This document shows positions 1-64,000 of a stretch of 64,000 nucleotides of DNA, one piece after another. Numbering within the stretch: position 1 is the stretch's first letter; each line of letters begins with the position of its first letter. The stretch is from sequence record NC_050153.1. One strand, given 5' to 3'. Below the pieces are notes generated by a model. The model did no database searches and was not told where the DNA came from. It worked only from the letters and a program-made list of their open reading frames with translations. The translations under genes were made by a program, and so were the position numbers. This stretch comes from Escherichia phage vB_EcoM-Ro157c2YLVW.

Positions 1-60
1 TGTCGTGCTGCATTAACGGAACTGCAAGAAAACACCACGGAAGAAGTGGAAAGTGATTAA
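1..60 (+). CDS. 3' end of an ORF entering from upstream of the window (partial)
   Basis: Open frame from the window edge to TAA at 58-60, immediately followed by a terminator hairpin. Confidence 0.3.
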   Translation, partial: CRAALTELQENTTEEVESD

Positions 61-63
61 AAA

Positions 64-95
64 GAACCCGCCAATTGGCGGGTTCTTTATTTATT
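64..95 (+). terminator. rho-independent terminator
   Basis: 9-bp stem GAACCCGCC/GGCGGGTTC with AATT loop, followed by TTTATTTATT. Confidence 0.7.
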
Positions 96-306
96 GAATT
101 AGCATTCAACTCCCGATTGTTATAGCGAACACTATGTAACAGAATAATATTATTAACATTTTAGTAATAAGTTGATTATTCATCTTCTGTATTCGCAAAG
201 CGTAAGTATTGCTCATAGTTTCTTATTCCAGTACATTGTGATTCGTTGAGGCAAAAGAATAGTGGCAATTCTACTGGCAATAAACTCAAGTAAGAGGTTG
301 TAAACA

Positions 307-594
307 ATGGAAAAACTGAACAATTTCTTAGACAAAATATCCACCACAAACACTCGCGCAGGCCACACTATTACCCGCATAGCTAAGCTAAGCGATGCGG
401 GTGTCAGTGATGACGTAATCGCACTTCAACTGTCCAGTAACAGTGCAAATGGCTTCCGATATACAGCAGATGAAATAAAAGCGTATAAGAAGCTCCACAA
501 TGATGTAAAAACTAAAGTGGGAATTACATCCAAACAAACAAAAGCATTAATCAAAGATCAAGAGCTGACTTTTGTTGCATTGCCTCAAAACTAA
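307..594 (+). CDS. hypothetical 95-aa protein (moron in AT-rich island)
   Basis: ATG preceded by AAGAGG Shine-Dalgarno; isolated ORF in AT-rich DNA bracketed by a terminator (64-95) and an inverted repeat (623-668); no family recognised. Confidence 0.55.
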   Translation: MEKLNNFLDKISTTNTRAGHTITRIAKLSDAGVSDDVIALQLSSNSANGFRYTADEIKAYKKLHNDVKTKVGITSKQTKALIKDQELTFVALPQN

Positions 595-622
595 ATTTGT
601 TTAAAGCTATAGCTAACAAAGA

Positions 623-668
623 GTTATAAGAGCGATAGTGATAAATTTATCATTGTCGCTCTTATAAC
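623..668. repeat. 46-bp inverted repeat between convergent genes (putative bidirectional terminator or operator)
   Basis: GTTATAAGAGCGA ... TCGCTCTTATAAC arms around an inner palindrome TGATAAATTTATCA. Confidence 0.5.
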
Positions 669-797
669 CTTGTTAAAGATAAGAATATAACCCAAAAGAT
701 ATACATGGGTTATTAAGGCCATAATTATCAGGCAAATAACATGAAGTCGTCTATGTGATGGATGAAATTTGAACAATCAATTCTATGCCAATTCCTG

Positions 798-1118
798 TCA
801 ATACAAGAGTTGGTTGACTGTTTCATCACTAAAACCCTCTTCATCGTCATCATCATCCTCATCGCCACCATCTACTGCTGGCCAATCAACAAACCAGCCA
901 GCGTAAAGATGCAGCGTTCGGAGAACATCACTTGCGGGAGCATCAAGGGTGTTAACGAATCCCATATAGCTATTGGGATTTGCCCCAGCTATGGCTTCAG
1001 CGATCATGTCCTCGGTAATGTCACCGGAGATAATGCTTAAACGCCCGGAAACTTCTTCATTATCATCAAATTCGATAATGGCATCTCCACCTAATGGCGC
1101 TGCGATTTTAATCTGCAT
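798..1118 (-). CDS. small acidic protein (Asp/Glu-rich C-terminus), last gene of the darA-type operon
   Basis: 106-aa ORF; start overlaps the stop of the upstream 995-aa gene by 11 nt (operon coupling); run DGGDEDDDDDEEG. Confidence 0.6.
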   Translation of the reverse strand: MQIKIAAPLGGDAIIEFDDNEEVSGRLSIISGDITEDMIAEAIAGANPNSYMGFVNTLDAPASDVLRTLHLYAGWFVDWPAVDGGDEDDDDDEEGFSDETVNQLLY

Positions 1119-4095
1119 TATTTAGCTCCTTTGCCACACCTAATAACAGTTCCAGCAATCCGTCACCATTCATCAGTGATGCGGCAGCGGCCTCTTTGTC
1201 ATGATACAACTGAAGAGCCATAGAGAATACTTCCGTTGCTGACGTTTTGGAAATAGTCGGTGATTTCTGCCGAATTTTCCCGGTGTTACTTACTGAGGCT
1301 GGCGGGTATACCTTCGCCATATAAATATTACTCAATCGAGATCTGAAGCACCATTCAGGCTTGCCACGCCCACCGATATTGACGAAAGATGGCTTATCCC
1401 CTTCAACATTGGCCTTCAGGAATGACCGGGCTTTCTCTAACAAACCTGGGTTACTGTACTCAAGATGATGACCCAGCTCGTGCCACAGTGCACTTGCATT
1501 TTCATCGTTCAAATTGACAGCAACAACACCATTAAGATTTGCATATGCCCTTCCCTGGTGGTGAACCACCTTTGATAAGGTCGAAATTTTACCGCCGGTC
1601 AGGCGATAAATATCAGCAAGTTCCTTGCGCAGGTCTATCCCACCATTCTGTCCAGCGCGGGCTTCTTCCACTTCTTCCGTGATAAAAGAGTCGGCCCACT
1701 CAAGAGCTTTTTCTTCAGATACGGATGAGTTGGCGATCGCACTGTTCATGGCGGATAACACTTTCTCGTGGACCGAACCCATACTTCGCTGATTCATTTG
1801 CCAGCGTGTCTGCGGGTTATATGAGAATCGCTTAAGTAGTTGGTCAAGATGCTCAAGTTCTTCTTCGCTGACATACTTTTTAGCCTCACCAATAATGCCG
1901 GGGAGAATATTGCCGTTAGGATTAAACGCTCGCGAAAGGAAGTGTTTCAGCGCCCCCATGCCCTCCGATGCTTCAATATCACCAATAACCCGGTTAACAA
2001 TGGCCGCACTCTTCGGATTAGCATCCGCCAACGCTCTGACTACAATTTGCAGGGACGATACGACCTCACGCTGCATATCCGTCCTGATCTCATCAATAAA
2101 CTCTGGCGTTATGCCGTGCTCTTTAAGGATATCCCTGCCTTCCGCCGTTACCCCATCGATATCACCGACATGTTTATTAACCCGACTTTGCAATGCCTTA
2201 AATGCCTTCAGAATTCCACGGGCATCATCCGCTTTACTAACGGCCTTCCTGAATGCTGGCAAGAAGTCTGAGTTAACCTCATTTTGTTGATCGGCCCACT
2301 GAATGGAGGCTTCTTTCATCTCGTCCAGAGTCAGATCACCCAACGCGGTATGGTCTGTGAATATGAGCGATAACCTCTGAACCATTTCTGCCAATGGTGA
2401 TGCCGAATGCGCCGCGCTAAGGAATGCTTTCACCCTGGTTGGGCGAATGGAAAACCAGTCAATAGCTGGTGGCATATCTCCGTTTTTTATCGCCTGCGCT
2501 ATCTCGTCAAAGCCATCGCGCCCAAGGGAGGATGCGTGATTTAACAAGCCGCGAAGTAACGAATTGCTGATACCGAATAATCGGCACCATTTTTTCACGT
2601 CGGCAACAGGCATTCGAACAAAATGCGCAAGCACTTGAACAAGCTGTTCATCCTGGGGATCTGTACGGGAAAGCAGCCTGATCAGATGAATAATGTCTTT
2701 GATGCCGGATGCCCGATGTAATAGCAAACTGGTATACGGAGCAACACCGTTGTAACTACCGCCGGAAACGGACTCGAAAAGACCGCCGGATATCCCTTGC
2801 ATGCCTTCGTTTTCCAGTTCCTGAGACACCTGGCGAAGGATATCCTGTAACGACACATCGCCGCCGCCAAACATATCCCCCAGCGCCTGGCCCTGGTGCT
2901 GTAACTCATCATTGATACGTTGCGCCATCAACTTAAAGGCGGTGGCCATACGCTTCGCGCTACGGTTATTCGCGACGATGAACAACGCGAGTGCTTTCAC
3001 TTCCGGGGCCGTTTCGCTGAACATATCCCCCTGAGCAATAACATCGGTAATATGCTGGCCTGACTCCTTCGATTGCCTTACCAGGTCTACCGCATCTTTC
3101 AATGCCGCCAGCGCCTTTTTATCGAGGCTATCCGCTGTCTCAATGCCATCAACAATAGTTGTCACAGCCTGCTTGTGCGCTTCTCCTGATAAAGCCTGCA
3201 TCTGGACAAAATCATTGGCTGCCGCATTAAGCGCCGTCAGAACATTACGCATATCCGGATCAGGTTCTTCTGCAACCATCCTTACCAGGCGCGCATCCTT
3301 ATATGCCTTGGCAAAGATCGCGTTTTGTATACGGTCTACAAGTTGCCGTGTTGGTCGCCCATCTTCAGTTACAAGGCCAGCCGCCTGTGTGGCACCAACT
3401 TGCGTCATAAATCCGCGAATAAACGCGTCATTACTGCGGCTAAGCAGATCTCCGCTTTCTGACGGGTTAAAAAGCGCCATCATCGCCGGTGTTATGCTGT
3501 CGGCATCAACAAAAGCCTTTTCACTGGCTGCCATTTCCTGAAGATCAGAAATATTTGAGTCCTTGGCAAACTGAACGCGGTCAACCTTAGTTAACCGGCG
3601 GCGCACCAGTACCGGAGCCGTCATTGATTCAACCTTTTCAGGTCGTATGCCGAATTCGGTCGCATGATCAATCAGGTACTCACGATACCGATCCGCATTG
3701 CCGTCCTGATAGGCTTTGATGATCCCCATGGTCCGTCCATTACCTGACTCAACGGCATTGTCCTCACCAATTATCGGCGCACCATGGCTGGATAAACCGG
3801 AATCAGTAAGCTGAGCAGGCCGCAAATCTTTGGATATCTGGTTAACCTGAAGAAGGCTGGATGCGCGGGTCCGGTCGCGCGGCTGAAGTTCCTGGGGATA
3901 GTCAGGATTAATTTTCCCATCCAGAGTATTGGATACCAAAAGAGCTGAGGCATCGACGATATCAAACGCTGTTTTTACCTCGTCTCCCTTCGCTGTCACC
4001 ACATACGAAACCCGCCCATAATCGGGCAGGTTCTTTAGCAGCTCGATCAGCGTTTCTATGCTGGTGGCCATTACCACCTGATCGCTTAAGCTCAT
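1108..4095 (-). CDS. large virion/antirestriction-operon protein (DdrB-like) with C-terminal HExxH zincin-like motif
   Basis: 995-aa ORF; motif WHELGHHLEY near C-terminus; position downstream of DarA/DdrA-like genes matches the P1 darA operon order as recalled. Confidence 0.6.
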   Translation of the reverse strand: MSLSDQVVMATSIETLIELLKNLPDYGRVSYVVTAKGDEVKTAFDIVDASALLVSNTLDGKINPDYPQELQPRDRTRASSLLQVNQISKDLRPAQLTDSGLSSHGAPIIGEDNAVESGNGRTMGIIKAYQDGNADRYREYLIDHATEFGIRPEKVESMTAPVLVRRRLTKVDRVQFAKDSNISDLQEMAASEKAFVDADSITPAMMALFNPSESGDLLSRSNDAFIRGFMTQVGATQAAGLVTEDGRPTRQLVDRIQNAIFAKAYKDARLVRMVAEEPDPDMRNVLTALNAAANDFVQMQALSGEAHKQAVTTIVDGIETADSLDKKALAALKDAVDLVRQSKESGQHITDVIAQGDMFSETAPEVKALALFIVANNRSAKRMATAFKLMAQRINDELQHQGQALGDMFGGGDVSLQDILRQVSQELENEGMQGISGGLFESVSGGSYNGVAPYTSLLLHRASGIKDIIHLIRLLSRTDPQDEQLVQVLAHFVRMPVADVKKWCRLFGISNSLLRGLLNHASSLGRDGFDEIAQAIKNGDMPPAIDWFSIRPTRVKAFLSAAHSASPLAEMVQRLSLIFTDHTALGDLTLDEMKEASIQWADQQNEVNSDFLPAFRKAVSKADDARGILKAFKALQSRVNKHVGDIDGVTAEGRDILKEHGITPEFIDEIRTDMQREVVSSLQIVVRALADANPKSAAIVNRVIGDIEASEGMGALKHFLSRAFNPNGNILPGIIGEAKKYVSEEELEHLDQLLKRFSYNPQTRWQMNQRSMGSVHEKVLSAMNSAIANSSVSEEKALEWADSFITEEVEEARAGQNGGIDLRKELADIYRLTGGKISTLSKVVHHQGRAYANLNGVVAVNLNDENASALWHELGHHLEYSNPGLLEKARSFLKANVEGDKPSFVNIGGRGKPEWCFRSRLSNIYMAKVYPPASVSNTGKIRQKSPTISKTSATEVFSMALQLYHDKEAAAASLMNGDGLLELLLGVAKELNNAD

Positions 4096-4107
4096 CCCTG
4101 TTACGCC

Positions 4108-4473
4108 TTATGCTGCCTCTTTAATGTTGGCGGCTATCCATGCCGCCGTGTGCTGTTTAACCTGGTCCAGGTCGATGTATGTGCCAACATATTGACTCAA
4201 ATCCTGCAAGGTACCGATAAATGCATCGGTGCTCTGATCGACGAATTTATCAGCCAGGAAATCAGCAACCAGTTTTGGCACACCATCATGTACCGAAGGT
4301 TGTTTTTCCTCGCCACTACTGCCGCCGGACACACCGTACCCCATCTGTTGCATGATCTGGTCAATTTCATCGCTGATATCCAGCAACTCCATGCCACTCG
4401 CGGTAGCCGCTTTGGACATCAGAGCATCCAACTTATCGCTGAGATCCATTAACTCAATAGCTGATAGTGTCAT
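4108..4473 (-). CDS. DdrA-like small protein of the darA operon
   Basis: 121-aa ORF; start overlaps DarA stop (4470-4473). Confidence 0.5.
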   Translation of the reverse strand: MTLSAIELMDLSDKLDALMSKAATASGMELLDISDEIDQIMQQMGYGVSGGSSGEEKQPSVHDGVPKLVADFLADKFVDQSTDAFIGTLQDLSQYVGTYIDLDQVKQHTAAWIAANIKEAA

Positions 4474-6389
4474 GCCGCTACCCCCGCTTTCTGGATTGCT
4501 ACCAGCAGATCAGCCAGGTGGCGAGCAGCGCCATTAACCAGCTCTTCGTTTTCCTCAAAACGCCCGGCAGCCTGAAGGGCTGCAATCGCTTCCCGGACAT
4601 TACCCCGGGCGTTACGGATCTCCGCCATGTCAGTGCTTTGCATATCCATCACGTTATTGAGATATTCAATGGCTTTATTAGCCTCTGCATCTGCTTCGCT
4701 AACCGTTTCATCAGGCTGTGCCGGGGCAGGTTCTGGCTGAGTAATCTCACCGACTTCGGCCTGCAATGCATTGATCATGCTCTGCACCATTTTCTCGGTG
4801 CCAGCGCCCCCCGGAAACGCAATATTGGGGAAAGTTTTTTGAAACTGAGTTTTCAGCATTACGCGGAACTCGTCTGGTGAGCTGGTGGCCAGCTCCAGAG
4901 CTTTTTGTGCATATTTGCCAAACGGACCATTAGTAAGTGTCTTCGCCAGGAAGTCGAAAGAATCCTCGCGAGGCAATAACTTCAGGTCGTACTCACTCAT
5001 TTGCTGATCAGAAAGCGGGGTATCGTAAGTAGCAATGCCGTAGCGTGCATATTCATAATACGGGTCACCTTCATCAGGGCGAGGCAGAATTGCTTTGTTA
5101 CCTTCAGGTATTGCGCCAGGGGCCGCCGGACGCATTTGCAGGGCATATCGATATGCACCTACAGAGACTTCTGGTTCAGGCGAAGAGCTACCGGTATCCT
5201 CCGCTGGTTCAGGTTCGACGTTTTCCGGTTTATGTTCTTCTGGTTGGACTAGGTATTCCGATACATTACCCGCTTTATAGGCTTTAAACAGCTTGCCGAT
5301 CGCATCTGCCATGTCCACACCCTGTATGGATTTAGCCTTGATCATGTACACGCTGCCATCCGAATCGGTTAACTGGATATACCCTTCGCCGTCCTCAATG
5401 AATTGCTTCATTGATGCACCATTACTGAGCGTCACTTCCCCGTTCATATGCATACGATTTTTGATACTGGCAAGGCGATCCGTCATCGCGCGAGAGTGTC
5501 CACCAGTCATCCCCGCAGGAGCAATGGTATCGCGCCCACCAGTGCGATTGAGCTGATCAATCTCCGTCTGCAAACGCTCATTCTCTTCATAAAGAGAATC
5601 CGCTTCCGATGCAACAGCGTTAATTTTCTGCTCCAGATCTACCTTCTGCCCTTCTACCGCTGCCACCTGATCCACGAGGTCGCTCATGGCATCCTCTTTC
5701 TGGTCACTGTCAGCCTGTAGTTGGGTTATTTCATCAACAAGGGCTTTTTTCTTCTTCTGCGCACGCTGAAATTTTGCCGAGTTTTTCTCTGCAAGGTTGG
5801 CAAGTTTCATGGTGACCTGCGCCAGCGTCATATCACGTCCACTCATCGGAGCAACGGTGTGAGTAACGTCTTTTTTATTCAGTAAGAACTGGAAAGCAAC
5901 CAGCGTATCGCTATTGGTGATCCGGTTTTCCGCTGTCGGGCTATGAAACAGAATGCTGATAGTCTGACCATCACTGAGCGGAATAATGGCTGGCAGGACC
6001 GGCAGCCCGTTAACGTTACGTGCCCGGCCAATTTCAGCACCGCCGATCGCGCGCGCGCCGCTCTGGGCCACATCCCCCGTTTTATCACTCCCCGCAGAGA
6101 TTCCGGTACCATTCAGCTTCTGGTTCAATGCCCGGACAAATGCCTGCATGGTCCGGTGTAACTGCAAACGAGTAGAACTAATCGCCTCCAGTAAATCCGT
6201 AGCACACCAGTGGATCGGCGTGTCATAGAAGAACGTAGCCTCGATTTCCTCCAGGGTGTTGGATTCCGTCATCAGATAGCGGTCCTCACCGGCCATTAAT
6301 GCGCGATATTCATCATCAGTCACTGGCGGGGGAAGCACGTCAAGCCCAGGCTTGATCGTCACCCCTTTATTGATATTGAACTGTTCCAT
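4470..6389 (-). CDS. darA: DarA-like defence-against-restriction / head-associated protein
   Basis: 639-aa ORF with coiled-coil region; shares a paralogous segment (motif KNSAKFQ and flanking residues) with the adjacent 203-aa Hdf-like protein; length and operon position match P1 DarA as recalled. Confidence 0.6.
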   Translation of the reverse strand: MEQFNINKGVTIKPGLDVLPPPVTDDEYRALMAGEDRYLMTESNTLEEIEATFFYDTPIHWCATDLLEAISSTRLQLHRTMQAFVRALNQKLNGTGISAGSDKTGDVAQSGARAIGGAEIGRARNVNGLPVLPAIIPLSDGQTISILFHSPTAENRITNSDTLVAFQFLLNKKDVTHTVAPMSGRDMTLAQVTMKLANLAEKNSAKFQRAQKKKKALVDEITQLQADSDQKEDAMSDLVDQVAAVEGQKVDLEQKINAVASEADSLYEENERLQTEIDQLNRTGGRDTIAPAGMTGGHSRAMTDRLASIKNRMHMNGEVTLSNGASMKQFIEDGEGYIQLTDSDGSVYMIKAKSIQGVDMADAIGKLFKAYKAGNVSEYLVQPEEHKPENVEPEPAEDTGSSSPEPEVSVGAYRYALQMRPAAPGAIPEGNKAILPRPDEGDPYYEYARYGIATYDTPLSDQQMSEYDLKLLPREDSFDFLAKTLTNGPFGKYAQKALELATSSPDEFRVMLKTQFQKTFPNIAFPGGAGTEKMVQSMINALQAEVGEITQPEPAPAQPDETVSEADAEANKAIEYLNNVMDMQSTDMAEIRNARGNVREAIAALQAAGRFEENEELVNGAARHLADLLVAIQKAGVAA

Positions 6390-6390
6390 G

Positions 6391-7002
6391 TTAATTTCCT
6401 GCTTTCAGTTGCTTAAGACGGCGTTTGAGTTCGCCATTTCGGGCCTTTTCGTTATTGAGTCGGCCTGTCTCCTTATCCAGCTTCGCCCGCAAATCAGTGA
6501 TCTGCTGTTGATTGAAAGACACCGAGTTCTGCGCTGATTTATAAGCGGCAACCACCTGAGCATTCCGCTGTTTTGCCTCTTGCAGGCGCTGAAAGTTGGA
6601 TTTTACTGCCGGTTTCTTGTCTACCGGATTGGCAACACGTTTCGCTTTGGCGATCAGTGATTTCTGGAATTTTGCGGAGTTTTTGCGGGCCGCTTGCCCC
6701 ATGACGGTACCAAGCGTCTTGATATCCGGCGACTGAGCGTTAGGAATAGCTTTTCCATTCAGCCTCACAGACGATATATCGCCAGTATCGTTTACCTGTA
6801 TGGCAAGAATTTGTCCGTCGTTAAGAACCAGCTTTGCGGTTTTAACTTTAACGCCATCTTTCGTTGTTGCGCGGTTGCTGGAGTCAACCTCAATTACCGT
6901 AACACCGGTTTTATTGATCGCCGCGATAAGGGATTTCAGCCCCTTTTCATTAACCTGGTCAAAATCGACCGTTGCATACTTATTTTTCGTCATCTGACAC
7001 AT
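6391..7002 (-). CDS. hdf: Hdf-like protein (homolog of DarA fragment)
   Basis: 203-aa ORF; internal segment ...AARKNSAKFQKSL... is paralogous to DarA residues around ...AEKNSAKFQRAQ... Confidence 0.55.
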   Translation of the reverse strand: MCQMTKNKYATVDFDQVNEKGLKSLIAAINKTGVTVIEVDSSNRATTKDGVKVKTAKLVLNDGQILAIQVNDTGDISSVRLNGKAIPNAQSPDIKTLGTVMGQAARKNSAKFQKSLIAKAKRVANPVDKKPAVKSNFQRLQEAKQRNAQVVAAYKSAQNSVSFNQQQITDLRAKLDKETGRLNNEKARNGELKRRLKQLKAGN

Positions 7003-7423
7003 CCTGTGCGAGATTTATTACGTAACTTCTGCGGATTTGCTGAGTAACAGGGAAAATCCGATACAACGGGTTAATGAACGAGTCGCCATGCGTAACCATG
7101 ACGTTGAAATGCCACAGTCGCTCTCCTTTACCCATATATTCAGTGGGTATGTACAACCATTCACTGTTTTCGCCCTGTTCAGCCGACGTCAAACAACGTT
7201 GTTCGCCTTCAATCACTGTCGTCGGCTTCTGAACATCGCGGATCCAATATCTGACTGTTGCGCCGCGCAAAAACGGGAATTTAGACCGGTATTTGAACGG
7301 CACCCGGATGAAACCCGGTTTAATTTCCACATCACCAAGTTCTAAATGCGTGATGTCCTTGCGTTTTAGCAAATAGCGATCGGCTAAGGCTAACGCAAGA
7401 ACGCATACACCCCAGCCAATCAT
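6980..7423 (-). CDS. LydB-like protein (putative antiholin/lysis regulator)
   Basis: 147-aa ORF immediately downstream of and overlapping the holin gene; position-based call. Confidence 0.45.
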   Translation of the reverse strand: MIGWGVCVLALALADRYLLKRKDITHLELGDVEIKPGFIRVPFKYRSKFPFLRGATVRYWIRDVQKPTTVIEGEQRCLTSAEQGENSEWLYIPTEYMGKGERLWHFNVMVTHGDSFINPLYRIFPVTQQIRRSYVINLAQDVSDDEK

Positions 7424-7749
7424 TTCCCGCCTCCCTTTTTCACCAAACTTGTAAGAACATTCAGAATGCTATCGATATTCACTCGTTTCATCCCTGAAAT
7501 CACCTCATGACCGTTATTGCTGGCTATCGTTACCATTAAGTACGTAATTGATAACTCCCAGCCCTCGTGTTGCCCCAATAGGTACGCCACCGCGCCAGCT
7601 GTCACTGCAACAAAGATCTCCGTAACCAATCCCAACAAATTGCCAGACTGGCGACCGTCTCGGACATCCATCAGGAACGTGCCTATCCCACCAATTACTG
7701 AAAGCAGGAGCGCAATAGCAACTGGAGCTAATTCCTGTGTGTCAAGCAC
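7420..7749 (-). CDS. lydA: holin (LydA-like), three predicted transmembrane segments
   Basis: 109-aa ORF, GTG start with GGAGGG RBS; hydrophobic stretches LAPVAIALLLSVIGGIGTFLM, IFVAVTAGAVAYLLG, LSITYLMVTIA; charged C-terminus. Confidence 0.6.
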   Translation of the reverse strand: MLDTQELAPVAIALLLSVIGGIGTFLMDVRDGRQSGNLLGLVTEIFVAVTAGAVAYLLGQHEGWELSITYLMVTIASNNGHEVISGMKRVNIDSILNVLTSLVKKGGGK

Positions 7750-8018
7750 AAGTTCCCTCCTACGTTGTCAGGAGGTAATGGTATGCAAAGTAACTTCTCA
7801 ACCGGTCATGCAAAGACAACAAGCGGAAAAAGAAAAGCAAAGCCTGCTACAACTCGTCAGGGATAAAACTCAGCTCTGGGACTCACAGTTACGGCTAGGC
7901 ATTATTTCCGTTCAGGGTAAACAAAAATTAACCGAGTGGATTCTCTATGCGCAGAAAGTCGAATCCACGGATACCTCCATCCTTCCAGTAACGTTTCCCG
8001 AAAAGCCGGAATGAGGAA

Positions 8019-8036
8019 AGGCCCGGGATCGGGCCT
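8019..8036. terminator. GC hairpin bounding the AT-rich moron (bidirectional terminator candidate)
   Basis: AGGCCCG-GGAT-CGGGCCT perfect stem, followed by TAATTAAT. Confidence 0.45.
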
Positions 8037-8502
8037 TAATTAATATCTATAATCCCAACAAATAAGGGCTAACAATTTTGTTAATTTTCTCTGGATATAA
8101 TGCATGTGCTTTAATATACCTGAAGTTATATTAAAGAGCGTCATGTAAAAATTAAATAAATCAATTAAATCTATTTTCAATAGACAAATCAAAATTTTTA
8201 ACAGATATGTATAGAAATGGCAAGCCATAAATTAATAATGACATCCTTAATAAGCCCAAAGAAACACTGAATAGATAAAATATAAATTATTGCATCCCAA
8301 AATACAGAAAGTAGTGGCAATCTTGCAACTTATTATCAATACAATATTGACATCCCTTTAGTGCTCAGTTTAAAATTAATATTTGTGTTTACATTGTGCG
8401 TTGGTTTAGTTTAGCAGGAACGCAGTAACACACTGATGCTTATTGTTTTAATTATAATGTCGATATATAACCATAGAAACCAAAAATATAGGCAGTTGCA
8501 AT

Positions 8503-9075
8503 ATGTTATGTTACTTAATAGCTATTCACTTTGTCATCTTTGGGAATTCAAAAGCTCTATTGAGCTATTGGATGGCTGAAGTCATCAGGCGAGAAAAAAT
8601 GGATGTTTGGCGACTATTAAGAGAGAAGAGGCAGCGCAATCGGAATTTCCTTTTCTGGTGGAGATTGGCTAATGAAATGCATATTAATGGTAATAAATTA
8701 CATAAGAAAGCAGCCAAAAAGTTAAACAGTAAAATAATTAACAAATTTGGTTGTGAAATTGGATTGGGCGCAAATATTGGAAAAGGGTTAACAATTCCCC
8801 ATCATGCTGGAATTGTTGTTCATTTTGCTGTTGATGCTGGTGAAAATCTGGTGTTACGACAGAATACGACCATTGGACAGATAGATGGTGACATACCTGG
8901 TTCAAGAGTAAAAATTGGTAGCAACGTTGATATCGGAGCTAATTGTTGCATCATTGGATTATCACGTAAAATTGGGGATAATGTAAAAATAGGTGCAATG
9001 TCTTTTATAAATAAAGATATACCATCGAACTGCACATATATTACTAAAAAGAGCGGTGTTGTATTGTATAAATAG
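8503..9075 (+). CDS. hexapeptide-repeat (left-handed beta-helix) acetyltransferase, CysE/WcaB/LacA-like
   Basis: 190-aa ORF in ~30% GC DNA; repeated [LIV]G-x4 hexapeptides (GLGANIGKGLTIPHHAGIVVHFAVDAGENLVL...IGSNVDIGANCCIIG...IGDNVKIGAMSF). Confidence 0.7.
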   Translation: MLCYLIAIHFVIFGNSKALLSYWMAEVIRREKMDVWRLLREKRQRNRNFLFWWRLANEMHINGNKLHKKAAKKLNSKIINKFGCEIGLGANIGKGLTIPHHAGIVVHFAVDAGENLVLRQNTTIGQIDGDIPGSRVKIGSNVDIGANCCIIGLSRKIGDNVKIGAMSFINKDIPSNCTYITKKSGVVLYK

Positions 9076-9082
9076 AGTACAT

Positions 9083-9120
9083 AAAGCCATCAATATTTCT
9101 ATCGATGGCTTTATCTTTTT
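9083..9120 (+). terminator. rho-independent terminator after the acetyltransferase gene
   Basis: Stem AAAGCCATC/GATGGCTTT followed by ATCTTTTT. Confidence 0.6.
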
Positions 9121-9697
9121 ATTGCGGGGCGACTGGCCACTCAACATCCGCTGCTACTGCTGTATCAACACGATTCAACAATACCCGATATGTCTTCCAT
9201 GCAGTCAGTAACGATGCCTCTTCCTCCGTCGCAATATCCAAATCTACGGCATCCTGAAGTGGCGCAATATGCTCACTGGCCATCTGCATCAGGCTGTTTT
9301 TTGTTTCTTCCGCCTTCCGGATCCGGAACAGTTTTTCTGCTTCTGCATCTTTCACCCAGGCTGTGCCGTTCCACTTCTGAAACTCCCCTTCCGGGGATAA
9401 CCAGGTGACATTTTCCGGTAATGGGCCAAGTTCAGAAATAAATAACGCGTCGCCGGAAGCCACGTCATAGACGGTTTTTCCCCGATGGTCTTCAACGAGA
9501 TTCCACGATGCCTCATCACTGTTGAAAACGGCCACGAAGCCAGCCGGAATATCTGGCGGGGCAATATCGGTACTGTTTGCAGGCAGACCTGTATGAGGTG
9601 GAATGTATGCATCACCTTCACCAATAAACTCATTGGTTCCGGTCAGTAGATTATAAATTTTTATGGTCCGTGATTGTTCACTCATTCTGAATGTCAT
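9119..9697 (-). CDS. tail fibre assembly protein (Tfa, U-like)
   Basis: 192-aa ORF directly downstream of the tail fibre gene (stop/start overlap); typical Tfa architecture with conserved N-terminus and variable C-terminus. Confidence 0.75.
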
Positions 9698-12546
9698 TAT
9701 GCAAGCCTCACAATATAGTTAAATGCGATGTTTTTTACGGTGTTTTCTTCGTTACCCGTAGCGTTAACGGTGATGGTGTGTCCGTGGGGACCAATAATGA
9801 CAGAATGGGCATGAGCACCAATGCCGATAGTGTGGTTATGGGCACCGATATATACATTGTGAGCATGCCCGCCTGCGCTCGACGTGGTACCAGTACCTAA
9901 CGCAGCGTTAAAACCGGCTGATACACCATTCCCCGCGCCAGTGTGACCAACAGGTATATTGTGTGAATGATTTCCAGCGCTATTCGTAGTTTTTGTGCCG
10001 TAATCAAATGAACTGGTCGTTTTAGTACCGTAATCAAACGACGATGTGGTTTTCGTCCCCAAATCCGTACTGGATGCGCTGGCGCTGTGGGTGTGCGATT
10101 TAATGCCGTCCTGTTCCTGAGACAATACGGCACGACCACTGCCGGGCTTGCCCTTAATCGTCCAGCCACGCATATCAGGAATAACGCCTGACGGATAAGC
10201 CGCTGCAAGTTTCGGGTATGCAGATTTGTCAAAAGTCTGCCCCTGCATCAGGGCATAACCAGACGGAACGGTATCTGATGGCCACGGGATTGGTGCGCCG
10301 ACTGGGTAGCTTTCTGGTGGAAGATTTTTCGAGGTATAAACTTCTGCCCAGTCTTCCTCAAAACCATAACCGTCTCTTGAAGAACGGTAGAACAGACCAC
10401 CATTTCTGTAATGCGCCTTCATCTGCAAGGTCGGGCAACTTCCGACTCCGGTATAGAAGTTAACCAGAATATAGCTGTCGGCAGAGCGAATGACATTGTA
10501 AGCGCCTGATTCGGCATTCCAGGGAACGCCCCCATCCGCATCGGCATACGTATCCGTTGCTCTTCTGGCAAAAGCAGCAACATGCGCAGCGGTTAAAGTG
10601 ATATCAGTAGAACCATCAAACGAGACGCCATTGATAGTACATGCTGTCTGCAACTTGGTCGCTGTAGCCGCATTACCAGAGGTGTCCTGATCCCCTTTGG
10701 CATTGACGCCGGGAATTGAATCTTTTGACGTATAGACCTGCGCCCATTCAGACCAGTTGGCAGAATCAGTATCACGCCGCGAACGGATATGTACGGGCGC
10801 ATGGTCACCGCTCGTGCCACTCCAGCCAATGAATAACTCACCTTCGCCAGCAGCGGTGGCACCTTTAAGGTGAAGCACATTGCCATAGGTGGAAGGGTAG
10901 CCATTGTTGTATGCCTCATACAGCTGAATCCCGGATGTTCCCTGTGCATTCGCCTCTAGGGCCGTTACGCGACCGCGAGATACCAGAGTATTGATATTAA
11001 TGTCAGCCGAACCATCGAATCTGACGCCATTAATGTTTATGGCTGTTTTTAATTTCGTCGCGGTGTCGGCGTTCCCTGTCAGCGCCCCGGTGATCCCACC
11101 GTTGAAAGTCTGGCGTGCACTCCATTTGTTAGCCGTGCTCAACAGGGGGATCTTTTCACCGCTTGTGCCAAGTTCTCTTAAATCAAGGTATTGGATAACA
11201 GCAAGGACGCTTGTTTTGGCCAGAATATCGCGACCGACTGACGTTAAGTCAGTCTGAGAAATAGTGTCTGTACCGGTAAAGTACGGCAATTTATTTGCGC
11301 CTGTAGCAAGACCAGCAAGCGCGGTTAAAGTTGCATCCAGAGGCTGTTTGCCTGCCAGCGCATTTGTCATTGTTGTCGCAAAGTTCGGGTCATTACCAAG
11401 TGCTGCGGCAAGCTCATTCAGGGTATCAAGAGCTTCTGGTGATGAACCAACCAATGCGGATATGGCAGCTCTTACATAAGCGGTCGTAGCAATCTGCGTG
11501 TTATTCGTACCCTGTGCAGCGGTAGGCGCAGTAGGTATTCCCGTTAATGCAGGACTTGCTAAAGGAGCTTTAAGAGCCAGAGCATTGTTGATAGTTGTGC
11601 TGAAATTCGGGTCGTTATTGATCGCAGCAGCTATTTCTTTAAGCGTATCCAGTGTGCCAGGTGCACCGTTGATAAGTGCCGTTATAGCTGCCTTAACAAA
11701 GGCTGTATTTGCGATCTGCGTGCTATTTGTACCTTGCGCTGCCGTCGGCGCGGTTGGCGTTCCTGTCAGACTCGGGCTTTCTATTGGCGCTTTGGTATCA
11801 GCAAGATCTTTTACAGACTTAACGGCTTTAGGGGTAGCCGCCATTGTTTCGCTGTCGCTGTTAGTTTCGCTACTGAGCTGAACTAATCCCTTTTGCGTTG
11901 TGCTTGCATCCTGCGCCGTATACTTACTGTTCGCCAGATCGTAGGCTTTTTTAACTGCCAGCGAACTTGCAGCAACATCACTTCTGCTACTGGTTACAGA
12001 GTCTGAAATATCAATGCCGATCGTGCGGTTAATACGCTCGGATGTATCAATCATCTCCTGGGTAATGGCTGATACTCCAGCAGGGATATTCACCGTACAA
12101 ACAAGCAGCTCCCCATCTCCTAACTGATATGAATCGGTATAGGTTCTGGTAACAAATTCAGCCGCATGAATATGTGACGCGGTATTAACCTGATAGGTAT
12201 CCTCTCCAAGGAGGTATCTTCCCTTCAGCACAATTGCATATTTCTTGCCTGCACTAAGTGCAAGAGGAATATCCGTACATTGCTGAATAGTTACCTGGTA
12301 GAATTCACCAATATCCACCGACGCCGCGCCTGCGGTTTTATCTCCATCCACTGAGGTGATTAACAGGTTCATCCCACCGCCAGGCTTAGGTAAGAAACCG
12401 GCATAAAATCCCGGGTCAACAATCCCCCTGAATTTTCGGTTTAGCGCGGCTGACAGATATGGTTCGTGGTATTGCACATCAGCAACCAGAGCCAACGACT
12501 CGGGTGATGGGTAAGTAACCGATGTAACAACTGTAACGTCATTCAT
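9697..12546 (-). CDS. tail fibre protein (S-like)
   Basis: Long ORF; likely start at MNDVTVV (ATG 12546, AAGGA RBS); tandem ~55-aa tail-fibre repeats (...[22 protein letters not shown]...) and His-rich C-terminal tip with [10 protein letters not shown] x3 and HxH boxes. Confidence 0.8.
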
Positions 12547-12557
12547 CAAGCATATCC

Positions 12558-12992
12558 TTATGCTGTAGTCGTGTTTATGGCCATAACTGCGGTATATGTT
12601 TTGCCCACATACAGCGAGTCTTCCTGGACACAAATAATGGCGATTGGCTTGTTCTCGTTATCCAGAACAACCAGAGTGTTGAATGGGTAGTTTTTCCCTT
12701 CCTGCAACTGGCTTTGATCAAGGTCCATTCGGACAGTAATTATCCCACCTGAGTAGGTTGGCACGAGGTTGATGGTACAAAATTGGCTGGTCAGTTCTGC
12801 CAGATCGAAAGCCTTTGGCAGTTCTCCAATCTCATAAGTGCCATCTCCTTTCTTAGTAACCAGAGAACTGGTACCGAAAACGGCCTTGCTGATTAAAAAT
12901 CGAGAGCCTTTGTTAATGGACGATTCAGCGCGCCGCTGATAGTAATAGTCCAACAACTGACTCTTATAGAGGTTTGTTGAGACGTCAGACAT
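12558..12992 (-). CDS. tail fibre-associated structural protein (R-like)
   Basis: 144-aa ORF immediately upstream of the tail fibre gene in the same operon. Confidence 0.5.
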
Positions 12993-13042
12993 GATTTTCC
13001 CTAATCACTGTTGTGAAGCCTCATTGTAAGAGAAGTAACTTG

Positions 13043-13068
13043 TCACCCCGCCCTGCGGACGGGGTGAT
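13043..13068 (-). other. GC hairpin between baseplate and tail-fibre genes
   Basis: TCACCCCG ... CGGGGTGA inverted repeat. Confidence 0.35.
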
Positions 13069-13070
13069 TG

Positions 13071-13910
13071 TCAGGCGTCGCTATCCAGCAACAAATCATC
13101 TGCGCGGGTGCGATCAAACGTAGGTGTCGCTTTCACAATAGTGCCACCAGGCGTTGCGGTGATCGGGGCGCTAATCGACGTAACTCCAGTAAGCGAAGTT
13201 GTATCCGAAGTTTCAAACCAGCAGAATGCTTTTTCGGTATCAGAAATCTCGTTCAAAGTGATCATGTCGGCCTGTTCATTTACAACAACCGACAAATAGA
13301 GCGTAAGCCCATCAAACACTATATGCAGTGGCAGTAGAGGCTTTACGAACTGATTAAACTTTCTGAGAATTTCTTCTGTAATTGCGGACTGATCTATCGT
13401 GCCAGTAATACCCATTGTCCGGGCCAGGTCGTTTATGGGAATACTGATCATCCCTCTGGAAGTCAGAAACATCTCGCCGAATGTGCCGCCGGTAGTCTCC
13501 AATGTGCTTTCTGGTATTAGAACTGTGCCATAGGGATGACGCTCAAGGTCCACCGGTGCATATATCGGATCCCATAAAACAGAAATACCGTTAAATTCGC
13601 GGTAAATTGTCTGGTTTATAGGACGTTCAGTTCCCTTAAAGTGGATCTCATCAAGCCGCTGTTGTAACAACATCGGAACGGAAGATGAGTCCGAGGTTCT
13701 GATAGTAAAGAACTGGCCAAGTTCATTTGTCCTGGTCTCCAGATCCTCCTTGCTCATGGAGAAAATAGACTTCCGGTTGGTAATTCGCTCCAACCATGGG
13801 TCAACAAAGGTGTCCATCATTGACTGAACCAAATCAGCCAATGATTTATAGAGCAATGACTTTTGCTTAGCTGATGTAAGCCGGTTATTAAACCAGGAAC
13901 GCTGCATCAC
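13071..13910 (-). CDS. baseplate/tail structural protein
   Basis: 279-aa ORF; stop/start overlap with upstream gene (13907-13910). Confidence 0.5.
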   Translation of the reverse strand: MMQRSWFNNRLTSAKQKSLLYKSLADLVQSMMDTFVDPWLERITNRKSIFSMSKEDLETRTNELGQFFTIRTSDSSSVPMLLQQRLDEIHFKGTERPINQTIYREFNGISVLWDPIYAPVDLERHPYGTVLIPESTLETTGGTFGEMFLTSRGMISIPINDLARTMGITGTIDQSAITEEILRKFNQFVKPLLPLHIVFDGLTLYLSVVVNEQADMITLNEISDTEKAFCWFETSDTTSLTGVTSISAPITATPGGTIVKATPTFDRTRADDLLLDSDA

Positions 13911-15340
13911 TCCTCCTCATACGAAATATTAAAGGTGGAGTTTTCTGTATCCAGATAAACGAAATCGTAAAAGCCGTTGGACTCATTCCACTCGACAAAT
14001 TCCAGATAAAAGTCGCGGAAATAACCCAGCGTTTCGATAAACGCCCAAACGTCTTTTTTCTTAATCAGGATGTACTTCCCGACGCGGTTCGGATCAAAGA
14101 AAGTTGAGTCGCGCCCAAATTTTGTTTCCAGTGCCGACTTCAGCTCATCGGTCACATTCTCAATGGTCAGGCTTGCCGATATCCGTCCGGTGATGGTTAT
14201 CTTAAATGGTAGTTTTCTGACCTCTTTATACGAGAATTTCTTGTTCAACTCATTCGGCACCTTCTTAAAGGCAGCCAGGATCATTTCTTCAAGCTCTGAC
14301 TGGCTTTTATTTGGATGCCACCCTGAAATAAATATCTTATTGATATTCCGAACATTATAAGCACCATCTAATTTCTCTTGCTGGCCTTCGCCCCATGCCT
14401 TTACCCATGACAGTCCCGGGATGTTACGCACCAGAAAATACGTATAGTCCCCGCCCCATACGACCTGATCATCATAGGCAAGGTAATATTGTGCACGATT
14501 ACGTGTGATCTCCGTTGTTTCGGCATCGGTACCTGCGGTTATGGGTGTCGTTGTCTTAACTGAAATCAAATTAGCTAAATTAGCCGCAGAATCGACAGGC
14601 GTCAGATTTTGGCCAGCAACCAAGGTTATATCTCCGTTGGTGCACCATACCTTAAGTGTAATGGTCGAGCCTTCTGGCGGTATTTGCCCAATTAGCCCAT
14701 CACCGAATCGAACCCCCAACTGCTCGGATGGTTTATAAAACTCAACGTAGACTTGGCTTTTACTACCGGCTAACCGGAACATAGTGCTGGAAGACCACTG
14801 CGTGGTCTTACCATCGGTCGTCACGAATACTTCCAGCTTATAGCAGACAGCAGTGAGAGCCTTTGATAACACGACTTCCAGAAATTCTTTGGCTGCCGTA
14901 ACGGTATATGTCACCTCCTGGATTTCCAACTGTGCCACTTCTACCGTACCGGTGCCGTCAACCAACCTGCATACATCCATAGTCATGTAAGGGTACTGGT
15001 CGTCAGATATTAAAGGCATGTTTTTGGGGATTACCGCTGGGGCATCTTCACTTGTGGCGGTGATCTCAATCATCCCCGATGACGGTGTTGGCTTGGTACC
15101 AACGTAACTATTCGTTTCTGCCGCTGCCAGGATAGAGGAACGCCGCGTCGCGGTCGATATAAAGCCTTCAGCCAGCGCCGCATCGGCATACTGAAAGCAC
15201 CTGTAGACAATCTGGGTAATAAACAATGTCAGCATCGAGACAAATTGAGAGCCGACAAACTTCGACCAGAATGAATCTTTCTCGACAAGCTCTTCAAACT
15301 CTGCACGAATACTGTCTTTAGTCGGTGTTGTTTTACTCAT
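13907..15340 (-). CDS. baseplate structural protein (wedge-like)
   Basis: 477-aa ORF; overlapping start/stop with neighbours. Confidence 0.5.
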   Translation of the reverse strand: MSKTTPTKDSIRAEFEELVEKDSFWSKFVGSQFVSMLTLFITQIVYRCFQYADAALAEGFISTATRRSSILAAAETNSYVGTKPTPSSGMIEITATSEDAPAVIPKNMPLISDDQYPYMTMDVCRLVDGTGTVEVAQLEIQEVTYTVTAAKEFLEVVLSKALTAVCYKLEVFVTTDGKTTQWSSSTMFRLAGSKSQVYVEFYKPSEQLGVRFGDGLIGQIPPEGSTITLKVWCTNGDITLVAGQNLTPVDSAANLANLISVKTTTPITAGTDAETTEITRNRAQYYLAYDDQVVWGGDYTYFLVRNIPGLSWVKAWGEGQQEKLDGAYNVRNINKIFISGWHPNKSQSELEEMILAAFKKVPNELNKKFSYKEVRKLPFKITITGRISASLTIENVTDELKSALETKFGRDSTFFDPNRVGKYILIKKKDVWAFIETLGYFRDFYLEFVEWNESNGFYDFVYLDTENSTFNISYEEE

Positions 15341-15696
15341 AGCACCACGTCCTGTGTGATAGTTATATCCCTGATACGAATGGATATTTTCAACTTATCA
15401 AAAGCATCTCCCTCGGCTACTGACAAGCCAGAAATCGGTATGTCAGGTAAATCTACCGTCAGTTTTTGCAACAGCATTGCCTCAACCGCAATTTGAACAT
15501 GCGACAAGTTGGTCGGTTCGTGTTTAAACTGCGGTAAAACATTGCCCCATGACGGATCTCCGTATACCTCACCCTGATAAGTGTTTAGCCACTCATATAA
15601 ACGAGCGCCCCAGGCCTCCTCCTGGGACTCATACGTTTTTACGCCGGATAACTCCAGCGTCAGCAAAGGATCAATTTCGTTATTGTTGGCCATCAA
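15337..15696 (-). CDS. small baseplate protein
   Basis: 119-aa ORF overlapping both neighbours by 4 nt. Confidence 0.45.
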   Translation of the reverse strand: MMANNNEIDPLLTLELSGVKTYESQEEAWGARLYEWLNTYQGEVYGDPSWGNVLPQFKHEPTNLSHVQIAVEAMLLQKLTVDLPDIPISGLSVAEGDAFDKLKISIRIRDITITQDVVL

Positions 15697-18600
15697 TCAA
15701 CTCTCGCGTAGTCATTCATCAACGGATCATCAATTGACAGTGGTACCGTGCGCATAACGCCCGGCTGAGGCGTGCTGACCTTTACGACAGTTCCCTGGCC
15801 TTTCGCCGAGTCTTTGGTGTGCTCTTCAATCCTGGCAAGCAATGAGGTCATCTGCGCAAACAGCCGCTTCGTTTCACCATCAAGTGAAACGGTATTATCA
15901 GCCAACTGCATTGTCGGCTTGGCACCGGAGCCGCCAAGGTCACTAATAACCTGTCCGTCTATCTGCATACGACCGGTTGGTTGCTGCAAATCGTTGACGG
16001 CAGTCGTCACCTGGGACGTGGAGGCTGGTTCAGGCGCATTATTTTTCCGCATCCCCGGCGAGTTGCGGAGTTTATCGAATAGTCCATCAATCCCCATTTG
16101 TGCGCCGAGTTGGTCAAAGTAACTTGAGTTGCTGGCCACCGGACGCGCCTCTTCAACTGGCATCGGAGTATCAACATACACATTGCCAGCTGCTGTTGCG
16201 GTCCCCTTCCCTCGTGCACGTTCTTCGAGCGTTCCCTGAACGACTTCCCGACGCATACCCCGGCCATTCATGAATTTGTTGACCAGATCGTTAACGCCAA
16301 CAGCATTGCCGATTTTGTCTACCAAACCGCCTTTCTCAAACGGGCTATCACCAGGGGTAAACGCCAGACCAGTAGACTGATCGATAACGGCGTTATCAGG
16401 TAGTGGTTCCCTCACTCCATATTGCGCCCCACCCTGTGCTCCTGCCCCAGGTGTATAGATTTCACCACCTAAATAGCGAGCACGATGAGTATTGACCTTG
16501 ATCGCGTACTCACGGTTTTCCTTCGATAAGTCACCGGTGCCTTTTTTCCACTTATTAATAGTGCCAAACCCAGCGTTATATGCAGTGATGGCCTCGTTTA
16601 AGTCTCCATTGGCTTGCTTCAGATACTTGCTCATGAGAAGAGCCGCAGCTTCTGCCGATTTCACAGGATCAAACGATTCACCTTCAGCTAAGCCAGTCTC
16701 TTCACGAGCAATGCCCGTGAACTGAAACATTCCTAGAGCACCAGTTTGGGATTTTGCGTACGGATTACCACCAGATTCAGTTGCAGCAATCGCGTAAAGA
16801 GTGCCTTCAGGAAGACCATATTTATTCTCCAGTTCAGCAAAATACGGAGCTAACTTATCGAGATTTGCCTTACCTTCAGCGCCAAGGCTTCCGACTTTTA
16901 CATCTAAGTTGCCATTATTGTAGGTATCAGCAGCTTTCTGAATGTCATTCCTGGTGCCGGTGGTATTACGCGACGATGATGACGAGCTATTTTGTCCAAT
17001 AGCTGAATCAATTTTCCGCACCGCGCTATTGCCCGTTTCTACGGCATTTGCATTGATAATCTGATTGGCAGTTTCTTTAACTGTTTTATTGCTATCTTTC
17101 GCCGTGTCCAGTGCCGCATTTATCACGCGGGTAGCAATATTAGTCTGTTTAGCATCGGATTCAGTTTTAGAATCAGATGTCTCCTGGTGGCTATTAACCG
17201 GAGCTTTTAACTCTGGAGTGATTTCTTTTGCATTAGCCTCGCCGATCGGATTGGGTATTTTTGATACAATCATTGCCGCAGGGGTATTTTTAACGGCATC
17301 AACCGCTGCATCTAATGCTTTACCGGGTAAACTTTTAACCCCATCCCAAATATTACCAGCCGCCTCTTTAATGTGTTTTCCTGGGTTCTTAATGAAGTCA
17401 ATTGCACTATCAATTGCATCACTGAAAACCTGTTTCAGGTTATCGACAGTAAAGAAGTCTTTTATGGCATCCAGCTTTTCAAGCAACTTATTAGATGTAT
17501 CGCTAAACCATGCTGAAACAGCATCACCAATCTTTGCTGTGTAATCATCGAACTTGGTAGAAATGGTGTCGCCAAGGTTAGAAATATATGTTTCTAAGTT
17601 GGTAACCCCACTATCAATGGCCTGGGCAATACTTTCCGTCGAAAATGATTGCAACATATTGCCGATATCCTCAAATCCAAGTGATTTGAGAACATCACCA
17701 ATAGCACTGCTAATACCAGATACCAGTCCCCCCATATCGAGAACATTGGCTAACGTATAAGCGGCTTTTTGCTGGAATGATGGATCTTGTCCTGATTTAA
17801 GCCCAAACGCTCGACGTTGCGCTTCTGTATCATTCCAACCGGTTACCGCATCATAAATACCTCCAGCCACTGTGCCGACTAGGGGAATTGCGCGTAACGC
17901 CCCTTTACCAACTGCCTTTAATCCAAGTTTACCTGCTGCCCGGGCAGCCAAATCTCCGCCTTCATGGGCGAGAGTCTTCTTGCCACCACCGCGTAGCATT
18001 CCTACAAGTTTCTTTGCCCCCAGAGCGCCAAAAGCGAGTGCTCCAGCTTTTTTCAGCATGCCACGCCCCATTAACAACGACGCGACGCCACCGGCCCCCT
18101 TCCCTAACAGGCTAAATAGTTTGGACAGCAAGCCGCCCTTCTTTTTACCGGTGTTTTTGGCTATCTGATCAAGGGCGCGGAGAATCTTGTCATTGCCCTC
18201 TTTAATTTCGCTGGTCTGCTCCTGAAGTTCCTGAACCGTCCGTTTTTGGGTGTTAACCTGAACGACATCGGCACTATTTTGCGATTTACGCCTAAAAAAA
18301 CCTTTTCTACGGCTGTTATCGTCATTGCCACGAATCACATCGGCAATAGACTTTCTGGCACCATTAAGCGATCCACCAACTTCTTTTGATATCCCGCCAA
18401 GCTCCTTCCCTGCTGCCCACAATGGACCAGCAACGGCATAACCTAACGCATCGACGGCACGAGTCTCTGAAGGGTTGCCTATGCCTTCAGCTACTTTTGA
18501 CAGTTTTTTTAATAAACCTGATTCAGCATTTAGACGCTCATCATCCTCTTTGCGCCTGGCCTTTTCAGCACGTTCAGCACGGGCATCTTCCGCTGCGGCC

Positions 18601-19085
18601 TTACTCCCTGACTTTCCAATAAAACGACCACGCGCATCGCGTTGGTTTTGGCTTTTTTGCGCACCGCCTTTTTGACCGAACATTTCGCGAGCGTGTTCGG
18701 CTGCTTCGGTCCGTTGCGCCTTTACATCTTCTGTTATAGCCTTCTTGCGTCGTTTTTTACCCTTTCGCGTAGTTGATTTGGCCTGCGGTTCCTGTAGAGC
18801 AACATCCTCCTGAACTACACGAGAAACGTCCCCTAAATTAAGCCGTTTCATTGCCTCAACAATAGGGTCCACTGATGGCGCATTGGCCACAAGGTCTGGC
18901 CGGGAATTTTCGATTGTGCGATTTAATGCCGACACACTGCGAGAGACAGGATCAACTGTAGCAACTCGCCCCCCTTTCAAATCTTCAACGGCTTCCCGAA
19001 TACCTGCAAGCTCTTCCAGCTCTTTTGCGCTGGCGGTTTCAACCGTCCTTATCACATCGTCAATGTTGGCGTTTTTTCTTTCCAT
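15693..19085 (-). CDS. sit: Sit-like injection/tape-measure-type protein with soluble lytic transglycosylase domain
   Basis: 1130-aa ORF; SLT motifs ...AIAATESGGNPYAKSQTGALGMFQFTG...AYNAGFG...; Gly/Lys/Ala-rich low-complexity regions. Confidence 0.75.
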   Translation of the reverse strand: MERKNANIDDVIRTVETASAKELEELAGIREAVEDLKGGRVATVDPVSRSVSALNRTIENSRPDLVANAPSVDPIVEAMKRLNLGDVSRVVQEDVALQEPQAKSTTRKGKKRRKKAITEDVKAQRTEAAEHAREMFGQKGGAQKSQNQRDARGRFIGKSGSKAAAEDARAERAEKARRKEDDERLNAESGLLKKLSKVAEGIGNPSETRAVDALGYAVAGPLWAAGKELGGISKEVGGSLNGARKSIADVIRGNDDNSRRKGFFRRKSQNSADVVQVNTQKRTVQELQEQTSEIKEGNDKILRALDQIAKNTGKKKGGLLSKLFSLLGKGAGGVASLLMGRGMLKKAGALAFGALGAKKLVGMLRGGGKKTLAHEGGDLAARAAGKLGLKAVGKGALRAIPLVGTVAGGIYDAVTGWNDTEAQRRAFGLKSGQDPSFQQKAAYTLANVLDMGGLVSGISSAIGDVLKSLGFEDIGNMLQSFSTESIAQAIDSGVTNLETYISNLGDTISTKFDDYTAKIGDAVSAWFSDTSNKLLEKLDAIKDFFTVDNLKQVFSDAIDSAIDFIKNPGKHIKEAAGNIWDGVKSLPGKALDAAVDAVKNTPAAMIVSKIPNPIGEANAKEITPELKAPVNSHQETSDSKTESDAKQTNIATRVINAALDTAKDSNKTVKETANQIINANAVETGNSAVRKIDSAIGQNSSSSSSRNTTGTRNDIQKAADTYNNGNLDVKVGSLGAEGKANLDKLAPYFAELENKYGLPEGTLYAIAATESGGNPYAKSQTGALGMFQFTGIAREETGLAEGESFDPVKSAEAAALLMSKYLKQANGDLNEAITAYNAGFGTINKWKKGTGDLSKENREYAIKVNTHRARYLGGEIYTPGAGAQGGAQYGVREPLPDNAVIDQSTGLAFTPGDSPFEKGGLVDKIGNAVGVNDLVNKFMNGRGMRREVVQGTLEERARGKGTATAAGNVYVDTPMPVEEARPVASNSSYFDQLGAQMGIDGLFDKLRNSPGMRKNNAPEPASTSQVTTAVNDLQQPTGRMQIDGQVISDLGGSGAKPTMQLADNTVSLDGETKRLFAQMTSLLARIEEHTKDSAKGQGTVVKVSTPQPGVMRTVPLSIDDPLMNDYARVD

Positions 19086-19166
19086 GATCTTATCGCCTAC
19101 CGCTTCGGTTTAAGTTTTTCTTCCAGTTTCTCCAACAGGAAAAACGCATAGGATTCAGTGAGCCTT

Positions 19167-20048
19167 TCAGCGTCCTGAATCGGTATACCCCCATACAAAA
19201 CCAGGTTGGACACTAAGGTCTGATAGCTTTTCAATCCCCACCTGTGGAATGAAGTCGGTAGCCCGAAAGGGCACCCACAGACGGGTATACGCACCCTCTG
19301 TGGACTCCTTTGTATCCTGGTTTGGGCATTTGTGCGGCGGGAGACGAAGACGCATTTCGCCTTTATCGATGTAGCACGGTAAACCATGTTCGAGCTTTTC
19401 ATGAGCCAGCCGGATGTGTGCCGCCAGCTTCATAAATTCAGTATCAATGGCCATCCGTTTGATCGTTTCATAACGACGCTCAGCCTGCTCTTCACGAGTA
19501 CCGCTAACATCGTTATAAAGTTCACACTGATAAGCGAATTCCCAAAAACGCAAATCAACGATCGCTTCTTTGAATTCCGCGTCGTCTTCAGGTGGCAATG
19601 CTGCACGGCGCATCTCCAGCATTTCCATTGCCCAACCATCAAGCGGCACGATACGCCATTGATAAGGCACGCCCTCTACAGACACCTCAATATCGTCAAT
19701 GAACGGTTCCACTTCCAGGACCTGGATATCTTCAGCCAGAGCATTCATATCGCAATCGTAATAATGCTCTTTACCGCAATGTTTACAGGTGTAGGTGAAT
19801 GTCTCGACCGGTGTTTCACGGGAGCCAGTAAATATCCACCATAACGCGGTAATCCGGTCCTGCGCCGTCCATGTCAGGGGATCATATTTCGCGGGTTCAG
19901 CCAGCAAGACTTTTAAATACGCCGTTGTCTGTTGTTCTTGTTCCTCCGGTGTTATCGAGTTGAAACGCATCGCATCAGCAATATTTGGCTGACGGAACTG
20001 GATCAATTCAGTTGGCCGCGATGGTAGCGGGAAAAGAGGTAAAAGCAT
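19167..20048 (-). CDS. tail/baseplate-operon protein with Cys cluster (CKHCGKEHYYDCD)
   Basis: 293-aa ORF with AAGGAG RBS before the ATG. Confidence 0.5.
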   Translation of the reverse strand: MLLPLFPLPSRPTELIQFRQPNIADAMRFNSITPEEQEQQTTAYLKVLLAEPAKYDPLTWTAQDRITALWWIFTGSRETPVETFTYTCKHCGKEHYYDCDMNALAEDIQVLEVEPFIDDIEVSVEGVPYQWRIVPLDGWAMEMLEMRRAALPPEDDAEFKEAIVDLRFWEFAYQCELYNDVSGTREEQAERRYETIKRMAIDTEFMKLAAHIRLAHEKLEHGLPCYIDKGEMRLRLPPHKCPNQDTKESTEGAYTRLWVPFRATDFIPQVGIEKLSDLSVQPGFVWGYTDSGR

Positions 20049-20062
20049 CCTTGCTCCTTAAT

Positions 20063-20674
20063 TCAAAGAGAAAAACTAAAGCCCAGAAGGGAAGCTAAAG
20101 AACTTGAGGATTGGTTAAACGTGCTGTGCAATGCGAAGGTCATTGGGAATGACTTAAATTCCGTAACCTGATCCCGCGCATAGGTGACATCGCCGGTAGT
20201 GACCGGGAATACCGTCATCTCATTTTCCAGTTTGGTTAAACCGGAGGACAGCAACCGATAAATGCGCACATTGAGCAAATATTTAGACGGTATATTCCCG
20301 GTACCGTCCGGATTGATAACCCGACCTTTTGCCGTCTTAAACCAGTCCAAAACGAGGCCATCAACGGTATCCCTGACCATCATTGTTATCTGCCCAGGCG
20401 AACGCTCCGTTGGCTGAAGGATATTCCCTCCGCCGATTTTAATCGTTTCATATTCGATGCTGTAATCGTGGTAGGTAATGTCTTTAGCAAAGAAGTCTGC
20501 CCCCTCCAGACCATCAACTTCGACAGAGAACTGCCATCCTTGCGCGAACAGCATTTTGTTCATGATGATTGACGTCAGCTTACCAACTTCCCGCTCACCA
20601 ACGCCGGAGCCAAATAATGTCGTCGTTAATGCCGAAGATACATAAGACTTTACTGAAGCAACATTAAGCCCCAT
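20063..20674 (-). CDS. tail structural protein (tube-like candidate)
   Basis: 203-aa ORF with GGGAG RBS; beta-rich composition. Confidence 0.4.
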   Translation of the reverse strand: MGLNVASVKSYVSSALTTTLFGSGVGEREVGKLTSIIMNKMLFAQGWQFSVEVDGLEGADFFAKDITYHDYSIEYETIKIGGGNILQPTERSPGQITMMVRDTVDGLVLDWFKTAKGRVINPDGTGNIPSKYLLNVRIYRLLSSGLTKLENEMTVFPVTTGDVTYARDQVTEFKSFPMTFALHSTFNQSSSSLASLLGFSFSL

Positions 20675-20684
20675 ATCAGCTCCC

Positions 20685-21275
<591 letters not shown>

Positions 21276-21309
21276 TTAACCGATTCTACGAGTAGTCATT
21301 TGTGACAGG

Positions 21310-21786
21310 TCATTTTGCGCGCTTCAGGCAGCCATCTTCAGGTGCCGCGTTGAAAAGCTCTGCGGCCTTACGTAGCGTAAATGTTGCGATTTTTTTTCCG
21401 TCTACGTATGCATCGAATGTTTTAACTTCCATATCAGGGGTATCTGACCAAAAACCATACCAGTAACTATCACCCACAGAGGAACCGATAGAACTGATAG
21501 GATATTCATCATCACCAACTTTCAGCGTTATTTGTTCTTTTTTAGCATCAAATGACTCACCGCCAGGTTCTGTTTTCATGAGAGTGAGTAGTCGTGTTCC
21601 TACTTGATTGGGATCCGTATTATTAAATTCAACATCGCACTCAAATGTAAGCGTATAATTATCTTTGCTGGAAACAGCATAAGAACGAACACCATGAGTC
21701 TCGCCGGTTGACCATTTGCTTACATTTGCCATTGATGAAAACGGAGTAAGCAAAGCAATAACTAGTAAAAATCGTTTGATGCGCAT
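21310..21786 (-). CDS. secreted protein with N-terminal signal peptide (sim-region candidate)
   Basis: 158-aa ORF; MRIKRFLLVIALLTPFSSMA signal-like N-terminus. Confidence 0.5.
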   Translation of the reverse strand: MRIKRFLLVIALLTPFSSMANVSKWSTGETHGVRSYAVSSKDNYTLTFECDVEFNNTDPNQVGTRLLTLMKTEPGGESFDAKKEQITLKVGDDEYPISSIGSSVGDSYWYGFWSDTPDMEVKTFDAYVDGKKIATFTLRKAAELFNAAPEDGCLKRAK

Positions 21787-21837
21787 TAATTTATCTCCTT
21801 TGGATATTAATATTTTAATTAGTTAACCACCATATAT

Positions 21838-22485
21838 TCACCATTCATAGGGTAAATTAAGCGCTTTTAAACCTTGCTGGAAAGTATTAAGAGATCCGTT
21901 TTTTTGTTGTTCCATTTTTTCGCGTGCAGCTTTCTCATACTGCTCCATCCGTTGGTTATACTCTTGCAATTCCTCCGGGGAGAGGTTTCCCATTGGGGAG
22001 TTTGTACCCGGCCCCCTGGCCCGTTCTTCAAGCGTACCCTGAACGTTTTGATGGCGCATTCCCGGTGAGTTTCTGATTGAATCAATGCCATTTCTTCCAA
22101 CGTCTTCTTTATTAACGGCATTGCTCGCCACCAGCACACCCCAGCTAGGAATAGCAAAATCAGGAGCGGTTTCGCATGCCTTTACCATATAATCGAAAGA
22201 GCTTCGATTGATCTCGTTTGCGTCGGGATTTAACAGGCGAGAATATTGATATTTAGCATTTTCGTTGGTTGCGACTTTATACAGTTCTTGCTGCACCATC
22301 GCTTCAGAAAGTTTAAGGCGTTTCATATCTGACAGTAACTTCTTGCGCATGGATTCGTCTTGACTGACAGCAAAGCCGTAAACGTGCCCAAGGTATTTCG
22401 TATAATCGGTACAAATCTCCTTTACGCTTGATGCTGCATTAACAGTCCCAGCCATAAATAATAACGGTAGTAATAGTTTTCTCAT
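21838..22485 (-). CDS. secreted protein carrying a Sit-like motif (candidate superinfection-exclusion, sim-like)
   Basis: Start at MRKLLLPLLFMAGTVNAA (GGTGAGG RBS); segment NAVNKEDVGRNGIDSIRNSPGMRHQNVQGTLEERARGPGT matches Sit ...NAVGVNDLVNKFMNGRGMRREVVQGTLEERARGKGT. Confidence 0.55.
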   Translation of the reverse strand: MRKLLLPLLFMAGTVNAASSVKEICTDYTKYLGHVYGFAVSQDESMRKKLLSDMKRLKLSEAMVQQELYKVATNENAKYQYSRLLNPDANEINRSSFDYMVKACETAPDFAIPSWGVLVASNAVNKEDVGRNGIDSIRNSPGMRHQNVQGTLEERARGPGTNSPMGNLSPEELQEYNQRMEQYEKAAREKMEQQKNGSLNTFQQGLKALNLPYEW

Positions 22486-22581
22486 TATAACCTCACCTGC
22501 CTTATAACTCATTTAGGGTACATATTTTCGCCTTTAAAAAAAAGAGGTTATTAGATCCAGTTGTGTATTTACTAATCAGAT

Positions 22582-22598
22582 AATGCTCTAATAGATTT
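22582..22598 (+). promoter_or_regulatory. repressor operator-like site upstream of immI (AATGCTCTAATAGATTT)
   Basis: 15/17 match to the recurring ATTGCTCTAATAAATTT motif. Confidence 0.45.
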
Positions 22599-22695
22599 GT
22601 ATTTTTAAGTCGCGAATGCTATCTTTTCGCATCATATTGACCTTTTAATCGTTCAGGCTTATAGTTCCGCCGTCGTAGCAAATTCTGCGACCGGG

Positions 22696-22717
22696 TTTAG
22701 CAGCCTGAATGATTGTG
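22696..22717 (+). promoter_or_regulatory. upstream c4 target repeat (a1/b1-like)
   Basis: TTTAGCAG...GATTGTG is complementary to CACAATC and CTGCTAA in the predicted c4 RNA. Confidence 0.5.
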
Positions 22718-22785
22718 CGGACAGCCGCAGATATCCGATATTGCGGTATTTTTGTGTCCGTAAAACCGCGTTACGCCCAAATTAT

Positions 22786-22858
22786 GGTGGGGCGTGATGG
22801 GGAGGCTTCGGCCTGCTGGTTTCACAATCGCCAGTCTGCTAACCCCGTCACGTCCTGC
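22786..22858 (+). ncRNA. c4: c4-like antisense repressor RNA (immI)
   Basis: Structured segment with stem TGATGGGG/CCCCGTCA enclosing single-stranded CACAATC and CTGCTAA, complementary to repeats at 22696-22717 and 22864-22900. Confidence 0.5.
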
Positions 22859-22863
22859 CACCT

Positions 22864-22905
22864 GTTTAGCAGCGGGTAGCAGGTTGTTAAACCTGATTGT
22901 GAGGC
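22864..22905 (+). promoter_or_regulatory. downstream c4 target repeat (a2/b2-like) covering the icd RBS
   Basis: TTTAGCAGCGGG...CCTGATTGTGAGG; the GAGG at 22901-22904 is the RBS for the ATG at 22913. Confidence 0.5.
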
Positions 22906-22912
22906 CGTAACT

Positions 22913-23134
22913 ATGGTTAATGCCAATCCTTGCGCACGCCCAGAATTCATCTGGCGTTTCTATTCCTGTAAAAAACACCACTATCACTTCGTTATCGCAG
23001 CAACTGAAGACGAAGCACGCTCTCAATTGCCTGATGGCCCCTGCATTTTTACTGCCCGTTTTTCAACTGACTCGCGCAATTCACTTAGTTACTGGAGCCT
23101 CCCCTTCTCTGCCAACGTTCAGGGGGGTTTATGA
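22913..23134 (+). CDS. icd: Icd-like small protein, translationally coupled to ant
   Basis: 73-aa ORF; stop overlaps ant start (ATGA at 23131-23134). Confidence 0.6.
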   Translation: MVNANPCARPEFIWRFYSCKKHHYHFVIAATEDEARSQLPDGPCIFTARFSTDSRNSLSYWSLPFSANVQGGL

Positions 23135-24168
23135 AAACACCTCTCGTCACCCGTAATGAAATAGCCGAAGCGATCGCTTTGCATACAACCTGTATGCCGA
23201 CACGGGAGATCCCCGGCGCAATTGCCAACTATTTCATGATAACCAGACGTTTTTATACCCGAACAGATAAGGCTGTGATCAACAGGCTACTGATAGCCGA
23301 GATCAGGGATTATTTGATTGAACAAGGACGTCTACGTTACGCAACAGTGGCAGCAGAAATGAGAAAGGAGGCGCGCAGAATGACCGGTAATAATTTGAAT
23401 GTTGAAAAACCAGCACCTGTTGCTTCAGCTACGCCATCACCAGCAGTGAATGTTATCTCCAACACCGGAGACACAATCGACAGCCTGACACTGTTAAAGA
23501 TGGTCAATGAAGCGCGTAAGTTATGTGGGGAACCAGAGGTTCGGAACAACAAATTCATCGAAAAAATACTCGATGAGCTTGATGGTGAGCACTACACAAA
23601 AAGTGTAGTGGAAAAAATGAACAAAACATCAATGCTTGTCATAACCATGACTTTCAAACAAGCCCTGCGAGTCGCCGCGCGCGAGTCAAAAGCGGTCCGC
23701 CGTTCGCTGATCGACAAACTGGAAGAATTGCAGCAGGCAAACTCCCCTGCCCCATCGATCCCCCAAACATTACCAGAAGCTCTACGCCTGGCTGCCGAGT
23801 TGGCAGAACAGAAAATGCAGCTGGAACAACAGCTGGTGGCCGCAGCCCCTAAAGTCGATTTTGCCGACCGGGTATCAGTGGCTAATGGAATCCTGATCGG
23901 GAACTTTGCAAAGGTCGTTGGACTTAAGCAAAACGCCCTTTTCTCATGGTTGCGCCAGAACGGCATTCTCATGGCTTTTGGTGCGCGCAAAAACGTACCG
24001 CGCCAACAGTACATCAACGCCGGGTATTTCACGGTGAAAGAAGTGGTGCTGGATGATGAAAATGGCTACCAGATACGGCTGACGCCCCAATTAACGGGTA
24101 AAGGCCAGCAGTGGTTAACTCGCAAGCTACTTGATGCTGGTTTGTTAAAACCAGTAGCAATAGGTTAA
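23131..24168 (+). CDS. ant: antirepressor Ant (Ant1, with in-frame internal start for Ant2 at 23380)
   Basis: 345-aa ORF; C-terminal antirepressor domain shared with KilA (...LPEALRLAAELAEQK...GKGQQWL...LLDAGLL); internal ATG 23380 preceded by AAGGAGG. Confidence 0.75.
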   Translation: MKTPLVTRNEIAEAIALHTTCMPTREIPGAIANYFMITRRFYTRTDKAVINRLLIAEIRDYLIEQGRLRYATVAAEMRKEARRMTGNNLNVEKPAPVASATPSPAVNVISNTGDTIDSLTLLKMVNEARKLCGEPEVRNNKFIEKILDELDGEHYTKSVVEKMNKTSMLVITMTFKQALRVAARESKAVRRSLIDKLEELQQANSPAPSIPQTLPEALRLAAELAEQKMQLEQQLVAAAPKVDFADRVSVANGILIGNFAKVVGLKQNALFSWLRQNGILMAFGARKNVPRQQYINAGYFTVKEVVLDDENGYQIRLTPQLTGKGQQWLTRKLLDAGLLKPVAIG

Positions 24169-24245
24169 CAAAAGAAAAAACCTGCCAGCAAACTGGCAGG
24201 TTTCTGAGCAGATCGACCAACCCGATCTGGATCGAGTCAGAAAAA

Positions 24246-24262
24246 TTTGCTCTAATAAATTT
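24246..24262 (+). promoter_or_regulatory. repressor operator-like site upstream of kilA (TTTGCTCTAATAAATTT)
   Basis: 16/17 match to the recurring motif. Confidence 0.55.
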
Positions 24263-24331
24263 CGTTTTCTAAGTGCAAAGAATCACCATTTCGAGCTGGT
24301 GATTGAAGGTTGATGCAAATTTGGAGAAAAA

Positions 24332-25132
24332 ATGCAACAAACATTCAATGCGGATATGAATATATCAAACCTTCATCAAAATGTCGATCCTTCAACCACT
24401 CTGCCTGTTATTTGTGGTGTTGAAATTACGACCGACCGCGCTGGCCGTTACAACCTTAATGCTCTACACAGAGCGAGCGGACTCGGTGCCCATAAAGCGC
24501 CAGCTCAATGGCTAAGAACGCTGTCAGCCAAACAGCTCATCGAAGAGCTTGAAAAAGAAACTATGCAGAATTGCATAGTTTCGTTCGAAGGCCGTGGCGG
24601 CGGCACTTTTGCCCATGAATTGCTCGCTGTGGAGTACGCAGGCTGGATTTCTCCCGCGTTTCGGCTGAAGGTAAACCAGACATTTATCGACTATCGAGCC
24701 GGAAGATTACAACCTGCTATTCCGCAGAGTCTCCCTGAAGCTCTCCGTTTGGCTGCCGACCTGGCAGAGCAAAAGCAACGGCTGGAGCAAAAAATGCTTA
24801 TGGATGCACCTAAAGTCGAATTCGCCGAACGCGTTGCTACCGCCAGCGGAGTTCTAATCGGCAACTATGCCAAAGTGCTCGGCCTGGGCCAAAACTATCT
24901 CTTCACCTGGTTGCGTGATAACGGAATTCTGATCGCAACCGGTGAACGCAGGAACGTCCCCAAACAAGAATACATATCCCGTGGGTATTTCACCCTTAAA
25001 GAAACCGTGATCGATACAAGCAATGGAAGCAGGATTTCTTTCACGACTCGTATAACCGGCAAAGGTCAGCAGTGGCTGATGAAGCGATTGCTTGATGCTG
25101 GTGTGCTGGTACCTGTCGCGGCAACGCGCTAA
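24332..25132 (+). CDS. kilA: KilA (KilA-N DNA-binding domain plus antirepressor-type C-terminal domain)
   Basis: 266-aa ORF; C-terminal 120 aa paralogous to Ant. Confidence 0.7.
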   Translation: MQQTFNADMNISNLHQNVDPSTTLPVICGVEITTDRAGRYNLNALHRASGLGAHKAPAQWLRTLSAKQLIEELEKETMQNCIVSFEGRGGGTFAHELLAVEYAGWISPAFRLKVNQTFIDYRAGRLQPAIPQSLPEALRLAADLAEQKQRLEQKMLMDAPKVEFAERVATASGVLIGNYAKVLGLGQNYLFTWLRDNGILIATGERRNVPKQEYISRGYFTLKETVIDTSNGSRISFTTRITGKGQQWLMKRLLDAGVLVPVAATR

Positions 25133-25161
25133 CAGACGTAGTAAGAACCACCAGCATTGTA

Positions 25162-26007
25162 ATGCTGGCTAAAGTCACTTTCCTGAGCTGTATAACGATG
25201 AGCGATTTTACTTTTTCTGGCTATGAATTGGCCTGCTTTGTAACACACTCCGGTCTATCCCGTAGCGCCGGGCATATCCTGTCGCAATGTGCAAATCTCG
25301 CGGCAACAACCAGTGAATACTTCATTCACAAGCCTCACCGCCTGATCGCGGCAGAAACTGGTTATAGCCAATCAACCGTCGTTCGTGCATTCCGTGAAGC
25401 TGTAAACAAAGGAATCCTGTCTGTAGAGATTGTTATCGGCGATCACCGTGAACGTCGCGCTAACCTGTACCGGTTTACACCATCCTTTTTGGCCTTCGCA
25501 CAACAAGCCAAAAATGCGCTGATTGAAAGCAAATTAAAGATCTCTTCAGCGGCAACCAAGGTTAAAGCTGTTCTCGCTAAGACATTGGCTTTATTTAATT
25601 TTTTATCCACACCCCCATGTCAAAATGATACCCCCTCCCCCTGTCAGGATGACGTGGCAATAAAGAATAAGAAGTCACAAGTTAAAAAAACAAAAAGATC
25701 AGTTTCCGGCGGTGCCGGAACGAGCAGACTCAAAAAATTGACTTCATGGATCGCTGAGGCAAAAGCAAAGGCTGACAATCTGCGGTTATCCAAAAAACGC
25801 GCTCAAAAACATGAGTTCAAGCAGAAAGTAGAGGCGGCAGCGCGGAAATATGCTTACCTGAAGGACAAGCGTTCTCCTGATATTGGCGGGATATCAAACT
25901 TCGATAATCTGCCGCATTGCATGACGGTAAACGAAGCTCTTAATGCGGTTTTAGCCAAAAATAAAGATAACGAACAATGGGGTATACCGGCAGGATTCAG
26001 AGGGTGA
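25162..26007 (+). CDS. repL: RepL-like lytic replication initiator
   Basis: 281-aa ORF directly after kilA; size and position match P1 repL as recalled. Confidence 0.55.
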   Translation: MLAKVTFLSCITMSDFTFSGYELACFVTHSGLSRSAGHILSQCANLAATTSEYFIHKPHRLIAAETGYSQSTVVRAFREAVNKGILSVEIVIGDHRERRANLYRFTPSFLAFAQQAKNALIESKLKISSAATKVKAVLAKTLALFNFLSTPPCQNDTPSPCQDDVAIKNKKSQVKKTKRSVSGGAGTSRLKKLTSWIAEAKAKADNLRLSKKRAQKHEFKQKVEAAARKYAYLKDKRSPDIGGISNFDNLPHCMTVNEALNAVLAKNKDNEQWGIPAGFRG

Positions 26008-26303
26008 TAGATTGCTCTAATCTGGAGTCACCTGGCGTTTTCAGTTTGAGGTCGGAGATGCAATCTGATTTTTTACAGTTAGCGATCGCTTTTGCAGGAT
26101 ATGTTTGTATTGGCTTCTGTGTATACATGATCAGCCGAAAAATGCTTGTCGATATCGACCGCAAAGAACAAGCAGAGGAGATCTTAGTATGGATTTTCTT
26201 TGGCGCGGTCTGGCCATTAGGGATCATGTTTGCTGCAACATTTCTTCTGATGTGGATATTCACCCTTCCAGGTGATTTCTATAGAAAAAAAGCCAGACAT
26301 TGA
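25977..26303 (+). CDS. small membrane protein (two hydrophobic helices)
   Basis: 108-aa ORF overlapping repL end; start uncertain. Confidence 0.4.
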   Translation: MGYTGRIQRVIDCSNLESPGVFSLRSEMQSDFLQLAIAFAGYVCIGFCVYMISRKMLVDIDRKEQAEEILVWIFFGAVWPLGIMFAATFLLMWIFTLPGDFYRKKARH

Positions 26304-26374
26304 TACAATCGTTGCGGGTGCTTGAGGCTATCTGCTTCAGGCATTACCCGAAAAGCAGATAGAAGAAAGCCCCA

Positions 26375-26435
26375 GATAACATTACGCGTCCTGCAAGACG
26401 CTTAACATTAATCTGAGGCCACATCTATGCTTAGC
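26375..26435 (-). ncRNA. Sok-like antisense RNA candidate
   Basis: Minus-strand promoter TTGACC (26466-26471) -18 nt- TAATCT (26442-26447) directs transcription antisense across the mok start/RBS; 3' end not defined. Confidence 0.35.
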
Positions 26436-26633
26436 ATACGTAGATTAGCCTCTTACCGACCAAAAGGTCAAGGAGAAGCAGGCTATGAAGCAGCAAAAAG
26501 CGATGTTAATCGCTCTGATCGTCATCTGTTTAACCGTCATTGTGACGGCACTGGTAACGAGGAAAGACCTCTGCGAGGTACGAATCCGAACCGGCCAGAC
26601 GGAGGTCACTGTCTTCACAGCCTACGAATCTGA
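26427..26633 (+). CDS. mok: Mok-like overlapping reading frame
   Basis: 68-aa frame starting upstream of and overlapping hok in a different frame, the canonical hok/mok arrangement. Confidence 0.45.
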   Translation: MLSIRRLASYRPKGQGEAGYEAAKSDVNRSDRHLFNRHCDGTGNEERPLRGTNPNRPDGGHCLHSLRI

Positions 26634-26640
26634 AAGGTAA
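26485..26640 (+). CDS. hok: Hok/Gef-family type I membrane toxin (51 aa)
   Basis: Below the 60-aa track cutoff: MKQQKAMLIALIVICLTVIVTALVTRKDLCEVRIRTGQTEVTVFTAYESER; AGGAG RBS 9 nt upstream; matches the Hok signature (TM helix then TRKxLCE[IV]R...EVAAF.AYES). Confidence 0.8.
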   Translation: MKQQKAMLIALIVICLTVIVTALVTRKDLCEVRIRTGQTEVTVFTAYESER

Positions 26641-26713
26641 GAGACCTGGCGGGGAGAGATCCCCGCCACTCTTCGTGTGTCAGGTATCCTCAATGCACCC
26701 TTTCCTCTCCAAA

Positions 26714-26741
26714 TAAAAAAGCTCCCGAAGGAGCTTTAAAA
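26714..26741. terminator. bidirectional terminator between hok and the convergent structural operon
   Basis: AAGCTCC-CGAA-GGAGCTT stem flanked by A-run and T/A-run. Confidence 0.6.
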
Positions 26742-26756
26742 TACAAGGGATTACTA

Positions 26757-27266
26757 TTAATCCCACTCAATCCAGTTGTAGACGATACGAAGTGACGGGC
26801 GCACAGCGGCAGTCACATCTTCGGTACTAAAGTCGATTGCATCACTGTAGATTTTGCAGTCCAACATTTCAATTGTTGTAGCAGCTTTTGTCACAGCGTT
26901 AACCCCGGAAGATTTGGATTCAGGGGTAGCAGCCATCGTGATATCAACATAGTCCTTCGCCGCAATGCGATCCTTGATGAACTGAAGAATATCGCCTTCG
27001 ATAGTCTCCACGCACTGGACCTGGATTTCCCCAGAGTTTCGAATTGGTCCGTGCTGGTTGAACTTCACACCATTCGGACCATAGTCCTCCACATCCTCGC
27101 GGGTCATTTCAGGAATTTGCGACGTGCGAACCAGTACGCTGATATCTTCATGGCCTGCAACAGTGAGCTGGAATTCAGAAGATACCAGTCGTTCGCCTTT
27201 GGCCGCGTTGGCAGTATAGCGGCCCTTAATAAATTTACGGTTTCCCTTAGTGTTATTGTGCCCCAT
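26757..27266 (-). CDS. virion structural protein (small)
   Basis: 169-aa ORF at the end of the head/sheath/tube operon. Confidence 0.45.
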   Translation of the reverse strand: MGHNNTKGNRKFIKGRYTANAAKGERLVSSEFQLTVAGHEDISVLVRTSQIPEMTREDVEDYGPNGVKFNQHGPIRNSGEIQVQCVETIEGDILQFIKDRIAAKDYVDITMAATPESKSSGVNAVTKAATTIEMLDCKIYSDAIDFSTEDVTAAVRPSLRIVYNWIEWD

Positions 27267-27277
27267 ATAAAATCCTT

Positions 27278-27859
27278 TTACTGGAACGCCCGAACAATAT
27301 CGGAGCTGTTATATATCGAAGAACCGGTCAACTGGAGGTTGACGGTGTTTTTCAGGAAATGCCCATTGCTGTCCCTGGGCGCATCGAGATCGAAACTTAT
27401 GTCCTGGATAGCGACATCAATGATGTTGATCTGGCGACCAATGTTTAGCGTCACACGCTCCGGGATTCGACCACCAATACTGGCATCTTTAAGTTCCGGG
27501 CTAATCATCGCTGACAATGCGGCGATAGCTCCTGAAACCTCCGTGAATGGATCAAACAAAGCGATGAAAGTTACTGGCAGCGTGAAAGTTGGCGGTGTTC
27601 CCCCCTCCCAAACCATTAAGCTGTTCCAACGGGCCACCGACGTTGTTTCAGTACCAACCTGCGCAAAACCACTGAAGGCACCAGCAACAGACCCCATGGA
27701 CATACCGGTAAACGGCGCTTCCCAATTCTGGGCCATGTTCATTGCTGCCCCCTGGCTGATATATCCGGTAACCTGGTACTGAGAGTTCGTTAAAGTAACT
27801 TTCAGAAATGGCGATACACCGTCAGCCTGGCTGTAAACCCCATAAGGTATAGGTGCCAT
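27278..27859 (-). CDS. tail tube protein candidate
   Basis: 193-aa ORF downstream of the sheath gene. Confidence 0.4.
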   Translation of the reverse strand: MAPIPYGVYSQADGVSPFLKVTLTNSQYQVTGYISQGAAMNMAQNWEAPFTGMSMGSVAGAFSGFAQVGTETTSVARWNSLMVWEGGTPPTFTLPVTFIALFDPFTEVSGAIAALSAMISPELKDASIGGRIPERVTLNIGRQINIIDVAIQDISFDLDAPRDSNGHFLKNTVNLQLTGSSIYNSSDIVRAFQ

Positions 27860-27894
27860 TCAAGTTAAAGGCCGGAGTTCTCCGGCCTCCTCCT

Positions 27895-28710
27895 TTAGCC
27901 AAGGCGCTTACGGCGCAGTTTCATTGACTTTTTGCGGGCAAGTTTTGCCGCACCCGTCTGGGCTTTTCGACGCGCTTTTTTCAGCGCCGATTTTTGAGCC
28001 GCAGTCAGACGTTTTTTACGCAGGCGTTTACGGATGAGTTTGATCTCACCGTTACGAACAACCTTCTTAAATGCTTCAGTCAGCATTTCATCAGAAGTGC
28101 CAGCAACAACAAACGCCGCTTCCAGTTCGTCACGGTCGTCGCTATCTAAACCAGCGATAGAGGCACCAACATCAGCAGCTGCGTCGTCGTCTTCATCGTC
28201 AGCCAGTGCTTCGATCAGGTCATCATCTACACCGCATGCTGCGAGGAAGTCAGCAACATTTGCCCATGCTTCGTTATAGGCATCGTCCTGTTCTTCTTTA
28301 ACTTCGGAGTCGTCGTCATCAGAGATACCAGCGATAGCCTGAACGAAACCATCAAGGGAGTCGAAAGTCAGATCACCGCTATCAGCCCAGGCGAAAACGG
28401 CGTCGGCCGCATCACTCAACGCATTCTGCATAGCACTTCTATTTGCAGCTTCCAGAATCATCTGGTGCGCCTGTTCGACGGTCCATTCTTTACCGTCTTT
28501 CCCTTCCAGGATTTGCTCAGGAGCCGGGGCAGATGGAACGTTATCGTTAGTCTGTGCCGCCGGTTCCGGATTATTATTAATAACCGGATCTGTTGGCTGT
28601 TCGGCGCTTGCTCGGGCAGACTCCATCAGCTGCACAGGATCAGAGTTCAAAGCGAAACGAGACAGTCCATTCCCCAAAAATGCCCCGGATTGAAAAAAGT
28701 TTTTGCTCAT
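27895..28710 (-). CDS. acidic protein with highly basic C-terminal tail (scaffold/internal-protein-like)
   Basis: 271-aa ORF; Asp/Glu runs and C-terminal KLIRKRLRKKRLTAAQKSALKKARRK... Confidence 0.5.
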   Translation of the reverse strand: MSKNFFQSGAFLGNGLSRFALNSDPVQLMESARASAEQPTDPVINNNPEPAAQTNDNVPSAPAPEQILEGKDGKEWTVEQAHQMILEAANRSAMQNALSDAADAVFAWADSGDLTFDSLDGFVQAIAGISDDDDSEVKEEQDDAYNEAWANVADFLAACGVDDDLIEALADDEDDDAAADVGASIAGLDSDDRDELEAAFVVAGTSDEMLTEAFKKVVRNGEIKLIRKRLRKKRLTAAQKSALKKARRKAQTGAAKLARKKSMKLRRKRLG

Positions 28711-28719
28711 TGTATTCCC

Positions 28720-30309
28720 TTACTTAATAAGCAGCGGTACGCCCTGGATACGACGGGCTACGCCAGTCGGGCAGCAGGCCCAGACTACTTCCCATTTATC
28801 GAATTCCGCCTGCGTAACTTTCAGCACATACGGTTCTGTACCGTCAGCATCAGGATCACGAGGAGCCACCAGAGCGCCGGAGGCGACAAAGCGATCTAAA
28901 AGTTTGGTCATCCCTTTAGTCAGGCCAGCCGCAGTAATACCGTCCGGGCTATGCTTCATCTGTCGGGCTAACTGGACAAAGAAACGGCTGATTGCATTCA
29001 TCAGGGATGGGACGTGCTGGAAGTGCAGATAGTTATCCTGCGTGCAGCAAGTTAAAGCATCGTCGATGATCATCTGGCCAGAGGTGCCAACAGATACTTT
29101 ATTGAGACGGCCCTTGACCATTGCTTCTTCGTCCGGGGTATCTTCCGGATACAGCGGTTGAATTGACGCACGAGCAATGACGGCACGTTCTTCACCAGCC
29201 GGTGAGTAATGCCAACCGCCGACATCAGAGTTTTTCTTGACGCCACGAGCTTTCGCCGCATACGCCACGCCAGACAGACCAAAGACCACACGGGATTGGG
29301 TCCATTTGTCTTTGCAGGAGAACGGGTAGTGATAGACAGCACAGCTTACATAATCGGTACCAAGTAAACCGGTATCTTCAACAGCAGAGAGCGCTTCCGT
29401 ATACGTCAATGTCGGTTTGACATCAAAGAAGCCATCAATCAGGCGATCAGAACAGATATTACCTAACGCGGTGATCGCCGCATTGTCATAGCAACCCAGG
29501 CCGAGAACAGCGGTGTACATGTACGGCGCATTGTTCAGCACCTTAACCGCACGCAGGTACGCAGCGGTTGAGATTTTCGACTGATCACCGTTGGTACCAC
29601 CAGTGAACGCCAGCGATTTTTTATTTGTTACTTTCGCCGTCGAAATCAGCTCTTCATTAACAACCGCGCGCAGATATTTAGAACGGGCTTCCAGAGCCGT
29701 AGGCAGATAACACAAGCGGCCCATGTCATCTTTCGCTTCTTCCGCCAAAGACACAGTGTGTGTCTCCAGGGTCGTTACCACGCCGAGCGAAGTCGTCTGG
29801 GTCAGTTTTAAGAGGAAGCGTTCATTACCCGCGCTGTCCGCTGTTGCCGTTTCGATGGTTAACTCACGGGTAGGTGAAATACACGGATCACCATCATCAA
29901 CGTAGATAGCAAAGGCTTCGCCACTATCAAGTTCAATTTCAGAACCGTATGGCAACGCACTGTAAGCCGGTTCGCCTGATTCATCGAACATAATAATCGG
30001 GAACTTCGCATCATCCGGAACAGCACGAACAACATAACCTGACGTTTGCTGAATAGCTTCGTATACATGGCGAATTGGTTCGAACTGTGAGCCGGAAGAC
30101 GGCTTCAGCGGTTCGCCGAGAACATCTTTGTAATTGGACTCAGTAACCGCAAGAACAGTAAACGGCTTGCCACGCGCAAATACGCCAATACCAGCCCACA
30201 AGCTGCTATTTAATGCAACACCGGTAGATAACGTCGCATCGGCATTGATCGGGCTAACCGCGACGCCGGATGCATTACCTAATGACTGTTGAATTGAATA
30301 TTGAGACAT
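28720..30309 (-). CDS. contractile tail sheath protein
   Basis: 529-aa ORF; C-terminal motif GGWHYSPAGEER resembles the sheath W-x-SPAG motif (T4 gp18 WMSPAG). Confidence 0.55.
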   Translation of the reverse strand: MSQYSIQQSLGNASGVAVSPINADATLSTGVALNSSLWAGIGVFARGKPFTVLAVTESNYKDVLGEPLKPSSGSQFEPIRHVYEAIQQTSGYVVRAVPDDAKFPIIMFDESGEPAYSALPYGSEIELDSGEAFAIYVDDGDPCISPTRELTIETATADSAGNERFLLKLTQTTSLGVVTTLETHTVSLAEEAKDDMGRLCYLPTALEARSKYLRAVVNEELISTAKVTNKKSLAFTGGTNGDQSKISTAAYLRAVKVLNNAPYMYTAVLGLGCYDNAAITALGNICSDRLIDGFFDVKPTLTYTEALSAVEDTGLLGTDYVSCAVYHYPFSCKDKWTQSRVVFGLSGVAYAAKARGVKKNSDVGGWHYSPAGEERAVIARASIQPLYPEDTPDEEAMVKGRLNKVSVGTSGQMIIDDALTCCTQDNYLHFQHVPSLMNAISRFFVQLARQMKHSPDGITAAGLTKGMTKLLDRFVASGALVAPRDPDADGTEPYVLKVTQAEFDKWEVVWACCPTGVARRIQGVPLLIK

Positions 30310-30369
30310 AACTTTCCCTGTTATGCGCCCCGCACGGGGGCGCTATGTTAAACGGAGAACTTCCCCTGA

Positions 30370-32076
30370 TTACTCAGAGTCACCGGCATCAATCGTGTCG
30401 CCGCTTATGAAGTTAAGCCCGCCTTTTTTGGCCATTGTCAGCGTTACACGAGTGAAGTAATCAGCGCCGTTGCGTGGGTGCATATCGTTGATAGCCGAAC
30501 CCCACAGTGTGGTACGGTTGACCAGCGCCGGAGTGGTCGGATGCTGGAACGGGATAGCCGGGACAGCATCACCAGTCACGAAGCCTGCTTTACCCGGATT
30601 TTCATCACGGACGTAGCACAGCACATCCATCGAGCTGAACTGAATGTTCTCTGTCGTTAAGTTCTTACAAATACCAGCAGGTACTTCGTACACTTTCACG
30701 TTACCGAACAGGGTACCGATGTAGTGAACATACGGAGTCTGGATATAGTCTTCGGCTGGCTGGAAGAAATCCTTCGGCAACTGTTTGAAGAAAGATGCTG
30801 CATCAGCACCAGCAAACATCCCCATCGCACCAGAAGATTTAACGCGCTCAATAATGTCGCGATATACAGTCTGGAATTTGCCACGAATGATGGTTGCCCA
30901 TACATTAAAGGACTGGTTAACCGGCAGAGCGATGTCAAAGGTGTCGGTCGCAAGAGTACGCCAGATCATGATGCGAAGACGCAGCATATCCTGTTCATGA
31001 GACAGGTATTCCTTCAGGGTGCGGAACTGTAGGGAACCCAGGTCCAGACCAAATTCACGCTGTGCTTCATACGCCGCCTGTACCGTGTGCTCAGCCGCGA
31101 TAACGAACTGACTTGGGAACAGGGTGTATTTCTTCATTTCGTGGTTGATCAGCGGGATCAGCTCAGGTGCGGCTTCAATATTGATTTCCGTCTCAATTGC
31201 GATCTCAGTGCCTTTATCCGGCGCTTTGGAGAACGACAGGGCAATCTGACCAATGTTGTAGTTCAGAGAGCAGGTAACAGTGATTTGCTCACCAGCAGCA
31301 TTAGTAAACGAGTGAAGTAGGCTGCCGGAACCGTTATCAACAACAGACTTAATACGGTTAACGTAGATGTTAGTGCGACCTTTTCGGATTGGTACATTCT
31401 GGCCTTCGAAGTCTTCCATCTTGAAGGTTGCGGTTTTGCTGGTGCCATCGGAGCTTGCCACCAGCACATAGCGGCGACGTAACTGGCTGTACACACCAAC
31501 GGATTGCATGTCCAGAACATCACCAGCAGCATAAGAACCAAAAGAGGAACCTGCCACGTTAAAGACTTCATAGATGTCGGACTGGTCACGCGTAACCGGA
31601 ATGAAGGTACACGCATCAGCGGTAGCTGCCCCCAACTGAACAGGCAGGATCATCGCGAGGAATAAAGGCAGACGCATAACACCGTCAGAAACGCTCATCA
31701 TCTCTGCTGCGACGGATTCCAGCATCGCTTTATTAGTGGCATCCATGCTATTGCGGGTGGACTCAATCAGGCAGTTTTCCAGCGTCTGGTGGCAGGAGGC
31801 CAGAATTTCCGGACGCGGCATAGATTTATGTGCTGCGGCGTAGTCAGCCAGTGCACTTGCCCACGCTGTAGCGATTTGAGCGGTGGCATTATCAGAGATA
31901 CCCGCAAAAACCGGGTCTTTACGTGCAGCTTCAAGGATAGATGCGGCACGCGCGGCATCATCTTTAATGAATTGGTTATCAGTACCGAACTGCGCAGTGC
32001 TTGCCCAGCCAAGCACAGCTTTAGAGCGTTTTGCGATATCTGCAATACGATTCTGGTATTCGCGTAAGTTACTCAA
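30370..32076 (-). CDS. major virion structural protein (major head protein candidate), TTG start
   Basis: No in-frame ATG for ~100 codons; TTG at 32076 sits 6 nt after an AAGGAAGAG RBS. Confidence 0.45.
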   Translation of the reverse strand: MSNLREYQNRIADIAKRSKAVLGWASTAQFGTDNQFIKDDAARAASILEAARKDPVFAGISDNATAQIATAWASALADYAAAHKSMPRPEILASCHQTLENCLIESTRNSMDATNKAMLESVAAEMMSVSDGVMRLPLFLAMILPVQLGAATADACTFIPVTRDQSDIYEVFNVAGSSFGSYAAGDVLDMQSVGVYSQLRRRYVLVASSDGTSKTATFKMEDFEGQNVPIRKGRTNIYVNRIKSVVDNGSGSLLHSFTNAAGEQITVTCSLNYNIGQIALSFSKAPDKGTEIAIETEINIEAAPELIPLINHEMKKYTLFPSQFVIAAEHTVQAAYEAQREFGLDLGSLQFRTLKEYLSHEQDMLRLRIMIWRTLATDTFDIALPVNQSFNVWATIIRGKFQTVYRDIIERVKSSGAMGMFAGADAASFFKQLPKDFFQPAEDYIQTPYVHYIGTLFGNVKVYEVPAGICKNLTTENIQFSSMDVLCYVRDENPGKAGFVTGDAVPAIPFQHPTTPALVNRTTLWGSAINDMHPRNGADYFTRVTLTMAKKGGLNFISGDTIDAGDSE

Positions 32077-32209
32077 TTTACTCTTCCTTAAACACAAGGC
32101 ACTTGTGTGAATCCCTTTTCGGAAGAGATTTTATTGAAAGTCACTTGTTGACTTTCTCGTGACAAGCAATTTTTTTATTTTTTCGGGAGTAGGGGAGGAA
32201 GGTAAAATC

Positions 32210-32300
32210 CAAGGTGAAATCGTGGCGATTTCACCTTGAAATTTTAGATGGATTTACTTTAAAAACAGTAGGTTAATAGTGAAATTTGAATGGCGAAAGT
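32210..32300. promoter_or_regulatory. parS: parS-like partition site
   Basis: Heptamer ATTTCAC boxes in a palindrome GTGAAATCGTGGCGATTTCAC (32214-32234) and a second GTGAAAT...TGGCGA; immediately downstream of parB. Confidence 0.6.
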
Positions 32301-33302
32301 TTAAGGCTTCGGCTTTTTATCGAGGCTCTTTCTAAGGATATGCCCAATCATCCTGTCGAGTTCTTCCTGTAGCTCTTTTGAAAGTCGATTAAACTCATAA
32401 GAAAATGCACGGCCTTTCACGCGCTTCCTTGCAAAGCGATCCTTGTCCTCAAATTTCCATAATTCAGTAACTACGGACTTATCTTTAGAACCTTTATCCG
32501 TGAGTAGTGAGGCTTCCTTTGTTATCAAGCGCAGGATTTTATTTTTAACTTCATCTTCGGCCATTTCTTCAATGGATAAGATGTCGTTTATTTCCGGGGA
32601 TATGTTTTGAATAAGCTGATCAAACTCTAAATTCTTGTTCCCCATTTCGTCGCCAACAGCACAAAGCGTTTTGTAGTCCGAAAAGGTTAATTCCGACTGC
32701 ACAGGGAAAAGGGCGACTAATTCTTCCGGAGCACTCGCTGCCTGGAGAGCACGCGTGACCTTAGCCTGAGACAGCCCTTCTTTGGCTGCAATATCCTTCT
32801 GACTCATCCCATCATTTTTCATTCGCATCAAACGCAGACCTATTTCTCGAATGCTGTGCTGCAATGCTGTCTGAACGTCTTTCGCTAAATTTTGCGCTTC
32901 CTGAACGCTGATCTCCTGGTCCGTGACTAAAACCCGCAACCCTACGTTCTCTAAGATGGCAGAAGCTCGACGCCGGGAACCATCCAAAATTTCAATTTTC
33001 CCTGTACCCCGTCTAACACCTATTGCAGGGTAAAATTGCTGATGCTTAATAGTGCTTCGGATACTTTTTAATGATTTTGGCGTAAGAGATGCCTGGTCAC
33101 GCCCGTTGTTATGCTGATCAACAAAGGTATCGCTTTCTACCTGGTTCGGAGGTATTACCTCTTCAATAAATGTGGCCTGGCGACCAGTTGATAACTTGAA
33201 TACCTGCTCGACTCGATCGCCAGAGGCTGAAGAACTATCAAATCCGCTTAATATTGAAGGATTAAGGGTTCGCCCAATTGTTGGTCTGTTTTTCTTTGAC
33301 AT
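32301..33302 (-). CDS. parB: partition protein ParB (P1 ParB/SopB family)
   Basis: 333-aa ORF; ParB N-terminal box (...KIEILDGSRR...) and HTH (...MSQKDIAAKEGLSQAKVTRAL...). Confidence 0.85.
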   Translation of the reverse strand: MSKKNRPTIGRTLNPSILSGFDSSSASGDRVEQVFKLSTGRQATFIEEVIPPNQVESDTFVDQHNNGRDQASLTPKSLKSIRSTIKHQQFYPAIGVRRGTGKIEILDGSRRRASAILENVGLRVLVTDQEISVQEAQNLAKDVQTALQHSIREIGLRLMRMKNDGMSQKDIAAKEGLSQAKVTRALQAASAPEELVALFPVQSELTFSDYKTLCAVGDEMGNKNLEFDQLIQNISPEINDILSIEEMAEDEVKNKILRLITKEASLLTDKGSKDKSVVTELWKFEDKDRFARKRVKGRAFSYEFNRLSKELQEELDRMIGHILRKSLDKKPKP

Positions 33303-33318
33303 GGGGGTTTCTTACTCC

Positions 33319-34515
33319 TCAGTTAGATCTGATAAATTCAATACGGTCAAAAACTGCTTTAGCAAAATCTTCCGCGGCAATTCGCGCGTTCTTCAATGCA
33401 TCAGCACTACCAACATACGTTGCCGGGTTAGCTGAAATAACAGTGTCAAAAGACTCGCCGCAACGTTCAAAACCGTCAAGGCGAGGGAGGACGACATCGA
33501 GCATATCCCCACCGAACACTTCTTTAGCCAGGCTATGGCAATACTTATGATCTGCCTTGTTACTCAACTTGGACATAAAACCAATGTTAGTCGCAAGCTG
33601 GCACTCGCAGCCTTCATCCGAAATGAGTTTCACCAACTCAGGAAGGCGGGCAACGTATTTAAGCGATGAGTGGAAATCGACAGTTGCTGGCGGCAGAGGT
33701 GTAAACAGTATATTGGCCGAGGCCAAAGCATTTTTCAGGAAGGCGTCAAGGTGAGGACCACTATCAACGAGGATAAAGTCATAATCGCTCTTCAGCTTAT
33801 CAATCACATTTTCTTTCAGGACAGCATGGATGTTCTGACCCGGTAGATGCTCATTGCACAGCTCTCTCCAATCGGATGCAATAAAGGCATCGTCAATCGA
33901 CGCAGGCATAACGTCAACCCCAGGTACAACAGAAGGAACAATAAACTCCTCTAACAGCTCTTCACGGCTTACATTCTGCAACATAGCCTGTGCAGATGTT
34001 GCGTTTACGATACCAATAGAGTGTTTATGGCTTAAAAACATCGTTGCTGAAGATTGCGGATCAAGGTCAATAACCAGAATCCTTAAATCTTCCATCAGAA
34101 GATGAGGGTGAGCACGCATTGCATGCGCCAGAGAAACCGTCGATACAGTTTTTGACACACCGCCTTTAAGATTGGAGATGAAAATCACATACGCTTCGCT
34201 GTAGCGATCCCGGTATTTTGGCACTCCGCGATGTTCATATATGTCAATGATGTTCTGAATTGACATCGCATATTTCATTGAAGAGCCAGCAGGGCGTTTA
34301 TCGAAAACATAACCCTTTTCTTCCATTTCACTTACGGCATAGTCAACGTTCGCTCGAGTCAGTAGAGGCAATTTTGCCAGTGCCGCTTTCGCATAGACCT
34401 GGTAAAACTCGTTCGCGTGTAGCTCATCCTTTTGCAACTGTACTTGTTCAGTCAGAACATTGAGCATTCTGTTTGCTCTTTGAGCAACCTTGTGAAGCTG
34501 GCTGGAATCACTCAT
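33319..34515 (-). CDS. parA: partition ATPase ParA (type Ia, long N-terminal HTH form)
   Basis: 398-aa ORF; deviant Walker A NLKGGVSKTVSTVSLA; LVIDLDPQSS; FILVDSGP. Confidence 0.85.
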   Translation of the reverse strand: MSDSSQLHKVAQRANRMLNVLTEQVQLQKDELHANEFYQVYAKAALAKLPLLTRANVDYAVSEMEEKGYVFDKRPAGSSMKYAMSIQNIIDIYEHRGVPKYRDRYSEAYVIFISNLKGGVSKTVSTVSLAHAMRAHPHLLMEDLRILVIDLDPQSSATMFLSHKHSIGIVNATSAQAMLQNVSREELLEEFIVPSVVPGVDVMPASIDDAFIASDWRELCNEHLPGQNIHAVLKENVIDKLKSDYDFILVDSGPHLDAFLKNALASANILFTPLPPATVDFHSSLKYVARLPELVKLISDEGCECQLATNIGFMSKLSNKADHKYCHSLAKEVFGGDMLDVVLPRLDGFERCGESFDTVISANPATYVGSADALKNARIAAEDFAKAVFDRIEFIRSN

Positions 34516-34651
34516 CGAAAGTCATCCTTTATGCTGTATTTTTGAATTTAATTAAAAATGCTGCATAAAATAATAATGTATGCGTAGATGCTTGTACATG
34601 GCATTCTCTGCATGTTTTGTTCATTTTGCACGATTGAGAGTTACAAGAAAG

Positions 34652-34676
34652 GCACAAAAAAGCCCCGTTCAGGGGC
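34652..34676 (-). terminator. rho-independent terminator after the T5orf172 gene
   Basis: Minus-strand GCCCC-TGAAC-GGGGC followed by TTTTTTGTG. Confidence 0.6.
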
Positions 34677-34683
34677 ATCAGTG

Positions 34684-35493
34684 TTATTTGCTAAGAGCAG
34701 CGAATAATCGTTCGAAATCGATAGTATCTATAGCACGCGTAAGCGCCGGAAGTTCAGCCTCAAAGTACCCGTGTCGATCGTAAAAGAAGGGACCGAAGAG
34801 CGAGGCATGTTGGATTCTACTTCGCCCCAGCCCGGACACACAGTTAAGCCCATTACCGGCTAAAAGGCTAAAAAACTTCTCTGGATTATCGTGGTAAAGC
34901 TGAGAATCAATGGTGGCGGTTAACTCTTCCATAGGGAAGCACACCCGCCCTGTCTCCCAGGGATATTTAGTCCGAAGCATAAACATTGCTTTCAGCAATT
35001 CACATTGAGCGTGGATCGCGTCCGGTTCATAGCCAGATATGGAGACATAAGCCACGTCCCTCATTCCTGCGTCATCTTTGAAAGTCACGATAGAAGTAAC
35101 ATCCAGCTCTTTTTCGAAAGAGCAAGCAGCATCTACTGGACGCTGAAGTAAATCATTCGACTTAATGCGCTTGAGAATCCCTCCCCACATATCATTTAGA
35201 TATTCGATATGAGCCAAAACCTTATCAAGACACTCTCGTGTAAACCATTCAGTATGCCCGCCACCGGCGCTTTTCTCCCACGGCGCATTCCAAGGGAAAA
35301 AGGTTGCGTGTAAAGCCCGCTCAAGATTAACCATTGCCAAACGCGTACCACGATAGACCCGTGAAAGCGCAAAATCGGGACTCACTTGTAGCCCTTTAAA
35401 CCGTGCCAATGGACCACATGAAATGCCGATTTTAAAAGTATCTCCGTTCTCTGGCACCAGAACGTAGAGGTAGTGTTGTTTCTCTTCTTGCAT
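34684..35493 (-). CDS. T5orf172 (GIY-YIG-like) domain protein with uncharacterised C-terminal domain
   Basis: 269-aa ORF; N-terminus HYLYVLVPENGDTFKIGIS...RFKGLQV...ERALHATFF...GGHTEWF matches the T5orf172 pattern (Y-x-Y...KIG...R...E..LH...TEWF). Confidence 0.6.
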   Translation of the reverse strand: MQEEKQHYLYVLVPENGDTFKIGISCGPLARFKGLQVSPDFALSRVYRGTRLAMVNLERALHATFFPWNAPWEKSAGGGHTEWFTRECLDKVLAHIEYLNDMWGGILKRIKSNDLLQRPVDAACSFEKELDVTSIVTFKDDAGMRDVAYVSISGYEPDAIHAQCELLKAMFMLRTKYPWETGRVCFPMEELTATIDSQLYHDNPEKFFSLLAGNGLNCVSGLGRSRIQHASLFGPFFYDRHGYFEAELPALTRAIDTIDFERLFAALSK

Positions 35494-35527
35494 ATCAATA
35501 CCACTGCTTGATGAGAACCGCGCAAAT

Positions 35528-35785
35528 GTTGACTATGCGCGAAGGTTAATGTGAATAGTTGACTATGCGCGATGTGACTACAGTCAAAAGTTGACTGTAG
35601 TCGATTTAACTCCACCAAAGATCGACTATGTAAGATATTGTCGGGAGAAACGTTGACTATACGCGATGAAATGACCCTAAAAGCCATCTCAATAGCGACT
35701 TGCAGAATATTGACGCCAGCAAAAATCCACCAGCGTCAACGAATGTCGCCTATAGTCAACTTCTCGCTATCGCATATAGTCAATA
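35528..35785. repeat. incA-like iteron array (RepA-binding copy-control locus)
   Basis: At least 8 copies of a ~15-19-bp iteron with core GTTGACTATGCGCGA / TCGCATATAGTCAA in both orientations. Confidence 0.7.
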
Positions 35786-36670
35786 TTATGGATTGCGCTT
35801 ATGGATCTGGAAGCCGATTTTCCTGCCGTTTTTTATCTCTGAAAATTTAAGATATTCAATAGATTCCAAATCTTTCATGGCTTTTCTGATAACGCTATTT
35901 TGCACGCTAACGGATGATTTGAGATTAAGCCTCGCTCTAAGGCGCTCAATGCTGACAGGTGCAGGGTTGGCGGGTAGAGCCTCAAAGAATGTATACAGTA
36001 CCTTGGCCGTCTCTTTGCGCCCGAGCTTATCCAGCATCTTCAGCTTCAGGATTCGCTTATAGTCAACATAGTAAAGTTCAGATAGCTGTTTCTGCGGCTG
36101 GATCTCAATAACATCAAGCTCGGTATTCAGGCTGCTATATGCCAACAAGTTGACGTTAATGTTATTGAGATGACCTTTTGCCGCCGGGAAGCGGAATTTG
36201 ACAACTGTCTGCTGAATGCGTGTCAGAGAGTCATCAATACTTTTACGGAACGCCTTTGAAAGGCGCTTACGTGGATAGCCGCATCGATCGGCAAACTCGG
36301 AGAATGGCAGGGTGATGATACCGTCATCATCAGGTGCGTAGTCAAACAACGCGGAGGTTATGCCCACCCACACCTTAAAATCAGTATCCATATCCAGGCG
36401 TGGACCATGAATTTCAATTCCCTCATAGCCTTCCTGCTCAACAATTTTGAGGCTTGATAGTTCTTCGGTTGCGTTCGTTGTGTTTGTAGTAACTGACGAT
36501 CCGCGACGTAGTGCCACATTGGTAGATTTTAAGGTTGGCACAAACACACCTAAGCGCAACAAAGCAATGGGTTGTATAGTGCTATTGTTATTGGGTTTCA
36601 GGCTGTGGATTTCTCCTGTATTTCCTGCAACTTCTTCAACGCTAAGGAAGCCTTTATTTTCTTCCAGCAT
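35786..36670 (-). CDS. repA: plasmid replication initiator RepA (iteron-binding)
   Basis: RepA-like sequence (...GPRLDMDTDFKVWVGI...); start assigned to the ATG at 36670 with GGAG RBS (track ORF extends to 36727); flanked by iterons on both sides. Confidence 0.8.
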   Translation of the reverse strand: MLEENKGFLSVEEVAGNTGEIHSLKPNNNSTIQPIALLRLGVFVPTLKSTNVALRRGSSVTTNTTNATEELSSLKIVEQEGYEGIEIHGPRLDMDTDFKVWVGITSALFDYAPDDDGIITLPFSEFADRCGYPRKRLSKAFRKSIDDSLTRIQQTVVKFRFPAAKGHLNNINVNLLAYSSLNTELDVIEIQPQKQLSELYYVDYKRILKLKMLDKLGRKETAKVLYTFFEALPANPAPVSIERLRARLNLKSSVSVQNSVIRKAMKDLESIEYLKFSEIKNGRKIGFQIHKRNP

Positions 36671-36747
36671 CGTGGTTTCTCCATATGTGGCGCGGCCTGG
36701 CGTCATCTGGATTGCAGTTATCAACAACTGTGAATAGTCAGGCTCTA

Positions 36748-36851
36748 AAATCGCGTACAGTCAATGTTTCTGTCGCATATAGTCAACAATAAATCGCGTG
36801 CAGTCAACAATAAATCGTGCACAGTCAACATAAAATCGCGTATAGTCAATG
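36748..36851. repeat. incC-like iteron array (5 direct repeats) in the repA promoter/origin
   Basis: Five ~19-bp repeats AAATCGCGTACAGTCAATG / TGTCGCATATAGTCAACAA / AAATCGCGTGCAGTCAACAA / AAATCGTGCACAGTCAACAT / AAATCGCGTATAGTCAATGT. Confidence 0.75.
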
Positions 36852-36859
36852 TTGATCCC

Positions 36860-36965
36860 ATTTCAGGCCAGAAATGGCGCGGCTTACAGCGATCCGGGAT
36901 CTTCTTTGGATCTTCCTGGGTTCTCTTTAGGATCTGTTTATTGGATCTATGCTGTGGATAAGTTG
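36860..36965. other. plasmid origin (oriR-like): GATC cluster and DnaA box
   Basis: Five GATC sites within ~70 bp (36890-36947) and a perfect DnaA box TTATCCACA (complement of 36953-36961). Confidence 0.65.
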
Positions 36966-36969
36966 AATA

Positions 36970-36990
36970 AACCGGCCAACATAGCCGGTT
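36970..36990. terminator. hairpin terminator candidate
   Basis: AACCGGC-CAACATA-GCCGGTT. Confidence 0.4.
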
Positions 36991-37003
36991 GGAAGGAAGG
37001 GTA

Positions 37004-37396
37004 TTATTCTACGCTTTCGATAAGAAGACCATGTTCATAACATTTAAGCTCATCGCCTTCGTACAGGAATTGGTATCCAATACCACCATTTTCATGGACA
37101 TTAGGGAATAACTCATAACTCACTGAAGAGCAAATCACACCAATGCAGCGATCAACGCCTTCTCGTTCTTCAGTGCTGAAAAAATCCTCTTCGGTAAGAA
37201 CATGAGTACATTGCTCATCAGCATAGGTCGGAAATACATGCTCGATGCAATCCGGGTGTTTTAAACCAAGCTGATCGGCAAGCTCGAAAGCATGACGGTA
37301 TTGTTCAGATCCTGGCTTGCCAACAGTGATGTGCTCAATTTTGTAGATTGAAGTCGCTTTGTTGATAGTTTGCTTTACTGTTACTTTATCAGACAT
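37004..37396 (-). CDS. hypothetical protein
   Basis: 130-aa ORF, Cys/His-containing; no family recognised. Confidence 0.45.
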   Translation of the reverse strand: MSDKVTVKQTINKATSIYKIEHITVGKPGSEQYRHAFELADQLGLKHPDCIEHVFPTYADEQCTHVLTEEDFFSTEEREGVDRCIGVICSSVSYELFPNVHENGGIGYQFLYEGDELKCYEHGLLIESVE

Positions 37397-37407
37397 AAAA
37401 ATCCCTT

Positions 37408-37740
37408 TTAGTTACCGCTGATAGCGCGGTTGTAATCATTAACGTTGCGATTCTTCCTGTTAATCCCCATCAGCATCGTTTCTGTATCGAGGATATACGC
37501 TGGCAGATCATCAAAATATTCACTGCTAAACTCTGGCATCCTGCACATAAACGCACTTTTGGGGGCAGGGTGGTTAACCTTTGTCGGCGTCGGCGTTAAA
37601 TTCGCTGATCGACTCCCGGAGCAACCGCTGAGTGTCAGCAGGAATGCGCTGGCGAACATTACCCGCCGCAACCAGTTGTTTCTGAACTTCAGCTTTTCGT
37701 TCCATTTGCCTGTCAGCATATTTGGCTTGTTCTGATTCAT
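37408..37740 (-). CDS. lipoprotein (lipobox LTLSGC), o-spanin-like; overlaps the upstream gene out of frame
   Basis: Signal peptide with lipobox ...AFLLTLSG|C; ORF starts inside and extends beyond the 37574-37996 gene in another frame. Confidence 0.5.
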   Translation of the reverse strand: MNQNKPNMLTGKWNEKLKFRNNWLRRVMFASAFLLTLSGCSGSRSANLTPTPTKVNHPAPKSAFMCRMPEFSSEYFDDLPAYILDTETMLMGINRKNRNVNDYNRAISGN

Positions 37741-37996
37741 TTTTCACTTCCTGGCTGTGAAAATGTTGCTCTGCTTTGTTCATCGTCTCAATGGTCTGGT
37801 TAAGATCCATTATTGACTTATCACGTTCCTTAACAGCCTGATCAAGACTGCCAATTTTCTCCATGGCTTGCTTTAGCTGATGACGTTCCCATGCAAACCC
37901 AGCACCAACAAGTGCGCAAATCAGAACAAGAACACCAGTAGCAGCAAGTTTCTCCTTCAAAGACAAAGCTGTTTTTAACGTAGAAAAGAATGACAT
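37574..37996 (-). CDS. i-spanin-like protein (N-terminal TM helix plus periplasmic coiled coil)
   Basis: Start MSFFSTLK with AGGAGG RBS; TM segment ATGVLVLICALVGAGFAW then charged coiled-coil region. Confidence 0.5.
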   Translation of the reverse strand: MSFFSTLKTALSLKEKLAATGVLVLICALVGAGFAWERHQLKQAMEKIGSLDQAVKERDKSIMDLNQTIETMNKAEQHFHSQEVKNESEQAKYADRQMERKAEVQKQLVAAGNVRQRIPADTQRLLRESISEFNADADKG

Positions 37997-38035
37997 GTCT
38001 TCCTCCTGAAGAAAAATTATCAATGAAGTCCTTTG

Positions 38036-38881
38036 TTACCGTGCCGCTTTGTTTAATTCATCAAGAACAGAATCAGGAACCAAAGCGGCGACTGCGCTGG
38101 CTGTGCTGGCCTTATTTGCTGATGCTTCCGCAAGCGCGGTACCGATAGCATGGTTATAAGCAGTTATGGCTACGTTGGCGCTTTCATTCGCTCGTTCATA
38201 CTGCTGTTGTAACGCAGTTGTGGGTGCTGTTGTCTGGTTGAAAACAACCCCAAACTGTTCAGTTGCTACTTTCAGAGATTCAATTTGCTCTTCTGTTAGT
38301 GCTGGTGGGGGAGTGGCAGTGCCGCCGCCTGAACCAGAGCCTGACGAGCTTTCTGAGCCAGTGTTAAGGGCCTGGTTAATCTCCCCCATTGCAGCGACTA
38401 AACTTGATGTATTAAGCGCGTTAACAGCGTCCTCAAGCGATTTAGTAATATTCACATCACCAATGGCAATAGAGATCGGCAGTTCTGAAACTTCTCGCTC
38501 ATTAGCACGGCAGTAAACATCCCAACCAATATCGAGTTGAAGCAGCATTGACAGATCTGCATAACCAGCCAACAGGTCCGCGTGCTTAGTTGCCAGTTCT
38601 CCAATGTTCGTTAAGCCGGTTGTGGTTGTTCTGATCGTTGAAACATAGCTGGTAATAGTGTCGGGATAGACAATTGTATCCAGAATTAATCCGGTCAATT
38701 CTTCTGCAAGCAGTTTTGCTGTGTTAGCACTGTTTCGTGCCGATGTTATGGCACCAGGTGTTTTCATCCCACCGGCGGCGGCCAATTTTTTATATGCGGA
38801 TAACTGGTAGTCTTTTTCCAGCATGATATCTCCTAACTTACCTGAACCAGGCCGTCTCCGGACGCTACGGTAGATCCGCAT
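38036..38881 (-). CDS. hypothetical protein (Thr/Ser/Ala-rich)
   Basis: 281-aa ORF. Confidence 0.45.
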   Translation of the reverse strand: MRIYRSVRRRPGSGKLGDIMLEKDYQLSAYKKLAAAGGMKTPGAITSARNSANTAKLLAEELTGLILDTIVYPDTITSYVSTIRTTTTGLTNIGELATKHADLLAGYADLSMLLQLDIGWDVYCRANEREVSELPISIAIGDVNITKSLEDAVNALNTSSLVAAMGEINQALNTGSESSSGSGSGGGTATPPPALTEEQIESLKVATEQFGVVFNQTTAPTTALQQQYERANESANVAITAYNHAIGTALAEASANKASTASAVAALVPDSVLDELNKAAR

Positions 38882-39117
38882 GAAACAGGGTCACCAACGC
38901 ATACGATCCCTTTACCATTGACGGTAAACCATGCCCTGGTTGATATAGCTTGCCCACCGTGCGTACTGTTTCCATCGGTATGCTGTGCATATTGCTTACC
39001 ATCAACTAACACTTCGACTCCGTTGACTTTAAGTAGTGGTTCACTCTCTACAGGAGGCCTGGATGGGAATCCTCCGTGCCCCGAACAAATGCTGTCTTTT
39101 GTTGCAATGCTTGCCAC
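38833..39117 (-). CDS. PAAR-like spike-tip protein candidate
   Basis: 94-aa ORF (GTG start); Gly-rich pattern with ...VNGKGIVCVGDPVSCGSTVASGDGLVQVS and ICSGHGG, resembling PAAR repeats. Confidence 0.45.
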   Translation of the reverse strand: MASIATKDSICSGHGGFPSRPPVESEPLLKVNGVEVLVDGKQYAQHTDGNSTHGGQAISTRAWFTVNGKGIVCVGDPVSCGSTVASGDGLVQVS

Positions 39118-39198
39118 GCCATCACCAATTATTTGCTCTGATTTTCGTTATTTTAACTTAGGTTATTTGTGGTCTGTATGGCGTTTACTTATCGCAAA

Positions 39199-39215
39199 AT
39201 TGCTCTAATAAATAT
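39199..39215 (+). promoter_or_regulatory. repressor operator-like site (ATTGCTCTAATAAATAT)
   Basis: 16/17 match to the recurring motif, upstream of the uhr-rdgC-dmt operon. Confidence 0.55.
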
Positions 39216-39286
39216 TGTTTTTTATGTCGTATTTTCGGTACCATTCAGCCATCGCCCTTCAATGGGCATTTGTTTGGAGTCGTCAG

Positions 39287-39571
39287 ATGCAGATGGAGCT
39301 AATAAGCCGCAAAGAGTTCGATAGCCGTGTAACCAGCGGTGAACTCGACAACTTGCAGGCTATCAAGGTGAAAGAAGGCTTTTGCCTCATTGGGAATCAG
39401 AGCGGAATAAATCGCGTTTTTATGCTTCGCCGTACGGATTTGAAGCCATTTGTCTGGAAGAACGAAATTGGTCCCAGCTCATACGCTCAAACGAGGGGGT
39501 GCCACAACCTGGCCTTTTTCTACAAAGACGAGCTTTCTGTGGTTGATATTCAAGGGTTACAACATGTTTAA
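39287..39571 (+). CDS. small protein upstream of the rdgC homologue
   Basis: Start MQMELIS with GGAG RBS; stop overlaps the rdgC start (ATGTTTAA). Confidence 0.5.
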
Positions 39572-40469
39572 GCACTGGAAAAACATTACTATTTATAAAC
39601 TTTCTCGTGAGGCGGATCTGACCGACTTAGAAGATAAAAAGAAAATGATCCTTTTCACGCCATGCGGTAGTCAGGATATGGCCAAGTTCGGTTTTGTATC
39701 GCCATTTGGTGATAATTCTGAAGTTATCGCTATGCATGGAAATGGTTTTATCCTTGTTGAAGCAAAGCGCGAAACAAAAATTCTTCCCCCGCCGGTTATC
39801 CAGCGAGCTATTCAAGAAAAAATTGAAAAACTTGAGCAAGAACAAGCGCGTAAACTGAAGAAAACAGAGAAGGACTCCCTGAAAGACGAAGTTCTGCATT
39901 CTCTTCTGCCACGGGCTTTTTCAAAGTTTTCTGTTATCCAGGCGATCTACGACGGTTCAACTAAACGTATCTATATCAATGCCAGCGCGCGGCAGGCAGA
40001 GGATATGCTCGCGCTTATGCGTAAGTCTCTGGGTTCTCTTCCTGCTGTTCCCCTGAGTGTTGAAAATCCCATTGAATTAACGCTGACCGACTGGGTACGT
40101 GATGGTAGTGCTCCACAGGGATTTCAAATGGGGGATGCGGCAGAACTTAAGGCAGTGCTTGAGGATGGCGGTATTGCCCGAGTGAAAAAGCAGGATTTGG
40201 GAAGCGATGAAATTTCCACACACCTGGAAGCTGGCAAGCTCGTCACTAAGTTGGCACTCGACTGGCAGAACCGCATTAAATTTACACTGGACCATAACTT
40301 CAGCCTTACCAGCGTCAAATTTGCGGATGAATTGCTTGAGCAGAACTCTGATATTGATAGTGAAGATGTTGCGCAGCGACTGGACGCAGATTTCTTCCTG
40401 TTGACCAGTGAAATTTCGTGCCTGGTTGATGCTCTGGTAAATGCCCTTGGCGGAGAGGCTAAGCAGTGA
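39564..40469 (+). CDS. rdgC: recombination-associated protein RdgC homologue
   Basis: N-terminus and most of the length near-collinear with E. coli RdgC as recalled (...[11 protein letters not shown]...RKSLGSLP...[10 protein letters not shown]...DLRQNEDID...); start at internal ATG 39564 (track ORF 39450 over-extended). Confidence 0.8.
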
Positions 40470-43400
40470 AAGAGCTGTGCTATGGATCTGTTTGCAGTGG
40501 AATTGAAGCCGCGAGTATTGCCTGGGAACCGTTGGGTATGCGTCCGGCGTGGTTTGCTGAAATCGAGCCTTTTCCATCGGCCGTTCTTGCGCTCCGCTGG
40601 CCCCATGTTGCCAACCTTGGCGACATGAAAAAACTTGCCAAAAAAGTCTTGGCTGGGGAAATCGAATCCCCTGACGTGCTCGTCGGGGGAACACCATGTT
40701 TTACCGCGGGGCATATGGTTCTTTGTAAAAATGGCTATAAACCAATAGAAAATGTTTGCCCTGGTGATTACGTAGTCAGTCATCTCGGGCGGTTACAACA
40801 AGTAAAAAGAGTTGGTTCAAAAATAGCTAATACGGGGTTACTTAATGCCGTTGGGCAGCCTTTAGGTATAAGAACAACCAATGACCATCCCTTCCTGGCT
40901 GTTCGGTGGAAAGCCCAAAACACCCGGAAAAATGGCACATATTTTAAGAGAGAGTTGTTGTCTGAACCGGAATGGCGAGCAGCATGTGATATGCCGGGAT
41001 ATCAATGGTGCGCTCTAACTAATTTCAATATTGCATTTCCAGATATTTGTTCTCGGTTCTTGTCTGAAGAACAGGCTATGTATCTTGCGGGCGCTTATGT
41101 TGGCGATGGATATATTAGGAGATGGAGAGGTAAATCTAAGAAGGCGGTTGTTTTTGGCATAAATTGCCAGAAATTGAGAAAGTTTCATTGCCGCATACCA
41201 GAAAACATATTTTCCGTGGCAAGCGAAATCCGAGGGAGCATCAAAGTAACCTTGAATGATACGTGTTATGCCAATTGGCTTAATGAACATTTTGGCGAGT
41301 TAAGCCATGCTAAGCGTATCCCTGCATGGGTGATGTCGCATCCATTGCGTCATGTGTTTTTACAAGGCTATCTTGATACTGATGGGACACCAAGTGGTAA
41401 AGCGGGATTTAGAATTAATAGTGTTAGTTCTGCGCTTGCTTGGGGCGTTGCGGGGTTGTCACAGACTTGTGGTTATGTTTCTTCGGTCAGCTTTATTGAA
41501 GTTGAGCCCAAAAAAGTGATCGAGGATCGCGTGGTAAATCAACGGAATTATTATCAGGTAACAATCTGCCCGCAGAAATTGTCACGTAAATCAAGATTGG
41601 CTCATGGAATGCTTTTACGAACAGTCAAAGAGTTTAAATCGGTAGGCCTAGATACTGTATACAACATAGAAGTCGAAGGTGATCATTCCTATATCCTCAA
41701 TGGTGCGGTGGTCCATAACTGTCAGGCATTCAGTATCGCGGGATTACGTGGTGGGCTTGATGATGAGCGTGGCGCGCTAACTTTAAAGTATGTGGAGCTT
41801 GCAAATGCAATTGACGACAAACGGGCTGAGTCATTTCTCAAACCAGCCGTTATCGTCTGGGAAAATGTCCCAGGAGTCTTGTCATCGGCAGATAACGCCT
41901 TCGGATGTTTCCTTGCCGGATTGGCTGGAGAAGATGTGCCATTTGAACCAGGTGATCGACCTGAATCAGGAAAAAGCAACGCGTTCTGGCGGTGGGATGG
42001 CAAAACCGGTTGCCATGTTCCAAAGTGGCCGCAGTGTGGTTGTATTTATGGACCGCAGCGAAAAGTGGCCTGGAGAATCCTTGATGCCCAATACTTCGGA
42101 GTGGCACAACGACGCCGACGCGTGTTTGTTGTCGCAAGTGCTCGAACAGATCTCGATCCCGCAACGGTACTTTTTGAGTTCGAAGGCGTGCGCCGGAATA
42201 TTGCGCCGAGCCGAAAAAAGAAGGAAATCGCTTCCGCCATTATTGCAAATGGCGCTGCAATCAGTGGCGAAAGCCTAAATCCATGCCTACACGCTGACAT
42301 GCCACCCGGTATGAAATCGACGAAAGCCGTAAACGCTTTCAGGATGGCAGCATTTGGGGAATATATTGACGATGAAACCGCATCGACAGTAAAGGCAAGA
42401 GATTTTAAAGATGCCACTGACCTTGCCGTTTTTAGCAGCACAGGAGCAGGTTTTTGGTCAGAAGGGCATGGTACATTGCGGGCACGTGAGCAAGAAAGCC
42501 ATGAGCATCTTGTTACATTGGCTTTTCCTGAGCGTATGAGCGGTACACAACATGCTGCAACTAAGAATACTTCACCATCTCTAATGGCTAAAAATCCAAC
42601 AGCTGTTTGCTATGAAGTAAGAAACGCAGAAGTAGCTGTCCGCCGTCTTACCCCTGTCGAATGTGAAAGGCTGCAAGGTTTTCCTGAGGGGCATACGTTG
42701 ATCCCGACGGAAAAGCGTAAAAAAGTTTCTTCAGATGAACTGGCATACCTTCGCAATCACTATCCAGATTTAAGCGAAGAAGAGGCCGCGATGCTTGCAG
42801 CTGACGGACCGCGTTACAAAGCGATCGGCAATAGTATGGCAATACCAGTAATGCGCTGGATTGGCGATCGGATTACTAAGGCCGTATGTCGGCAGAAAGA
42901 AGGAAGTGAAACAAAAGAGCGAAAAGTTAAACCAGCGGCAGAATTCGAACGGTCCATATTCAAATGGGCTGGTGGAAAATTTGGTGTTCTGGAACAAATC
43001 TTTCGCTATTTGCCAGAAGGGAAGCGCCTGATTGAACCTTTCGTTGGTGGCGGAGCTGTCTTCATGAATGCCGGATACCAGGAAAATCTGCTAAATGATG
43101 TGAATGCTGACCTGATTAACTTTTACAAGACTCTGCAACGCGAGGCGCATTCACTTATCACTCTGGCACATCGTTTCTTCCAGGACTACAACACACAGGA
43201 AGGATACCTGGCAGTACGGAATGCGTTTAACAAACAAGTCTATGATGATTTACATCGCGCAGCGGCGTTTTTGTTCCTGAACCGACATTGTTTTAACGGA
43301 TTGACGCGTTACAACCAGGCCGGTGAGTTCAATGTCGGTTATGGGAAGTATAAAACTCCGTATTTCCCATTACAGGAGATGGAAGCCTTCCTCGGTGCGG

Positions 43401-43753
43401 AAGGGCGGTCTGAGTTTGTATGCGGTGATTTTGCAGCGGTGATTGAAGCTGCCGGAGAAGGAGATGTCATCTTTTGCGATCCGCCGTATGAACCGCTTCC
43501 AAATACAGAGGGATTCACGAACTATTCCGGTCATGACTTTAAGTTTGAAGAGCAAAAACGCCTGGTGTCTCTGTTGACGGATGCTCATCGTCGAGGTGCA
43601 AAGGTTCTCATTACTAACAGTGGCGCGCCAAACATCAGAGAGCTTTATCATGACAGTGGCTTCAGAGTGGAACCTCTTTTTGCCAGACGTTCTGTGTCTT
43701 GTAAGGGGGACACTCGAGGTGTAGCTCATGACGTTTTGGGTATATTGCTCTAA
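40466..43753 (+). CDS. dmt: bifunctional DNA methyltransferase: N-terminal C5-cytosine MTase (intein-interrupted) fused to C-terminal Dam-like N6-adenine MTase
   Basis: C5 motifs: motif IV GGTP|CQAFS (split by intein), ENV (VIVWENVPG), [13 protein letters not shown]; Dam domain from ~42945 with KWAGGK and DPPY motifs. Confidence 0.85.
40697..41719 (+). mobile_element. intein (341 aa) with LAGLIDADG homing-endonuclease domain, inserted at the catalytic Cys of the C5-MTase
   Basis: Begins with Cys (CFTAGHMV...), block [17 protein letters not shown] motifs [11 protein letters not shown] and [11 protein letters not shown], terminal ...NGAVVHN followed by Cys+1; excision restores GGTPCQAFS. Confidence 0.85.
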
Positions 43754-43760
43754 TAAATTT
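43744..43760 (+). promoter_or_regulatory. repressor operator (perfect ATTGCTCTAATAAATTT) overlapping the dmt stop codon
   Basis: Perfect 17-mer; downstream TGTAAT -10-like hexamer; heads the tRNA-plp-ban operon. Confidence 0.6.
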
Positions 43761-44425
43761 ATTAGTGTAATATCACCTCAATGAATCGTGATTTATAGAG
43801 CGATTTAGCTGTTAGCCGCGACAGGCGCGGCGGTAAGCATGGCTGGGCCTAGTCCTCCCAGACAAACCACCGAGTTGCCAGGTTGACCATGCGCCTAAGT
43901 GGCAACGCCGAAGTGCGTTACGAGCGTCCAGTTTGCCCATCTTCGGGTGGGCGTTTTTTTCAGGGTTTTCGTCATGGTTAGCGACTTTGCGGCGGTTTAG
44001 AAACTGACCATTAAAGTAAATGCAAACGATGATCTGATGATGGTAGCGGCCTAAGAAGCCAGATGCCATGGGGTATGAGTCGTCCCCCGTCAAAAAATCG
44101 ACCGCAGAGTGTCCCCGTCTGTGTATTAGGGAACGGGGAGGCACAACAGGTAAGGGCGCTGGTGTGATTAACCAGATGAACGAGAAGGGGCCATCTGTTG
44201 GTCAGCGTCCTTTCCTGTTGCGTTTTCTTTTCAGCGTAACAGCGGTGCTTAACAGCACTTTGGGTACAGTTCCACGAATTTACGGGTATATCCCGTCATG
44301 CTGAAGGCGCTAATCACGCTGGAAGCCAGGGTTATGCATCCCCTGTTACCGAATTGCAGCCAGGGCGCGGTGCGCCGAAAAGCATACGGAGGTGGAAGCC
44401 CTCGCCGGAGACGTACCCGGCAAGT

Positions 44426-44500
44426 GATGGTGTAGCTCAGCGGTAGAGCAGTTGGCTGTTAACCAACTGGTCGGTAGTTCGAATCCACCCACCATCGCCA
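44426..44500 (+). tRNA. tRNA-Asn (anticodon GTT)
   Basis: Cloverleaf: acceptor GATGGTG/CACCATC, D-arm GCTCAGCGGTAGAGC, anticodon loop CTGTTAA, T-loop TTCGAAT, encoded CCA. Confidence 0.75.
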
Positions 44501-44505
44501 CTTTA

Positions 44506-44592
44506 GGGGAGTTAGTCCGTAGGGGTAGCGGGGTAGACTGTAAATCTACTGTCATTGCGACTCGGGTGGTTCGACTCCATCACTCCCCACCA
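44506..44592 (+). tRNA. class II tRNA-like gene with GTA anticodon (tRNA-Tyr-like), atypical D-arm
   Basis: Acceptor GGGGAGT/ACTCCCC, anticodon stem-loop GTAGA-CTGTAAA-TCTAC, long variable arm hairpin, T-loop TTCGACT, encoded CCA; D-stem only 3 bp with 4-nt spacer. Confidence 0.55.
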
Positions 44593-44596
44593 CATT

Positions 44597-44672
44597 GCCG
44601 ATTTAGCTCAGTTGGTAGAGCAGTCGCTTTGTAAGCGAATGGTCAGCGGTTCGATCCCGTTAATCGGCACCA
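44597..44672 (+). tRNA. tRNA-Thr (anticodon TGT)
   Basis: Acceptor GCCGATT/AATCGGC, D-arm GCTCAGTTGGTAGAGC, anticodon loop TTTGTAA, T-loop TTCGATC, encoded CCA. Confidence 0.75.
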
Positions 44673-45532
44673 ACATAACAGGTAAGAGCATTCTCCCTTA
44701 TGGGGCCTGGCTTAAATGCATCGAGTGCTCTTACCGTTGTGATGAAGTGCAGATCTTAGAAGCAACCAGAAGATAAGCATCTGGCTTCACAACATAAACC
44801 GCAGGAACGACCAATAAACGGTAGTCCGTATGGAGAACACCCCGTTGAGGAAGAGGCCTGGCCGGAACCGTAACCGGCGACTGGTAATGTGTGTAAATGG
44901 AGCGAAATATGTGGGCGTTTAACGGGATACGGGTTGTAACAGCGATTATTAACGGCGAACTTAAGTATTCACGTTTCGAGACAAATGAACGTGATGGGAA
45001 ATGTATTGGTGTGCGGTTAGTAAGAGAATACGCATAACAACTACAACGTTGAGAACACTGGCGTAACGGGGTCATATCCCAATCTACGAATAAATGTTGC
45101 GTTGCCGCGTGACAACCAGTGTTCTCAACATTGTGGTGAATGCACAGGCTGATGTGCCGCAACTACAGTAGTGCGCGCTTTGCGGGGCTTGCTACAACCC
45201 TGTGTCGGAGTTCAGCACCGACCATCACAGTTTGATTCTCTGGCATGAGCATAACGCTGAAATAAGTCCAGTCTGGTGCGGTCTGATCACCCGCCGTTAG
45301 CTCCACGAAACGGAGCACGTAACAGGTAAGAGCATTCTCCTGTAACAATCTACAGGTCCACCAAGAATGCTCTTTCCGTTGCGGTGAATGCGGCTAAGCG
45401 CACGCGGGGAAATGGTTATATCTGTCCATTATTTCTCCTTGTTTCCACGTCCACGGTGGATAACCAGCCAAAGGACACCGGGAGGAACCCGGCACCGCAG
45501 CTTTTTTATTCGTTAAATAATGGAGTGAGAGG

Positions 45533-45769
45533 ATGCAGAACAATCCGAACAAATGTCGAACGCTATGGGTGCGGTTATATATTTATGCCGTCCTCTGTTT
45601 GATTGTGTCACTGGTTCTGTATGTTTGGCTTTTGCCAAATATGATCTCATCTAACAGCACAATACTTGTATTGTTGGGAGTCCTTCTCGCGCTCATTTAC
45701 CCGGCTTTCGCAGTAGTCTTTTTTCGTGAAAAAACCAGGAAATTAATTAATGAAAAAAACGTTGATTAG
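45533..45769 (+). CDS. small membrane protein (two TM helices)
   Basis: 78-aa ORF upstream of and overlapping the SPFH lipoprotein gene. Confidence 0.5.
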   Translation: MQNNPNKCRTLWVRLYIYAVLCLIVSLVLYVWLLPNMISSNSTILVLLGVLLALIYPAFAVVFFREKTRKLINEKNVD

Positions 45770-46577
45770 TGCAGCGATTATTTTGGGTTCTTTATGTCTG
45801 ACCGGATGCGATCGGGTAGAGCCAGGTAACGTAGGGATCAAAGTAAATAAGCTGGGGGATGATAAAGGTATCGGTGAAGTAGTTGGCGTTGGTCGCTACT
45901 GGACAGGCTTGAATACTGAAGTTTATATCTTCCCGACCTTTAAGCAAATGAAGACATACGATGAGCCGTTCAGCTTCCAGATGAGCGACGGAACAACCAT
46001 TGGTTACCACATCGGCGTAGCCTACAAGGTTGATCCAGCAAAAGTCACAACGGTATTTCAGACCTATCGCAAAGGTGTAGATGATATTACTGATACCGAT
46101 CTACGCCAGAAGGTTGCAGATGCTCTGAACCGATTAGCCAGCAAAATGACCACCGACAAATTTATCGACGGTGGCAAATCTGAATTGCTTGATGCAGCCC
46201 TTAAAGACATTCAGGAAGAAATGACGCCAATCGGCATTCAGGTGATGAGCCTCTCTTATGTAGGTAAGCCAGAATACCCGCCAACAGTTATTGACAGTAT
46301 TAACGCCAAAGTCACGGCAAACCAAAAAACCCTGCAACGCGAGCAAGAGGTCAAACAACGTGAAGCAGAGGCCAACATGCTGCGCGCGGAAGCTGCCGGA
46401 CAGGCTGATGCTATTCGCACAAAAGCCCAGGCCGAAGCTGATGCCATTCGTTTACGTGGTGAAGCTCTGCGCCAGAACCCCGGTGTTATGGACTTGGAAG
46501 CGATCAACAAATGGAACGGTACATTACCGCAGTATATGACCAGTAATACCGCTGTTCCGTTTGTTCCGGTGAAATAA
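45750..46577 (+). CDS. SPFH/band-7 (prohibitin-like) domain lipoprotein
   Basis: Lipobox LCLTGC after signal peptide MKKTLISAAIILGS; SPFH-like core followed by Ala/Gln/Glu-rich coiled coil. Confidence 0.65.
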   Translation: MKKTLISAAIILGSLCLTGCDRVEPGNVGIKVNKLGDDKGIGEVVGVGRYWTGLNTEVYIFPTFKQMKTYDEPFSFQMSDGTTIGYHIGVAYKVDPAKVTTVFQTYRKGVDDITDTDLRQKVADALNRLASKMTTDKFIDGGKSELLDAALKDIQEEMTPIGIQVMSLSYVGKPEYPPTVIDSINAKVTANQKTLQREQEVKQREAEANMLRAEAAGQADAIRTKAQAEADAIRLRGEALRQNPGVMDLEAINKWNGTLPQYMTSNTAVPFVPVK

Positions 46578-46604
46578 AAGCGTAAGCAAAATTGGCAGTA
46601 ATCC

Positions 46605-46680
46605 GGCCCTTTAGCTCAGTGGTTAGAGCTGGCGACTCATAATCGCACGGTCACCGGTTCAAGTCCGGTAGGGGCCACCA
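46605..46680 (+). tRNA. tRNA with CAT anticodon, Ile2 (lysidine)-type by resemblance to E. coli ileX; elongator Met not excluded
   Basis: Acceptor GGCCCTT/AGGGGCC, D-arm GCTCAGTGGTTAGAGC, anticodon arm GGCGACTCATAATCGC, T-loop TTCAAGT, encoded CCA. Confidence 0.7.
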
Positions 46681-46916
46681 TATTTGGTTGTAACACGGCG
46701 TCTGGCACATGCGTCGTTAGCGGTCTGGTGACGTTAAAGGGGTAACCTTTCCCCTAGCTCAGGCAACAAACCAGGTAGCCGGAATGTGCAAGCCCCGTTC
46801 ATAGCGTCGGACTGCGGATTCACCATCCTGGCGATTCGGTGTGACAGCCGGGAAGAGTCCGGCGCATTAATCCTGATTTTCTGGTGATGACTCATATCGT
46901 TAGGAGTGATTTGAGT

Positions 46917-46961
46917 ATGCCGATTATATCTGACATTCAGCACGCCTGGGTGGAGTGCTAA
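46917..46961 (+). CDS. 14-codon leader ORF (MPIISDIQHAWVEC) coupled to ban
   Basis: AGGAG RBS 9 nt upstream of the ATG; stop TAA overlaps the ban ATG (TAATG). Confidence 0.25.
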   Translation: MPIISDIQHAWVEC

Positions 46962-48325
46962 TGTCTGCATCCCCTCTTGAATCCATGCCAAATTCCCTTA
47001 GTGCAGAACAAGCTGTACTTGGTGGCTTAATGCTTGATAACTGCCGCTGGGATGAAGTTGCAGATCGTATAGTTGCTGATGATTTTTATACCAGTGCTCA
47101 TCGTGAAATTTTCAGTGAGATGGAGAGGTTATTAAGTCATGGCAAACCGATTGATTTGATAACACTTGCTGAAGCACTTGAACAGAACGGTAAATTAGAA
47201 CGCGCCGGTGGTTTTGCGTACCTTGCGGAGATGTCAAAGAACACGCCCAGCGCGGCAAATATTTGTGCTTATGCGGATATCGTTCGTGAACGCGCGGTTG
47301 TTCGTGAAATGATTTCCGTCGCAAATGAAATAGCTGAAGCTGGATATGCGCAGGATGGCAGGGGCAGCAATGAATTGCTGGATATGGCCGAGCGCCGCGT
47401 TTTTGAAATAGCTGAAAAACGACAAAAGAGCGGTAGTGGTCCAAAAGATATCGCCAGCATTCTCGATGCAACGGTATCTCGCATAGAAGAGTTGTTTCAG
47501 CGACCGCATGATGGTGTAACGGGGCTTGATACCGGATTTACCGATCTCAATAAGAAGACGGCAGGACTTCAGGCGTCCGATCTCATTATTGTCGCCGCCC
47601 GCCCATCGATGGGGAAGACTACGTTTGCGATGAATCTCGTCGAAAATGCCGCAGTCCGTAACGATAAGCCCGTATTGGTTTTTAGCCTTGAGATGCCGAG
47701 CCACCAACTGATGATGCGCTCACTGGCTTCTCTTGCACGCGTTGATCAGACTCGTATTCGAACAGGGCAACTTAACGACGAGGATTGGGCGCGGGTTTCT
47801 GGCGCAATGGGGATTCTGTTGGACAAGCAGAATATTTTTATTGATGACTCAAGCGCCCTGACACCTACAGAGCTTCGTTCCCGCGCTCGTCGTGTTTATA
47901 AAGAAAATGGTGGTTTGAGCATGATTATGATCGACTACCTGCAACTTATGCGCGTCCCCGAGCTGCAAGATAACCGAACGCTGGAAATTGCCGAGATTTC
48001 TCGCTCACTGAAGGCTTTGGCGAAGGAATTACAAGTACCGGTGGTGGCATTGTCACAACTTAATCGATCGCTTGAACAGCGTGCGGACAAACGACCGGTA
48101 AATTCAGATTTACGTGAATCAGGAGCAATTGAGCAGGACGCAGACCTGATTATGTTTCTGTATCGCGACGAAGTTTATCACCCGGATAGCGAAATGAAGG
48201 GCATTGCCGAGGTAATTATCGGAAAGCAACGAAATGGCCCAATTGGCACGGTGAGATTGGCTTTTAACGGCCAATACTCACGGTTTGATAACTATGCCGG
48301 TGCTGACTGGCAAGAGGATTATTAA
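46961..48325 (+). CDS. ban: replicative DNA helicase, DnaB family (Ban-like)
   Basis: Near-collinear with E. coli DnaB as recalled (Walker A ARPSMGKTTFAMN, ...LSQLNRSLEQRADKRP..., ...IIGKQRNGPIGTV...); GGAG RBS before ATG 46961. Confidence 0.9.
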   Translation: MSASPLESMPNSLSAEQAVLGGLMLDNCRWDEVADRIVADDFYTSAHREIFSEMERLLSHGKPIDLITLAEALEQNGKLERAGGFAYLAEMSKNTPSAANICAYADIVRERAVVREMISVANEIAEAGYAQDGRGSNELLDMAERRVFEIAEKRQKSGSGPKDIASILDATVSRIEELFQRPHDGVTGLDTGFTDLNKKTAGLQASDLIIVAARPSMGKTTFAMNLVENAAVRNDKPVLVFSLEMPSHQLMMRSLASLARVDQTRIRTGQLNDEDWARVSGAMGILLDKQNIFIDDSSALTPTELRSRARRVYKENGGLSMIMIDYLQLMRVPELQDNRTLEIAEISRSLKALAKELQVPVVALSQLNRSLEQRADKRPVNSDLRESGAIEQDADLIMFLYRDEVYHPDSEMKGIAEVIIGKQRNGPIGTVRLAFNGQYSRFDNYAGADWQEDY

Positions 48326-48348
48326 TGCAATGGAATGAGGAAAAGCCG

Positions 48349-49323
48349 ATGAACATCCTGATCATTGGGCGAAAATTTGCAGCCATCAGTGATGTGAAAA
48401 CATATACGGAAATGTGGTCTTATAACCTGGCCTGCGCCTTTAGTGAGGCAGGGGTAACATTGCAATACCATCGTCCATATTCCCCTGGCGTCGAAAGCCC
48501 CGAGGATTATGTTGAAGCTGTGTTGACTGCTGCGACAGCATGTTCTGCGAAGGCCATTTTGGCACCAGGATTGAGGTATTTTACTACGGTACCCAGGGAA
48601 ATAGGCATGCAACTGTGTCGCCGATTCTCTGGATGGGTAGCCCAGGTATATGACGGTTCTATGCTGGATTCGGCACCAGTCGATATTACTTTTACTGTCC
48701 GCGATGATACCTGGCGGTACCTGGATAATCCCGGTCGGTTAGAACGTCATAATCGCTTTAACAAACATGTTGGATGGGCAGCGAATCAGGAGCTGTTCCA
48801 TCTGGAAACCAAAACGGACGATGTTCTGCGTATTTTTGTAGACCACGCTGCATTTGATGTTAGTGGTTTTGATCACTCCTTAAGTATCCTTATGAACCTT
48901 CAGCGTCTGACCGTTCCGTATGAGGCCAGAACGTTGACTGATGACGGATTGGTTACCATTGATCCGGGGAATATTTCGGTAACTCCATACAGGCGGACGC
49001 CGGTGCCAGCAACCGAATTTGCAGCTGAATTGCGTAAGAGTGACGTTTTTATCGTTACGCATCCCGAAAGCCTTGGATTAACTGTTCTTGAGGCGGCAAT
49101 GTGCGGGGCGTTGGTATTAACGCCTCCCGATTGCCTTCCGCCAGATCGCCTGGCTTTGGTGAACCATATGGTTATCAAGTCGCGGATTGATTGGGATGAG
49201 GTTATTGCTCGCGTTGATCGCGTGAAAAATGCTGAAAAGGTCCAGTGTCACACCTGGTCGGCAATTGCGGAAAAGATGCTTGAGACGTTTATCACGCAGA
49301 AACTGTCGCGCGGTAACGGATAA
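48349..49323 (+). CDS. GT-B-like glycosyltransferase-fold protein downstream of ban
   Basis: Translationally coupled to ban; motif PESLGLTVLEAAMCGALVL resembles the GT4/GT-B E-x7-E signature. Confidence 0.45.
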   Translation: MNILIIGRKFAAISDVKTYTEMWSYNLACAFSEAGVTLQYHRPYSPGVESPEDYVEAVLTAATACSAKAILAPGLRYFTTVPREIGMQLCRRFSGWVAQVYDGSMLDSAPVDITFTVRDDTWRYLDNPGRLERHNRFNKHVGWAANQELFHLETKTDDVLRIFVDHAAFDVSGFDHSLSILMNLQRLTVPYEARTLTDDGLVTIDPGNISVTPYRRTPVPATEFAAELRKSDVFIVTHPESLGLTVLEAAMCGALVLTPPDCLPPDRLALVNHMVIKSRIDWDEVIARVDRVKNAEKVQCHTWSAIAEKMLETFITQKLSRGNG

Positions 49324-49347
49324 AAAATTGAACCCGTCATAACAGAA

Positions 49348-49369
49348 AAGCCCGAACGCCGGGCTTTTC

Positions 49370-62378: not shown

Positions 62379-63067
62379 AATTTTCCAAATTTTCTGAGTT
62401 GGTGAATCGTATTTTGTCCAACAACCACAGCCATCGTCGCGATATGGATGTAACGATCGTTGTTCATTCGCCTGGCAGCATTGGTTCAACACCTTCAGTT
62501 GAGGTTCAGTCAATTCACGCTGGTTTTGATTGGGATTCCGGGAAAGTGCTTATTTTCCCATCACAGCCACTGACCACGCTAACACCAGAACAGATTACTG
62601 ATATCACTGATAGTGTGCGCAAAGGTCAGTCTTGGCACGCATATCAGGAATACAAGAAGCATCAAGAGCAGTTGGAAAAATTGTCGATTGAACTGGATGC
62701 CGCAAAACAGCGCATTGCAGAGCTGGATGGTAATCGCACGGCGCTGGCAGTGGAGAATGCCTCAATGAAGCTGTTTATCAGGGGCTGTTGCTACGTGTTT
62801 GATGGCCAGCAGGATGAAATATCTGATGCGTATATCTGCGCAACAGACGGAGGGATGCCGCAAATTCCAGCCACCGACGCTTTCCTGGCTGAAGCTCGGG
62901 CGCAGGGGGTAGAGATGATGCGCGAACACCCATCAATCAAACTTTGCTCTTTGACGCACATATGTGATGAGTTAGCCGCCCAGCTTCGAAAAGGAGAGCT
63001 GCATATGATGTTTGACGCTGGCATTCACATCAAAGGAGAAGAGCATGGAAATAAAACCAGAAGATGA
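62375..63067 (+). CDS. early protein, paralog B
   Basis: AAAGGGGA RBS; segment IPATDAFLAEARAQG. Confidence 0.5.
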   Translation: MKFSKFSELVNRILSNNHSHRRDMDVTIVVHSPGSIGSTPSVEVQSIHAGFDWDSGKVLIFPSQPLTTLTPEQITDITDSVRKGQSWHAYQEYKKHQEQLEKLSIELDAAKQRIAELDGNRTALAVENASMKLFIRGCCYVFDGQQDEISDAYICATDGGMPQIPATDAFLAEARAQGVEMMREHPSIKLCSLTHICDELAAQLRKGELHMMFDAGIHIKGEEHGNKTRR

Positions 63068-63404
63068 GTTAAGTAATATTGTTTTATTTCCGGTAAAAGA
63101 GGATGACCCACGTAATCAGGTTAATTTTCTTTATGAACCATCGGAAAGACCATATTGCCATCATGCCTCTGTCCGGGTTGATGAAAAAGAGCGTCAGGTC
63201 CGCTGTAAAATCTGCGGTGCAGTTGTGGAGCCATTTGACTGGATGCTCTCTGTTGCGAAAAGAGAAACCAGGCTGGCAGATGATGTAAAACTATTGCGCC
63301 AGGAGGAACAGGAAAGGCGAAAAAATATAGAAAAGCTAATTCAGATTGAGCGTAACGCGAAAGCGCGGATACGCAGAGCGACAAAATCCAGAACTGAATA
63401 TTAA
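63045..63404 (+). CDS. zinc-ribbon-containing small protein
   Basis: AAAGGAGA RBS; CHH...CKIC pattern; basic coiled-coil C-terminus. Confidence 0.45.
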   Translation: MEIKPEDELSNIVLFPVKEDDPRNQVNFLYEPSERPYCHHASVRVDEKERQVRCKICGAVVEPFDWMLSVAKRETRLADDVKLLRQEEQERRKNIEKLIQIERNAKARIRRATKSRTEY

Positions 63405-63449
63405 ATCAGCACTGTAAATAAAATTTAATCCTTAACCGGAGGTATATCT

Positions 63450-63662
63450 ATGTTAAATACACAGAAAACCATTAACGCGGAAAAATATAACGAGTGGGTA
63501 AAAAAATTCTCTGAGCAGATTTTTAAAATTACTGCTGACGAGAATGTAGCAAAAAATGAATTAGAGCCGTGGACACCTGAAGGAACCGACCCAAATTATT
63601 GCTGGTGGGAGGTTGATCCGGTTGATGCTGCAAATGAAGCCATGAGTTACCACAACGATTAA
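63450..63662 (+). CDS. hypothetical small acidic protein
   Basis: GGAGG RBS; 70 aa. Confidence 0.45.
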   Translation: MLNTQKTINAEKYNEWVKKFSEQIFKITADENVAKNELEPWTPEGTDPNYCWWEVDPVDAANEAMSYHND

Positions 63663-63724
63663 TGTCGGGATGCCGCCCGAAAGGGCGGTAATAAAAATGG
63701 CTGAACTAATCGGAGAACAAAACG

Positions 63725-63916
63725 ATGAAAAACCGTAAAGCTAAGATGCTTATCTCCCGTGTATACAGATTTTGCTACCCCAGCCAGTGGTTGAGAGTTA
63801 GCAATCGCCGTGTGGTGTTGTTTTCATTTTCTGGAATTGCCAGAGAGGGAGACCGAGATAAGCGCAGCGCGGCGCAAAACCGCTGGAAAAACCACTTGCG
63901 CACTAAAGGAGAGTGA
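63725..63916 (+). CDS. hypothetical small basic protein
   Basis: GGAGAA RBS; 63 aa. Confidence 0.35.
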   Translation: MKNRKAKMLISRVYRFCYPSQWLRVSNRRVVLFSFSGIAREGDRDKRSAAQNRWKNHLRTKGE

Positions 63917-64000
63917 TATGGCTATTGCTGCAAGTTACACCATGCATCTCTATTGTGATTGCCTCCAGTGTACAGATGGCAAATATAAGTCGCCAGACTT
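63917..64000 (+). CDS. 5' end of an ORF continuing beyond the window (partial)
   Basis: ATG at 63917 after GGAGAG; Cys-rich start MAIAASYTMHLYCDCLQCTDGK. Confidence 0.3.

Follow-up and report, generated by a model that had tools for sequence, protein, structure and literature searches.

A serine-acetyltransferase-like gene carried as an AT-rich moron beside the tail-fibre genes of a P1-like phage

In Escherichia phage vB_EcoM-Ro157c2YLVW (NC_050153.1), an AT-rich segment with a single gene lies in the tail-fibre locus, which raises the questions of how it arrived there, what the gene product does and whether its place beside the fibre genes has a meaning. The analysis covered a stretch of 64,000 nucleotides, hereafter called the window. 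An earlier note on this DNA had drawn attention to a strikingly low GC content over approximately 1.1 kb, and the calculation bore this out. The GC content was 31.7% in 8040-9110 (approximately 32% in 8038-9114) versus 47.5% in the whole window, which was the minimum among all intervals of 1,071 bp and approximately 5 standard deviations under their mean of 47.6% (SD 3.0). The codon usage was deviant too, with a GC3 of 0.30 for the acetyltransferase ORF versus 0.45-0.53 for the neighbouring genes, and 13% rare codons versus 3-7%. Moreover, the segment is an extra cassette between conserved genes; in P1, U' and U converge over a spacer of just 28 bp, and the cassette occupies this same junction here. 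The cassette is thus a moron, as the note had proposed, being self-contained, AT-rich, horizontally acquired and limited to one gene. The features of the locus are listed in Table 1.

Table 1. Features of the cassette and its flanking tail-fibre genes (window coordinates)
Feature	Position	Strand	Remarks
U' remnant, 78 aa (alternative tail-fibre assembly gene)	7778..8014	+	Caudo_TAP C-terminal part only
GC-rich hairpin	8018..8037		AAGGCCCG-GGAT-CGGGCCTT; ancestral bidirectional terminator between U' and U
AT-rich leader, non-coding	8038..8502	+	27% GC; stops fill all six frames
Acetyltransferase gene, 190 aa	8503..9075	+	phrog_2154; confident beta-helix model
Co-transferred block	8577..10305		Acetyltransferase codons 26-190, hairpin, tfa and last ~600 bp of fibre gene
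Terminator-like hairpin, 15-nt arms	9081..9114		Inverted repeat I2, 93% complementary
tfa, lambda-type tail-fibre assembly gene	9119..9697	-	Full-length Pfam Caudo_TAP, E 3e-42
Chimeric tail-fibre gene S/stf	9697..12546	-	From the ORF list; P1-type N-terminal part, lambda/P2-type C-terminal tip

The cassette had been described as bounded by GC-rich hairpins. Hairpins were present on both sides, but only the left one was GC-rich; the right one was strong and of mixed composition. The cassette starts directly after the left hairpin, whose stem is also carried by the 28-bp U'|U spacer of P1 (AAGGCCCG-ATAG-CGGGCCTT) and whose folding energy was -15.8 kcal/mol (z -1.7). The right hairpin lies between the converging acetyltransferase and tfa genes, is followed by a T-run on the plus strand and is conserved in the P2-like copies described below. 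Its folding energies were -17.2 and -20.5 kcal/mol (z -5.7 and -6.8), and none of 200 shuffled sequences was as stable. It looks like a bidirectional terminator, as a consensus match only.

Of 5,426 E. coli genomes, 65 had the leader that precedes the gene, on a plasmid in every case; it is restricted to P1-like plasmids. At 8347-8376 it contains a promoter-like site close to the sigma-70 consensus, TTGACA-18-TAAAAT (11 of 12 in the promoter scan), which should be read as a consensus match only, the count of such sites in the leader region being not above that in shuffled sequences. A minus-strand frame of approximately 105 codons with only 2 stops made a decayed second gene in this 465-bp leader worth considering. 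The tblastn matches of this frame were only the same P1-like plasmids, with no intact relative, and its amino acid identity was 74% where the DNA was approximately 93% identical; therefore, the frame is not coding and the candidate was rejected. A transposon-like insertion was also rejected, as neither flanking direct repeats nor terminal inverted repeats were present at the cassette. An Rfam search with E up to 1 returned no structured RNA family between 8019 and 9120.

The note had further placed the cassette exactly where P1 carries its invertible C-segment, which was confirmed by the synteny with P1 and phage JL22 (ON018986.2). JL22 has the same cassette in the same place, the DNA being 97.6% identical over 83% of the 2.4-kb query. 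It keeps lydC, cin, Sv', the full U' and both cix sites, whereas the window holds a form with a 2.9-kb deletion. Since JL22 retains cin and both cix sites, its cassette lies within the invertible segment. Positions 6000-7809 of the window correspond to 1314-3123 of the JL22 locus, and 7811-10299 to 6001-8489. Because these matches abut at approximately 7809/7811, the window lacks 2,877 bp of the JL22 sequence, which comprise lydC, cin, Sv' and the 5' part of U'; the deletion begins just beyond the P1 late promoter LPdar. Neither cixL nor cin was found in the 64-kb window, and an orphan cixR-like site with 1 mismatch to the P1 cixR was located at 11176-11195. The arrangement required for Cin/cix inversion, namely cin and two inverted cix sites flanking alternative Sv/U sets, is therefore present in JL22 and absent from the window. 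The claim that the locus contains no recombinase and no alternative fibre ORFs held for the recombinase but not for the fibre ORFs, as a stub of U' was left. This stub matched the Pfam Caudo_TAP profile at positions 36-131 only, together with phrog_3792 and phrog_136, and the PGAP annotation of pF1273-3, a nearly identical plasmid, lists it as a 'tail fiber assembly protein'. The assumption that the cassette had replaced the invertible segment was rejected, because the cassette of JL22 is inside an intact cin/cix segment. In the window, a separate and later deletion of 2.9 kb took cin away and froze the segment in one orientation.

The genes on the other side of the cassette pointed to its origin. 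The tfa gene, the DNA of which is approximately 90% identical to that of lambda tfa, replaces the U gene of P1 and travels with the acetyltransferase gene. The co-transferred block, in which the end of the fibre gene is the receptor-binding end, was 97.2% identical over 1,730 bp to a prophage of E. coli O104:H4 C227-11, and 93.3% identical over 1,077 bp to a prophage of EDL933. In these two P2-like prophages, the acetyltransferase gene is situated between gpU and tfa. The proteins of the EDL933 and C227-11 prophages (WP_000954203.1, WP_000954195.1) are 90-91% identical to that of the window and have 190 aa as well; the same terminator hairpin and a convergent tfa come next, so that gene, tfa and fibre tip form one block. 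The first 25 acetyltransferase codons, by contrast, are a diverged allele relative to the P2-like copies. The latter have a 157-bp leader of their own, with a promoter-like site, a strong Shine-Dalgarno sequence and a GTG start, and the P1-like leader differs from it. Compared with the P2-like copies, the window copy has a 20-bp gap that removes the strong Shine-Dalgarno sequence, and its expression level is thus uncertain. Recombination brought the acetyltransferase gene into the P1-like lineage along with a lambda/P2-type fibre tip and tfa, and so put the gene at the U'|U junction, in the middle of the invertible C-segment. The locus is a clear example of a P1 invertible host-range segment that was rebuilt by P2/lambda-type fibre import and then frozen by the loss of cin.

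The wider family behaved in the same way. Among 22 diverse viral loci with 43-90% protein identity, a tfa or fibre gene was nearby in 15 and immediately adjacent in 12 of those; the loci include the canonical P2 order J-I-H-G-[gene]-FI-FII. In such canonical P2-like loci the gene fills the slot between G (tfa) and FI (sheath) that is occupied by Z/fun in P2; like Z/fun, it is rich in AT and frequently lies antisense to the late genes. The family is a recurrent cargo beside the P2-like tail-fibre chaperone gene, in a slot matching the P2 'Z/fun' hotspot, which has been described with mixed cargo, fibre swaps and invertases (bioRxiv 10.1101/2024.10.15.618418). However, the acetyltransferase is unrelated to the Z/fun proteins, and no exclusion phenotype is known for it. 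The position of the gene by the fibre genes is most simply explained by co-transfer with the fibre tip and chaperone from this P2-type cargo hotspot.

The gene was present in 530 of 5,426 complete E. coli genomes, that is, in approximately one in ten. The carriers span many O-serogroups and include O157:H7 EDL933, the O104:H4 outbreak strain and resistance-spreading P1-like phage-plasmids. Identical genes are carried by P1-like plasmids of E. coli, pF1273-3 and pO111_2 among them; in pF1273-3 the cassette is 100% identical, the surrounding 7.5 kb is 99.5% identical, and the counterpart of S/stf is a 2,850-bp 'phage tail protein' (PGAP). The find is an ordinary one, and hundreds of E. coli genomes already have an annotation for the gene. 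The paper on JL22 mentions the acetyltransferase gene and describes the reason for its presence as unknown (PMC9603915).

As for the product, the single plus-strand gene for a left-handed beta-helix acetyltransferase that the note had read from the letters was upheld by the ORF and its confident model. In the monomer model of the predicted protein, five helices at the N-terminus (residues 2-82) precede a left-handed beta-helix (approximately residues 84-180), and the feature of the hexapeptide-repeat left-handed parallel beta-helix superfamily is present. The protein is a stand-alone acyltransferase with a serine-acetyltransferase-like fold and belongs to the small family phrog_2154. A shorter protein is annotated in JL22, with a start equivalent to window position 8599. 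This 158-aa reading is disfavoured, because the first 32 codons are conserved as protein (dN/dS approximately 0.15) and hold motifs nearly invariant across the family. The dN/dS of the ORF was 0.07-0.25 overall and 0.15-0.21 among the P1-like copies, and the ORF was intact in all 65 P1-like plasmids with the full cassette. Such purifying selection indicates that the gene is in use.

Two names are in circulation for this gene, 'serine O-acetyltransferase' (PGAP) and 'sacF' (JL22). If the first were right, the gene would be an auxiliary metabolic gene that supplies O-acetylserine and, during phage growth or in the lysogen, raises or deregulates the synthesis of cysteine. Besides its use by PGAP and the JL22 authors, this assignment is favoured by the top PDB matches, which are all serine acetyltransferases in sequence as well as in fold, and by the active site: H100 aligns with the catalytic His158 of CysE and is conserved across the family (at least 90% of 56 members), and E85 provides an acidic residue at the position of Asp143. 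Nevertheless, the match to E. coli CysE (1t3d) in the homology search was 30 bits only, and the scores were a third or less of the curated cut-offs for CysE (EC 2.3.1.30), being 59.6 versus 210.65 for TIGR01172 and 35.6 versus 397 bits for NF008349; the gene is accordingly not the housekeeping serine acetyltransferase of the host. The residues that bind serine in CysE are Asp92, Asp157, Arg192 and His193 (E. coli numbering). When the protein was aligned to the Yersinia and soybean enzymes, Asp157 was replaced by Pro99, His193 was deleted and the part of the N-domain that bears Asp92 had no counterpart; the Arg192 position varies across the family. Furthermore, approximately 80 N-terminal residues, the five helices, stand in place of the serine-acetyltransferase N-domain of approximately 140 residues, and a Pfam search of the protein gave no SATase_N match. 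The C-terminal Ile tail of CysE binds CysK. The phage protein ends in ...VVLYK, a few residues past the beta-helix, without this regulatory tail. Moreover, cysE is already present in every host. With scores far under the cut-offs and two serine-binding positions lost, the protein is, as judged from its sequence, not a true serine acetyltransferase, and we consider the metabolic role very unlikely. Databases propagate the name 'serine O-acetyltransferase' and a cysteine-biosynthesis GO term, neither of which is supported by the sequence evidence.

Apart from CysE, the best NCBIfam matches were EpsC (70 versus a cut-off of 150) and WcaB (54 versus 196), and the WcaB equivalogs TIGR04016 and NF007564 scored 52.7 versus 194.65 and 54 versus 196 bits. 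WcaB (colanic acid) and EpsC are enzymes of polysaccharide loci, and their standing as the nearest curated subfamilies besides CysE hints indirectly at a sugar acceptor. They resemble the protein in size (approximately 160-190 aa) and in having a short helical N-terminus before the beta-helix, but the gene lies in a phage tail-fibre locus and outside wca/eps clusters. In NeuO, phase-variable tandem repeats are located in the 5' coding region. A tandem-repeat search found no repeat array in the acetyltransferase ORF, the only array being a weak one of three 9-bp units within the leader (8149-8175), and NeuO-like phase variation was rejected. NeuO of prophage CUS-3 in E. coli K1 is likewise a left-handed beta-helix O-acetyltransferase encoded by a single prophage-borne gene, although the protein has neither sequence nor close structural kinship with it (3jqy). 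NeuO acetylates polysialic acid, the K1 capsule, and alters phage sensitivity (PMC3046976, PMC13001214).

The neighbourhoods of the homologues bear on this comparison. The closest homologues are solitary genes whose neighbours are unrelated; they lie at a prophage end by a hok-like gene, downstream of bfp on the EPEC EAF plasmid, in islets near rpoD or the arn operon, and on a Pseudomonas plasmid. None of the closer homologues was located in an O-antigen or capsule cluster; only some distant ones were in glycan clusters. The downstream neighbours were scanned for 75 homologues from the best 80 loci of a one-genome-per-species collection. Five of the 75 adjoin NeuB in a cluster that also has a glycosyltransferase-like gene, an aminotransferase and an ABC transporter, and others adjoin GT2, GT25, WaaP-like or AT3-SGNH genes; in two phage loci, an HtrL_YibB gene was the neighbour. 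Such neighbours are an indirect sign of a sugar acceptor. Tail-fibre neighbours were observed in just 6 of these best 80 loci, so that the fibre link may stem from hitch-hiking and a slot that tolerates insertions, and not from function. The note had suggested modification of the O-antigen, capsule or receptor. This was not supported, as the closest relatives stand alone and carriers of the gene belong to many O-serogroups whose O-antigens differ, which argues against an O-antigen-specific acceptor.

What remains to be weighed is whether the enzyme acts on the surface, on something inside the cell or to no benefit. An intracellular or small-molecule target would imply a role in defence, counter-defence or the detoxification of an antibiotic, a toxin or a sugar analogue, comparable to CatB, Vat, LacA or Maa. 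The relatives, which occur singly on prophages, plasmids and small islets and have no pathway partners, would fit such a role, as would the position of the phage copies in a hotspot known for defence-like cargo and the maltose and galactoside O-acetyltransferases among the weaker sequence and fold matches. However, a PADLOC-DB 2.0 search with E up to 1 matched no defence model, by which a known anti-phage defence system was rejected, and no literature report was found; we regard an intracellular target as fairly unlikely. The gene may instead be a mere passenger in the P1-like plasmid, dragged in with a selected swap of fibre tip and chaperone, poorly expressed and of no benefit. The recombination block, which starts within the gene, spans tfa and reaches into the fibre tip, is in line with this, and so are the lack of the 20 bp that hold the strong Shine-Dalgarno sequence and the decay elsewhere in the locus (the deletion, the U' stub and the orphan cix site). 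Yet the ORF has stayed intact under purifying selection in the P1-like plasmids and has a promoter-like site upstream. Furthermore, even family members with only 43% identity are still located beside fibre genes, and the tfa alleles next to the gene vary, which implies more than one hitch-hiking event. A passenger role was therefore judged to be unlikely.

By analogy with NeuO and from the few distant homologues in glycan clusters, acetylation of a surface glycan is plausible, and modification of a receptor or surface sugar is the most plausible guess. The acetyltransferase would probably be expressed from its own promoter in the lysogen and would use acetyl-CoA to O-acetylate a hydroxyl on some host molecule that is not L-serine. 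A sugar of an envelope glycan precursor handled at the cytoplasmic face of the inner membrane would be the likeliest acceptor, and the altered cell surface could then bring about lysogenic conversion or the exclusion of other phages, as NeuO does with the K1 capsule. The complete proposal, a moron co-transferred with the fibre module that encodes a lysogen-expressed O-acetyltransferase for an envelope glycan, has in our view about an even chance of being correct, its functional part being the inferred one. Should the enzyme acetylate an envelope sugar, the gene would be a widespread and overlooked factor of lysogenic conversion or exclusion tied to the exchange of tail fibres; otherwise it is just another orphan moron.

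We also considered that phrog_2154 may be a dedicated partner of the tail-fibre module, a cytoplasmic O-acetyltransferase that would modify a conserved envelope glycan precursor (e.g. LPS core or an Und-PP-linked sugar) and so mask the lysogen from phages with the same fibre class. Fibre tip, chaperone and masking enzyme would then move as a unit between P2-like and P1-like phages, and in JL22-like phages each inversion of the segment would reverse the orientation of the gene with respect to the late fibre transcript. Such receptor masking was judged improbable. The literature on morons, superinfection exclusion and CP-933T contained no specific report on the function of the acetyltransferase, and a paper on P2/P4 hotspots treats the other P2 hotspot and nowhere mentions acetyltransferases.

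A conserved small partner upstream of the gene was rejected as well, since the ORFs of 73-109 aa observed in several loci were mutually unrelated, except for one trio (L090-L092) and one pair (L103/L104).

The window comes from a P1-like (Punavirus) phage-plasmid. In P1, the tail-fibre chaperone genes U' and U are convergent in the middle of the invertible C-segment, and their spacer of just 28 bp forms the hairpin AAGGCCCG-ATAG-CGGGCCTT. Since the left hairpin has the same stem, it is P1's own terminator. The right hairpin is strong (z of -5.7 and -6.8) without being GC-rich, and its conservation in P2-like prophages assigns it to the imported DNA. The GC hairpins that the earlier note placed on both sides are thus reduced to the left one.

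Features of the window around the acetyltransferase cassette
Feature	Position (strand)	Remark
Region around the 2.9-kb deletion	7750-7815	deletion begins immediately past the P1 LPdar match
U' stub, 78 aa	7778-8014	C-terminal part of Caudo_TAP domain
Deletion junction	7809/7811	just past late promoter LPdar, which is retained
Left hairpin	8018-8037	AT-rich DNA begins directly after it
Promoter-like site	8347-8376	TTGACA-18-TAAAAT
Acetyltransferase ORF	8503-9075 (+)	
Right hairpin	9081-9114	
tfa (tail-fibre assembly gene)	9119-9697 (-)	
IS009 (RF02111) match	9156-9354 (-)	full-length, wholly within the tfa coding sequence
Fibre gene S/stf	9697-12546 (-)	
cixR-like site, single, orphan	11176-11195	TCTTAAATCAAGGTATTGGA; 1 mismatch to P1 cixR; inside the fibre gene

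The GC content at 8040-9110 was 31.7%, compared to 47.5% across the 64-kb window; this was the minimum among the 1,071-bp stretches of the window, approximately 5 sd under the mean. The leader (8040-8502) had 27% GC and the acetyltransferase ORF 35%. In the ORF, the third-position GC was 0.30 and rare codons amounted to 13%, compared to 0.45-0.53 and 3-7% in the neighbouring phage genes. The strikingly low GC proposed for this ~1.1-kb segment was thereby confirmed, and codon usage deviated as well.

Plasmid pF1273-3 of E. coli O157:H7 carries the 1.1-kb cassette at 100% identity and the flanking 7.5 kb at 99.5%, and phage JL22 showed 97.6% identity over most of the 2.4-kb stretch tested. JL22 retains the whole set (cin, Sv', U', the cassette, tfa, stf) together with two intact cix sites, so its acetyltransferase gene is part of an invertible segment that still works. 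The window corresponds to JL22 less 2,877 bp, a stretch that held lydC, cin and Sv' as well as the 5' part of U'. The earlier note was right that no recombinase is present, cin lying in the lost DNA, and that the cassette sits at the C-segment position of P1, namely at the U'/U junction; it overlooked the U' stub when it reported no alternative fibre ORFs, and also the coexistence of cassette and invertible segment in relatives such as JL22. Neither cixL nor cin was present in the window as a partner for the cixR-like site, for which a host invertase would lack any counterpart. The deletion spared the darA operon promoter, and the ORF of 78 aa formed across its junction is chimeric and closely preceded by AGGAGG. 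Plasmids pF1273-3 and pO111_2 carry this deleted form too.

Of 5,426 complete E. coli genomes, 65 had the full cassette with its 465-bp leader, in every case on a P1-like plasmid, and 530 had the acetyltransferase gene as such, mostly on the chromosome. In EDL933 and O104:H4 C227-11, the gene is carried by a P2-like prophage, flanked by the tail gene gpU on one side and by a convergent tfa on the other. Positions 8577-10305 of the window, which comprise acetyltransferase codons 26-190, the hairpin, tfa and the last ~600 bp of the fibre gene, were 97% identical to the O104:H4 prophage; the gene therefore entered the P1 lineage within a swap of fibre tip and chaperone. No flanking direct repeats were found around the cassette, so it came by recombination and not by transposition. 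In the P2-like copies the leader is 157 bp long, with TTGAAT-17-TATAAT and with AAGGAG ahead of a GTG start; the window leader differs, is longer, and is without the 20 bp that carry this strong ribosome-binding site.

The sequence itself is already in GenBank many times with PGAP annotation, prophage morons with a beta-helix acetyltransferase are well known, and the JL22 paper remarked on the gene as unexplained (PMC9603915). What is added here is the anatomy of the locus (a cassette at the U'/U junction, a frozen C-segment and a module common to P2-like prophages), its connection to the P2 tail-fibre hotspot, and evidence against the 'serine acetyltransferase' label with its cysteine-biosynthesis GO term.

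The protein belongs to phrog_2154, a small and tight family without assigned function. Searching 1.84 billion representative proteins with a profile gave 69 at E up to 1e-30, beyond which the matches blend into a large CysE/WcaB-like group. A true serine acetyltransferase is highly improbable: although the catalytic His (H100) and the acidic residue E85 are kept, the CysE equivalog score of 59.6 falls short of the 210.65 cut-off, the N-terminal domain reaches about half its normal length, the alignments show Pro99 in place of Asp157 and a deletion of His193, and the CysE-type C-terminal tail is absent. The Arg192 position varies within the family, whose own invariant residues are R54 in 'FWWRLA' and R119, Q120, N121 and T123 in 'RQNTTIG'. 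The comparison with CysE sets the protein apart from the host's housekeeping enzyme, and the EpsC- and WcaB-type (polysaccharide-locus) models scored about equal to CysE, all far under their cut-offs. Judged by these features, neither the label nor the GO term appears justified. PGAP assigns 'cysteine biosynthetic process from serine' electronically to the pO111_2 copy and in many RefSeq records.

The pairwise dN/dS was 0.07-0.25 in all comparisons, also over the first 25 codons, whose allele is a diverged one. Hence all 190 codons form a genuine frame under constraint. JL22's shorter annotation (start at window 8599) is disfavoured, as it would cut off near-invariant family residues. The gene encodes a beta-helix acyltransferase that stands alone, is constrained and keeps its catalytic His, and it has a plausible promoter and a likely terminator hairpin. 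That it is a mere passenger without function in P1 would fit the lost ribosome-binding site, but the P1-like copies are under purifying selection (dN/dS 0.15-0.21), which makes this reading distinctly unlikely. A small-molecule, defence or counter-defence enzyme is unlikely; its stand-alone nature, mobile-element distribution and hotspot fit, but positive support is nil, and the PADLOC defence models gave no match to the protein.

We infer that the enzyme acetylates a hydroxyl group of an acceptor other than serine, and our best guess for this acceptor is a sugar, because the nearest named subfamilies act in polysaccharide loci, some distant homologues adjoin NeuB or other glycan genes, an HtrL_YibB gene is paired with the acetyltransferase gene in two phage loci, and NeuO of prophage CUS-3, a beta-helix O-acetyltransferase altering a surface polymer and phage sensitivity (PMC3046976, PMC13001214), gives a precedent. 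The downstream neighbour was scanned for 75 distant homologues: 5 adjoin NeuB, in a cluster also containing a glycosyltransferase-like gene, an aminotransferase and an ABC transporter, and GT2, GT25, WaaP-like or AT3-SGNH genes lie next to others. The occurrence across many serogroups, and the location of close relatives, never in an O-antigen cluster, count against an O-antigen-specific role; a glycan acceptor, if such it is, should be a conserved one. We regard the whole explanation, origin and sugar acetylation together, as evenly balanced, with most of the uncertainty in the function. In Halopseudomonas and Pseudomonas (L142/L136/L175, ~1500-8500), 41-44%-identical homologues lie inside a conserved cluster that also encodes a NeuB-family synthase, a GT28-like protein, a class III aminotransferase and an ABC exporter, possibly a nonulosonic-acid glycan locus, which could hint at the family's ancestral acceptor.

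On phage contigs, 22 diverse loci (43-90% protein identity) out of 80 related ones were examined; tfa or a fibre gene was near the acetyltransferase gene in 15 and immediately adjacent in 12 of these. The arrangements vary, from the canonical P2 order J-I-H-G-(gene, antisense)-FI-FII to H-G-151 aa-(gene) in a single direction throughout, and the slot is the counterpart of the P2 'Z/fun' hotspot, described as a site of mixed cargo, fibre swaps and invertases (bioRxiv 10.1101/2024.10.15.618418). In a one-genome-per-species collection, tfa/fibre neighbours were limited to 6 of the 80 best loci, the remainder being single-gene islets with very mixed neighbours. The fibre association therefore holds for phage-borne copies, and a permissive cargo slot with hitch-hiking explains it no less well than a functional link would.

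In E. coli P2-like prophages (L005-L007, 6617-8244), a 67%-identical homologue is followed first by a tfa fragment truncated to 87 aa, then by a class I methyltransferase gene and a complete tfa, evidence that this position has repeatedly taken up cargo and turned over its fibre module. In two viral contigs (L090 3753-4610 (-), L091 1591-2445 (-)), the HtrL_YibB gene (Pfam E 9e-79) is convergent with a 62%-identical homologue, and tfa and fibre genes come next; the acetyltransferase gene is directly preceded by an 89-aa ORF, conserved in L090-L092. A 55%-identical homologue, P0039, occurs on EAF-type virulence plasmids of E. coli EPEC (L013-L016, 6001-6594), with bundle-forming-pilus genes (T2SSE, prepilin peptidase, SLT) a few genes upstream of it and IS66 remnants alongside, so the family is also cargo of virulence plasmids. 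The IS009 match within tfa (192.7 bits, gathering score 117, E 5.5e-48) suggests that this 'RNA family' model largely reflects conserved tfa gene sequence.

Follow-up and report, generated by a model that had tools for sequence, protein, structure and literature searches.

A predicted secreted SimA-family protein of P1-like phages shares a short peptide with the Sit injection protein

The simA locus and its product

The DNA that we study here, referred to below as the window, is a stretch of 64,000 nucleotides from Escherichia phage vB_EcoM-Ro157c2YLVW (record NC_050153.1). Its sit-to-ant region is 97-99% identical to those of phages P1 and P7, so that the window is taken to come from a P1-like plasmid prophage. 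The gene of interest, coding for a SimA-like protein, lies between the late operon pmgC-tub-pmgB-sit, just upstream of which it is found, and the immI region, Table 1. The original prediction, made from the letters of the window and a list of its open reading frames, had placed the gene beside the immunity region, and this placement is borne out by the C4 antisense RNA and its a1b1 target, behind which icd and ant follow.

Table 1. Features of the window that are considered in this work
Feature	Position	Strand	Description and basis
sit, tape-measure / injection transglycosylase	15693..19085	-	1130 aa; 97-99% DNA identity to P1/P7 sit
Sit motif copy 2	16041..16088	-	DGLFDKLRNSPGMRKN; within P1-type-specific insert
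Sit motif copy 1	16179..16307	-	NAVGVNDLVNKFMNGRGMRREVVQGTLEERARGKGTATAAGNV; Sit aa 927-969; BLASTP, conserved island
Cassette replaceable relative to P1	21304..22345	-	blastn breakpoints; P1 has simB-simC there
Partner gene, secreted YfjT family (PF27224)	21310..21786	-	158 aa, signal peptide; homologues carry PF27224
Full-length SimA-family gene	21838..22485	-	215 aa; phrog_3933; ORF list
Sit-like segment of the SimA-like protein	21982..22122	-	NAVNKEDVGRNGIDSIRNSPGMRHQNVQGTLEERARGPGTNSPMGNL; BLASTP, PHROG Sit profile
Predicted Sec signal peptide	22435..22485	-	MRKLLLPLLFMAGTVNA, cleavage after VNA; read from translation
a1b1 target of C4	22659-22711		followed by icd and ant
C4 antisense RNA of the immI region	22780..22865	+, divergent	Rfam RF01695, 69.6 bits

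Elsewhere in the window the C-terminal halves of Ant1 (345 aa, 23131-24168, + strand) and of the protein that comes next (266 aa, 24332-25132, + strand) are similar, with ...PQ[TS]LPEALRLAA[ED]LAEQK... in common; we take this common domain to be of the KilA-C/ANT type, and the 266-aa protein presumably occupies the position of P1 kilA. In addition, a 978-aa tail-fibre protein (9697-12633, - strand) has a short tandem peptide repeat near its C-terminal region, with two full copies and a partial third.

The SimA-like reading frame starts at ATG 22485, with a Shine-Dalgarno sequence, GGTGAGG, 7 nt 5' of it; were an ATG further upstream, at 22512, to be used, the product would have 224 aa, nine residues more, and positions marked below as 224-aa numbering refer to this longer form. 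The N-terminus, MRKLLLPLLFMAGTVNA followed by ASS, can be read directly from the ORF translation and is a typical Sec signal peptide as judged from the sequence by eye, in keeping with the original description of a signal-peptide protein. The n, h and c regions of the predicted peptide and the cleavage site between VNA and A are kept across members of the SimA family, and the SimA-like protein is presumably exported. After the signal peptide come a helical domain of ∼115 aa, conserved in the family together with its two cysteines (one within CTDYT, the other within CETAPD), a linker that contains the motif discussed below, and a variable tail. Within the linker a conserved KEDxG precedes a GMR core, N-x-x-G-M-R-x-Q, and over the family the linker peptide can be written as [F/I]-x-N-x-x-G-M-R-x-Q, extended in the window allele with VQGTLEERARGxGT.

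The protein matches the SimA-family ('simA domain protein') profile phrog_3933 over its full length (E 1.1e-136, aa 10-224 in 224-aa numbering, profile positions 1-213 of 213), a family that is listed as function unknown, and the RefSeq name is hypothetical. Other routes to a function were less informative. An AlphaFold2 model of the SimA-like protein computed from an 11-sequence alignment had a mean pLDDT of 42 and was unusable, a search of PDB sequences with the SimA-family profile returned nothing at E <= 10, NCBIfam contained nothing meaningful for the SimA-like protein, and neither it nor the YfjT-like cassette protein matched any of the PADLOC-DB defence models (0 matches). A similarity to PTP-like phytases (PF14566) was considered and rejected, as it scored 26.4 bits, short of the cutoff at 27, covered only profile positions 47-132 and came with no visible CX5R. 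A consensus promoter scan upstream of the SimA-like gene found no strong minus-strand promoter; the sole ground on which we infer its expression in lysogens is the promoter PsimA that is predicted in the P1 annotation.

A 96-codon open frame (21867-22157, - strand) overlaps the 3' half of the SimA-like gene in an alternative frame. Five variants with different 1-base deletions (P0002, P0004, P0007, P0008 and P0016) all enter this frame and so give 205 aa, because it is the only frame that a 1-nt deletion can reach. The 205-aa variants, found in Logan assemblies, were therefore rejected as a programmed product and regarded as pseudogenes or assembly errors.

Relation to P1 simA and the swapping of cassettes

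A gene of the same orientation is found at the same locus of P1, beside Oc4/c4, namely simA. Over the first 57 codons it and the window gene are 88% identical (87.7% identity of SimA-like aa 1-57 to the P1 simA region, signal peptide included; window 22346-22512 aligned to 7518-7676 of the P1 locus, L002). The P1 product (AAQ14017, annotated as 'putative superimmunity accessory function') is a protein of 52 aa that ends seven residues past a recombination breakpoint: in blastn comparisons with P1 homology extends from c4 as far as 22346, near codon 55 of the ORF, and is found again from 21303 on; in comparisons with P7 the corresponding limits are 22584 and 21308. Thus P1 SimA is a stub from which the tail, the Sit-like motif and the greater part of the N-domain are missing, whereas the window gene is intact and apparently ancestral. 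The latter follows from the full-length homologues that diverged P1/D6-like elements from Salmonella, Klebsiella, Enterobacter and Cronobacter have at this position, the P1 gene being the leftover. On the evidence of these alignments P1 simA is the truncated 5' remnant of an intact gene whose remaining part gave way to simB-simC, and such a reading fits a remark in the literature on the recent arrival of sim in P1 (PMC6906374). The description of the protein as 'sim-like' in the original prediction thus holds with respect to SimA and fails with respect to SimC, to which no similarity could be detected (best BLASTP E 27).

The alternatives to the window cassette are simB-simC in P1, replacing 21304-22345, and upf50.0/upf50.5 in P7, replacing 21309-22583, in a region that is a hotspot of recombination with mosaic cassettes (PMC6906374). 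Since simB-simC is annotated as superimmunity in P1, the SimA-like gene holds the position of a superimmunity cassette. Among the cassette proteins compared, similarity to Sit was absent from SimB, SimC, P7 Upf50.0, Upf50.5 and the YfjT-like protein, and the SimA-like protein, its helical tail included, was not similar to P7 Upf50.0 (DUF5384).

Two proteins from alternative cassettes have aromatic C-terminal ends, ...LPYEW for the SimA-like protein (window 21838-21850) and ...ASSWW for P7 Upf50.0 (positions 6233-6245 of locus L001). These resemble, in what is pure speculation on our part, the C-terminal signals of outer-membrane proteins that are presumably read by periplasmic PDZ proteases.

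In all of the long loci that were fetched by protein look-up the simA-like gene has a gene of the YfjT family behind it, at ∼55-60% identity. For example, the YfjT-like protein of the window is 56% identical to the product of the gene after the simA-like gene in locus L006.

The 22 homologues of the SimA-like protein are 54-99% identical to it. Among 5,426 complete E. coli genomes 118 have the cassette, at 120 places of which 118 are on plasmids, and SimA-like genes were found only in P1-like elements of ∼90 kb, with a motif-bearing Sit at every locus that reached far enough. Our survey of alleles covers ∼75 loci. The 215-aa allele of the window (∼24 loci) has the VQGTLEERARG extension and a charged helix, and a further ∼24 loci have the P1-type stub, with no C-terminal content. 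The remaining forms are a 163-aa allele (∼13 loci) and several that were each seen at a few loci: a 179-aa allele from Salmonella with VEGTLESRARG, alleles of 191-197 aa and 246 aa in which one or two Cys-pair modules come after GMRxQ, and alleles of 212 aa and 222 aa with both the extension and a Cys module.

The common 163-aa allele ends three residues after the motif (...ERARGPGVAP*), so that the N-domain together with the motif is the unit that is retained. In loci with this allele (L029-L041, for example L034, 8001-10051) the genes downstream are different, coding for a 168-aa secreted protein and including an extra 325-aa gene, which places a recombination breakpoint right behind the motif. 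The 168-aa protein of L034 (ending ...DGCLKQYDGE) is YfjT-like as judged by eye only. Approximately one third of the P1-type elements have lost the SimA-like gene, through reduction to the P1 remnant or replacement of the P7 type, and it follows that the gene is dispensable and replaceable.

The segment common to the SimA-like protein and Sit

The central claim of the original prediction was that a segment of the secreted protein is homologous to a C-terminal segment of Sit, and it is confirmed. In a BLASTP comparison residues 131-177 of the SimA-like protein (224-aa numbering) align to Sit 927-969 with 23 of 47 residues identical (49%), 43.1 bits and an E value of 7e-9. When the SimA-like protein was shuffled 500 times the maximum score was 32.3 bits, to be compared with the 43.1 bits observed. 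Finally, the PHROG profile of the Sit family, phrog_2533, matches aa 138-180 of the SimA-like protein at profile positions 929-972 with E 1.3e-7. The second, partial copy that had been noticed in Sit is also real: SimA-like aa 143-156 (224-aa numbering) align to Sit 1003-1016 (FDKLRNSPGMRKNN) with 9 of 14 residues identical (E 0.004). The positions given originally were approximate, if in the right places, and are replaced by the exact ones of Table 1. In a six-frame translation of the whole 64-kb window the GMR core pattern occurs at three places only, which are the genuine copies; five further matches to the core pattern read GVR, lack similar flanks and were taken as chance.

The similarity is local. 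The match of the SimA-like protein to the Sit family, phrog_2533, is confined to 43-47 aa, with no global homology, and a Pfam search of its 224-aa form gave no SLT domain. In Sit the SLT domain (PF01464) spans aa 748-857 (E 2e-27), and the shared peptide lies outside it, ∼85 residues downstream. Sit of the P1 type has two copies of the motif that are ∼68 residues apart, D6-like Sit a single one. The region of copy 2 (16041-16178, Sit aa ∼970-1032) is an insert of P1-type Sit that is absent from D6-like Sit, and the alleles of this copy, LRNSPGMRKNN and LINARGMRSNN, combine freely with the different simA states of the elements.

One objection to the original prediction, formulated with it, was that the segment could be a common low-complexity motif present in unrelated proteins. 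A two-sequence profile of the shared segment was therefore searched against 1.84 billion cluster representatives (E <= 0.001), and ten proteins were obtained: three of Sit type (1081-1124 aa), three of SimA type (191-222 aa), three fragments of such proteins, and one spurious match to a tandem-repeat protein in which only 'LEERxRGxG' is present. A word-indexed search with a 13-sequence alignment of the motif gave three fragments and nothing more. The objection thus falls away: the shared motif, a conserved peptide of 25-45 residues, is neither common nor of low complexity and in this search is confined to Sit-type and SimA-type proteins.

Comparison of the DNA is informative as to the age of the similarity. 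Over 26 aligned codons 50 of 78 nucleotides are identical, and within VQGTLEERARGxGT, where 13 of 14 residues are the same in both proteins, there are 7 synonymous codon differences (AGG versus CGA, for example). Identity of residues in the face of synonymous divergence implies that the segment has been kept at the level of protein and is not a recent copy of DNA. Across the full-length members of the SimA family examined, the N, G, R and Q of N-x-x-G-M-R-x-Q are invariant and the M nearly so (one GVR), even though the members aligned are only 54-66% identical and indels flank the motif. Comparison of 11 diverged Sit proteins shows conservation around the motif as well: identity to the reference is 0.73-0.80 over aa 901-960, an island within the C-terminal third of Sit, and only 0.2-0.4 on either side. 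From these patterns of substitution we conclude that the motif is old and constrained as protein in both families. A distant Sit, in L078, has the motif although the element is without simA and yfjT genes, so that the motif is native to Sit and has a role there that is independent of SimA.

Possible functions and comparison with known systems

The preconditions of a periplasmic decoy are in place, namely a signal peptide, a shared peptide that is both specific and conserved, and the position of a superimmunity cassette. Our tentative preference, held at somewhat below an even chance, is for competitive mimicry, whereby the SimA-like protein would occupy the partner of the Sit peptide and in this manner exclude related phages after adsorption. 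The prophage would make the SimA-like protein and export it to the periplasm (both export and expression in lysogens are inferred), where it would display the peptide that incoming Sit may use to dock during delivery of the genome. The docking partner could be a periplasmic or inner-membrane factor or a component of the tail. With the partner occupied, Sit of superinfecting P1-like phages would have to compete for it and entry of DNA would be blocked after adsorption, possibly with the co-inherited secreted protein of the YfjT family acting together with the SimA-like protein. The more general proposition, that P1-like prophages shield their hosts by a periplasmic decoy with a short linear motif of their own tape-measure/injection protein, is more doubtful still, and as judged from sequence we would call it possible but unlikely.

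In favor of mimicry we count the significant similarity, the private nature of the motif and its constraint, the 163-aa allele, the cassette site and the co-occurrence with Sit. To these can be added that the other cassette proteins have no similarity to Sit and that exclusion directed at tape-measure or ejection proteins is an established class (PMC10883804). Counted against it are the loss of the gene in about one third of the elements, the lack of a strong promoter in the scan, and the lack of a significantly better match of the motif of each SimA-like protein to its own Sit than to other Sits, for which the test of covariation gave p values of 0.11 (12-aa core) and 0.24 (29 aa) over eight lineages that are not independent. 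Some cognate pairs are suggestive, NSPGMR/NSPGMR in the window, NARGMR/NARGMR in L045 and DKFxxAPGMRHQ in L005, and other pairs of SimA-like and Sit motifs are mismatched (L019, L028 and L033).

The specificity and conservation of the motif would fit equally well if the shared peptide were an element through which Sit associates with itself, or with a tail or hub protein, in the assembly of a conduit across the envelope. The result would still be superinfection exclusion, and we consider this arrangement rather unlikely. In it the secreted protein would attach through the element to Sit that has been ejected, or to the open tip of the tail, so as to cap it or spoil its assembly, with no host factor being contested. 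That the element occurs twice in P1-type Sit is as expected for a repeated interaction module, and Sit, left unresolved in cryo-EM work on P1, is a multi-copy protein of the tail lumen (PMC12810830); moreover, phages overcome known exclusion proteins through changes in their tape-measure or ejection proteins (PMC10883804). Against such an arrangement, D6-like Sit manages with a single copy and cognate covariation was not significant in the eight-lineage test. The same lack of significant covariation with the cognate Sit, together with the absence of matches to PADLOC defence models and the frequent loss or replacement of the gene, would be accounted for if no exclusion took place at all. The peptide might then be a generic element for targeting or anchoring in the envelope (to peptidoglycan, a chaperone or a protease, for example) that both proteins need independently, an explanation to which we attach a low probability because a generic targeting peptide would be expected in other families as well, while among the 1.84 billion representatives the motif is seen in Sit and SimA-like proteins of P1-like elements alone. 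Nor do we find it probable that the SimA-like/YfjT-like pair forms a module for lysogenic conversion or maintenance of the envelope that leaves incoming phage unaffected, since the locus otherwise carries superimmunity genes.

The constant adjacency of the two genes, in all of the long loci obtained by protein look-up and even where both products are only ∼55-60% identical, and the signal peptides on both products would also be in keeping with a scheme in which the motif is a ligand of the YfjT-like protein. Here the SimA-like protein would hold or regulate its partner through the motif, and the latter would capture or sense incoming Sit by way of this peptide too; we judge this to be distinctly improbable, and the joint replacement of both genes in P1 fits any joint function. 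Least probable of all is that the segment has no function, either as a piece of sit that recombined into a neighboring gene, for which a hotspot with mosaic cassettes could provide the opportunity, or as an accidental or low-complexity match. The E value of 7e-9 and the shuffles, the absence of the motif from unrelated proteins, the identity of residues in spite of synonymous divergence, and the core that is kept in all of the diverged full-length homologues all speak against it, and this reading is strongly disfavored.

For contractile-tailed phages such as P1, passage of the genome through the periplasm and the inner membrane is poorly understood, as is the role of the tape measure after ejection. 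The shared peptide singles out ∼25 residues as a probable site of interaction and so provides a direct experimental handle. If competitive mimicry is correct, the motif would mark a docking step of Sit, to a host periplasmic or inner-membrane factor or to a partner at the tail tip, that P1 needs for delivery of its DNA, and the system would be, as far as our search of the literature shows, the first superinfection exclusion that operates by mimicry of a tape-measure peptide. Nothing was found there on full-length SimA, a motif in Sit or exclusion of the decoy type, although an earlier mention in the P1 genome paper (Lobocka et al. 2004) is possible. If exclusion does occur, mimicry of a motif would join the exclusion repertoire and the 'sim' position would be explained as a site at which secreted cassettes are swapped in P1, P7 and their relatives. 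Whatever the function, P1 simA is re-annotated as the remnant of a gene and a widespread pair of 'hypothetical' genes is defined.

It is useful to compare the SimA-like protein with systems of known function. P1 SimC is likewise a prophage-encoded protein with a signal peptide from the same cassette position, but differs in having neither sequence similarity to the window protein nor a Sit-like motif. The Sim protein is said, in work of Kliem and Dreiseikelmann (1989) and of Maillou and Dreiseikelmann (1990), to be processed, to be periplasmic and to block infection by P1 after adsorption.

Prophage envelope proteins that block injection of DNA include Ltp of TP-J34, gp15 of HK97 and SieA of P22, with escape occurring through tape-measure/ejection proteins (PMC10883804, PMC3952083). 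Exclusion aimed at the injection protein is thus known, and mimicry of a motif is what would be new in the candidate described here. Ltp, gp15 and SieA are lipoproteins or inner-membrane proteins, whereas the candidate would be a soluble secreted protein with a copy of a peptide of its target; the literature consulted on Ltp, gp15, SieA and T4 Spackle (Sp) reports no sequence in common with their targets. Spackle, an envelope factor of phage T4, interferes with a tail-borne cell-wall hydrolase during superinfection (PMC11436027). The likeness lies in the target, as Sit has an SLT transglycosylase domain; the difference is that the shared peptide of Sit is outside this domain and nothing points to inhibition of an enzyme.

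In colicins the TolB box and TonB box are linear motifs that engage periplasmic machinery during translocation across the envelope. They do not resemble the motif of Sit and the SimA-like protein in sequence, so that the analogy is one of concept: in both cases a short peptide, in a region that is probably flexible, would serve in entry, and a second carrier of the same motif would block it.

Follow-up and report, generated by a model that had tools for sequence, protein, structure and literature searches.

C4, a small RNA found in phages P1 and P7, prevents the phage antirepressor from being made. Immunity in P1 and P7 operates by blocking the translation of icd, with Rho-dependent termination as the next step; in P4, immunity operates through premature transcription termination. 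Differences at the specificity sites are the classical basis of P1/P7 heteroimmunity, and P51b is a constitutive promoter in P1. The GenBank records of P1 and P7 give a2 and b2 as sites where C4 binds to repress translation of icd-ant, while a1 and b1 are labelled as 'putative' target sites in the P1 record. Structural homology has been stated between IsrK and seqA and between C4 and the CI RNA of phage P4, with similar systems in P1, P7 and N15 (Barquist et al. 2013, PMC3632133), and a likeness of the leader before c4 to IsrK is therefore not new.

We examined 64,000 nucleotides of Escherichia phage vB_EcoM-Ro157c2YLVW (sequence record NC_050153.1), referred to here as the window. Positions 22582-23134 of the window almost certainly form the regulatory part at the front of an immI immunity operon, in a P1-like phage-plasmid with P7 specificity. 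The C4 module within it is genuine and complete, yet ordinary: it is the known antisense-RNA switch of phages P1 and P7. The transcription unit runs in the order a1/b1, the c4 gene, a2/b2, icd and ant1/ant2, and its features are as follows.

22582-22598, plus strand: C1 repressor operator Op51 (Oc4), AATGCTCTAATAGATTT, placed by alignment to the P1 protein_bind feature 'monovalent C1-controlled operator Oc4'.
22597-22625, plus strand: promoter P51a (P2c4), TTGTAT-17-TATCTT, from the P1 annotation; the window is identical to P1 here.
22637-22665, plus strand: promoter P51b (P1c4), TTGACC-17-TATAGT, from a consensus scan (10 of 12 matches) that coincides with the P1 annotation.
22659-22711, plus strand: c4-a1b1 leader element with two hairpins, Rfam RF03163 (55.5 bits against a gathering score of 46.7, E = 2.7e-11).
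22697-22703, plus strand: a1 target TTAGCAG, P7 type, from a heptamer search and alignment to P1 and P7.
22711-22717, plus strand: b1 target GATTGTG, P7 type, from the same search and alignment.
22724-22754, plus strand: terminator-like hairpin GCCGCAG...UUGCGGU followed by AUUUUUG, at the end of the IsrK-like leader, from the isrK model alignment and folding; its function is putative.
22786-22862, plus strand: mature C4 antisense RNA, 77 nt (GGUGGGGCG...CCUGCCACC), identical in sequence to P7, with ends transferred from the P1 and P7 misc_RNA features.
22822-22829, plus strand: b' recognition element UCACAAUC (DNA TCACAATC; heptamer CACAATC at 22823-22829), in the loop of C4 hairpin 2.
22836-22842, plus strand: a' recognition element CUGCUAA, in a 7-nt single-stranded joint.
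22866-22872, plus strand: a2 target TTAGCAG in the icd leader, annotated in P1 as 'repression of icd ant translation'.
22895-22902, plus strand: b2 target GATTGTGA, an 8-mer (GATTGTG at 22895-22901), from the P1 annotation.
22913-23134, plus strand: icd, 73 aa, an inhibitor of cell division that is also the upstream partner in ant translation, from the open reading frame list; annotated as icd in P1, P7 and RCS47.
23131-24168, plus strand: ant1 antirepressor, 345 aa, from the open reading frame list, with a Pfam ANT/KilAC domain (E = 1.3e-30).
23380-24168, plus strand: ant2, from an in-frame internal start (AAGGAGG at 23365-23371, ATG at 23380), transferred from the P1 and P7 ant2 coding sequences.

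The Rfam model for C4 antisense RNA (RF01695) matched positions 22780-22865 on the plus strand over its full length (model positions 1-87) at 69.6 bits, above the gathering score of 45. The match lies upstream of icd and the antirepressor gene on the same strand. Folding of 22780-22865 gave a stable structure of -45.4 kcal/mol (z = -5.1), and none of 200 shuffled sequences was as stable. For the C4 segment, the minimum-free-energy fold was the same as the centroid, indicating one dominant structure: a long closing stem with two internal hairpins and two exposed recognition elements. The 77-nt sequence equals the annotated P7 RNA, the 3' GCCACC included. Two other Rfam models gave hits over the C4 region, mir-1231 at 20.6 bits and the bacterial small SRP RNA at 18.2 bits; both were far under threshold and were discarded as chance.

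An earlier note on this DNA had described two repeats sharing TTAGCAG and GATTGTG, with the exact complements CACAATC and CTGCTAA lying in loops of a structured segment between them. Both repeats are present, with the heptamers starting at 22697 and 22711 in the first and at 22866 and 22895 in the second, and both complements were found between them at 22823-22829 and 22836-22842. Their placement in loops was half right. The b' element occupies eight of the nine nucleotides of the hairpin 2 loop, but a' forms the entire unpaired joint leading from hairpin 2 to the closing stem and is in no hairpin loop. The note had also placed the downstream repeat over the icd ribosome-binding site. The Shine-Dalgarno sequence GAGG (22901-22904) lies 8 nt 5' of the icd ATG (22913), and b2 does overlap it; the overlap takes in the first two bases of GAGG and not the whole site.

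Within the same transcript, 7 exact pairs match a' to a2 and 8 match b' to b2, the two targets lying at the ribosome-binding site of the gene that follows. Whole-molecule duplex predictions that paired C4 with the leader or with the 5' region of icd returned full-length duplexes without meaning, because these predictions ignore internal structure. Short-site energies were used instead, and gave -7.4, -6.7 and -8.6 kcal/mol. The single heptamers are unremarkable, occurring 3-6 times on each strand of the 64 kb, where about 4 occurrences are expected. The ordered series a1-b1-b'-a'-a2-b2 did not arise in any of 100,000 shuffles of the 250-nt region, and a scan of both strands of the 64-kb window found this arrangement at this locus alone.

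The reading frames of icd, ant1 and ant2 are intact. Icd is 95% identical to P7 Icd, and a Pfam search of Icd returned no family match. The icd stop and ant1 start overlap in the sequence ATGA (23131-23134). Ant1 is 89% identical to its P7 counterpart, with a divergent central block. A consensus terminator scan matched once, at 22940-22954 inside icd, which is at chance level.

The annotated immI operons of P1 and P7 both align colinearly with the interval, with a1, b1, c4, a2, b2, icd and ant1/ant2 in correspondence. Positions 22666-22915 (250 nt) are 100% identical to P7 (AF503408), so that neither C4 nor any of the elements a1, b1, a', b', a2 and b2 differs between the two, and the gene order c4-icd-ant is also shared. 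From 22584 onward, the window is 97.7% identical to P7 and 98.5% identical to RCS47. P1 (AF234172) has the same architecture and identical P51a and P51b promoters, and the P51b stretch is identical in P7 as well. Identity to P1 is 95.3% over the full 22500-23200, and P1 differs by two bases in each of the six specificity sites (TTGACAG and GTTAGTG in P1 versus TTAGCAG and GATTGTG in the window). All six specificity sites of the window are of P7 type and not of P1 type. The resemblance to P7 ends at the left edge: left of 22584 the window follows P1, and its operator starts with AAT, as in P1, versus TCT in P7.

The module is ordinary because it is P7-type and base for base the same as the studied C4 system, and since the window sequence is the same as that of P7 there is nothing new in the finding. 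The C4-icd-ant feature is already known and common. In PLSDB, 600 plasmid records matched the interval, and at least 11 plasmids from E. coli and Klebsiella, about 91-99 kb in size, carry the exact 553 bp of 22582-23134 at 100% identity. For the window itself the result is of little consequence, as this is a textbook regulatory RNA that is widespread in E. coli phage-plasmids.

Our account of how the module would work draws on published P1 and P7 work (Citron and Schuster 1990; Biere et al. 1992; Riedel et al. 1993; Hartmann et al. 1995), on later summaries and on GenBank notes. By analogy, in a lysogen the operon would be transcribed constitutively from P51b, with C1 as a second lock that would repress P51a at the operator. 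C4 would be released from the precursor, RNase P generating its 5' end, and would block icd translation by pairing with a2 and b2. Translation of ant would be coupled to that of icd, and untranslated icd RNA would be open to Rho-dependent termination; as a result, no antirepressor would be made, the C1 repressor would stay active and the prophage would be silent. Processing, repression and translational coupling are presumed for the window, as carried over from P1 and P7. From the identity with P7, we infer that C4 would repress antirepressor synthesis and set immI specificity. P7-type heptamers predict repression of the ant of a superinfecting P7 and not that of P1, and the element is expected to show immI immunity towards P7 and heteroimmunity towards P1. 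The practical value of the analysis lies in the annotation and in the predicted assignment of the element to the immI immunity group of P7.

To see whether relatives lose the complementarity without compensation, 87 related loci were collected through Icd, together with P1, P7, RCS47 and D6. The loci (L001-L091) came from these four genomes and from IMG/VR and GTDB contigs and were compared over the region equivalent to 22666-22915; the covariation alignment held 28 distinct sequences. Variation among these 28 was concentrated at the specificity sites. For a'/a2 and b'/b2 together, 100% of cells were paired and 8 pairs had changed on both sides; when the partner was slid by 1-3 columns, the number fell to 0-1. 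The same values were obtained for a1/a' and b1/b': 100% of cells paired, 8 pairs changed on both sides, and 0-1 after sliding by 1-3 columns. Taken singly, b'/b2 was 100% paired in the 28 sequences with compensatory changes in 6 of 8 pairs, b'/b1 showed changes on both sides in 6 of 7 pairs, and a1 covaried with a' in all 28 sequences. The 28 internal pairs of C4 were standard in every one of the 28 sequences and almost invariant, so the helices themselves provide no independent covariation evidence. Complementarity was thus not lost in relatives, since compensatory changes kept the pairing in every distinct sequence. Together with the Rfam match and the colinearity with the annotated P1 and P7 immI operons, these changes support the RNA-repressor architecture that the earlier note had proposed.

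The related loci carried eight combinations of two a-types (TTAGCAG and TTGACAG) and five b-types (GATTGTG, GTTAGTG, ACTTACG, ACGAATG and ACTTGTG). The a and b modules reassort independently, with the P7 a-type joined to the P1 b-type in 8 loci and the P1 a-type joined to the P7 b-type in 11. A search of the literature for earlier tabulations of c4 specificities gave no usable match. The natural combinations, at least eight among P1-like elements, in which C4 and both target sets change together, offer a clean natural case of specificity switching by an RNA regulator, and the catalogue of specificities could help in designing orthogonal antisense pairs.

In 86 of the 87 loci, all three copies of an element agreed. 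The exception, L032 (positions 1-239; IMGVR_UViG_2565956613_000015, a 4.9-kb contig), was the sole locus in which C4 mismatches its own downstream target: b1/b' is ACGAATG/CATTCGT and b2 is GTTAGTG. L032 is explained either by natural recombination between a2 and b2, in which case poor repression is predicted, or by a chimeric assembly.

A divergent icd lineage (L008-L010) showed the same architecture with quite different elements, for example GTCTCAA and CCTTTGAC. Its Icd is 81-83% identical to that of the window, and its C4 scored 75-77 bits. Complements of the C4 elements lie upstream and, for b2, on the icd Shine-Dalgarno sequence AAGGAGG, and the element upstream of C4 passes the isrK gathering score at 53.8-62.4 bits. 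L008, L009 and L010 are Escherichia contigs and a metagenome bin whose genomes also carry a P1-type module. Both the isrK-C4-icd module and the P1-type module are present on one 83-kb contig, NZ_PTRE01000134, and one genome can therefore hold two C4 specificities.

The upstream targets a1 and b1 lie in the leader. The score for the c4-a1b1 family is above threshold, with a1 (UUUAGCAG) inside the loop of the second hairpin. The isrK model (RF01394) aligned with the leader over its whole length, the terminator stem included, at 22672-22753; its score of 43.7 bits (E = 4.3e-08) is below the gathering score of 50. On this alignment the leader is judged to be related to isrK and is not filed as an isrK member. 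The terminator-like hairpin stretch is nearly unchanged across the 28 relatives; the consensus terminator scan missed it because its loop exceeds 8 nt.

Like the window leader, IsrK of the Salmonella Gifsy-1 prophage has a pair of hairpins at its 5' end and then a terminator hairpin with a U-run behind it. It also stands at the head of an operon with an antirepressor-like gene at the end, coupled to a small upstream ORF (PMC4825925). The two differ in the terminator loop, which is 12 nt in the window versus 3 in IsrK, and in their described roles, IsrK being a trans-acting activator (Hershko-Shalev et al. 2016, PMC4825925). That study does not mention P1 or C4 RNA. The P4 CI RNA (seqA/seqC) and the N15 CB RNA, set beside the window from their descriptions, are likewise small RNAs processed from the leader of their own operon, have complementary targets both upstream and downstream, and control lytic or anti-immunity genes.

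An anti-terminator switch was considered as a general mechanism for the leader and was dropped. Folding of the free window leader gave a 5-bp hairpin (22716-22720/22725-22729) that occupies the 5' arm of the terminator-like hairpin, and with a1/b1 blocked the terminator formed. The leaders of P1 and of the divergent loci L009 and L010 formed the terminator whether a1/b1 were blocked or not, and the model was abandoned for this reason.

We tentatively consider another reading, which is possible but less likely than not. The leader, from the P51b start to the U-run (about 22672-22754), may be an IsrK/seqA-type element at which some transcripts stop and release an RNA of about 80 nt carrying a1/b1; this RNA, or the nascent sites, might bind C4 and serve as a sponge or as read-through feedback. 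If true, this would give a1/b1 a function, as a C4 sponge or in feedback on read-through into c4-icd-ant. The alternative that a1/b1 are an inert duplicate of the real target, with no function of their own, agrees with their 'putative' status in the P1 record and with a published model that needs only a2/b2 for icd repression. It is nonetheless unlikely, given that a1/b1 track the changes in a'/b' as strictly as a2/b2 do, with 100% pairing and 8 compensatory pairs. They also lie within a conserved structured element that has its own Rfam family and is homologous to the IsrK sRNA, and to P4 seqA according to Barquist et al. 2013 (PMC3632133), and the upstream copy is kept in divergent lineages as well.

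The operator raises a separate question, whether the module is a sequence-intact relic that controls nothing here, either because C1 control at the operator was lost or because the phage-plasmid is defective. Position 13 of Op51 (22594) is G in the window (AATGCTCTAATAGATTT), whereas each of the 82 related loci in which the anchor is present has A; this G is the Op51 difference from P1 and is private to the window in comparison with P7 also. The operator 3' end is overlapped by P51a, and the G may weaken C1 control of that promoter. This substitution is what speaks for a relic. Against it, P51a and P51b match P1 exactly, the C4 RNA and its four target sites show no difference from P7, and icd, ant1 and ant2 are intact. 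The same 553 bp, the G included, stand unchanged in the 11 or more PLSDB plasmids that share the interval. In addition, C4 repression in P1 works through constitutive P51b, independently of the operator. A relic is therefore very improbable: the operator substitution is the only blemish of the module, and the C4 circuit is untouched by the operator change.

That c4 might instead encode a small repressor protein, with the repeats as protein-binding sites, has next to no likelihood: 56-aa (22709-22879) and 38-aa (22794-22910) ORFs are present and the early P1 GenBank record X15639 still has 'c4: CDS', but the covariance model matches C4 RNA, and protein coding is excluded because the variation in the 28 relatives sits in the three heptamer copies and is compensatory in the manner of base pairs, not codon-like. 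Citron and Schuster reportedly showed in 1990 that the repressor is RNA, which also counts against a protein.

Several other features of the window were recorded. Directly left of the operator, on the minus strand (21310-22512), the P1 sim genes have been replaced, and the cargo found there is neither the upf50 genes of P7 nor the sim genes of P1. Left of the operator only 22346-22575 matches P1, in the simA region. From a simA-like start, an ORF continues for 224 aa without SimC similarity, and a 158-aa ORF is next to it; the remainder of 21310-22512 had no match in the phage collection. P7 carries still other genes left of the operator, which makes this a hot spot for cargo.

A hok/sok toxin-antitoxin locus is present just downstream of repL (26316-26640, plus strand), identified by Rfam sok at 114.8 bits and by a 51-aa ORF with a Pfam Hok/Gef domain. 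Among the matches listed, the full hok/sok stretch was seen in four P1-like phage records only (e.g. phi456, MH422554), and the P1 and P7 reference genomes were absent from these matches. A full-length match to Rfam IS009 was found at 9156-9354 on the minus strand (192.7 bits), and four tRNA genes were found on the plus strand at 44426-44497, 44506-44589, 44597-44669 and 46605-46677.

Follow-up and report, generated by a model that had tools for sequence, protein, structure and literature searches.

A hok/mok/sok-type toxin–antitoxin cassette carried between repL and bplB in a P1-like plasmid-prophage

The window analysed here, a stretch of 64,000 nucleotides from the Escherichia phage vB_EcoM-Ro157c2YLVW record NC_050153.1, is by its sequence a P1-like plasmid-prophage (Punavirus), aligning by megablast at 97–99 % identity with P1, P7 and P1-like phages and plasmids. 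The locus of interest lies downstream of kilA (24332-25132), whose product carries KilA-N and ANT domains in Pfam, and of repL (25162-26007, with its stop at 26007), and is followed by bplB on the minus strand (26757-27266). Elsewhere in the window, Rfam models pick out the C4 antisense RNA of P1 immunity and its a1/b1 targets (22659-22865, plus strand), IS009 RNA (9156-9354, minus strand, 192.7 bits) and four tRNA genes (44426-46677, plus strand), all of which are expected in a P1-like genome.

Homology to canonical P1 (AF234172) ends at window position 26021 and resumes at 26715. The intervening 693 bp (26022-26714), which hold an 81-aa open reading frame (ORF) and a hok/sok cassette, stand between repL and bplB in place of the 1826-bp rlfA-rlfB-pmgF of P1. 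The left junction (26011-26027) falls just after repL, inside the C1 operator Op55/Orlf, whose conserved half, ATTGCTCTAAT, is retained in the window while the remainder diverges; C1 control of the downstream 81-aa ORF may or may not persist. P7 carries rapA and other cargo between repL and bplB, and RCS47 and SJ46 carry an ORF81-like gene together with a minus-strand gene of approximately 200 aa, the ORF81-like gene of RCS47 being interrupted by ISEc46. The differing cargo of P1, P7, RCS47, SJ46 and the window therefore marks the repL-bplB interval as a variable cargo slot.

The 81-aa ORF (26058-26303, plus strand) encodes a hydrophobic product with two hydrophobic stretches, or a product of 108 aa if its start is at 25977, in which case it overlaps the end of repL. 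It is called by PGAP in NC_013370.1, matches phrog_3772 (function unassigned) over its full length at 7.9e-54 and is restricted to P1-like phages, the SJ46 version being 44 % identical; searches of Pfam, NCBIfam and PADLOC returned no match. We regard it as a neighbour of the toxin–antitoxin system within the 693-bp replacement segment. Its presence between the repL stop at 26007 and the start of the hok mRNA at 26316 makes the statement of the first-pass annotation, that the module sits right after the lytic replicon gene, an approximate one. The cassette begins 309 bp past repL on the same strand, and between them there is just a weak terminator-like hairpin (26260-26275).

Toxins of the hok/sok family are Hok/Gef membrane proteins of about 50 aa with an N-terminal transmembrane helix and a conserved TRK-LCE-R motif. 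The hok gene of the window (26485-26640, plus strand) encodes 51 aa (MKQQKAMLIALIVICLTVIVTALVTRKDLCEVRIRTGQTEVTVFTAYESER) and has its Shine–Dalgarno (SD) sequence, AAGGAG, at 26470-26475, 9 nt before the ATG, confirming the 51-aa toxin with a good ribosome-binding site that the first-pass annotation had proposed. Pfam HOK_GEF (PF01848) matches the protein at 78.7 bits (cut-off 22; E 2.4e-22) over profile positions 1-42 of 42, and phrog_251 ('MokW-like host killing') matches it at 4.9e-32, while the NCBIfam Hok models match below their curated cut-offs (49.5 bits vs 73). For comparison, 47 hok loci were gathered from a species-representative genome set, and the 29 full-length loci, which are 67–99 % identical to the window and come from Escherichia, Kluyvera, Citrobacter, Photorhabdus, Erwinia and others, were aligned. 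The LVTRKDLCEVRIR motif of Hok is invariant across these 29 loci.

In this family the antisense RNA acts not on hok directly but on a second reading frame, mok, which begins upstream of hok, overlaps it and has an SD of its own. The 68-aa frame at 26427-26633 (plus strand), previously read as mok over hok, does overlap the toxin gene, is preceded by an SD (GAGG) at 26415-26418 and finishes 7 nt short of the hok stop. Its start lies 58 nt upstream of that of hok, so that mok occupies a different frame (+1). The frame matches phrog_37205 and no Pfam family. Each of the 29 relatives has a mok-type start, whose frame relative to hok takes one of three forms: in frame in 933W, Photorhabdus and one IncFII R1-type copy; in the +1 frame with a long overlap in the window and Kluyvera; and as a 19-codon upstream ORF that overlaps the hok start through ATGA in E. 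ruysiae and Erwinia. Such variation agrees with the accepted view of mok, in which it is translation itself that counts and not the peptide produced.

Sok RNAs of the family are antisense RNAs of about 65–70 nt, encoded in cis and complementary to the region where mok translation starts; each has a promoter and a terminator hairpin of its own. On the minus strand of the window, a Sok-like gene of 71 nt (26365-26435, read 26435→26365) aligns base for base with the annotated SokW RNA of phage 933W, with 62 of 71 positions identical, equal length and an equal -10 position, and is complementary to both the mok SD (26415-26418) and the mok ATG (26427). The predicted RNA has a single-stranded 5' tail, a long hairpin and a U-rich end (-30.1 kcal/mol, z -4.4). 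Of the nine differences from SokW, six are concentrated in the single-stranded recognition tail, which makes up the first 16 nt (26420-26435), and this tail and the stretch before the 3' fold-back element (26671-26687) are the least conserved parts of the 29-locus alignment. Divergence of the tail could insulate co-resident hok/sok copies from cross-neutralisation.

The predicted Sok promoter (26442-26471, minus strand) has its -35 box TTGACC at 26471..26466, an 18-nt spacer, its -10 box TAATCT at 26447..26442 and a predicted start at 26435. The first-pass annotation had located these boxes correctly but overstated the case in calling them near-consensus: the -35 matches at five of six positions with the spacer at 18 nt, but the -10 matches only at three of six (T1, A2, T6), and a generic sigma-70 scan did not list the promoter. 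Its credibility comes instead from homology to the experimentally mutated sokW promoter: TAATCT corresponds in position to the sokW -10 (TAACCT), the box that was mutated in a 'pro-less' construct (primer YO-421) with loss of antitoxin activity (Takada et al., PMC8621323). For hok itself, a consensus scan predicts a plus-strand promoter at 26282-26309, comprising TAGAAA, a 16-nt spacer and a TG-extended TACAAT (TAGAAA-16-TGATACAAT). Its -10 box ends 6 nt upstream of G26316, the 5' end of the mRNA, and falls within the homology to 933W that begins at 26304, while the -35 region is not shared with 933W.

The conserved core of the hok mRNA, with 5' leader, mok, hok and 3' untranslated region (UTR), extends over 26316-26700 on the plus strand, as delimited by Rfam, homology to 933W, folding and the structure common to the 29 loci. 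The first-pass annotation had suggested a covariance search, and this returned Rfam RF01794 ('sok antitoxin') at 26316-26490 on the plus strand, full length over model positions 1-157, at 114.8 bits against a gathering threshold of 59 (E 2.2e-25), which, like the Pfam score of Hok, lies well outside what chance would produce. Model position 1 aligns to G26316, which also aligns with the 5' end of the R1-type locus. We rejected this match as proof of a plus-strand Sok: the consensus of the model ends at the hok AUG, and the model therefore describes the sense-strand leader and certifies the leader architecture, not an antisense transcript. Taken literally, the match would put Sok on the wrong strand and between the wrong limits, the predicted RNA running 26435→26365 on the minus strand.

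Folding of the full-length RNA (26316-26712) gave a minimum free energy (MFE) of -157.7 kcal/mol with a z of -7.56. In hok mRNAs of the family, long-range 5'-3' pairing between the tac and fbi elements locks the full-length molecule. In the MFE structure of the window RNA, a tac-like 5' element (GGGTGCTTGAGG, 26316-26327) pairs with an fbi-like 3' fold-back element (CCTCAATGCACCC, 26688-26700) around one bulged U, the lock reading GGGUGCUUGAGG (26316-26327) with CCUCAAUGCACCC (26688-26700). The family further pairs ucb with dcb in the full-length mRNA and refolds to tac–ucb after 3' processing. The window has a ucb-like box (CUCUUACC, 26450-26457) paired in the MFE structure with a dcb-like box (GGUAAGAG, 26636-26643) that spans the hok stop codon, and its tac (GAGGCUA) is complementary to its ucb (UAGCCUC). 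When the RNA is truncated at its 3' end (26316-26672), the MFE structure retains the ucb–dcb helix and forms a local fold at the 5' end, with no tac–ucb pairing, the refolding pathway being kinetic and processing-dependent. A GC-rich hairpin, GGCGGGGA-GAGA-TCCCCGCC, follows in the 3' UTR at 26648-26667.

Beyond the fold-back element, a bidirectional terminator-like hairpin, AAAGCTCC-TTCG-GGAGCTTT (26718-26737, both strands), lies between the converging hok cassette and bplB operon, in sequence that belongs to the P1 backbone. It is a strong terminator call on the minus strand, for the bplB operon, and it also forms when the hok RNA is extended to include it, with the rest of the fold the same and a z of -10. 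As hok homology ends at 26700 and the hairpin belongs to the backbone, the hok transcript probably ends at this resident hairpin. The functional unit thus runs from approximately 26282 to approximately 26700, or to 26737 with the terminator, and the span of 26375-26640 given in the first-pass annotation is too short.

The structure predicted for the window RNA is conserved across the 29 loci. A scan for an ungapped complement of the 5' 12-mer in each 3' UTR proved misleading for Escherichia-type copies, because a single base is bulged in their fbi and spurious optima arise from G·U pairs, and pairs were therefore counted from the alignment instead. Projected onto the alignment, 85.9 % of the cells of the window MFE structure are standard-paired, compared with 37–44 % when the 3' partners are slid by one to three columns. 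Cells changed on both sides number 161, as against 79 ± 8 in shuffles, none of 500 of which reached 161, and the covariation score is 0.170 as against 0.127. The tac–fbi helix (helix 1) is 89.9 % paired and contains a compensatory UA↔CG pair: at alignment pair 4/402, UA occurs 19 times, CG seven times and UG twice, the switch from UA to CG being that of seven Photorhabdus copies (GGGCGC…/…GCGCCC), as in TCTCAAGCGCCC vs GGGCGCTTGAGA. Changes on both sides occur in six pairs of the Sok-target hairpin (helix 5) and in four of the 3'-UTR hairpin (helix 17, 87 % paired). Pairing in the ucb–dcb helix (helix 8) reaches 88.7 %, but most of the helix is invariant, so that covariation speaks neither for nor against it.

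The closest characterised relative is the hokW/mokW/sokW locus of 933W, whose record annotates hokW, mokW and the 71-nt SokW RNA. The two share 87 % nucleotide identity over window positions 26304-26700 and none outside, all sequence past fbi and that of the hok-promoter -35 region being unrelated. The window Hok is identical to HokW of the Stx2 phages 933W and Sp5 (VT2-Sakai) at 47 of 51 residues (92 %). A one-nucleotide insertion, T26468, gives the Sok promoter of the window its TTGACC-18 arrangement, as compared with TTGCCT-17 in 933W, and shifts mok out of the reading frame of its toxin gene, whereas mokW shares that of hokW. The hosts of the two loci also differ, the window being a P1-like plasmid-prophage and hokW-sokW belonging to an integrated lambdoid phage.

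Comparison with the hok/mok/sok (parB) locus of plasmid R1 shows the same gene order and conserved boxes in the same places. These comprise GCTTGAGGCT (tac), GAGGC and ATG (mok), TAGCCTCTTACCG (ucb and the Sok -10), CAAGGAGAAG..ATGAA (hok SD and the Sok -35), GTAAG (dcb), the CCCGCC hairpin and GAAGCGCC/AATGCACCC (fbi). The R1-type locus used here carries a Hok identical to the R1 sequence, and R1 itself has an out-of-frame mok with a 58-nt offset, as in the window. The proteins are nevertheless only 42 % identical, the mean column identity of the nucleotide alignment, flanks included, is approximately 72 %, and the Sok-target hairpin is longer in the window than in R1.

Two chromosomal loci (L008 and L009; MKQQ…AYEPEE) encode a Hok that is likewise identical to that of the window at 47 of 51 residues, or 96 % over residues 1-50, and hokD is the RefSeq name of the gene in identical plasmids, as in hokD (relF) of the Qin prophage of E. 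coli K-12. The K-12 hokD locus is described as lacking functional mok/sok regulation, unlike the window copy with its full regulatory set. A cassette 88.6 % identical to that of the window is present in prophage Tritos of E. coli LF82, where HokD mRNA far exceeds all other prophage moron transcripts in abundance (PMC9928086), which is consistent with a stable, stored mRNA.

The cassette is widespread among plasmids. In PLSDB, a 901-bp probe for the hok arrangement is matched over at least 80 % of its length in 262 plasmids, and a 2001-bp probe for that of canonical P1 over at least 80 % in 99, two counts that come from non-identical searches. Within the former group, 221 plasmids are at least 99 % identical to the window, and several are 100 % identical over the probe, including pO111_2 (NC_013370.1) of E. 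coli O111:H- 11128, in which PGAP annotates 'hokD: type I toxin-antitoxin system toxin HokD'. The first-pass description of a module hidden below the ORF-size cutoff was thus true of its own ORF track but not of RefSeq, where PGAP names hokD in identical plasmids. RefSeq copies annotate the toxin gene but not mok, the Sok RNA, the promoters or the 5' and 3' regulatory elements. The phage record MH422554 mislabels the Hok ORF as 'MokW', and phi456 is without annotation there. The same type of cassette is common in integrated lambdoid prophages. A literature search for hok in P1-like or phage-plasmid contexts turned up passing mentions only.

Many chromosomal hok loci are inactivated, including several in E. 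coli K-12, and it might be asked whether the present copy is a similar relic, carried passively. Our own collection contains such decay, with a diverged 5' end in one locus (L013) and truncations in others. In the window, however, all elements are intact: both promoters, tac, the mok SD and ATG, the hok SD and ORF, ucb, dcb and fbi. The conservation at or above 99 % in 221 plasmids and the proven function of its closest relative, hokW-sokW, also speak against decay, and we consider an inactive relic very improbable. The toxin family, the overlapping mok, the SokW-homologous antisense gene, the 5'/3' fold-back, the ucb and dcb boxes and the Rfam model all agree with the type I hok/mok/sok identity put forward in the first-pass annotation. 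We therefore hold with high confidence that the window carries a complete cassette of this type, of the HokD/HokW subgroup, as cargo between the repL and bplB genes of a P1-like plasmid-prophage.

We propose the following scheme for its action, each step of which is modelled on the hok/sok family. The weak constitutive promoter at 26282-26309 would produce a stable hok mRNA of approximately 385–425 nt, which tac–fbi and ucb–dcb pairing would keep closed to both translation and antisense binding. Slow 3' trimming would then remove fbi and activate the RNA. While the element is present, a short-lived 71-nt Sok, transcribed from the convergent promoter at 26471-26442, would pair across the ribosome-binding site and start codon of mok, blocking mok translation, and hence the coupled translation of hok, and marking the duplex for RNase III. 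Once the supply of Sok stops, the stored mRNA would be translated and the 51-aa Hok would enter the inner membrane, where it would kill or lyse the cell.

Stabilisation by post-segregational killing would be the most likely payoff of such a device in a plasmid-prophage. Modules of this kind act when the replicon is lost, the segregants dying or ceasing to grow and the plasmid appearing more stable as a result. Killing of this type has been demonstrated for R1, and we infer it for the window copy, for which it is plausible and reasonable given its setting: the element is a P1-like plasmid-prophage by its C4 RNA, kilA, repL and bplB, and the cassette is kept in 262 PLSDB plasmids. P1-type elements have their own addiction module, phd/doc, so that hok/sok may be redundant for stability. 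The phd/doc region lies beyond the end of the window, and the ORFs at 63012-63404 and 63450-63662 gave no Phd, Doc or Fic match.

A second payoff, which may accompany stabilisation, is suggested by the closest homologue, for which the demonstrated phenotype is assistance of lysis and not maintenance (PMC8621323). The hokW-sokW locus of Sp5 is an experimentally proven type I toxin–antitoxin, with experiments behind every key step of the circuit: HokW localises to the inner membrane and arrests growth when induced by arabinose, while SokW expressed from its own promoter protects, in a manner partly dependent on RNase III and Hfq (PMC8621323). Upon induction of Sp5 by mitomycin C or heat, SokW vanishes while hokW mRNA persists, HokW appears approximately 1 h before endolysin, and the phage with the locus releases two-fold more particles than the deletion mutant, in which release is halved (PMC8621323). 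As the system proven in Sp5 aids lysis on induction, post-segregational killing by the window copy is a plausible extension from the family, and help with lysis could well be added to it, given a HokW that is 92 % identical.

Alternatively, the same mechanism may have been selected primarily in support of the lytic cycle, with Sok lost after induction and Hok permeabilising the inner membrane early, to the benefit of lysis and release. The near-identity to HokW argues in this direction, as does the frequent presence of the same cassette type in lambdoid prophages, which are integrated and hence not subject to segregational loss. The position of the cassette, on the same strand 309 bp past repL with just the weak hairpin between, would offer a switch, in that read-through from kilA-repL, an operon under C1 control, could run head-on into the Sok promoter. 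That read-through and the attendant interference are, however, conjecture on our part, the effect in Sp5 is a modest two-fold one, and P1 has its own holin and endolysin, the canonical phage managing without hok. Lytic support as the main role is possible, but in our judgement less likely than post-segregational killing.

Exclusion of other phages is a further candidate role. Here a virulent phage would stop host transcription, Sok would decay and Hok would kill the cell before the invader finishes. The repL-bplB interval resembles defence hot-spots in being a variable cargo slot, and hok/sok of R1 on a high-copy plasmid cut T4 plating by 42 % and plaque size by ~85 % (summarised in the discussion of PMC8621323). 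The T4 effect was nonetheless small and seen at high copy, and no PADLOC defence model matches either Hok or the 81-aa ORF; we think an abortive infection device unlikely. Only slightly less doubtful is a composite in which the cassette serves as a dual-use switch: a second addiction system beside phd/doc during lysogeny, in which kilA-repL read-through after C1 inactivation would silence Sok and let Hok prime lysis, and in which the divergent Sok 5' tail would insulate the locus from hokW-sokW of Stx prophages in the same EHEC cells. Among the single roles, we place post-segregational killing, possibly joined by lysis assistance, ahead of lysis assistance as the main role, followed by exclusion and lastly by an inactive relic.

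At the level of kind, the cassette holds no novelty, being an ordinary, already known and annotated member of its family, and it leaves the understanding of the hok/sok mechanism unchanged. The main value of the analysis is one of annotation hygiene, and a modest residual interest attaches to the role of the cassette in P1-like phage-plasmids and to its frequency at repL-bplB relative to reference P1. In the commonest arrangement that we found among sequenced P1-like plasmids, a type I toxin–antitoxin occupies the place of the rlfA, rlfB and pmgF of textbook P1. This bears on the use of P1 as the reference for the group and on the stability of P1-like phage-plasmids, among which several have resistance genes.

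Follow-up and report, generated by a model that had tools for sequence, protein, structure and literature searches.

In Escherichia coli, the near-cognate codons UUG and GUG start roughly 3% and 14% of the genes, respectively, and are read by the initiator tRNA less efficiently than AUG. Among 49 sampled annotated coding sequences of phage P1, the start codon is ATG in 45, GTG in two and TTG in two, and one of these two TTG starts belongs to the promoterless S' segment. In the P1 reference genome NC_005856, gene 23 lies in the order parA - parB - parS - LP23 - gene 23 - gene 22 (tail sheath), and its coding sequence of 1707 nt (57067..58773) has a TTG as first codon. The same gene in phage P7 (AF503408) is annotated identically, with the TTG start, and a re-annotated P1 isolate (OP279344) agrees on this start.

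The product of gene 23, the major capsid protein gp23, adopts the HK97 fold, to which a T4-like insertion domain is added, and 775 copies of it build a shell with T = 13 (PMC12810830). Its N-terminus has been described as a built-in scaffold (PMC12810830). Edman sequencing of gp23 from the virion gave SVAAEM, as residues 1-120 are lost through a cleavage at E120|S121 for which Pro is the probable protease (PMC9024508). The first 124 residues were unresolved by cryo-EM and are absent from the model (PMC12810830, 2026).

The window analysed here is a stretch of 64,000 nucleotides from Escherichia phage vB_EcoM-Ro157c2YLVW (NC_050153.1), which is identified by its sequence matches as a P1-type (Punavirus) genome. 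When 2 kb around gene 23 were used as query, P1, P7, SJ46, RCS47 and their relatives were matched at 92-99.6% identity, and the locus shares 99.2% nucleotide identity with NC_005856 over 2 kb, with identical neighbours. The open reading frame at 30370-32097 on the minus strand is assigned to gene 23, encoding the HK97-fold major capsid protein gp23. Its protein is identical to the reference P1 gp23 in 567/568 residues, with N391D as the sole change, and the structure entry PDB 9ukm_A / 9vl4 'Gp23' (568 aa) matches residues 1-568 with E = 0. The initial annotation, which had described a major structural gene at this position, was therefore correct, given both the match to the PDB protein and the synteny with P1. 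At the level of families, the phrog_1014 profile covers residues 2-556 of the 568-aa gp23, and in Pfam no family, including PF07068 (T4-type Gp23), matched the gp23 of the window at E <= 0.1. A precomputed PF07068 match is carried by some homologues of gp23 at 56-62% identity. The kinship in fold of gp23 with the capsid proteins of T4 and HK97 is taken from the published structure (PMC12810830), and not from sequence membership.

Between the window and NC_005856, the coordinates are offset by +23434 in lydA, by +26697 in gene 23 and by +24334 in pmgL. These changes mean that the window is about 3.3 kb shorter than the reference from lydA to gene 23, and about 2.4 kb longer from gene 23 to pmgL.

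The mechanically defined open reading frame (30370..32097, minus strand) has 575 aa and begins with a TTG at 32097, and the in-frame stop that bounds it upstream is a TAA at 32133. The first in-frame ATG is found at 31821, which is codon 93 of the 575-codon frame and codon 86 (Met86) when counting from a second TTG, at 32076. The absence of ATG from the first ~100 codons, as initially described, holds with respect to the ATG-free run itself, which is however 92 codons long. Likewise, the coordinates 30370-32097 are those of the maximal frame of 575 aa, while the TTG start that was argued for gives a gene of 30370..32076 and 568 aa. The candidate start codons and the elements around them are the following, where the duplex energies refer to the pairing of the candidate Shine-Dalgarno (SD) region with the 16S rRNA tail:

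32095..32097, minus strand: upstream in-frame TTG (32097), probably unused, start of the mechanical 575-aa frame; AAGGG 15 nt upstream, duplex energy -5.1 kcal/mol
32081..32090, minus strand: putative Shine-Dalgarno sequence TAAGGAAGAG; 7/8 positions match TAAGGAGG, and the AAGGA core is kept in diverged relatives
32074..32076, minus strand: predicted TTG initiation codon of gene 23 (32076), from SD geometry, annotation and conservation; TAAGGAAGAG at 32090-32081 with an aligned spacing of 6 nt, duplex energy -6.1 kcal/mol
32016, minus strand: GTG; no SD, duplex energy -0.1 kcal/mol
31819..31821, minus strand: first in-frame ATG (31821), internal Met86; no SD, duplex energy +1.1 kcal/mol; the codons upstream of it evolve as coding and are homologous across the family
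30370..32076, minus strand: gene 23 coding sequence, gp23 major capsid protein precursor, 568 aa plus stop, by match to P1 gp23

The best duplex energy among the in-frame candidates is that of TTG 32076. This codon is preceded by TAAGGAAG at 32090-32083, with an aligned spacing of 6 nt, and the sequence upstream of it reads T-AAGGAAGAG at 32090-32081, followed by TAAA. TTG 32076 thus combines a start codon with a 16S-complementary SD at the distance of about 5-9 nt that characterizes an SD-dependent site, and the good spacing that had been noticed before this TTG is confirmed by these values. The AAGGG that lies 15 nt from TTG 32097 is too distant to act as an SD.

The conservation of this region was evaluated at two evolutionary distances. 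Close relatives from IMG/VR gave 63 unique haplotypes, across which TTG 32076 is invariant and 4/60 positions upstream of the start vary. Within codons 2-85 of the same haplotypes, the variable sites are distributed as 7/2/23 over codon positions 1/2/3, a bias indicating that these codons are translated in the frame of gene 23. The long ATG-free stretch is, from its pattern of variation and conservation, not a product of chance. At the protein level, homology extends as far as residue 1-2 even when identity is as low as 42%, and the motif R-x-ADI-x-x-R (residues 10-17), together with the remainder of residues 1-85, is conserved in homologues to about 40% identity. The alignment of phrog_1014 from residue 2 gives further support to the 568-aa form.

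Near-identical P1 relatives from viral contigs are uninformative with respect to the start, and the diverged loci were obtained with a profile query. The homologous first codon in 20 diverged loci is TTG (3), GTG (10) or ATG (7) and nothing else, where these starts were chosen by the reasoning applied to the window, a stop-bounded frame plus an SD, and are not an independent experimental confirmation. Such a restriction to TTG, GTG and ATG is the hallmark of an initiation codon. Many of the 20 loci also have in-frame stops 0-8 codons upstream of the homologous start. By clade, with the identity given for each, the starts are:

80% clade (L084): TTG, with an in-frame TGA 4 codons upstream
76% clade, Pantoea alvi (L098): TTG
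56-69% clade (L087, L105-L108 and L115): ATG; the N-termini MSNKEYQ (Chimaeribacter, ATG start), MSDNKEF and MTDTSEYK align with (M)SNLREYQ of P1
52%, strain B14 (L099): GTG
47%, Xenorhabdus (four loci, L088, L089, L090 and L097): GTG
43-46%, Enterobacter/Pantoea/Citrobacter (L092, L093, L094 and L100): GTG, with a stop 1-5 codons upstream
43%, Buttiauxella (L096): GTG
42%, Rosenbergiella (L095): ATG

An alignment of the leaders of P1 and of the 80% and 76% relatives (L084 and L098) shows that the TTG, the AAGGA core and the box of the late promoter have been preserved.

The upstream region of gene 23 contains two further features:

32128..32149, minus strand: predicted P1 late (Lpa-dependent) promoter LP23, with the -22 box AACAAGTGACTT and the -10 hexamer TAAAAT (32133-32128)
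32077..32121, minus strand: putative 5' leader of about 45 nt, where transcription is assumed to start about 7 nt after the -10 hexamer

Both NC_005856 and P7 carry the annotation 'predicted late promoter LP23', and the 80% relative as well as the 76% one has kept the box. The putative promoter fits the layout of P1 late promoters, which have a -22 box and a -10 hexamer and no -35 element, and the TAA that bounds the reading frame falls within its -10 hexamer. The late-promoter motif (AACAAGTGACTT-N4-TANAAT) has 6 matches in the window versus 0.11 expected, and a scan for the sigma-70 consensus gave no promoter. Transcription would start near 32121, 45 nt upstream of the start codon. The leader is A-rich and unstructured, its predicted RNA fold not exceeding that of shuffled sequences in strength (z = 0.11), which indicates that it has no regulatory hairpin; an Rfam search in and near the leader returned no RNA element, only sub-threshold chance matches.

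The six copies of the late-promoter motif, all on the minus strand, are located at 13023-13044, 21283-21304, 32128-32149, 38016-38037, 52446-52467 and 54151-54172. The copies that were checked sit just upstream of late genes, namely R, gene 23, ppfA and gene 26 (LP26). The one 'terminator-like' hairpin that the sigma-70 scan reported, at 32208-32240, falls where the P1 record places the parS centromere. The parS region of the window (32208-32290, minus strand), between parB and gene 23, has several base differences from P1 near the annotated IHF site, with attaacCTactg and aaatCCAtct in the window and attaacTGactg and aaatTACtct in P1. The window retains an intact ParB box hairpin at 32208-32240.

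The N-terminal part of the precursor is defined by the maturation cleavage:

31717..32076, minus strand: N-terminal propeptide (delta/scaffolding domain), codons 1-120, with the cleavage taken from PMC9024508

The maturation site MLE|SVAAEM is present at codons 118-126 of the coding sequence of the window, and E120 is invariant in 35 homologues. In the supplement of the P1 virion proteomics, no N-terminal gp23 peptides are listed. Given that residues 1-120 are cleaved and the initiating residue is absent from the particle, N-terminal sequencing or mass spectrometry of the virion protein, a check suggested initially, cannot decide between starts, which means that neither virion proteomics nor N-terminal sequencing can validate the start of gene 23.

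Translation could in principle begin at the upstream TTG 32097, giving a precursor of 575 aa either as the sole product or as a second isoform. This codon is the first of start type after the in-frame stop, it is in frame and lies inside the predicted transcript, and one polymorphism in the seven extra codons, which turns TGT into TGC, would leave the residue unchanged. A second polymorphism, which turns the AAA preceding TTG 32076 into AAC, would however be non-synonymous, and TTG 32097 has no SD-like element closer than 15 nt. Moreover, the two diverged relatives compared, at 80% and 76% identity, have CTG at the position of TTG 32097, and the first of these has, between the positions of 32097 and 32076, an in-frame TGA and a 1-nt indel, the latter located between the SD and the start and frame-breaking for an upstream reading. 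The indel in the leader and the loss of the upstream TTG indicate that the seven extra codons are not conserved coding sequence, and the stops found 0-8 codons upstream of the homologous start in most other clades also speak against the 575-aa form, making a start at TTG 32097 highly improbable. A start further downstream, at GTG 32016 (codon 21) or ATG 31821 (Met86), with the sequence upstream left untranslated, would have in its favour that ATG is the commonest start codon, used by 45/49 of the sampled P1 genes. Nonetheless, it is barely credible, given that both codons lack an SD (-0.1 and +1.1 kcal/mol), that codons 2-85 vary as coding sequence (7/2/23), and that residues 1-85, including R-x-ADI-x-x-R, are conserved to about 40% identity. 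A start at Met86 would, in addition, leave a propeptide of just 35 residues before E120|S121. Among the candidates, TTG 32076 appears as the best-supported start, from the annotation, the SD, the comparative data and the loss of the upstream TTG, and it is very probably the initiation codon of gene 23. The choice of TTG 32076 made in the initial annotation is borne out by its agreement with the annotation of P1 and P7, by its being the only candidate with a well-placed SD, by the comparative data and by the loss of TTG 32097 in relatives.

Accepting TTG 32076 as the start, its weakness may be either neutral drift or a selected regulatory feature of the capsid genes of this family, which might tune the output of capsid and scaffold or couple it to the state of the initiation factors. 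The capsid gene starts with TTG or GTG in 13/20 diverged loci, which span 42-100% identity, versus ATG in 19/19 for the adjacent downstream sheath gene (P1 gene 22 homologue; all of the 19 loci among L084-L115 where it was readable), and the invariance of the TTG in the 63 haplotypes of the P1 clade is consistent with a selected weak start. The contrast between the two genes looks persistent and specific to the capsid gene. On the other hand, the 20 diverged loci represent about 7-8 independent clades only, ATG has replaced the non-ATG start of the capsid gene at least twice without evident consequence, and the strength of the SD shows no systematic difference between ATG and non-ATG clades. 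For this reason, selection for a weak start is regarded as unlikely, and it is likewise unlikely that non-ATG initiation is a maintained, gene-specific trait of the capsid gene across P1-like phage-plasmids. If this were true, the non-ATG start could limit or time the synthesis of the capsid protein and its built-in scaffold relative to that of the portal, the protease and the Dar proteins.

Taking the gene identity, the geometry of the TTG and its SD, the conserved position of the start and the cleavage site, which were established here or in the cited work, the following sequence of events can be proposed. Late in infection, the Lpa-dependent LP23 (32128-32149, minus strand) would yield an mRNA with an unstructured leader of about 45 nt, on which the 30S subunit would be positioned by TAAGGAAG (32090-32083). 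The near-cognate UUG at 32076 would be read by the initiator fMet-tRNA, and, because of this, the 568-aa precursor would begin with (f)Met and not with Leu; the use of UUG in vivo and the fMet at position 1 are inferred, as is the start of transcription. The first 120 residues would serve as a scaffolding-type propeptide until the prohead protease cuts at E120|S121, after which the gp23 of the virion would carry no trace of the start.

Other non-ATG starts are found in the window, and those that had been pointed out initially can be compared with the P1 reference or with homologues:

7420..7749, minus strand: lydA holin, GTG start at 7749; same extent as the P1 reference coding sequence 30854..31183, with a match to the phrog_1527 holin
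54268..54513, plus strand: pmgL, DksA/TraR-like zinc-finger protein; TTG start equal to the P1 reference start 78602
61390..62091, plus strand: ead/Ea22-like gene; GTG start in a GTGA four-base overlap, after AAGGAGG
62088..62378, plus strand: small gene, phrog_667; GTG start in a GTGA four-base overlap, after AAGGAAG

The GTG proposed for the holin agrees with the reference, in which lydA has the same extent, and the TTG at 54268 proposed for the zinc-finger gene agrees with the annotated start of pmgL. The P1 record flags an alternative start for pmgL, an ATG at codon 12. The longer product is favoured, as the DksA-like profile (phrog_54) covers the TTG form from its residue 5 onwards. The GTG codons at 61390 and 62088 also stand as the best-supported starts of their genes: for the former, a GTG start of this kind has been annotated in its vB_EcoM-813R1 homologue, the latter has a full-length phrog_667 match from residue 1, and family profiles match both products from residue 1. 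The large DNA methyltransferase gene dmt (40466, plus strand) has an annotated GTG start overlapping the end of hrdC, and was absent from the earlier list.

The genes at 61390 and 62088 are part of a lambdoid-type gene block at 60400-63100 (plus strand) that has no counterpart at this position in the P1 reference. The block contains ead/Ea22-like genes, with matches to phrog_368 and phrog_667, and its genes are linked to one another through ATGA/GTGA overlaps. At the DNA level it is best matched by vB_EcoM-813R1, D6, Stx-converting and other lambdoid phages, piecewise and over 23-46% of the query. It looks like a mosaic accessory module of a P1 variant.

The observation of a probable TTG start in gene 23 is correct, already known and ordinary. 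A search of the literature for ribosome profiling of P1 or for a discussion of the TTG start of gene 23 found nothing relevant. The start matters little beyond the quality of the annotation, given that the curated P1 record and the structural work already use it. Nonetheless, neither gene callers nor readers should cut gene 23 back to Met86, since most of the scaffolding propeptide would then be lost.

When compared with known systems, the closest is gene 23 of P1 itself (AF234172 / NC_005856, CDS 57067..58773), which shares the locus between parB/parS and gene 22, and in which the LP23 box, the leader, the TTG start and the 568-aa length are all identical to those of the window. The window is a P1 variant that departs from the reference in accessory regions elsewhere, and nothing in these is relevant to the start of gene 23. 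Capsid proteins of the HK97 gp5 / T5 pb8 type share with gp23 the HK97 fold and an N-terminal delta domain cut by the prohead protease, with a propeptide of about 100-160 residues, so that the mature protein is likewise silent on the start (PMC9024508; PMC12810830). Relative to these, P1 gp23 adds the T4-like insertion domain and the T = 13 shell of 775 copies. With genes that are started by ordinary SD-led UUG or GUG initiation, gene 23 shares a canonical SD, a canonical spacing and the use of one of the standard bacterial start codons, and it likewise interchanges TTG with GTG and ATG among orthologues. Unlike these ordinary non-ATG starts, however, that of gene 23 belongs to a late structural gene of very high expression, in which one would expect ATG to be favoured.

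Follow-up and report, generated by a model that had tools for sequence, protein, structure and literature searches.

P1 serves as the textbook example of an iteron plasmid and as the prototype of phage-plasmids, and P1-like elements are now vehicles for the spread of ESBL and mcr genes. The closest described systems to the P1-like locus considered here are proteins of phages and satellites that carry a T5orf172 domain. In Odn (Gp88 of phage ICP1), a T5orf172 domain is fused to a copy of the target's RepA_N domain; the protein cleaves the iteron origin of that target, thereby selecting for the swapping of replicon modules (PMC8263062). Odn-like nucleases combining T5orf172 and RepA_N have also been described in the coliphages Inny, Muut and Mt1B1_P17 (PMC8263062, PMC10448857). 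Among the putative homing endonucleases of ICP1-like phages, T5orf172 genes dominate and 'occupy boundaries of genetic exchange', and CapR, a PLE-encoded domesticated relative of such homing endonucleases, acts as a repressor (PMC10448857).

We analysed a window of 64,000 nucleotides from Escherichia phage vB_EcoM-Ro157c2YLVW (NC_050153.1). Among P1-like phage-plasmids, it belongs to the SJ46/RCS47/JL22 type (98.6–99.1% identity over 4.5 kb). As the first-pass annotation had reported, a gene encoding 269 aa lies between the incA-like iterons and the par promoter (Ppar). This gene, here called X, starts with ATG and occupies positions 34684..35493 of the minus strand. The open reading frame is a gene under selection and not a chance reading frame, since about 400 plasmids carry an orthologue at ≥90% identity and its pN/pS is 0.33. 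It is already annotated and its presence has already been noted: RefSeq names it 'GIY-YIG nuclease family protein', it is gp57 of phage JL22, PHROG 2876 ("function unknown") matches it over its full length (E 5.6e-193), and in p0111-type elements it has been labelled only 'unknown protein' (PMC9603915). No account of its function was found in the literature searched. What is new in our analysis is the pattern of a conserved slot at a cassette boundary, the recognition that P1 is the exception and not the rule, and a second domain with a predicted fold resembling the WH1 domain of Rep proteins.

The N-terminal domain (aa 1–100; 35194..35493, minus strand) is of the T5orf172 nuclease type. The Pfam family T5orf172 (PF10544), which belongs to the GIY-YIG clan, covers aa 8–85 of X with an E value of 4.7e-6 and a score of 27.5 bits, above the curated cut-off of 20 bits, and it is also matched by 39 of 42 relatives. 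The motifs YLYVLV, KIGIS, R31, ERALH and GGHTEWF are all found, and the T5orf172 signature is complete, with Y10 in strand 1, K21-I22-G23 in strand 2, R31 in helix 1, E58/H62 in the E..LH motif, and E82-W83-F84. In the alignment of the 42-sequence family, residues G23, R31, E58, E82, W83 and F84 (X numbering) are invariant, with Y10, K21 and H62 close to invariant; by this alignment, E82 is the putative metal-binding glutamate of the EWF motif. The AF2 model of X, obtained with the 42-sequence family alignment (pLDDT 84.2; the value of 40 from the single sequence was not usable), predicts a GIY-YIG-type alpha/beta fold for this domain, for which the BFVD matches are T5orf172 phage proteins. 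The profile search, the motifs and the predicted fold thus all agree with the T5orf172/GIY-YIG-like assignment made in the first-pass annotation.

The C-terminal domain (aa 101–269; 34687..35193, minus strand) is acidic and fast-evolving. This region of about 170 aa, described as unassigned in the first-pass annotation, has no match in Pfam, NCBIfam or PADLOC; Pfam searches with all 42 relatives and sequence and profile searches of the PDB gave no meaningful match and no known DNA-binding family. In the Foldseek comparison of the X model, the top match was 6h24 (E 0.033, probability 0.92), with RctB, numerous RepE54 entries and 1hkq next in rank and none of the matches below an E value of 1e-3; in a second structure comparison, the pi initiator (2nra, 3.4) appeared lower down, as did numerous winged helices of ORC/Cdc6. 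Each score is modest, but iteron-initiator chains make up a tiny fraction of the PDB library and the two methods agree, so the clustering of initiators at the top is unlikely to be due to chance. Aligned ranges are not reported by the tools, and we infer that the Rep-like matches fall on the C-domain. In the model, this domain has a predicted winged-helix-containing fold that most resembles the WH1 domains of iteron-binding Rep initiators. No sequence similarity to the replication proteins was detected: the alignment by hhalign of the four C-domains (one from each allele of X, see below) with five RepA proteins of P1-like cassettes gave a probability of 0.2%, and that of X with RepA, ParA and ParB of P1-like elements gave probabilities below 1%. 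The pI of the C-domain is 5.0–5.2 in all four alleles (5.2 in the window), versus 9.3 for RepA.

Comparison of the window with P1 by blastn placed X within a larger unit. The homology to P1 extends over positions 31001–34617 on the par side (99.3%) and resumes from 36867 on the oriR/upfA side (92.7%), whereas the 2.25 kb between them (34618..36866, minus strand) is not homologous to P1 and is the sole segment by which the compared region and P1 differ. This segment, an exchangeable replicon cassette, comprises incC iterons, repA, incA iterons, X and a terminator. At its left end are five incC-like origin iterons, mostly with 21-bp spacing (36746..36853), followed by repA (35786..36670, minus strand), which encodes a Rep_3-family initiator of the 'p0111' type with 294 aa by the RefSeq start and 41% identity to the RepA of P1. 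Seven incA-like iterons follow (35524..35787), of which five are spaced at about 31 bp (35524–35666), with the sequence GTTGACTATGCGCGA on the plus strand of the window, and two are inverted (35744–35787). X and its terminator close the cassette, and the window/P1 comparison places the cassette boundary 66 bp beyond the stop codon of X. Ppar (TGTACA-17-TATTAT; 34570..34598, minus strand) lies within the first 50 bp of the P1-identical sequence downstream of the cassette, and parA (34515-33319) and parB (33302-32301), both on the minus strand, encode proteins that are 100% identical to ParA and ParB of P1. The window cassette corresponds to the 'p0111' replicon of the literature (PMC9603915), and the alignment indicates that the segment with X replaces the IncY replicon of P1 as one unit. 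In P1 itself, a gene-free spacer of 213 bp separates the last incA iteron from Ppar, so the statement in the first-pass annotation that the P1 iterons directly precede this promoter has to be amended, although the gene is indeed missing from canonical P1. A remnant of X was sought in the 213-bp spacer and none was found.

The same dichotomy was apparent among plasmids. In PLSDB, 401 records contain X at ≥90% identity, about 395 contain the window-type repA at ≥95% identity, and about 775 contain the P1-type capsid gene at ≥90% identity; X and this type of repA are therefore linked at a ratio of about 1:1, and about half of the P1-like plasmids (~400 of ~775) carry X. Comparison of the repA-parA junction across these plasmids gave a bimodal result, with 388 complete parA-X-incA-repA junctions and, apart from a few partial or rearranged copies, a remainder matching only up to position 34617, as expected of the IncY type; all 15 of the IncY-type plasmids among the matches listed break at this position. 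The junction query revealed no class of X-less p0111 cassettes in PLSDB. The first-pass annotation had named universal presence at this position in the P1 family as an observation that would speak against its view; several diverged cassette types and about half of the P1-like plasmids do have the gene, but P1/IncY proper lacks it.

Among 1.84 billion representative proteins searched, full-length relatives were found in other P1-like elements only. Three further diverged alleles, with 44%, 26% and 26% identity to X of the window, were identified, each in the slot between repA and parA: P0004 at locus L002, P0010 at loci L003 and L004 (GCA_007478465.1), and P0011 at locus L005, where the par system is another one (its ParA has 57% identity to that of L003). 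PLSDB has no allele of the P0010 or P0011 type, these being known from assemblies only, and none of the diverged alleles was found in the INPHARED phage collection. In L002, RepA, X and ParA are 83%, 44% and 89% identical to those of the window; the corresponding values are 40%, 26% and 90% for L003 against the window, and 41% and 39% for RepA and X of L003 against L005. L003 is 83% identical to P1 in RepA and 89% in ParA and has iterons of the P1 type (GATGTGTGCTGGAGGGA), yet it carries X where P1, with the same kind of cassette, has the spacer, and the slot in P1 is thus a candidate empty allele. L002 and L003 share a common backbone (96–99% nucleotide identity; ParA 100%, ParB 98%) and differ only by the cassette, with the boundaries observed for the window and P1, that is, oriR/incC on the left and a point just upstream of Ppar on the right, about 80 bp downstream of the X stop codon. 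At least two exchanges of the cassette have therefore taken place, on independent backbones, and the gene at the right-hand boundary is X in every case. In each lineage, the GC content of X tracks that of repA and not that of parA. The more distant members of the X family are found mostly on plasmid- or phage-like contigs without defence neighbours, and their contexts showed no recurring partner gene and no recurring association with rep. One distant member is located near Mrr_cat and WYL genes on a chromosome.

These data bear directly on the origin of the gene. The first-pass annotation had considered X to be a recently acquired accessory gene, inserted alone between incA and Ppar. The absence of X from canonical P1, with its short spacer in this place, would agree with such a passenger, as would the presence of a terminator of its own. 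However, the difference from P1 is the whole cassette and not the gene alone, X and its repA type are linked at about 1:1, and four diverged alleles occupy one slot, including one in an IncY-like cassette with a RepA 83% identical to that of P1. Moreover, X and repA have equal GC content in every lineage, X lacks a predicted promoter of its own, and the P1 spacer holds no trace of it. The insertion of a lone passenger is thus contradicted by the synteny and cassette data, and we consider it highly improbable.

The intrinsic terminator of X, noted previously, forms the right end of the cassette (34652..34676, minus strand). It lies directly 3' of the stop codon and consists of the hairpin GCCCC-tgaac-GGGGC (stem at 34676–34662) followed by a T-run, with a predicted RNA folding energy of −14.1 kcal/mol (z −2.4). 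Position 34652, at which the first-pass annotation begins the feature, corresponds to the end of this T-run. The gene had also been described as a self-contained transcription unit, a view that our predictions do not favour. In the window, the interval between repA and X contains no predicted sigma-70-like promoter (at a threshold of ≥9 of 12 matches) and no predicted terminator. Relaxed promoter scans 5' of X in the four lineages yielded only sites with 8–9 of 12 matches, none of which was conserved between lineages, and no terminator was predicted between repA and X in any of them. The distance between the last iteron and the start codon of X is about 30 bp in the window and about 25–40 bp across the four lineages. 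Judging from these predictions, the simplest reading of X expression would be co-transcription with the autoregulated repA, or transcription from a promoter embedded in the iterons.

X evolves rapidly, chiefly in its C-domain. Between the window and L002, identity is 64% in the N-domain and 31% in the C-domain, and the C-domain has only 15–18% identity to those of the other two alleles. Accordingly, blastn alignment of the window with L002 takes in repA, incA and X up to about codon 104, is lost over the C-domain and resumes at Ppar. The dN values for this pair are 0.13 for repA, 0.29 for the X N-domain, 0.68 for the X C-domain, 0.07 for parA and 0.26 for parB; dN/dS between lineages is not usable, because dS is saturated, and dN was therefore used together with pN/pS within lineages. 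Within the lineage of the window (50 sequences), pN/pS is 0.33 for X, 0.02 for repA, 0.00 for parA and 0.06 for parB, and X is under weak purifying selection.

Decay of the gene was counted on 45 further whole loci (44 from IMG/VR and one from GTDB). X is intact in 36 of these, and seven have premature stops corresponding to three independent alleles, at codon 68 (one locus), codon 112 (five loci) and codon 228 (SJ46); the remaining two copies are one rearranged and one cut by the end of a contig. No internal stop was found in repA, parA or parB of the same 45 loci. In one plasmid, X is interrupted by an IS91 insertion. Clusters of 'truncated' X proteins with hundreds of members (P0002 and P0003) would have suggested widespread decay, but P0003 is an artefact of contig ends and was not counted. 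As nonsense alleles and the IS91 disruption occur naturally, X is dispensable for maintenance. It differs from a core maintenance gene of the P1 family in its absence from P1, its natural stops and its pN/pS of 0.33, as opposed to values of at most 0.06 for repA, parA and parB. X is best described as a fast-evolving gene that closes an exchangeable P1-type replicon cassette and can be dispensed with.

Three explanations for X other than the one we favour were weighed, and they rank in the order of a regulatory role, anti-phage defence and the passenger insertion discussed above. According to the first, X has been domesticated as an accessory of replication control that does not cut DNA, and its C-domain binds RepA (as a WH1-WH1 heterodimer) or iteron complexes and tunes the initiation, handcuffing or incompatibility of its own cassette. 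The strict linkage to repA, with co-varying GC content, and the placement directly after the last incA iteron with no predicted promoter would suit such a function. The predicted C-domain fold is nearest to the WH1 domain of Rep, through which Rep also dimerises, the acidity of the C-domain is better suited to protein-protein contact than to DNA binding, and CapR provides a precedent for a domesticated T5orf172 protein turned repressor (PMC10448857). Nevertheless, the invariance of the putative catalytic residues throughout the family argues for a retained enzymatic activity, P1 and about half of the P1-like plasmids replicate stably without X, and disrupted alleles persist. The C-domain also diverges five times faster than RepA, which fits poorly with an interface to a conserved partner. 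A regulatory role for X therefore appears unlikely to us.

A second explanation, also raised in the first-pass annotation, is that X is a single-gene anti-phage defence nuclease carried for the benefit of the host. Rapid evolution and dispensability are typical of conflict genes, and the chromosomal family member close to Mrr_cat and WYL genes would be compatible with this possibility. However, PADLOC-DB v2 returned no family for X at E ≤ 1, and there is no defence-island context in P1-like elements, in which X is always found inside the replicon cassette and never in the variable cargo/defence region. Furthermore, most of its distant relatives lack defence neighbours and reside on contigs of plasmid- or phage-like character, and no sensor or regulator partner is apparent. 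We consider a role in anti-phage defence to be improbable, and less probable than one in replication control.

The reading that we prefer, tentatively and with a probability of roughly 0.4, is that X is a homing-endonuclease- or Odn-like putative nuclease involved in conflict between related replicons, in a selfish or competitive manner; the idea of a plasmid-competition nuclease put forward in the first-pass annotation fits this model. Transcription of X would continue from repA through incA, or begin at a promoter within the iterons, and the level of X would depend on the occupancy by RepA. The C-domain would then direct the protein, either directly or through contact with RepA, to related P1-type DNA bearing a different or X-less cassette, and the T5orf172 domain would cut this rival DNA. 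The break would either eliminate the rival or be repaired from the X-bearing element via the conserved oriR and par flanks, and repair of this kind would copy the whole cassette, which would explain the sharp, recurrent boundaries beside X.

Several features favour a nuclease acting between replicons: the T5orf172 domain with its family-invariant residues, the Rep-like predicted fold of the C-domain, the boundary position, and the conservation of the slot, with four alleles between repA and parA, while the X protein itself is hypervariable. The decay and dispensability of X are also as expected of homing-endonuclease-like genes. By contrast, X has no sequence similarity to RepA, ParA or ParB, whereas Odn is 42% identical to the RepA of its target, and an acidic C-domain is unusual for sequence-specific DNA binding. 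X is essentially fixed in the p0111 lineage (388 junctions), with no empty homing site there today, and its presence is not sporadic as in classical homing endonuclease genes. Its pN/pS indicates some constraint at the level of the host or of the element, and the distant family members are not next to rep genes. A narrower form of this model, in which a T5orf172 domain and a domain derived from Rep_3 WH1 make X an origin- or RepA-directed putative nuclease, used as a weapon on sibling phage-plasmids with the same partition system and backbone and driving whole-replicon replacement, is a possibility about which we are more doubtful. If true, it would account for the split between IncY and p0111 and for the finding of identical breakpoints in P1-like backbones that are independent of each other, and X would represent the first Odn-like system in a plasmid replicon and a homing unit with an entire replicon as its cargo.

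X is located at the heart of the maintenance region in about half of the P1-like elements, those of the 'p0111' type, and marks the edge of a replicon cassette swapped at least twice between near-identical backbones. This pattern offers a testable mechanism for the replacement of replicon types, for competition between closely related phage-plasmids and for the diversification of T5orf172 proteins outside lytic phages.

Canonical P1 (oriR-repA-incA-parA-parB-parS, IncY) and the window have the same gene order, a Rep_3-type initiator between two iteron arrays, identical ParA and ParB proteins and, at 92.7% identity, the part of oriR with the DnaA boxes and Dam sites. They are set apart by iterons of unrelated sequence (GATGTGTGCTGGAGGGA in P1 and GTTGACTATGCGCGA in the window) and by RepA proteins with 41% identity. 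X resembles the free-standing homing endonucleases, such as the putative ones encoded by the T5orf172 genes of ICP1, the Seg proteins of T4 and proteins with the I-TevI architecture, in combining a nuclease domain with a variable second domain in about 250–300 aa. Like the genes for these enzymes, it is intergenic between essential genes, exactly at a recurrent exchange boundary, has occasional copies disrupted by nonsense mutations or an IS, and evolves rapidly in its non-catalytic domain. Unlike them, it has no Zn-finger (CapR, DUF723, DUF4397) or other recognised DNA-binding module, it is subject to weak purifying selection, and about 390 of 390 p0111-type junctions have it, so that it is fixed in its lineage, with no known empty target allele for the version in the window. 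CapR, another relative of the T5orf172 homing endonucleases, was recruited by a mobile element for a role other than homing and is thus a precedent for a regulatory X, but it acts through a Zn-finger DNA-binding domain that X lacks, and X retains the invariant T5orf172 residues. Slx1, the eukaryotic structure-specific endonuclease of the GIY-YIG/URI type, differs from X in having a RING/PHD finger, in its need for Slx4, and in an unrelated context and second domain.

The comparison with Odn is the closest, although the differences are considerable. The putative nuclease domain of X is N-terminal, so that the domain order is reversed, and the C-domain is acidic; X is encoded in a plasmid replicon beside its own repA and iterons and not in a lytic phage; and its putative targeting domain has no sequence similarity to any Rep. 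The second domain is predicted to be Rep_3 WH1-like, whereas those of Odn and the ICP1 types are RepA_N domains or Zn-fingers. The catalytic glutamate, E180 in Odn, would correspond to E82 in X by the family alignment. As in Odn, a T5orf172 domain is joined to an initiator-related domain (in X by predicted fold only), replicon modules are swapped in the affected elements, and the setting, for X as we propose it, is a conflict between related or parasitic replicons. Should X indeed have a Rep-WH1-like targeting domain, the principle represented by Odn would extend from conflict between phages and satellites to conflict between plasmids.

The diverged P1-like backbone common to the ERR2144811 and SRR6505940/GCA_007478465.1 assemblies (96–99% identity) carries different replicon cassettes in L002 (6828–9019) and L003 (6653–8944), two loci from P1-like elements, one cassette being p0111-like and the other IncY-like, and each with its own allele of the 269-aa T5orf172 gene (X; window 34684–35493, minus strand). 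This is a second, independent exchange of the whole cassette, with the same boundaries as those between the window and P1. A fourth X-bearing element, L005 (6140–8307), has iterons of a third type (GCTACTG...), and its partition system also differs: ParA (401 aa) is 57% identical and ParB (321 aa) 42% identical. X therefore accompanies repA even where the par type changes.

More distant members of the X family (L006, L007, L017 and L018), of about 270–300 aa and with a T5orf172 N-terminal domain followed by a variable C-terminal domain, were found on mobile elements other than P1-like ones. The contexts recorded among these four loci were a phage-like contig on which HTH repressor and HigBA-like genes adjoin the family member, a chromosomal island that contains Mrr_cat and WYL genes, a relaxase/TrbM plasmid, and a contig on which GmrSD_N is encoded. 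The family is widely distributed on mobile elements.

Several copies of X are broken or rearranged. Natural nonsense alleles were found at codon 228 (L014/L042, phage SJ46), codon 112 (L044–L048) and codon 68 (L059), and the X coding sequence of SJ46, a reference phage, is annotated as a shortened protein of 227 aa. In plasmid pPK8217-139kb (L021, NZ_CP080123.1; locus at about 6874–9000), an IS91-family element interrupts X, and an IS-mediated rearrangement around the replicon is suggested, because further IS91 copies flank repA. The E. coli plasmid protein ABN773_26325 (P0005) is a chimeric ORF of 197 aa, in which X residues 105–223 are joined to an unrelated N-terminus of 78 aa, indicating a rearrangement within X in at least one plasmid.

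The annotation of these cassettes is faulty in several public records. X is named "terminase small subunit" in the phage phi456 record (OR339795.1), and RepA is named "replication helicase" in NC_031129 and NC_042128. Three records titled "phage P1/Punavirus P1" (MH422554.1, MH445380.1 and MH445381.1) contain the p0111-type cassette, with X left unannotated. The p0111 replicon is typed as "IncHI1B" by MOB-suite (PLSDB typing of L009–L016 and L021), the name for this replicon in the literature and in PlasmidFinder being p0111 (PMC9603915).

Each of the five X-proximal incA iterons (window 35524–35666) contains a −35-like TTGACT hexamer on the plus strand, directed back towards the 3' end of repA. 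Antisense transcription could arise from these elements; no −10 element to pair with them passed the promoter scan. A lone iteron-like sequence, ATTCGCTTATAGTCAAC, lies within the repA coding region (window 36051–36067), outside both iteron arrays, and matches the incA copies at 82%.

X is also present in an IncY-like cassette with P1-type iterons (L003, 7977–8993), the RepA of which is 83% identical to that of P1. In P1 itself, by contrast, the position held by X in L003 is occupied by an unrelated 213-bp spacer (L001, reverse complement 2013–2225). With respect to X, it is canonical P1 that seems to be exceptional among cassettes of the P1 type.

Follow-up and report, generated by a model that had tools for sequence, protein, structure and literature searches.

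The two overlapping genes at positions 37408-37996 of the 64-kb window (that is, the whole stretch of DNA analysed) are, judged by sequence identity, the ppfA and mlp genes of phage P1, carried here by a P1-like phage-plasmid. Very probably, they encode an overlapped two-component spanin that would act on the outer membrane, PpfA being the candidate inner-membrane component (i-spanin) and Mlp the candidate outer-membrane lipoprotein (o-spanin). The pair and its spanin reading are already known, from the literature and from a curated database, and little is added here beyond published knowledge. The case suggests that a genuine overlapped spanin pair can be recovered by reading the raw sequence. 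It also gives a concrete example of a known annotation failure, in which the o-spanin is shortened to 46 aa and the i-spanin is left 'hypothetical'.

The 801 bases around the pair (37300-38100) are 98.8% identical to P1 (NC_005856, 63246-64046), and for phage RCS47 the figure is 99.4%. Taken singly, the genes have a DNA identity to P1 of 99.3% (ppfA) and 98.2% (mlp). Three amino-acid changes separate the products from the P1 reference in SpaninDB, namely PpfA I45M, Mlp S7N and Mlp V32A. Over 20 kb, the window matches 95-kb E. coli plasmids such as NZ_CP027443.1 at 99.7% identity, and in RefSeq/PGAP records of nearly identical plasmids PpfA is a 'hypothetical protein'. A published survey that covered 77 P1-like phage-plasmids places both mlp and ppfA in a set of 21 extremely conserved genes.

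In the P1 GenBank record, ppfA stands for 'possible periplasmic function', and mlp is noted as 'possibly involved in regulation of lysis'. Summer 2007, as cited in Bednarek 2022 (PMC9025707), picked out ppfA and mlp as the P1 equivalents of Rz/Rz1 from their predicted features. Bednarek 2022 also describes the two P1 genes as partly overlapping and their operon as unlinked from the other lysis genes; the labels are swapped in that paper, PpfA being the i-spanin and Mlp the o-spanin. In SpaninDB (Kongari 2018 Table S1), P1 gp064/gp063 have the architecture 'ovl' and constitute a family of their own, 'P1'. The i-spanin gp064 is listed there with 140 aa, of which 36 N-terminal residues include the transmembrane domain (TMD) and 104 are periplasmic, with 0 periplasmic Cys; the o-spanin gp063 has 110 aa, a 39-aa signal, a mature part of 71 aa and 1 periplasmic Cys. 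The database remarks on gp063 are 'Too long signal sequence', no Prosite hit, and a LipoP cleavage at position 39. The overlapped i-spanin/o-spanin arrangement proposed in a preliminary description of this DNA therefore matches the published interpretation of P1 (PMC9025707; 'ovl' in SpaninDB), in which the function is likewise a predicted one.

Anatomy of the two predicted proteins

The elements of the pair, with the evidence for each in brackets, are as follows.

37574-37996, minus strand: ppfA, i-spanin candidate, 140 aa (open reading frame, hydropathy, PHROG match, P1 identity, SpaninDB)
38002-38007, minus strand: ppfA Shine-Dalgarno sequence AGGAGG, 5-nt spacer (sequence; SpaninDB records the same site)
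37892-37948, minus strand: codons of the predicted PpfA transmembrane helix, residues 17-35 (Kyte-Doolittle maximum; SpaninDB)
37408-37740, minus strand: mlp, o-spanin candidate, 110-aa precursor (open reading frame, lipobox, PHROG match, P2 LysC match, relatives, SpaninDB)
37747-37752, minus strand: mlp Shine-Dalgarno sequence AGGAAG, within ppfA codons Q82-E83-V84 (sequence)
37621-37632, minus strand: Mlp lipobox codons L37-S38-G39-C40 (sequence; same position in relatives)
37543-37545, minus strand: Mlp Cys66 codon, the only free periplasmic Cys of the pair (invariant in four relatives; aligned with a P2 LysC Cys)
37574-37740, minus strand: dual-coding overlap of 167 nt (PpfA residues 86-140 and the stop; Mlp residues 1-55 as well as two bases of codon 56)

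The preliminary description gave no strand; both genes are on the minus one. Its reading of ppfA as a gene for a transmembrane helix preceded by an AGGAGG ribosome-binding site is borne out: the gene starts with an ATG at 37996, and residues 17-35 of the product (LAATGVLVLICALVGAGFA) are its sole strongly hydrophobic segment, with a mean Kyte-Doolittle value of 2.35 over 19 residues. Three lysines (K8, K14 and K16) stand on the N side of this segment, and 104 hydrophilic residues, many of them E, Q, A or K, follow it; no Cys is present in the periplasmic part. PpfA thus displays the features by which Summer 2007 and Kongari 2018 define an i-spanin: one N-terminal TMD with N-in/C-out signals, and then a periplasmic domain.

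Of the periplasmic coiled coil claimed to follow the helix, the helical character was recovered at the level of prediction. An AlphaFold2 model of only moderate confidence (mean pLDDT 72; input alignment of 15 sequences) places residues 13-110 in one helix and 120-139 in another, with a break at 111-119 (AAGNVRQRIP) between them, which supports a helical periplasmic domain. Within it, residues 45-72 carry L, I, V, M or F at seven of the eight heptad a/d positions, a count reached by 0.6% of shuffles. That the periplasmic helix may form a coiled coil is a reasonable inference.

For mlp, the start codon is the ATG at 37740, 6 nt downstream of AGGAAG. Two later starts were considered and rejected: Met8 has no Shine-Dalgarno sequence and is not conserved, and a start at Met28 would leave a signal peptide of 12 residues without a basic n-region. 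Translated from 37740, the precursor has a predicted signal peptide of 39 aa with a long basic n-region, a lipobox LTLSG|C at residues 35-40 in which Cys40 is followed by Ser41 (position +2), and a predicted mature part of 71 aa that contains 6 Pro and one more Cys, C66. This highly basic signal peptide of 39 residues is conserved. A six-frame scan for the succession of Met, basic, hydrophobic and lipobox elements returned 3 candidates in 64 kb, compared to a mean of 0.4 per shuffled window. Mlp thus shows the features looked for in an o-spanin: a predicted signal peptidase II signal, a lipobox, and no Asp at +2. The length of the signal peptide is nonetheless unusual, and counts against the spanin reading.

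At least one periplasmic Cys is found in 507 of 528 two-component spanin systems (Kongari 2018); in the PpfA/Mlp pair it is supplied by Mlp Cys66. This residue is a candidate for a homodimer disulfide, a role proposed on the precedent of lambda Rz1 C29 (Kongari 2018).

Coding in both frames of the overlap

The mlp frame is +1 relative to ppfA and goes on for another 166 nt after the ppfA stop. As the preliminary description had it, a lipoprotein gene with the lipobox LTLSGC lies in another frame of ppfA and runs past its stop codon. Its term 'embedded' does not hold: with 167 nt shared and 166 nt outside, the architecture is of the overlapped class, not the embedded one.

Could the +1 open reading frame be a mere chance occurrence, ppfA being the sole real gene? 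The PGAP annotation would agree with this, since in place of the full mlp frame it has no more than a 46-aa remnant that begins at Met65 and lacks the lipobox. The question was addressed with diverged loci. A protein search revealed PpfA homologues of about 60% identity on P1-like contigs of about 90 kb from Cronobacter, Klebsiella aerogenes and Salmonella, and four loci from these contigs, at 59 to 64% PpfA identity, made up the comparative set. The +1 frame is open in all four, with a product of 109-110 aa from a conserved start. The mlp ATG is found in each of them at most one codon away from its place in the window, preceded by AGGAGG. The lipobox occupies the same position (LSAC, LNAC, LNGC and LSAC), and the second cysteine, Cys66, is kept in all four.

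The conservation of the two products points the same way. Mature Mlp is 75-79% identical to its counterparts in the four relatives, that is, better conserved than PpfA. In the 166 nt past the ppfA stop, substitutions relative to the relatives fall on the three mlp codon positions in numbers of about 9, 6.5 and 25 of 54; such an excess at the third position, as read from these alignments, indicates that purifying selection acts on the mlp frame. Divergence from the relatives amounts to about 21% in the dual-coding overlap, compared to about 39% in the part that is ppfA only. At the codons that accommodate the mlp Shine-Dalgarno sequence and those around them, Q82, E83 and K85 of PpfA are invariant in the alignment, and V84 is Ala in some relatives. 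We conclude from the retention of the open frame, start, Shine-Dalgarno sequence, lipobox and second Cys at 59-64% PpfA identity that, on this comparative evidence, the mlp +1 frame is a real gene. The independent homology of Mlp to P2 LysC, presented below, also speaks against a fortuitous frame; the comparative data of the four relatives refute that explanation, and we give it practically no credence.

Genomic setting, expression and alternative roles

The surroundings of the pair, and the lysis genes to which it was compared, are the following.

37004-39117, minus strand: tightly packed putative operon upfC-upfB-ppfA-mlp-upfA (open reading frames, P1 annotation, similar RNA-seq kinetics)
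37004-37396, minus strand: upfA, the only gene between mlp and the origin
36746-36961, minus strand: plasmid origin, with iterons, a GATC cluster and a DnaA box (found de novo)
35786-36670, minus strand: repA, with Rep3 domains and a second iteron array downstream of the gene
7420-7749, minus strand: lydA holin, 109 aa, two TMD (position as P1 lydA)
6980-7423, minus strand: lydB antiholin, 147 aa (position as P1 lydB)
-22 box starting at 7796: late promoter LPdar, AAGTTACTT-N4-TACCAT, a perfect motif upstream of lydA/lydB

Spacing within the gene cluster is tight: upfC and upfB overlap by 49 nt, upfB and ppfA are separated by 39 nt, and mlp and upfA by 11 nt. The five genes, upfC-upfB-ppfA-mlp-upfA, also have similar late kinetics in P1vir RNA-seq (PMC8201110), and we infer that they form one operon. 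The P1 record has the same gene order, adjoining oriR and repA. In the window, the operon keeps company with a plasmid replicon and a PAAR-like tail-tip gene. The location next to a plasmid origin, which had been pointed out beforehand, proved to be correct. The origin has five iterons of about 21 bp (36746-36853) and a perfect DnaA box, TTATCCACA, at 36953-36961; about 450 bp separate it from the ppfA/mlp pair. No blastn hit was obtained in the window for P1 oriR, repA or incA, which indicates that it carries a different replicon allele.

The preliminary description had also placed the holin at 7420-7749, far from the pair. The open reading frame there is LydA-like, it is followed by LydB, and the two are about 30 kb away from ppfA/mlp. 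The pair is thus outside any lysis cassette, the location that is usual for spanins without being required of them, and this has to be counted against the spanin reading. With an approximate Lyz sequence as a probe, no Lyz gene was found in the 64-kb window.

Published expression data place the pair among the late genes. In P1vir RNA-seq (PMC8201110 Table S1), the log fold change from 10 to 30 min goes from 5.6 to 11.2 for ppfA, from 4.1 to 10.5 for mlp and from 4.1 to 11.1 for upfB; the corresponding values are 6.1 and 11.3 for lyz, and 5.2 and 11.8 for lydA. Early genes are already high at 10 min (hrdC 9.4, uhr 8.6, parA 9.5). The transcription of ppfA/mlp in P1vir therefore has late kinetics, like that of lyz and lydA. 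A canonical Lpa late promoter was then sought with the motif AAGTTACTT-N4-TANNNT, derived from LPdar and LPlyz, allowing at most two mismatches. None was found upstream of upfC, upfB or ppfA, while the same search did return LPdar and further sites resembling late promoters in other parts of the window. Only sigma-70 promoters are predicted for the operon in the P1 record; these, P1ppfA and P2ppfA, were not relied on, as they are weak and their hexamers are altered in this window.

These observations bear on a different role for the lipoprotein. Mlp could be a lysogenic-conversion or exclusion lipoprotein, made by the prophage to alter the envelope, as are lambda Bor, phi80 Cor and T5 Llp; PpfA would then be an unrelated membrane protein, and the overlap incidental. 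The plasmid-maintenance neighbourhood of the operon, beside repA and the origin, would suit such a protein, as would the lack of an Lpa late promoter motif and a P1 annotation whose predicted promoters are all of the sigma-70 type. So would the result of a genome-wide CRISPRi screen, in which both genes were non-essential for plaques (efficiency of plating 0.24/0.19 for mlp and 1.3/1.2 for ppfA). This last result is weak evidence against a spanin role, however, because classical spanin mutants also show mild laboratory phenotypes, and the annotated sigma-70 promoters are the weak, mutated ones mentioned above. Furthermore, the rise of the transcripts from a low level at 10 min to a high one at 30 min resembles that of the late lysis genes and differs from the pattern of parA, hrdC and uhr; a partner of the i-spanin type and the overlap itself are co-conserved in the diverged relatives; and Mlp is homologous to LysC of the P2 lysis cassette. 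We consider a conversion or exclusion function quite unlikely.

As no Lpa motif was found upstream, the regulation of the pair may possibly be independent of Lpa. One can imagine a pair that escapes Lpa control and is pre-loaded in the envelope of the lysogen, or an Mlp whose maturation is delayed by its long n-region, with possibly a second role in the plasmid-prophage; such a scheme is speculative, and we regard it as very improbable.

Proposed mechanism and comparison with characterised spanins

If ppfA and mlp do encode a spanin, its action can be modelled on the lambda paradigm, for which we follow the summary in Kongari 2018. PpfA would insert into the inner membrane through its one helix, N-in/C-out, and would send a largely helical domain of about 100 residues into the periplasm, where two such domains would probably pair as a coiled coil. 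Mlp would be exported, cleaved by signal peptidase II and lipidated on Cys40, and the Lol system would place it in the outer membrane, on the inner leaflet, a destination predicted because residue +2 is Ser; it would probably dimerise through Cys66. Binding between the C-terminal regions of the two proteins would create a bridge across the periplasm, held in the peptidoglycan mesh. Late in infection, LydA/LydB would act as the trigger and the SAR endolysin Lyz would degrade the wall. The freed PpfA-Mlp complexes might then collapse, so that the inner and outer membranes fuse and the last barrier to release disappears. The processing of Mlp, the formation of the complex, its disulfide linkage and the membrane fusion are all proposed here by analogy.

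Among P1-like phages, the pair is essentially uniform: P1, P7, RCS47, SJ46 and JL22 have the same genes, with 98-100% protein identity, the same operon, the 167-nt overlap and the Shine-Dalgarno sites. The window differs from P1 in its neighbouring replicon, whose repA and iterons are of an allele other than the IncY replicon of P1. In a tblastn search of 50,697 phage records with PpfA and Mlp, matches were found in P1-like phages only, and consequently no homologue in a classical lysis cassette offers an argument of guilt by association.

More distant relationships were sought with profile collections. PpfA matches phrog_89, 'Rz-like spanin' (E = 1.2e-25), which P2 LysB matches too. Mlp matches phrog_30284, also 'Rz-like spanin' (E = 2e-77), and phrog_456 (E = 4e-5); P2 LysC matches the same two, in the reverse order of strength. 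By BLASTP, Mlp is 37% identical to P2 LysC over 68 aa (E = 5e-8), and in this alignment both Cys, the acylated one of the lipobox and the second one, line up, as do a PTP motif and a PK pair. PpfA was not significantly similar to P2 LysB by BLASTP or by hhalign, either as a single sequence or as a 15-sequence profile, so that the link between the two i-spanins comes down to common PHROG membership. Against the NCBIfam LysB/LysC models (TIGR03495, NF038368), PpfA scored 19 bits, below the cut-off of 92.75, and Mlp 14.3, below 27. Judging by these scores, PpfA and Mlp are not members of the LysB/LysC equivalogs and form a separate family, one that appears to be remotely related to P2 LysB/LysC through the o-spanin.

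The P2 pair has the same architecture, its o-spanin gene beginning within the i-spanin gene, in the +1 frame, and passing its stop, and the sizes are comparable (141/96 aa for LysB/LysC, 140/110 aa for PpfA/Mlp). Mlp differs from LysC by its signal peptide of 39 aa. Unlike the unlinked P1 pair, moreover, the P2 genes follow endolysin K and lysA inside a lysis cassette.

The P2 comparison raises an older view, according to which such pairs modulate the timing of lysis and do not disrupt the outer membrane. The GenBank note on P2 lysB/lysC reads 'nonessential; affects timing of lysis', that on P1 mlp is similar, and the lysis system of P1 is unusually complex, with several holin-like proteins (PMC9025707). 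However, the topology signals, for a type II inner-membrane protein and an outer-membrane lipoprotein, are those of spanins, action on the outer membrane has been demonstrated for the lambda, T4 and T1 equivalents (Kongari 2018), and a spanin defect looks like a timing effect in shaken cultures. A role limited to timing is in our opinion unlikely, and a spanin acting on the outer membrane is the reading that we retain.

The comparison with known Rz/Rz1 equivalents, suggested at the outset as a check, gave a divided answer: the o-spanin is connected to P2 LysC, and both proteins to spanin PHROGs, while the similarity of PpfA to P2 LysB and to lambda Rz is not significant. For lambda Rz, the BLASTP value with PpfA is 0.26, and the match of Mlp to lambda Rz1 is marginal (E = 0.007) and confined to the signal peptide. 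Neither protein matched the PHROGs of lambda Rz/Rz1 (phrog_13/phrog_3198), those matched being other spanin PHROGs, and at E = 0.01 Pfam gave no Rz/Rz1-type or otherwise meaningful family for either. The weakness of the sequence links to characterised i-spanins is a further point against the spanin reading. The two systems also differ in that lambda Rz1 is wholly embedded in Rz, in a pair that ends the S-R-Rz cassette, whereas the P1 genes are overlapped, and in the number of periplasmic Cys, two in lambda Rz and zero in PpfA. In their general plan, they are alike: lambda Rz/Rz1 associate a type II inner-membrane helical protein having a hinge with an outer-membrane lipoprotein, small and Pro-rich, whose gene is in the +1 frame, the P1 pair is predicted by its sequence to do the same, and both have a periplasmic Cys available for homodimer disulfides.

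Labels and annotation of the spanin pair

The transmembrane domain is found in PpfA and the lipobox in Mlp, and because of this the labels used by Bednarek et al. 2022 (PMC9025707), in which ppfA is named the o-spanin and mlp the i-spanin, are the opposite of what the sequences show. Database annotation of the pair is also incomplete. A 45-52 aa ORF is all that automatic callers report for the o-spanin, be it in the PGAP annotation of a 99.7% identical plasmid (NZ_CP027443.1), in MH422554 and related records, or in three loci of diverged P1-like relatives (L003, L005, L006). The corresponding remnant of Mlp, which starts at Met65 in the window, has neither signal peptide nor lipobox; PpfA is a 'hypothetical protein' in the PGAP annotation. 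The two segments concerned are:

37624-37740 (-), Mlp signal peptide, 39 residues
37408-37548 (-), shortened o-spanin call, starting at Met65

The signal peptide has a basic n-region of about 25 residues, coded wholly inside the ppfA/mlp overlap, and is flagged 'Too long signal sequence' in SpaninDB, the spanin catalogue of Kongari 2018. Of the mlp start signals, diverged relatives keep only those of the far-upstream start, with its SD. Another lipoprotein-type signal, MKKTLISAAIILGSLCLTG|C, was observed at 45750(+), on a 275-aa ORF that is probably the P1 plp gene.

First genes and promoters of the operon

Two genes precede ppfA in the operon upfC-upfB-ppfA-mlp-upfA:

38833-39117 (-), upfC, first gene, PAAR-motif protein (Pfam E 8.5e-6, phrog_281)
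38036-38881 (-), upfB, second gene, no known function

In the P1 annotation, upfC is described as similar to T4 gp5.4. The lowest conservation among the operon genes was that of upfB, which is 92.8% identical to P1 upfB.

RNA-seq kinetics of the operon are late, despite the absence of a motif for Lpa, the P1 late-promoter system: no Lpa-type late promoter (AAGTTACTT-N4-TANNNT) was found upstream of it, at 39118-39230(-) or 38038-38283(-). Before upfC there is no more than a half-motif, AAGTTAAAA, and one match of the form TTAAAA-17-AATAAT (39156-39128). The P1 record has predicted sigma-70 promoters; these are weak, and their sequences are changed in the window.

The variable region adjoining the operon

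Between mlp and repA there is a variable slot (37004-37396 in the window, 3600-3959 in L003 and 3600-3953 in L005). In some relatives it holds a Gp49-like gene (PF13876), replacing upfA or alongside it (L003, L005); in the JL22 phage, a blaCTX-M-55 insertion splits upfA (PMC9603915).

The replicon of the window (35524-36961) is of a type other than the IncY type of P1, because P1 oriR, repA and incA had no blastn match in the window. A GATC cluster is present in this region, together with the following elements:

35524-35787 and 36746-36853, iteron sets of the window's own
36953-36961, DnaA box

The variable replicon module directly adjoins the conserved spanin operon. Among P1-like phage-plasmids, repA-upfA is one of eight highly variable regions (PMC9603915).
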